From Glycera tridactyla (Eukaryota), in NCBI GenBank assembly GCA_965644265.1, contig OZ286464.1:98518001-98582000 (forward strand): DNA of 64,000 nucleotides. The letters run 5' to 3'. The translations under genes and the position numbers were made by a program. How positions within the stretch are numbered: position 1 is the stretch's first letter; each line of letters begins with the position of its first letter. This document shows, piece after piece, positions 1 through 64,000 of this stretch. The notes beneath the pieces are model-generated. The model saw only the letters and a program-made list of their open reading frames with translations. It searched no databases and was not told the origin of the DNA.

Positions 1-12544: not shown

Positions 12545-13500
12545 GAATACCCTGGTTGATTCAGGCCAGATCTCTAATTGTTTCCCCATAGCGGCAAAAA
12601 TTCCAATCATTTCTCATTTTCCATCATTAATGAGTAACAATTGAAAATTAATCGATTGGAATATGTCTTTTGGAATCATGTATGGTGGATATGAAAATCA
12701 CAGGCAACGACGTTGCCATTTCACAGAAATTGGCAGATCTGTGAGTGAAAGCTTGTACGAGTTGCAAGCTGATTGGTGTGTATAGGAGGTAACCCAGCAT
12801 CTGGCCATGATCCGGGGCCCCATTCCTGCATACATTTAAACAAATGCTTCTCTCTTCACTTCCATCTAGATACGGCGTCCGTACGAGACTACCATCCAAA
12901 GTATTTTAGATGGTTGGAAAACGGGAGAGTAGTTCCTGCTGATTCCATAAGTTGTGGTCTCAAAGGGGAAGATGGAAAATATGAAAGAAATTGAGTGACG
13001 AGGAAAAAAAACCTCCTGTCAGGCTAAACACGTGGACTGAGTATATCTGTATGGTGTCACGATGTCCCCAGTTAAGCTCATCTACCATGTCAGTTATAAT
13101 GTATTCAAGTCTTTTCAAGGGTTGGAGTGGGCAAATGGTGGTCTCAATTAATTTATCTGGATTTGATCCTGATTTTACCAGTTGCCCGACAGAAATATTC
13201 TCCCTGTCTTGTCCAACAGAGGACAGAATTTACATTTAATGTTGCTACATTTATTGGAATGTTTGCTACATGGGTGGCGGCCTATTTCGAGGCAGATTTG
13301 GGGAACCCTTGCTTTGACCAAGAGATCCCTTAAATGTGGTGCCCTTCTGTTCCCGAAAGTTACTTTAGTTTCTGACATAAGTTTGGTGGCTTGGGCCCTC
13401 TTTAATAGATCCCAATTTTTGCGAATAAAGTTTTCGAAAGCCCACCACCTCTCATGAGTGGATTACAGAAGTGAGCCTTGCTAGATCTGGGCCTGTTATC
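12266..13500 (-). mobile_element. PLE 3' fragment (linker/Cys region, 3' UTR, hammerhead)
   Basis: KVTFGNRRAPHLRDLLVKARVPQIC..HPCSKHSNKCSNIKCKFCPLLDKTG is homologous to 35570-35750. A hammerhead lies at the 3' end. Confidence 0.8.
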
Positions 13501-15239
13501 TGTGACTGGCCCGAACCTTAGCACCTGACAGTTCACTTTTTTCGGATCCAGTGGGCAGGATGGTGATCGACATCACCATTTTCACTTCCAATCGTTGAAA
13601 CGAAGTCGAATTTGCATATGCATCAAACTGTTTTTCAGCATTCGACACCATCGGGTCTACCACCGATTTTTATCCATTTGTTGCCCACCATTTTTCGCTT
13701 CACGTATAGCTCCACCTTCTTTAACGGAAAAATATAGTCGCTTTGACTTTCCACTTAGGAGCATGATAAAGATTATTTAATCTCAATCTCTATCTCTACT
13801 ATTATTTTTTTGATTGATTGATGATTCTTCATTTTACTCCGCCGTTCATACATGAAGCACGGCCAATTGCCCTTACACAGCTGGGGAAGGCCTTGAGGGC
13901 AAGATATCTGTGTGAATAATCACCTGATCAATATGGGGAATTGCAACTTTTCAGTCATGGGAGTGACTACGTCTCACCAACCCTAGTCCTGCTGAGCTTC
14001 GTCTCTCAGAATCATACATATGCAGGTATATGCAAAGCTGTTTCGTATGGAAGGGTTTTTTTTTGGCGCAGGCAATATATGGGTGTTCTCTCTTCCAACT
14101 AAATGCATCACTTTCTCATACAACTTGATTCAATCATTTTTAGTGAAGATGGTGTTAGTCAATGAAGATGACGAGTTAGTAGGTGACGGTGGCATCCGGT
14201 GTTAGATCCGTCGCCATGACTATGTCGATGGATATCAGACCTCGAACAAAATGATGTAAGGAGTGGCTCATGAATTCCACAACAACCATTGCATCTTTCA
14301 CTGCTATAACAAATATATAGTATTGCACCTGAAATGATGAAAAGATCAAGCGAGATTGGCTAGGTGATTGTATATGTGGTGCTTTACAGTCGAGTATCCT
14401 TATTAGTCTAGTAGCCAAGAGGGTGAACCCGGAAGTGGTGAGTTCAGTAAGGTTTTATGACAGAAATGCAACATATGGGTCTCCCTGAGTCAGAAACTGC
14501 CGGATGCTAATTTGCATATGTTGAGCAATTTGTGTAATTGACCTAATTACATATTAATGAGGTCAAATTCTTTAATCATCAATAACTTCCCAAGTAAGCC
14601 ACCTAGAGACTTGATTTTGATGGCTAGACCTATGTTTCTGACCCTAAGGAATCTATTGAACATATTCCCAGCCTCAAAGTACCATTCTGACAGCCAGAAA
14701 TTGGATATGGCTATGACATATGATGACGGAAATCCTGAAATCGTCAAACAATCAATGAAACTCTGCAAACATATTCAATGGGAGCCTCATATTCATATCC
14801 AAACCCTTGTTCAGATCAATCTAAATATGTCCTAATGCATTTCAAATATTGACATGCATTCCAAATATTAGAATTGCAATAAAATGACTGTTTGTCATCC
14901 TTAATATCACAAAACAGCATAAGTTCAAATATCCCATCAATGGAACAGTCTTTGATCGAAAGCTAATCATGACACATCTTGAAATGCAGGTTTTCTCAGA
15001 GTTGCATTCAGAGTACACAATAAGCAATGAGATGATACAGACTGCCTTCTAATCACTCATCAATTCTCATCATTGATCATGAAATCACCCATCATATTAC
15101 ATGGTATAAGTAGAAAACATTATTCACAATTTTTTCTGCTATCACCCATCTTGTTCATTATCACTGGTGTGCTCATAATCAAATGTGTTCAAATCATCCA
15201 CCCATCCATCCTCTGGCTCCTAGAAGTCATCCTCTTTCA

Positions 15240-17870
15240 CAAACCCAATAGGTTGTGCATGGCAAGCCATGTCCTGCACAGCCGCCTTTCTCACTACAGG
15301 CTTTCCCTTCTGCCTGGTGACTGCAGCTGATTACATCAATGAGCATCGCTGGTGATTTGACAGAACTGGCATCACTTGACCATTTGTATAAATTTCCCGC
15401 CCATGGTCAGTGATTTTGACTTCTTGTCTGCAGCCTTCCACAACATCTTTTGGAGATGTGCTATCTGGGTATGGGGAGCCAGGTTTGAAGGTGGTGGGAG
15501 GGACTTAGAAGCTGGAGGGTTCTTTCTCTTGCAGAAAATAGAATAACTAGCATCATTCATTAGATTGCACCTTTTCTTGTTAAAAAGTCCAAGGAAAAGA
15601 TGAGATCCTGTTGGCATCAGATCTGACTTTGTTGCATCCTCCTCCCAAAGAACTGAATCTGACCCATGGAATATCAGTTTGGAGGGGCACTTTGAATGCA
15701 GTAACTTTCCTATTATGGTAGGATTCTGTGTCACAATCTGATATTGCATGCATCCCTAAAATGCCATTGAGGCTGATCACTGATCCATCCCACTTTTTTA
15801 TTTGGATGTGACGCATGATGTGTGCCTTCCAGAACCAGTAAACCATTAGTACAAGTATGTCACTGTCATCACTCAATATGCATATAGTTCTGGCTCCTGC
15901 AGATGTAGCATGCATCATGTAGCTTGCAATTGATGTGTCTGCTTCATCATGCTTGACAATACTCTCGGTTAGGCTCACAAGTTCTATATTTTGTGCCAAG
16001 GTCACAGGTACAAGAAAGTTTTGACAGTTACTGTTTGCTTTCTTTGTTCTTCATGATGACATGCTGACCAGGTCAGGGTGAATTATGAGCCAGCTTGTAT
16101 TTACCAATACCAATCACAGATAACATTGTGGTTGGGGAGACGTGACTTCATTCCATTGGCTATATCACAAACCATAGGGAAAAAATGGAAATATTGAGGT
16201 TTTAGGTCCACTTTCTGCACTTTGATAGGCTAAATCAGACCACCTGCCAAGGGGGAGCGAAGATGAAGGGTGAAACATTCCTGCATGGTAGGACCAGGGA
16301 TTGAACCCCAGACCCAATGCATGCCGGCCCAGCATGCTACAACTGAGCCACCAAGGCAGGCCAAACCATAGGAAGGCCAGACCATGTGGTAGAACAGCTG
16401 AGAGGCATCCACAAGTACAGTATCAGGATTAAGAGGATCTTTAAATATTACACATACATGTATATGCTGGACCAGGGCTGACTTTTTGCCCTTACTGAGC
16501 CAGCCATATTCATCAATGAGTGAGCAAGGAACCGGTGCCAGCTCATGTTGGAAGATGACAGGAAGCTCAATGCTTCGTTTTTGCCCAACAACTATTAGAT
16601 GAGCAAACAGAGATTCCAAATCATTGACAATTTTATCTTTCACCATAACAGTTTGCTTTGAAATCTGCATGGTTTTAACTTGCTTCTTGAATGGTTTGTG
16701 TAAACCGCCAGGGACAGAGGCAGCAAAGTCCTTCTGCATCTCTCACCCAATCACAATTGCATTGTGTACATCGATTTAATTTGTTGATGCTACATGTCCA
16801 TTGATGATATTATACAAAGAGGGAGATTGATCATAGAGTGGATGAAGACTATACATTCCATGAACTGCCATTGAAATGTTAGGGTAGATGGGAAATGACT
16901 TTGTCCAAATAGCTACTTGCCTTGTCTGATGTATGTCTGCTACCCAAGCTGGTCACTGGATATGGCTACAGCACCATCAGAGTGGTGACAAACATGTTTT
17001 CCTTCAAAAAAATCCTTTTTGGCAGCTTGTGGTAAATGCTGCTGCACGACATATGACATTATCTCCAAACAATGCTATCCAATCACCTCATTGCTTAGCC
17101 TTCAGGTGGGTGTAATGAAACAGTCTATCCTCACTAGGCCTTCACAAGATAGGCAACAAGATCCTGTTGACATTTTCCCAGTCATCGGTAATCATGCAGA
17201 ATGCAGCATCAGTCATATGGAATGCTGGCTTTGCTTTTGGCCATGCTTTTCCATTCAAGATGCAATTGATACCATCGTAAGCAACACTCACAAGTTCCTC
17301 AACACCAGTAGCTTCCCTATAGCACAAATGTAAGACATCTTCCCATTGTACAGGATCAGTCCACTCATGAGACATGCAACAAAGTAGAGCTGCATATCAA
17401 GGGTGAGATGCATATGCAACATACCAAGGTTCTCAAGCATTCTTTTTAGGTAGGATTCTGTAATCATGACAGTGTCAGGGTGAGATGGAGGAGGGTCAAG
17501 GAGTGGTTGAAAGATGTACCATGTTTCTGTTTTCATCACACCGACCTGTGCTCAGTCATTGATAGCATTCCACCCAGATCATTCAACTGTTTCTTCAGAG
17601 TGAAGCTGGGCAAAAACATTTGTATCCTTTTTTGGGGCATCACTGATGCTAATTGTGAGTTATTGTTGATCAGTTCGAGACCGAGCAACTTGAGGTAAAG
17701 CTGAAGGATTCATCCTCTTAGGGCCAGTGTAATGCTCAATTTGGTGTGATCTTTGAAAGAAATGAAATTGAGCTGCTCCTGTCTTCTTCAGGCACAGATT
17801 TTGCTTTGCCAAGAATTACTATGCTTGCAGGATGCCAGTTATGTTGATGGATTCTGTTGTACTTGAGAGA
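15240..17870 (-). pseudogene. Academ transposase-XPG-Cys-rich ORF, fragmented and 5'-truncated
   Basis: FQPLLDPPPSHPDTV..LTLDMQLY; GVEELVSVAYDGINCILNGKAWPKA; HELAPVPCSLIDEYGWLSKGKKS; KHDEADTSIA..ILSDDSDILVL..MHAISDCDT (XPG/PIN-like); LPPPSNLAPHTQIAHLQKMLWK; DVISCSHQAEGKAC..CTTYWVC. Confidence 0.8.
16179..16361 (-). mobile_element. tRNA-derived SINE inserted in the Academ ORF
   Basis: Minus-strand head GGTGGCTCAGTTGT (A box) ... GGGTTCAATCCC (B box). An 11-bp TSD CAAACCATAGG lies at 16168-16178 and 16362-16372. Confidence 0.82.
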
Positions 17871-19335
17871 CTCATGGATGTAATCAGCTGCAGTCACCAG
17901 GCAGAGGGGAAAGCCTGTAGTGAGAAATGTGGCTGTGCAGGGCACGGCTTGCCTTGCACAACCTATTGGGTTTGTGTATGAGAGGATGGGTGTAGTAACC
18001 CTTCATCAGAATAGGATGCCTTCTAGGAGCCAGAGGATGGGTGGGCAGATGATGAGCAGATGATGGGCACACCAGTGATAATGAACAAGAAGGGTGGTAG
18101 CAGAGAAAATCGTGAACAATATTCTATACTTTAACTATATGTTGCTTCTGATCAATGGTGAGTATAGATGAGTATAGATGAGTGATTTGAAGGCAATCTC
18201 TATCATCTCATTGCTTATTCTGTTTCCTGAATGCAACTCTGAGAAAACCTGCATTTCAAGATGTGTCATGATTAGCTTTCGATCAAAGACTGTTCCTCTA
18301 ATGGGTTATTTGAACGTTTGCGGTTTTGTGATAATAAGGATAACAAACAGCCATTTTGTCGAAATTCTAATATTTAGAATGCATGTCAGTATCTGAAATG
18401 CATTAGGACATATTTAGATTGATCTGAACAAAGTTTTGGATATAAACATTAGGCTCCCATTGAATATGTTTGCAGAGTTTCATTGATTTTTCGACGATTT
18501 CAAGATTTCCGTCATTGTATGTCATAGCCATATTCAATTTCTTGCTGTCAGAATGGTACTATGAGGCTGGGATTATGTTCAATAGACTCCTTGGGGTCAT
18601 AAACATGGGTATAGCCATCAAAATCAAGTCTCTAGGTGGCTCACTTGGGACGTTATTGAAGATTGAAGAATTTGACCTAATTAATATGTAATTAGGTCAA
18701 TTACACAAATTGCTCAACATATGCAAATTAGCATCCGGCAGTTTCTGACTCAGGGAGACCCATATATTGCATTTCTGTCATAAAACCTTACTGAACTCAC
18801 CACTTCCGGGTTCACTATAGAACGTATAGGGCTGGCTACTAGACTATATTGAGGCCAATCCTTTGAGATCACGATACTTTGCCGCCATTGAAAACCTCCA
18901 ACAATTATCAACTATCCAATAATCTATGGAACCTCTCTTGGCAATCCTCCTTGGCATTATCAAGTGATTTCCTTGGCTGGTCGGGGGTCCATTTCCACGG
19001 CTATGCGCGCTGTTTTCTTTTGCTGAATGGGATGATTTCCTTTGTCTGTATGGTGTGTTTTCGTCGACTGTATGTGATGTTTTTCTTTGGCTGCATGTGT
19101 TTTCCTTGGTTGTATGGGGTACGTTCAGACCATATTTTCAGATGTATACCAGAGATCCCTCACTCGAAGGTAAGGACCAGGTTCCCCTAAGATATTCCAT
19201 CAAGATTAAATCATGGAGTATTGAATTTTGTATACAATAGTGCGATTCGCCCAGACTGGGCTTTATCCAGCACACATGAGGATAAAGGCAATGGGAATTG
19301 TGAGTGTGTACTCGAATCCTGGCTGGACAAGGAGG

Positions 19336-19386
19336 GGCGTGCTCTAGGCGTGCTCTAGGCGTGCTCTAGGCGTGCTCTAGGCGTGC
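19336..19386. repeat. 11-bp tandem repeat (GGCGTGCTCTA) x ~4.6
   Basis: Direct reading. Confidence 0.95.
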
Positions 19387-20079
19387 CATCGTAATCGTCT
19401 CCGTCATCATCGACATCTTCGTCATCATCAAGATTCACGAGTGTATCGATGCACCACCATACTTCCTCCTGTATCCAATAGCGATACACCAACAATTATT
19501 GGCCACGACTCACACACAATTCACTAGTGAGTTTATATCAGGCTAATTAGACTATGATCAGTGAAAGGTGGTGAGACTAACTGTAGTTGCCCTGCCTCAG
19601 CAACTGATGTGATGTATGTGATAGGATATAGTTGGCTGCCGAGGGTTCCATATGCACTGGCCTTTCATTCTTCAAGTCCTCATTGCCACCTGTGCTGCGT
19701 GCATGAATGTGTACGATCGGTGATTTGGTTGCCTTTACAGGCTTGATCAATTCCATCTAATCAATATATCTTTCTGGAAATTTGCAGATCAAGGCCGGCT
19801 TGGTACTGCTGTGAAAATGTGCAAGTTGAGATATGATAGGGATGCTAGCTGTCTGGAGAATATGCTGAGGCTGTACGATCCAGCCTGACCTCAATGCAGG
19901 GCTGATTATGCAGACTAATGAGGTCAGCAACTGCCCAGATGGATCTGATACACCCTAACTGCTGTGTGATGAATGAATGGAGGAGTATCGCCATACTCTA
20001 CTGTATCTGCTAACAGCCTCATTGTCGGAGAATGGCCGCACGTGATTACGCCGTAATCTCACTAATTATAAACACAGAT

Positions 20080-20810
20080 TCACGCACCCCACACGCCACT
20101 CACACCATGCACACACACGCACAAACGCGCACACGTACACGCGTACACACACGCCACTCACACCACGCACACACGTACACACGCACACGCGTATAAAGAC
20201 GCACACATGCACACACTCACGCCACGCACACACGTACACACGTACACACATGCCACTCACACCACGCACACACACGCACATGCGCACACGCATACACACA
20301 CTCACACCATGCACACACATGCATACACACACACACGTACACACACGCACACACTCACACCACGCACACACGTACATGTGTACACACACACCACTCACAC
20401 CACGCACANNNNNNNNNNNNNNNNNNNNNNNNNNNNNNNNNNNNNNNNNNNNNNNNNNNNNNNNNNNNNNNNNNNNNNNNNNNNNNNNNNNNNNNNNNNN
20501 NNNNNNNNNNNNNNNNNNNNNNNNNNNNNNNNNNNNNNNNNNNNNNNNCGCACACACGTTCACACGAACANNNNNNNNNNNNNNNNNNNNNNNNNNNNNN
20601 NNNNNNNNNNNNNNNNNNNNNNNNNNNNNNNNNNNNNNNNNNNNNNNNNNNNNNNNNNNNNNNNNNNNNNNNNNNNNNNNNNNNNNNNNNNNNNNNNNNN
20701 NNNNCCCCCAAACACACACACGCACGCGTGCACCCACATACACACATGCACACCCAAACCCGCACACACACGCACACACATACACAGAGACACACAAACA
20801 CACACACAAC
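20080..20810. repeat. Degenerate (CA/CG)n tract interrupted by two N-gaps
   Basis: Direct reading. Confidence 0.9.
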
Positions 20811-20899
20811 CCCGTCCAACCAGTCTGACCGTGACTAGTAGAGGGAGCGGGGTTGTATGTGGTTCTACGTGGTGTGCAGATGTATGCGTCACGCAGGAC

Positions 20900-21535
20900 G
20901 AGGCTAATGTGATGTGATCATGGATGACTGTGACTGGTAGAGGGAGGGGGTTGTATGTGTCCTCATTCTACGTGGTGAGCAGATGTATACGTCACACATG
21001 ACGAGGATAATGTAATGTGATCATGGATGACTGTGACTAGTAGAGGGAGGGGGTTGTATGTGTCCTCATTCTACGTGGTGAGCAGATGTATGCATCACAC
21101 ATGACGAGGATAATTTAATGTGATCATGGATGACTGTGACTAGTAGAGGGTGGGGGGTGTATGTGTCCTCATTCTACGTGGTGAGCAGATGTATGCATCA
21201 CACATGATGAGGATGATTTGATGTGATCATGGATGACTGTGACTAGTAGAGGGAGGGGGTTGTATGTGTCCCCATTCTACGTGGTGAGCAGATGTATGCA
21301 TCACACATGATGAGGATAATTTAATGTGATCATGGATGACTGTGACTAGTAGAGTGAGGGGGTTGTATGTGTCCTCATTCTACGTGGTGAGCAGATGTAC
21401 GCATCACACATGATGAGGATAATTTGATGTGATCATGGATATCTGTGACTAGTAGAGGGTGGGGGGTTGTATGTGGTTCTACGTGGTGAGCAGATGTATG
21501 TGTCACGCATGACAAGGATAATGTGATGTGATCTT
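20900..21535. repeat. 103-bp minisatellite, ~6 copies (first duplicate)
   Basis: ATGTGATCATGGATGACTGTGACTAGTAGAGGG... recurs at 21015 and 21118 and onward. Confidence 0.93.
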
Positions 21536-21639
21536 GGAGACACTCTACTAGAGAAGCAACGGATTAGCTCCATCGATGATGTGATAACAAAAACGATCAG
21601 ATGACTCGAATTTTTTTTCAGCCATAACATTCTACCCTA

Positions 21640-21900
21640 TATAGTGACAGAGAATTTGGACTTGTTGAAGCGCTCTGCGGCCACAAAGATTCTCGAAGAA
21701 TCGATAATCATCATCGGCCACAGAAGACCTCCATATCTCAAGGACATTCTAGTGAGGGCAAGAATCCCCAGGTCGAAAAGAGCGCCAGTCTGAAACCAAG
21801 CAGCAAATACAGGAATTGCTGCATGAATATTTGCTCTCTCTTCAACAAATCTGTCACTTGAAATCATGCATCAAATCCCATTCATCTGGGCGAATTTCAT
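21640..21900 (+). mobile_element. Short PLE linker-region fragment (first duplicate)
   Basis: Plus-frame NLDLLKRSAATKILEESIIIIGHRRPPYLKDILVRARIP matches WDLLKRATATKLLAETRVIFGHR at 35570-35640. Confidence 0.7.
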
Positions 21901-22189
21901 TGTCCTGATTCTTAGTCTCGGGAGTGCTGTCCCTCATCAGGCACTCTCTCAGCAAAGTGCATTCTCAGTGATCCTTTCTGCTGGGGACAGGTGACCCTCA
22001 GGGGTCAATGGGACAACACATTATCCTAGGTGGGCCTGGGCCCCTCCAGAAAGGTGGACATGGCTATGCCAGAAGTCATGTGTGAGCCCCATGTGCCAAT
22101 TCTCAATTTATAATTCTAAATTTTGATTCATTGGATCTTTGAATCCCCATGTTATGGAGGGTATTGCTGGCCTTTGGGGCCCCGATATG

Positions 22190-22644
22190 ATATAAGACAT
22201 GGGCAAAGCCCTATGGTCATGACTTACTGCGTTATAAGACATGGGCAAAGCCCCATGGTCAAGACTTACTGCGTTATGAGACATGGGCAAAGCCCTATGG
22301 TCATGACTTACTGCATTATGAGACATGGGCACAGCCCTATGGTCATGACTTACTGCGTTATAAGACATGGGCACAGCCCCATGGTCATGACTTACTGCGT
22401 CAAAAGACATGGGCACAGCCCTATGGTCATGACTTACTGCATTATAAGACATGGGCACAGCCCCATGGTCATGACTGACTGCGTTATAAGACATAGGTAC
22501 AGCCCTATGGTCATGACTTACTGCATTATAAGACATGGGAACAGCCCCATGGTCATGACTTACTGTGTTATAAGACATGGGCACAGCCCCATGGTCATGA
22601 CTTACTGCGTTATAAGACATTGGCACAGCCCTATGGTCATGACT
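22190..22644. repeat. 42-bp minisatellite (TGCGTTATAAGACATGGGCACAGCCCTATGGTCATGACTTAC), first duplicate
   Basis: Direct reading; gives a 14-aa repeat YCVIRHGHSPMVMT. Confidence 0.95.
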
Positions 22645-23060
22645 ACTTCCAGGACCTACCTGTCTCTCCCTCAAATTCTGCATCCCCGATGCTCAACTAC
22701 CTACGTCGGAACTTCCCAACATATGGAAGATTTATTTAGAGGCATGCACCCTTCCGCCGCCGCGACACGGCCATCTACCGCAATTATGACGAACCAGGCG
22801 GACTGCGCGCATGCGCGCTTCGTATTTTCACAACAATCAGCGGGGACGGATGGGAGGGTACATGCTTTGAGGGAGACACAGGTAGGTATTAACATCCGGG
22901 TTAAATGAATAAACCCGGGATTAGTTAAATACCGTACATGTCTCTCCCTCAAATTCTGCATCCGCATATATCACGGATGGAGGGATAATAAAATCTTTCC
23001 AGAATTACTCTGGAGGAGTAACCAAGGACTGACCCACCACAAGAGGACCCAGTGAGTACA
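22642..23060 (-). mobile_element. Duplicated 3' terminus of the DIRS element (ITR, ICR and end of the 3' UTR)
   Basis: Near-identical to 24819-25237. It ends at GAGTACA, where it joins the CA tract. Confidence 0.9.
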
Positions 23061-23179
23061 CACATACACAGAGACACACAAACACACACACAACCCCGTC
23101 CAACCAGTCTGACCGTGACTAGTAGAGGGAGCGGGGTTGTATGTGGTTCTACGTGGTGTGCAGATGTATGCATCACGCA

Positions 23180-23815
23180 GGACGAGGCTAATGTGATGTG
23201 ATCATGGATGACTGTGACTGGTAGAGGGAGGGGGTTGTATGTGTCCTCATTCTACGTGGTGAGCAGATGTATACGTCACACATGACGAGGATAATGTAAT
23301 GTGATCATGGATGACTGTGACTAGTAGAGGGAGGGGGTTGTATGTGTCCTCATTCTACGTGGTGAGCAGATGTATGCATCACACATGATGAGGATAATTT
23401 GATGTGATCATGGATGACTGTGACTAGTAGAGGGAGGGGGTTGTATGTGTCCTCATTCTACGTGGTGAGCAGATATATGCGTCACACATGACGAGGATAA
23501 TGTAATGTGATCATGGATGACTGTGACTAGTAGAGTGAGGGGGTTGTATTTGTCCTCATTCTACTTGGTGAACAGATGTACGCATCACACATGATGAGGA
23601 TAATGTGATGTGATCATGGATGACTGTGACTAGTACAGTGAGGGGGTTGTATGTGTCCTCATTCTACGTGGTGAGCAGATGTACGCATCACACATGATGA
23701 GGATAATTTGATGTGATCATGGATATCTGTGACTAGTAGAGGGTGGGGGGTTGTATGTGGTTCTACGTGGTGAGCAGATGTATGCGTCACGCATGACAAG
23801 GATAATGTGATGTGA
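23180..23815. repeat. 103-bp minisatellite, second duplicate
   Basis: Same unit as 20900-21535. Confidence 0.93.
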
Positions 23816-23939
23816 TCTTGGAGACACTCTACTAGAGAAGCAACGGATTAGCTCCATCGATGATGTGATAACAAAAACGATCAGATGACTCGAATTTTTT
23901 TTCAGCCATAACATTCTACCCAGGCAAAAATGACCTAAA

Positions 23940-24190
23940 GGATATAGTGACAGAGAATTTGGACTTGTTGAAGCGCTCTGCGGCCACAAAGATTCTCGAA
24001 GAATCGATAATCATCATCGGCCACAGAAGACCTCCATATCTCAAGGACATTCTAGTGAGGGCAAGAATCCCCAGGTCGAAAAGAGCACCAGTCTGAAACC
24101 AAGCAGCAAATACAGGAATCGCTGCATGAATCTTTGCTCTCTCTTCAACAAATCTGTCACTTGAAATCATGCATCAAATCCCATTCATCT
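23940..24190 (+). mobile_element. Short PLE linker-region fragment (second duplicate)
   Basis: Copy of 21640-21900. Confidence 0.7.
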
Positions 24191-24494
24191 GGGCGGATTT
24201 CATTGTCCTGATTCTTAGTCTCGGGAGTGCTGTCCCTCATCAGGCACTCTCTCAGCAAAGTGCATTCTCAGTGATCCTTTCTGCTGGGGACAGGTGACCC
24301 TCAGGGGTCAATGGGACAACACATTATCCTAGGTGGGCCTGGGCCCCTCCAGAAAGGTGGACATGGCTATGCCAGAAGTCATGTGTGAGCCCCATGTGCC
24401 AATTCTCAATTTATAATTCTAAATTTTGATTCATTGGATCTTTGAATCCCCATGTTATGGAGGGTATTGCTGGCCTTTGGGGCCCCGATATGAT

Positions 24495-24821
24495 ATAAGA
24501 CATGGGCAAAGCCCTATGGTCATGACTTACTGCGTTATAAGACATGGTCAAAGCCCCATGGTCAAGACTTACTGCATTATGAGACATGGGCACAGCCCTA
24601 TGGTCATGACTTACTGCGTTATAAGACATGGGCACAGCCCCATGGTCATGACTTACTGCGTCAAAAGACATGGGCACAGCCCTATGGTCATGACTTACTG
24701 CATTATAAGACATGGGCACAGCCCCATGGTCATGACTGACTGCGTTAAAAGACATAGGTACAGCCCTATGGTCATGACTTACTGCGTTATAAGACATGGG
24801 CACAGCCCTATGGTCATGACT
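24495..24821. repeat. 42-bp minisatellite, left flank of the DIRS insertion
   Basis: Same unit as 22190-22644 and 32207-32840. Confidence 0.95.
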
Positions 24822-25181
24822 AATTCCGGGACCTACCTGTCTCTCCCTCAAATTCTGCATCCCCAATGCTCAACTACCTACGTCAGAACTTCCCAACATA
24901 TGGAAGATTTATTTAGAGGCATGCACCCTTCCGCCGCCGCGACACGGCCATCTACCGCAATTATGACGAACCAGGCGGACTGCGCGCATGCGCGCTTCGT
25001 ATTTTCACAACAATCAGCGGGGACGGATGGGAGGGTACATGCTTTGAGGGAGAGACAGGTAGGTATTAACATCCGGGTTAAATGAATAAACCCGGAATTA
25101 GTTAAATACCGTACCTGTCTCTCCCTCAAATTCTGCATCCGCATATATCATGGATGGAGGGATAATTAAATCTTTCCAGAA

Positions 25182-26270
25182 TTACTCTGGAGGAGTAACC
25201 AAGGACTGACCCACTACAAGAGGACCCAGTGAGTACAAGTCCATGGCTTGTCCACATAAGTCCCTCAAATAGAAGGTGGCAAAAGTACTTGCAGATCGCC
25301 AGTAAGCTGCCTGCATAATATCTGACACCGAGGAGGATCTGTTAAAGAGTCTCCACGATGCCGCCATGAGAGGACACATTATCACCAATTGTGTCCCCCT
25401 CTCCTGCGGCTTTGTGAGCTTTCACTATAACTGTCTGAATCCACTTTGTAATATTACAGACAGTAAGTTCTGACTTAGACGCTCGGGACACGGGAACAAA
25501 CAGCCTTCTTCTGGTGCCCCTGAAAGCTGTAACTCTTACCAGGTAATGTCTCAATGTTCTGACTGGACATAACACCTGATGGTCTGACAACACCCCAGCA
25601 CCTGTGGGAATTGCCGGAATTGTAATAAGGGGCAATTGCTTATCAGGAGCCTGGTTTTTAGCCAAAATCCCCGGAATGAACGTCAGAGTTACTTTAGAGA
25701 AATCTCTAGTGAACTTGATCGCACCTGGTAAACCAGACAGAGCATGTAGCTGGCTTCTCCCCCTTCCTGAGGCCAAGGATAGAAGGAAACAGTCTTGCAA
25801 GTCAAATCCTCCAATGAAGACTCGGAAAGAGGTTCGAAGGGAGCCAAGGATAAAAATCTCAAAACTACCGGCAAATTCCACGCTGGTAAGACCTTCCTTG
25901 CGACAGGTCTGTCCAAAGACATATTTCTCAAGAGAGCCCGTAAATCATGTGAATCGAGAGACTGGTTACCATAGTGAATAAGAACTGTAGCCATCGAGGA
26001 CTTGTAACCCTTCAATGTCTCTATGTTCTTGCCTTGGTCCCAAAGACTCATGAAGAAATTCAACACGGTTGCCATGGATGCCTTGGTCGGATCCGACCTA
26101 TGGTTCCGACACCACTGTGCCCACACCTCCCACCTGGCATTATATACCCTCTCCGTGGAGCTTCTGGTAGGTCTTGTGACTCGAATGACAGCCTCATTTG
26201 AGTAGCCTCTGGAGACAAGGGCATTCCTGATAAACACCAGGCGTGGATGTTCAGGCTTTGAGGCCGCCAA
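25182..26270 (-). pseudogene. DIRS tyrosine recombinase (frameshifted; HxxR region disrupted)
   Basis: PAWNLPVVLRFLSLAPFEPL..FLLSLASGRGRSQLHAL..LCPVRTLRHYL..NVSSH / MAASW..AAYWRSASTFATFYLRDL. Confidence 0.88.
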
Positions 26271-28266
26271 TGGTTCAGCCTCCTACCCTTCACCACCTGG
26301 GTCAGGATGTCCCTCGTCTCGGGCAGTTGGATCGGATCCATCACTGCCAGCTCCAGCAGATCGGGTAACCAGGCCTGGTTGGGCCACCACGGTGACACGC
26401 AAATCACAACAATCTCCTGATCCCGAATTCTGTTGAGAACATCCCTGAGAAGAGATGTCGGAGGATAAACGTATGCGATCGGAAACTGGTTCCACTGTAT
26501 AGACAGAGCGTCGACTGCTAATGCCTGGGGATCCGATATTGGACTTATGAATACCGGGAGGCGCTTGTTGGCAAATGTGGCAATGAGATCCACCAGGGGT
26601 GAGACTCCAAACAGATCCATGATCTGTTCGAAAGCCACCGGGTTCAACTCCCACTCTGTTTGTACTGGTTTCGCTCTGGACAACGAATCTGCCAGAACGT
26701 TTCTTTGACCTGGTATATGTCTTATTAGAAGGACAGTCGACCTGACATGGGCAAACATGTGATTCTGCCATGCCAGACCGCACAAAAGAGAACTGTGGGT
26801 CCCCCCCTCCTGGTTCCTCACGTATGCCACTGCTGTGGCATTGTCTGATAGGACTAAGACAAATGAGATTGCTATCAGATGATGAAATGCCTCGAGGGCC
26901 GGAAGAATGGTCTCTAGTTCCAGAGAATTTATCGATCTCTCGCTGTAGCTGGACGGCCAATCTCCCGACACCTGATCCCTGACTTCCTATCCCACTATTG
27001 ACGCTTCCCAACCGGACAGGGATGCGTCTGTGGTCAGAGTCAGCTGAGGTTCTGGCAGAACTATTGATATCCCCTGAAGGGTGTTCTGTCTCTGGGACCA
27101 CCAAAGTAACATGTCTCTGACTTCTACTGACAGCTGAATCATCTGTTCCAAGCTGTCTACCTGTGGTCTCCACTGTGCTAATAGACACAACTGGATCGGC
27201 CTCATGTGAAGCCTCCCCAGCCAAATGTAGTCTGAGAGACTTGCCATGTGGCCCAGAAGTCGTTGGCTGAACTGGCCTTTGCAAGAAAAGGTTGAAACAG
27301 CTCCCCAGTCTCACCACTCTTTCCTCTGTCGGCGATACTAACTGAGTTTGAGTGTTGGATAACACTCCCAGATATGTAAACTGTTGGCTTGGCGTCAACT
27401 CGGACTTTTCTCTGTTGACCAACCAGCCAAGACTTTCCGCCATCTCCAGCACATAGTGCAACTGGTCTACGAGGACCGACTGATCTTGATGCCTGATCAG
27501 CCAGTCGTCCAAGTACATGTGTATCTTGATACCTTGTGAGTGTAGATGGTGCGCCATCTCTCTCAAGACCATCGTGAATATCCGCGGTGCCGAACAAAGG
27601 CCGATAGGTGGAGCTCTGAACTGAAAAGCCCTGCTTTCCGACACCACAAATCTCAAATATCTCTGATGATCTTTGTGTATAGGGACATGGAAATAAGCGT
27701 CGCGGAGATCGATCGAAACCGACCAATCCCCGGGACGGACTGCTTTCACGACTGATCTCACTGTCTCCATCTTGAAGCTTTGGTTGTAAATCAACCGATT
27801 CAATGGCTTCAAATTTATCACCGGGTGGAATCCGCCCGGAGCCTTCGTCACCAGGAACAGGTTGCTGTATAAACCTGGTGGTGACTCCAGAGTGAGAGGG
27901 ACAATGGCCCTCTTCTCTAACATTTTCGAGATTTCTCCTTCCAGAGCTTGGTGTCGAACGCTTCCCACCCTTGGTCCTGAGAAAGGTAAGAAGACGTCCG
28001 ACAGCACTGGTTCTCGGTCGAAACTTTATCATAAGACCGTCCCGTATTATAGACAGGATGAATCCATTGTGAGTCAATCCTTCCCACGCCGAGAGAAACT
28101 GAGACAGTCTGGCCCCCACACATTCTAACGGGAGAGTGGCGTTTGGAGCCCAAGGGCTGGTTGCCCCGACTGCGACCGCCACGTCTGAAGAACGGCCTCT
28201 TCTTACCACGCTGAGACTGGCCTCTCTGCTGGTTTTGCTGGTTTTGATTTTGTGGTTTAGGATCAT
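26060..28266 (-). pseudogene. pol: DIRS RT - RNase H - DNA N6-adenine methyltransferase-like ORF (frameshifted)
   Basis: YSNLFLVTKAPGGFHPVINLKPLN, SIDLRDAYFHVPI, YLDDWLI; TTDASLSGW, INSLELET, SDNATAVAY; VDLIATFANKRLPVFISP, AYVYPPTSLL, PWWPNQAW. Confidence 0.92.
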
Positions 28267-31200
28267 AGGTTACAGCTGCTGTGGTAGCCCCTCTACCTCT
28301 AGCTCTGCCCCTCCAAGCACTGCCTCTGGACCTTGCTGCTGACTTTACTTGTGACTTAGCGCCACGGAATGACGCAGTATATTTCACTGAGTCTGCTGAC
28401 GCAGCATGACTCTTCAACGCTGCAGACCGTCATGTAAGCTGCATGTTAGCTGCTACCTTCGAGACTATGAAAGTAGCGTGCTCCACTGCTTTCATTCCCA
28501 CATTGATAGAGATCTCTGCCCTTTCAGCCAAGTCCTGGATATCCATGAGATCCTGTTGGGTAGATCAAATACCAGCCCCCAGAGCAATATCTGCATACGA
28601 CAGAACATTGAGAGACTCGCGGAGCATACTCTCCTCTGGGGATGGTTTCAAGTCATTCTTAGAGGTGGTACCAAACTGTGAGTAATCAGCATCAAGAACC
28701 GACGCTTCAACCAAATGACTGTCTGGAACGAACCCAGACTGATGAACCTTATACACCCTCGAATTGCACCCAAACACCTGTGGGAAATTCTGTTTAAAGG
28801 TTCTTGTGAGCCCCTCTGAAACACCCCCTTTCCCTACCACAAATTCAGATAATTCAGCGTCATCCTCTATCAAGGGATGATGTTGTTCTCGGCCCTGAAG
28901 GGATCTATCTAGAAAGGGGAAGAGCATTGTCAATGAGCCTTTCGACCTCTTTGGACCTATGCTCGGCATCAAAGGAAACGTCTCCCACATTCGGGCCTAT
29001 TCCCCACGGATCAAGATGTGTGGGATCCGGCTGATTGCGATAGGTAGGAAGAATTTCAGTGGCAAACCTTCTAAAAGTCTGCATCCTACGCGTCTGTGCA
29101 GGCCTTTCTGCTTCTTCCTCCTCACTTTTACTCACATTAGCTGTCGCTGTTGCCGCAGCTACAGCTTCTTTTGTGGCCTTCAATTCCTGTCTAACTGATT
29201 GAAGCTCTGACCTCATACTTTGTACGAAAGCGAGAGTAGCTGACTCTTCGCCACTTTGACCTCTAGGAGGTACCTGAACCTGTGGCACAGGTGTAGCTCC
29301 AGGTGTAGCTCTAGTTATCTGTGGCTCGATCCGATCAATATCCTCATCATCTGAGGGAGCTACTGACACTGTAGCTGAGGCTTTGGTATTCCTCATCCTA
29401 CTCCACCAGTCTGGTGGTGCTCTTTTCTTGATCCCAGAAGGTGGCCCCACCTGACTAGACTCCCCAGACAACTTCCTCTTTTTGTGAGTCTGCAACTGAG
29501 TAGTATCCTTGGTCCTAATGAGACCATAGTGTACCTCAGAAACCGTCCTCTGTCCCTGCTGTACATTTATCTTCATCGGACCCGCTCTCTCATGCAGCAT
29601 GGACGCTAACCTCTGTGAAGGGTCGTCCTCTGCCCTGGCTTCAGACCCTGATCCGAAAATGGCAGCAGGTAATTTTTCTGGTTCATAGTGACTACTGTCA
29701 TCTGATTCCGGATTCTCGCCACCTTCTGAAGATGACTGAACCACCTCTGGATCACGGTGTACCAACGCCTGGTGTTGGACCTGAACAACACTAGACGTCC
29801 CTTTCAGAAGGCCTGTGCCATAACCATATTTTAAGGACTGAGGATCCCTATGGCCTGTTTCTGATGCCCTGACCGGCGAATAGTCATGACTGGTCAAATC
29901 CCTAACCTGAGTTTCACAGTGATGTCCGGTGCCCCAGACTCTACCCGATGATTGACTTAACTCAGGCTGTTTATGGCTACTCTCTCTAGAGTTGCTGGAT
30001 CCCTGAGCACTGTGTTTGGCCTGTTTATATTCACGTGCACTGGGATTGCTCTCAGAAGACTGCCCTGTGCCCCGTACCTTGTCTGATACATTCCTGTTAC
30101 TGCCAGACCCCGAACGACTCTCAAAAGAGTGCCTGGTGCCAGGTGCCGTCGCTGGAACATGCACAGGGCCCTGAACCTTGGAACTAACCTCAATAGGCTG
30201 CCCCGAGCCTGGTGCCCCGTCAGACACACGCCTGGCGCCCCGAGCCCCAGAACTGCCCTCAATAGAGCGCTCCGAGCCCGGTGCCTCTGCAGAAGCTTGT
30301 CCTGCACCTAGAGCATCAGGACTGCCCTCAATAGAGCGCCCCGTGCCTGGTGCCCCGACAGAAGCTTGTGTGGCACCCTGAGCCCCAGGACCACCCTCAA
30401 TAGAGTGCCCTGTGCCTGGTGCCCTGGCAGAAGCTTGTCCCGCATCAGAACATCAGGATCGCCCTCGATAGAGCGCCCCGTGCCCGGTGCCCTGACCAAA
30501 GCTTTGGCGCCCTGAGCCCCAGGACAACTCTCAAAAGAGTGCCTGGTGCCCGGTGCCCTGCCCTGAGTGAGTTCTGAACTCTGTGACTCTGTCCCAGTGC
30601 CCGGCGCCCGGACAAAATGCCCGGTGCCCGGCAACCTGACAGAGACTTGTTTAGCACCCTCAGCATCCCGGGTACCCTCAACAGAATGCCCTGTGCCTGG
30701 TGCCCTGACAGAACTATGTTTTGAACCTCTAGGTTCCTGGGTATGCCCTGCAGAACTATGCAGAATGTGTTCTGTTTGTTTGGACTTTTTAGAAGGCCGT
30801 GTGTCCTTCTCTGAGTGTTTCTTTCAGTCATAAACAGGAAGACTCTGAGCTGAATTTGTACTTCTCTGCTTTGTAGAAAAACTAGCTGTTTCAAACCCCG
30901 GCTCACTATGCTGGCCTGCCCTCAGTTCAGCCTTAAACACAAGGGAGTCTGAGGCTTGCGATGGACCTAATGGTGGTCTAAAGGACATACCTCCATAAGG
31001 GGTAACTACCAATGTGGCCTGATGCGTCTTCTCTGTGTCTGCGATGGATGACCTACTCACGGAAGATTTCGGTGAAATCTTAGCCCACTTAGTAGAACTC
31101 ACTATCTTTCTACTAGACTGGGCCATGTCTCCTGGCAACTTAAGGATGGGCAACGAAACTCGTGGTGACCTGTTCAGGATCCTATCTGATGCACCCTGAA

Positions 31201-31453
31201 CTACAGAGGAGCGAACTGAAGGGGAAGACTTGGACTCTTGCTTTTTCTGAACATACCTCCGAGATTTGTATGAACGGCGAGCATAGTGACGCTGCCATTC
31301 AGCATCAGTCCATGCCTCGCAGACATCACATAACACCTCTTCCCTACTCTCACTCTCCCCATGCCCACAGTCTCTACACGAGGGACAGTTGTCATGTCTA
31401 TCCCATCCCCTGAGGAAATGCCCACACATTCCTTTACGTGAGCCTTGAGACAT
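28136..31453 (-). pseudogene. gag: DIRS gag (N-terminal Cys/His zinc-binding region, internal repeats), frameshifted
   Basis: MSQGSRKGMCGHFLRGWDRHDNCPSCRDC..CDVCEAWTDAEW resembles DIRS Gag N-termini, and it lies upstream of RT. Confidence 0.75.
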
Positions 31454-32206
31454 GATTCAAACACAATGTGTGTGTAACAACCTTTATTTCTGGTGTGTCA
31501 TAGACCTTTGAGGCCTTGTAAGAGATATGAAAATCACAGACACTCAATGAGCGTCGTTTCAGGGTGTGTGCGTGTAACGTGTGTAAAGATGCAACTCAAT
31601 GAGGTGCCCAGTGACACCCGCCAGGTATCCTGCAGTCCAGTGACAGTCAAATCAGCTGTCAGATCAGCGCTGATCTACAATGCACAATACCTGCGAGTGA
31701 CACAAACAGAGCACGTCAGCGCGAAGAGCGCCGGAGATTACACTGAGTCAACAATTCAGGAGCCTGTGCAGAGCGCAATATGGAGCGCCCGGAGACGCAC
31801 AGGCCTCGTTCGGCGCACTGCCGTTCCGGCAGAACACGCATTGGTAACACGCCGTGTACCGCGCGAGTACTTTCAAACGCTACGAAATGCGCAACGCGTG
31901 ACCGATATGATCTCTAAATTGTAGCGAAAGTACCTCCACACGCGAAACAGATGTGTTAGGCTGAAAATCGTAGATTTTCGACAGGAATTTTCTATCTCAA
32001 AACCTTTACAAATGGCCGAAAAAAGAAAATACGAAGCTCACATGCGCGCAGTCCGCCTAGTTTTTCATAATTGCGGTGGATGGCGGTGTCGCGGCGGCGG
32101 AAGGGTGCATGCCTCTAAATAAATCTTCCATATGTTGGGAAGTTCGGACGTAGGTAGTTGATCATCAGGGATGCAGAATTTGAGGGAGAGACAGGTACGG
32201 TATTTA

Positions 32207-32840
32207 ACTTACTGCGTTATAAGACATGGGCACAGCCCTATGGTCATGACTTTCTGAGTTATAAGACATGGGCACAGCACCATGGTCATGACCTACTGCT
32301 TTATAAGACATGGGCGAAACCCCATGGTCATGACTCACTGCGTCATAAGACATGGGCACAGCCCTATACTCATGACTTACTGCGTTATAAGACATGGGCA
32401 AAGCCCTATACTCATGACTTACTGCATTATGAGACATGGGCACAGCCCTATGGTCATGACTTACTGCGTTATAAGACAAGGGAACAGCCCCATGGTCATG
32501 ACTTACTGCGTTATAAGACATGGGCACAGCCCTATGGTCATGACTTACTGCATTATAAGACATGGGCACAGCCCTATTGTCATGACTTACTACGTTATAA
32601 GACATGGGCAAAGCCCCATGGTCATGACTTACTGCGTTATAAGACATGGGCACAGCTCCATTTTCATGACTTACTGCGTTATAAGACATGGGCAAAGCCC
32701 TATGGTCATGACTTACTGCGTTATAAGACATGGGCACAGCCCTATGGTCATGATTTACTGCGTTATAAGACATGGGCACAGCCCCATTGTCATGACTTAC
32801 TGCATTATGAGACATGGGCACAGCCCTATGGTCATGACTT
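32207..32840. repeat. 42-bp minisatellite, right flank of the DIRS insertion
   Basis: The array resumes in register after the element (ACTTACTGCGTTATAAG). Confidence 0.95.
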
Positions 32841-33163
32841 ATGTTGGATATCTTGTCTGATGTTTCGGATATGTGTTTTGGGTATGAGGCAATGAAGAGT
32901 GAACAGACAAAATATCCCCAATGTTCAAGGTTTGTCCCCTAAATCTGTAGGCCATAGTTACCTGTAATGTGCCTATCTCCAGTTGCAACAGGCAGGTCCT
33001 GCATCTGGTTGGCTGAGCGGCCAGAGGCACACGAGGCCGCAGGCCGAGTGTGCCTCTGGCCGCTCAGTCAACCGAGTTAGGAATAGCAAGCGGATCTCAC
33101 ACCCCAATGTCGTCTCACTTTTCTCCCATGACAAACGTGCTGTTCGTTCACCTGCCACATGCC

Positions 33164-33194
<31 letters not shown>

Positions 33195-33201
33195 TCAGGC
33201 A

Positions 33202-33263
33202 CAGTGAGGGCGCGCGTCAGGTAATCAAACATTCGTTTGTTTGCCTGACACGTGCCCTCACTG
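33202..33263. other. 62-nt near-perfect hairpin (29-bp arms, 4-nt loop)
   Basis: CAGTGAGGGCGCGCGTCAGGTAATCAAAC-ATTC-GTTTGTTTGCCTGACACGTGCCCTCACTG has 25 of 29 Watson-Crick pairs plus 2 G-U. Confidence 0.8.
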
Positions 33264-33649
33264 CCGTCGTCGTTGTCATGTGTGTCACCATAGCAACGAT
33301 TGTATCAGCATGAGTGACGTGACGTCACAATGCAATGGATGCACCGGCGGCCAGGAGTTTGAGATTCATGTAATCTCACAACCCCCAATCTCACACTCAA
33401 AATGACACAGGCATGGGAGAATGGGCATAATTTAGCCTTCACTGTGAGGTTTTTGGATTGCTTGAATCCAGTTACAAGTTTTATTCCAGAGAGCTCTTTG
33501 GTGGTGGAGCACCTTTGGATAACGCCGAAGAAATATATATACGTTTTTACAGAATAAAAGTGTGGATACCTTCAAAAATATATGCTTGTCTTATTTTGAT
33601 ATGTTCAGAACAGATCTTAAAAATGTCATTGCCACTTTGAACTTTTTTT

Positions 33650-36600
33650 CCAGGGGAATAGTCAACCTCTCAAGCTTCGCTTTGAAAGACCATCACAAAT
33701 CACTTTTAGAAAAAGGTCTCACATTTTGCCCGACCCCCGGGGAACTGGTAATGGGAGATCTCACAGAAATTTTAGGCTTAAAGCATTTTTTGACAAAGGT
33801 CAAGACAAAAGCGAAGCTTAGAAGAAACTACTAAGGGAAATCGTTCTTGAAGTCAGTCGTTGACCTTGGACAATATGCCACGAATCATACAACCACGACC
33901 AATTTCATTGATTCCTTTTGAACATAATGATTTTGCTCATAAATCTACTTGGCAACTCGATAACAGCCCTTCGGCTCTTGAAAGTATGATCATGGTCAAT
34001 GAGCTTAAACTTGCAAAATTTAAGTGTACCACCCTTTTAGGACAATAGAGAACTATTCTAATCACTCCTGTTGACATGATAAACTATGTGATATTTGTCT
34101 ACTAACTATTTTTTGTACGCTACTAACCGTGTTTGATTGACTTTGTATAAACGCTGCTCTGGAGAAGGTTGTCTATTGGTAGACAGCTAATTGTAAACAT
34201 TGTTTCAAAAAAAAGTTTTTTATTCTGATCTATTCTATTCAAAATCCGAACGTCAAGGTGTTCAGAACTCAGGTCTGATCCTTCAATTATCAAAAAGAAG
34301 GCAGACAAGGGCTCCAGTATAGTCATCATAAATCAAGAAGACTACATGGAAGAAGGCTACTGCCAATTGTCGGCTGGTAAGTTCTATGTGAGAACCACTG
34401 AAAACCTAACAGAGGTACACAACCAGAGAGTGAAATCCATTGTGAATGAACTTGAAGAGAATGGTGAAATTGGACCCAAGGCCAGTGAATATCTCGTATT
34501 CAATGACCCGAGAATTGCCCAGTTTTATCTTCTTCCAAAAATTCACGAACACCTTGGTTGTCCCTCTGGACGCCCAATAGCCTTGGCTAATGTATGCCCC
34601 ACAGAGAGAATTTCAGCATTTGTAGATTTTTTCTTAAAACCATTTATGCCGAAAATAAAGTCTTTCCTCAGGGACACCACTGATTTTCTTCTGGAAATAG
34701 ATTATATGGGAAAAGTCCCGGCAGGTAGCATCTTGGCAACTCTGGATGTAACCAGCCTTTATACCAATATCCCAACTGATGAAGGAATTGAGAGTGTACG
34801 CAGGTTTCTGTCCATCCACAGGAGTACCCCAGGTAACCCGTCCAACGACACATTGTGCCACCTCCTGGAAACTACATTGAAATGTAATAATTTCCAGTTC
34901 AATGAAGAAATTTTCTTGCAGGTGGGGGCACAGCAATGGGCACTAGAGTAGCGACAAGCCTTGTGAATATTTTTATGGCAGATTTTGAGAAACACCATGT
35001 ATACTCACAAAAGTCACAACCAATATTGTACAAAGTGTTTTTGGAAGACATAATTATGATCTGGACCAAAGGGGCAGACGAATTTGACAAATTTGTCAAC
35101 TCACTCAATCAGTGCCACCCAACCATTGAATTCACATTGGAACAATCAACCTCAAACATGAATTTTCTGGACACCACGCTACAACTGGACCTGGATGAAG
35201 CACTGTGGACGGACCTGTACTGCAAACCTACAGACAGCCACTCATACCTGCACAACACATCTGCACACCCACCACACAATAAAATGGGGGTACCTTATAA
35301 CTGCTGCAGGTTAGACGCATTTGCATTAGAAATAGTGATTTTGTCAAACATAGCACAGTTCTGATGTGCCATTCCATGAGAGGCTTCCCAATGGATATTC
35401 TCAAAGAGGCACTTATGAAGACTTCAGGGAGGGTCCAAATGGACCACCTGAACGAACACCGGTTGAAGAGTCTAGATACAATGTCAGATAAAGATGACAC
35501 AGATGATATCTTTCTGATAACGACCTTCAACTCCAACTCCACATGCATACAGAGTCTGATCAAATCACACTGGGATCTCCTAAAAAGAGCAACAGCAACC
35601 AAGCTCTTAGCAGAGACCAGAGTGATTTTTGGTCATAGAGGAAGAGTACCACAAATCTGTCCAGAAAAAGGGAAACATCCATGTGGCAAACACATCAATA
35701 TGTGTAGCAACATAAAACGTAGATTTTGCCCACTTTTAGACCACTGGGCGGGAATATGATGCCAAATGGAATATTACATGCCAAAGCAGTGATCTCATTT
35801 ACTGTATTACATGTAAATCATTCTCCAAACAGTATGTAGGGCAAACAGGGAACAGCATACACTAACGTTTTGGAGCACACTCAGGGGCCATAGGCGGGAA
35901 AAATATGGCAGAAGATGTCAGCTGACATTTTTTGTCCAAAAGACCACCGTGGCCTCAGAGACTTGAAAATTCATGTGGTTGATTTTATCTATGCCCACCC
36001 AAAATGGGAGCACAGCGTCACACTAAGACTCCAGATAGAATTCAACTGGATTCATAGATTGAGGACCATGCTCCCACTCAGGCTCAATATCAAGGATAGA
36101 ACCCCCTTGAAAAAGGATGCCGAAATTGGAGGTTTTACCGTAAAAATGGGAAAATAAAGTCAAAAGGGAAACCAAGATGAACTCTCCAGGACACCTTTCA
36201 AGCCCACCAAGGGATCCCCAAGCCCTCCAGGGCACTACCATGAATATGTAAAAATTTAGGATGACTTTTTTCTATATATACTTTCTATATATATTTTTGA
36301 GAAGCTTGCTTGGCCTGTCACTTGCCTCATTATATAATCTCCTCATAATTACTGACAGACCCATCTGGCTGACCAATATATCCAAGTCCTCCATCTCCCC
36401 TGGTAGTCTGTAAACCTACACTGAAATTCAGGGACACAAGGTGCGACAGACATTCTCCACGAACGTCATGCATTGAAGAAATTTCGATAAACTTATTTAT
36501 TTAGTTCAACTAAATTTACTCACAACTGAGGGGAGAAGCCAGTATCATATACACAGTAACTCACCAGCTCAGAAGACTCACCAGGTTAGAATATTGTCAA

Positions 36601-36966
36601 TTTTCAAATCTACAGCCATTGGCTGGAATAAATGGGGATAATGAATGAAACTGCCAATTATCCCATGATAATCCAGCATAAATTGATTATTTAATTATTT
36701 TGGCAACTGATGAGGCCTATATGGCCGAAACTCGGATTAACTAGAACCTGTTGCACATCTCAGGATCTGGTATAGCAGTTGTGCCTAAAAATGGACAAGG
36801 CCATCTGCTGGGATGTCAAAAAGCATTTAGTTGCACAAAGATCCACTAGATGGCGTCAAAGATTGTTTTGATGCCACTGCCCAGCGACAAAATGCGACAT
36901 CGTCTATGACGTCATGACGTCCGTTCATGACTTCAATCCGAGTCTTGCCGTAACAGAGAGAGGAGG
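33650..36966 (+). mobile_element. Near-full-length degenerate PLE (Neptune-like): RT, Cys linker, GIY-YIG, 3' UTR with hammerhead
   Basis: IVNLSS..LLEKGLTFCPTP, IIKKADKGSSIVI, FYLLPKIH..GRPI, LDVTSLYTNIP, AMGTRVATSLVNIFM, TDLYCKPTDSHSYLH, CITCKSFSKQYVGQTG and NWIHRLRTMLPLRLN. Many frameshifts and stops. Confidence 0.93.
36701..36950 (+). ncRNA. Discontinuous type I hammerhead ribozyme, copy C
   Basis: TGGCAA-CTGATGA(36707-36713)-GGCC TATAT GGCC-GAAA-CTCGGATT ... 196 nt ... AATCCGA-GTC(36942-36944)-TTGCCG. Stem I is 5 bp plus a G-U pair, stem II 4 bp and stem III 9 bp. Confidence 0.85.
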
Positions 36967-37019
36967 TGCGTGCCTCATCCTCTTCATACATGTATGAATA
37001 TGTGTATATATGTATGTAT

Positions 37020-64000: not shown

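Follow-up and report, generated by a model that had tools for sequence, protein, structure and literature searches.

Hammerhead ribozymes of metazoan Penelope-like elements (PLEs) have been described as minimal type I motifs, which either lack helix III or have a palindromic helix III of 1-2 bp, and which act as dimers with low activity (Cervera & de la Pena 2014, PMC4209133; Lunse et al. 2017, cited in PMC6765202; PMC7761336). Their role has been called a mystery (PMC7761336). Endonuclease-deficient, telomere-associated PLEs of fungi and protists carry type I hammerheads with a large, contiguous helix III hairpin that are active as monomers, and no insert of about 200 nt is described for them (PMC4209133). 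A discontinuous hammerhead, described as the first split hammerhead, is found in rodent Clec2 3' UTRs, where enzyme and substrate segments sit on one transcript separated by hundreds of nucleotides (Martick et al. 2008; summarized in PMC2920678). In Clec2 the substrate strand reportedly comes first, the long spacer reportedly closes stem I, and the stem I/II tertiary contacts are reportedly kept. Craig et al. (2021, PMC8557442) tried relaxed descriptors with longer loops and annotated "HHR_core" and "HHR_half_core" elements in the 3' UTRs of Naiad PLEs. These hold a hammerhead catalytic core that fits no stem/loop descriptor, with half-cores 35-50 nt apart; the authors report no distal partner and conclude that Naiads lack canonical hammerheads. 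Finally, HDV-like ribozymes process the 5' ends of the non-LTR retrotransposons R2, RTE and L1Tc (PMC6765202, PMC7761336).

We analyzed a 64,000-nt stretch of the Glycera tridactyla contig OZ286464.1 (GCA_965644265.1, positions 98,518,001 to 98,582,000; hereafter the window), for which a preliminary description had proposed a discontinuous hammerhead with an insert of about 200 nt in stem III, located at the 3' end of a PLE. The sequence contains every proposed element at the stated coordinates, and the observation is thus confirmed. An intact core pairs with a distal segment to give an 8-bp stem III plus the A15.1-U16.1 pair, a GUC triplet in register and a 6-bp stem I. Stem I is open, stem II is a closed hairpin and stem III is closed by a 196-nt loop, a type I connectivity, and neither a cleavage triplet nor a stem I partner is found next to GAAA. 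We located two more diverged full copies and one 5'-truncated copy in the window. The features are as follows.

36701-36738 (+): copy 1, enzyme half
36701-36706 (+): copy 1, stem I 5' strand, UGGCAA
36707-36713 (+): copy 1, core strand CUGAUGA
36714-36726 (+): copy 1, 4-bp stem II hairpin, GGCC-UAUAU-GGCC
36727-36730 (+): copy 1, core strand GAAA
36731-36738 (+): copy 1, stem III 5' strand, CUCGGAUU
36739-36934 (+): copy 1, loop III insert of 196 nt, predicted to fold as a closed multibranch domain, with TGACGTCA at 36907-36914, a second TGACGT at 36915 and CCACTAGATGGCG at 36843-36855
36935-36950 (+): copy 1, substrate half
36935-36942 (+): copy 1, stem III 3' strand, AAUCCGAG
36943-36944 (+): copy 1, U16.1 and C17, predicted cleavage after 36944
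36945-36950 (+): copy 1, stem I 3' strand, UUGCCG
36951-36968 (+): sequence after the ribozyme motif still shared with copy 4, the PLE "tail"
33562-36157 (+): decayed reverse transcriptase (RT) plus C-terminal GIY-YIG coding region of the PLE that carries copy 1, with several frames broken by stops or frameshifts
12266-12544 (-): copy 2, full split hammerhead motif, stem I of 6 bp, stem III of 10 bp, loop III of 221 nt, predicted cleavage after 12272
13196-13438 (-): RT-EN linker remnant of the PLE that carries copy 2
5739-5990 (+): copy 3, full split hammerhead motif, stem I GGUAA/UUACC, stem II GG(A)UC-AUA-GACC, stem III of 6 bp, loop III of 203 nt, predicted cleavage after 5984, followed by a 19-nt tail and then (TC)n from about 6004
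3842-4925 (+): RT and GIY-YIG remnants, with a CX5CxxC linker, of the PLE that carries copy 3
2359-2540 (-): copy 4, 5'-truncated insertion that keeps only part of the insert, the substrate half (AAUCCGAG-UC-UUGCC, 2392-2378) and 20 nt (2377-2358) beyond the stem I strand UUGCC (25 nt past the predicted cleavage site), up to a masked run

We next asked whether the arrangement could arise by chance. A descriptor requiring stem II of at least 3 bp, stem III of at least 5 bp, stem I of at least 4 bp, U followed by H, and a loop of up to 450 nt found exactly two sites in the window, copies 1 and 2, whereas 200 Markov-shuffled windows gave a mean of 0.015 hits and a maximum of 1. Copy 3 has a bulged stem II and was recovered once a bulge was allowed. 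The inserts of the three full copies have largely diverged, yet the core is kept and the stems show compensatory changes. Compared with copy 1, U-A changes to C-G and G-C to G-U in stem III of copy 2, and A-U changes to G-U in its stem I; in copy 3, C-G changes to U-A in both stem I and stem II. Rfam models returned no hammerhead in the window at gathering score, nor in the 33-42-kb region at E up to 10, which is expected because the models cannot span a 200-nt loop III, and which confirms the proposal that a local search would miss the motif.

An unconstrained minimum free energy (MFE) fold of 36696-36955 gives stems I, II and III as proposed, at -92 kcal/mol with z = -5.2, and the fold of copy 2 likewise reproduces the three stems (z = -2.0). 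In copy 3 (5940-5955), the TGACGTCA motif is followed by UCAG, giving UCAUCAG, which is complementary to CUGAUGA; the MFE uses this pairing instead of the ribozyme fold, which lies 6.5 kcal/mol higher, and it may represent an inactive alternative conformer.

Each full copy lies 0.5-0.9 kb downstream of broken RT and GIY-YIG coding remnants on the same strand. The broken window ORFs gave no Pfam hits on their own, and a word-index protein search with the endonuclease piece returned only one uninformative 663-nt contig. The 201-amino acid RT piece, however, has 8640 homologues in the representative library searched, and the window pieces align to full-length homologues that carry RVT_1 followed by a C-terminal GIY-YIG domain. 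A CX5CxxC motif just before the endonuclease is intact in window copy 3 (CKYRKCRFC) and in all four full-length homologues aligned, whereas its middle cysteine is replaced in copy 1. This zinc-finger-like linker (CX2-5CxxC) is given as a Neptune/Nematis trait tied to microsatellite targeting (PMC8557442), and indeed (TC)n follows copy 3 and an AG-rich run follows copies 1 and 4. We provisionally call the elements Neptune-like PLEs. We found no upstream repeat for copy 1, as there is no similarity between 33.2-33.6 kb and 36.7-36.95 kb. Another GIY-YIG fragment (37131-37319; 46% identical to that of copy 3) starts about 190 nt after the copy 1 motif on the same strand; no hammerhead core was found in the sequence after it, and it is probably a decayed or nested PLE fragment. 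Further fragments lie at 7413-7655, 21641-21831 and 23878-24027. A near-perfect 32-bp hairpin at 33007-33073 (arms 91% complementary, 3-nt loop), with a weak sub-threshold mir-9256 match on both strands, lies just upstream of a (TG)n run and the 5' region of the copy 1 element. The window also contains large minisatellite arrays at 41860-43808, 32123-32962, 45155-46000 and 30034-30717, with periods of 55, 42, 42 and 69 nt, respectively, and inverted repeats link 43.7-44.0 kb with 45.2-45.5 kb.

To assess conservation, we inspected the loci of 12 related proteins from other public assemblies (43-54% identity over the RT piece; loci are numbered with the prefix L). Seven of them (L008, L009, L010, L013, L016, L017 and L019) show the same split layout 0.3-0.9 kb after the ORF. 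Their stem sequences are unrelated to those of the window, with stem III starting CUGCC, CCGCGAU, CUGUG, CCGCU, CCGCUU, CCGUUC or CCGUC, and in every case the complementary strand, a U-H and the stem I complement lie 181-230 nt downstream. One relative (L011/L012; 46% identity) carries exactly the published contiguous PLE form, with a short quasi-palindromic helix III (UACGGACUGUA), in both repeats (L012:20-68 and 4655-4703; L011:4599-4647), and thus both architectures occur among close relatives. L014, L015, L018 and L020 gave no split ribozyme motif, but three of them have only about 200-300 nt of 3' flank; L018 has about 1.1 kb. L020, a PLE from a coral metagenome, has a good hammerhead core with a 5-bp stem II about 350 nt upstream of its ORF (L020:214-250), without a convincing substrate partner within 900 nt. 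A metagenome pattern scan for the core plus the stem III start returned seven GC-rich contigs with no distal partner, which are unrelated. In L008, L010, L011, L012, L013, L014 and L019 a separate ORF1 (190-580 amino acids, no Pfam hit on record) lies directly before the RT/EN ORF.

Pair counts were made on the anchored halves of the ten examples (three full window copies and seven loci), because the inserts cannot be aligned between families. Stem III pairs 1-5 are paired in 50 of 50 cells and stem I pairs 1-3 in 30 of 30, with 2-4 pair types per position. CUGAUGA is present in nine of ten examples and CUGAAGA in one, and GAAA is present in all. Stem II is 4-6 bp in nine of ten examples and weak in L009, which has a U-U at its base. 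The triplets are GUC (seven), GUA (two) and GUU (one), always directly after the stem III 3' strand and before the stem I 3' strand. For each example, shuffling the downstream 700 nt gave a partner at least as good with p between 0 and 0.0115. Each enzyme half fits its own or a close relative's substrate half, with a mean of 11.2 bp for own and 3.7 bp for other partners. The fold required for catalysis equals the MFE in five of ten examples, and stem III has a probability of at least 0.85 in seven of ten. Stem I is only 3-6 bp long (3 bp in L010 and L016), the sequence beyond it shows no conserved pairing or bulge, and we identified no partner for loop II, which often contains UAUA.

The preliminary description had placed the predicted cleavage at the element boundary, and this is not supported. 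Copies 1 and 4 (36765-36968 against 2540-2359) remain alignable for 25 nt past the site, until a masked run, and copy 3 has 19 nt before its (TC)n flank. Masked runs at 12115-12245 and 1751-2357 begin about 25-27 nt after the predicted sites of copies 2 and 4, and the 3' ends of these insertions therefore cannot be read. The shared sequence matches the 30-40-bp tail of PLE insertions (PMC8557442), which in the Anolis element corresponds to the stretch between two internal reverse-transcription start sites (PMC11167929). L013 and L019 are perfect head-to-tail arrays with units of 6241 and 5995 nt and one ribozyme motif per unit, in which the predicted cut lies 77 and 91 nt upstream of the ORF1 start codon, at the junction between one unit's 3' UTR and the next unit's 5' UTR. 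The tandem arrangement, the 5'-truncated copy 4, the tail and the microsatellite-like runs next to the insertions are all in line with the known traits of PLEs. The interpretation offered in the preliminary description is thus partly supported: a discontinuous type I hammerhead in the 3' region of PLEs, with covarying stems I and III and a fold that needs no second copy, holds up, as does its account of the published dimeric forms, but the boundary claim does not.

The insert has a strikingly constant length (181-230 nt) despite no alignable sequence between families. The palindrome TGACGTCA lies inside loop III in seven of ten examples (half-sites in L016 and L017, none in L009) and nowhere else in the fetched loci, and CACGTG occurs in the inserts of L013, L017 and L019. 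In L012, with its contiguous ribozyme motif, the same two motifs lie just upstream of the whole motif. PLE repeats hold the internal promoter (PMC6765202), and we therefore read the insert as the promoter module, enclosed by the ribozyme motif in this lineage, an inference that rests on motif content only. GTGACGTGACGTCAC at 33311-33330, about 240 nt upstream of the first ORF piece of copy 1, is a second cAMP-response-element-like site at the 5' side of the element, although this region shows no similarity to the 3' ribozyme region. Six TGACGTCA sites spaced exactly 85 nt apart at 47119-47551 indicate a tandem repeat that carries this motif. CCACTAGATGG(C/T)G, present in the inserts of copies 1 (36843-36855) and 2 (about 12366-12378, minus strand), with CCACTAG only in copies 3 and 4, resembles the CTCF-binding consensus; it is conserved among otherwise diverged inserts of the window family and absent from the inserts of the other loci.

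We consider it likely that this is a genuine, conserved hammerhead motif of type I connectivity, in which helix III is closed by a module of about 200 nt. It belongs to the 3' UTR/pseudo-LTR of a Neptune-like subgroup of PLEs with a C-terminal GIY-YIG domain. In this view, the enzyme strand is transcribed first, the insert then folds on itself, and the substrate strand follows and completes the three-way junction in cis. Our analysis establishes the conserved core, the covarying long-range stems, the constant insert size, the position relative to the ORFs and the thermodynamic support. Catalysis itself is inferred: the RNA would self-cleave after H17 as a monomer, probably slowly, given the short stem I and the lack of an evident stem I/loop II contact, and activity at cellular Mg2+ may therefore be low, as reported for other PLE hammerheads (PMC4209133). 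It is likewise inferred that in tandem or read-through transcripts the cut would free a unit RNA whose 5' end lies 77-91 nt upstream of ORF1, that the insert is the internal promoter, such that RNAs started inside it would lack the enzyme strand at their 5' end and could be cut only in the downstream repeat, and that reverse transcription must start on RNA that is uncut at the site, or longer than one unit, because genomic copies include the tail. For the one PLE studied biochemically, ribozyme mutants did not affect insertion in vitro and no RNA-seq reads ended at the cut site (PMC11167929), and a processing role is therefore not established for PLEs in general.

These Anolis data, the location of the motif just upstream of where inserted copies end, and the weak stem I of several examples would also fit a three-way junction conserved as a recognition or template-positioning structure for the PLE reverse transcriptase, a 3' UTR handle for target-primed reverse transcription in which catalysis is irrelevant or vestigial. 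We regard this as unlikely, because all 11 catalytic core positions, the A15.1-U16.1 pair and an allowed N-U-H triplet are kept in families whose stems have completely diverged, the pattern expected from selection for cleavage rather than for shape alone. The halves could instead act mainly in trans, as in the dimeric PLE hammerheads or as proposed for Clec2 substrates lacking an enzyme strand; truncated copies such as copy 4 carry only the substrate half, and within a family enzyme halves fit the substrate halves of other copies (12-14 bp between window copies 1-3). Yet the halves are always on the same strand, in the same order and 181-230 nt apart, the insert is predicted to close on itself and bring them together, and an intramolecular reaction is strongly favored over one between 3-6-kb units, which makes a mainly trans reaction very doubtful. 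PLEs keep introns in their repeats, and the Drosophila virilis Penelope repeat has an intron that abuts helix I of its hammerhead (PMC4209133), but removal of the insert as a spliceosomal intron to create a compact hammerhead is highly improbable here: none of the ten inserts has both GT near its start and AG near its end, and splicing would not need the long complementary stem III strands. Hammerhead-like strings do occur by chance in large genomes (PMC3088659), but a chance match is ruled out by the shuffled-window expectation and by ten independent examples with full covariation.

The motif shares its host element class, its place in the terminal repeat or 3' UTR, its type I connectivity, its core and a short stem I without evident loop-loop contact with the minimal metazoan PLE hammerheads, but helix III is 5-10 bp and is predicted to form in cis across 181-230 nt, such that one copy would suffice, and the published descriptors and Rfam do not find it. 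Like the fungal and protist forms, it has a stable helix III predicted to work as a single motif, but one that spans an insert. As in Clec2, a host gene feature, the enzyme and substrate segments sit on one transcript, widely separated, in a 3' UTR, but the order of the strands is the reverse of that reported for Clec2 and the spacer closes stem III rather than, as reported, stem I; the present motif is multi-copy, resides in a retrotransposon and lacks evident tertiary contacts. Its location just upstream of the first ORF in L013 and L019 parallels the HDV-like ribozymes of non-LTR retrotransposons, from which it differs in ribozyme and retrotransposon class, with a processing role only inferred here. 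In the papers searched, split or discontinuous hammerheads led only to Clec2, and full-text searches on hammerheads in PLEs returned no description of this layout, although an earlier description cannot be fully excluded.

A more speculative model, which we consider possible but rather unlikely, is that the promoter inside loop III makes cleavage depend on where transcription started. RNA begun at the element's own promoter would carry only the substrate strand at its 5' end and escape 5' cutting, and the complete ribozyme in the downstream repeat would cut and set a poly(A)-independent 3' end, giving a terminally redundant RNA, whereas read-through or multimeric RNA would be cut at every unit. 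As a corollary, PLE clades now described as lacking hammerheads or as having only a core (Naiads) may carry the same split form, and the hammerhead would then be universal in PLEs.

A long-range form in a widespread PLE subgroup, monomer-capable by its predicted fold, changes the picture of animal PLE hammerheads as minimal motifs that can cut only as dimers. It gives a second natural class of discontinuous hammerhead, with a topology opposite to that reported for Clec2, shows that descriptor and covariance-model censuses undercount hammerheads, and suggests re-examining elements reported as ribozyme-free. The conserved size of the insert and its transcription-factor-like palindromes suggest that promoter and ribozyme are interleaved, a testable way to couple transcription start choice to RNA processing in a retrotransposon.
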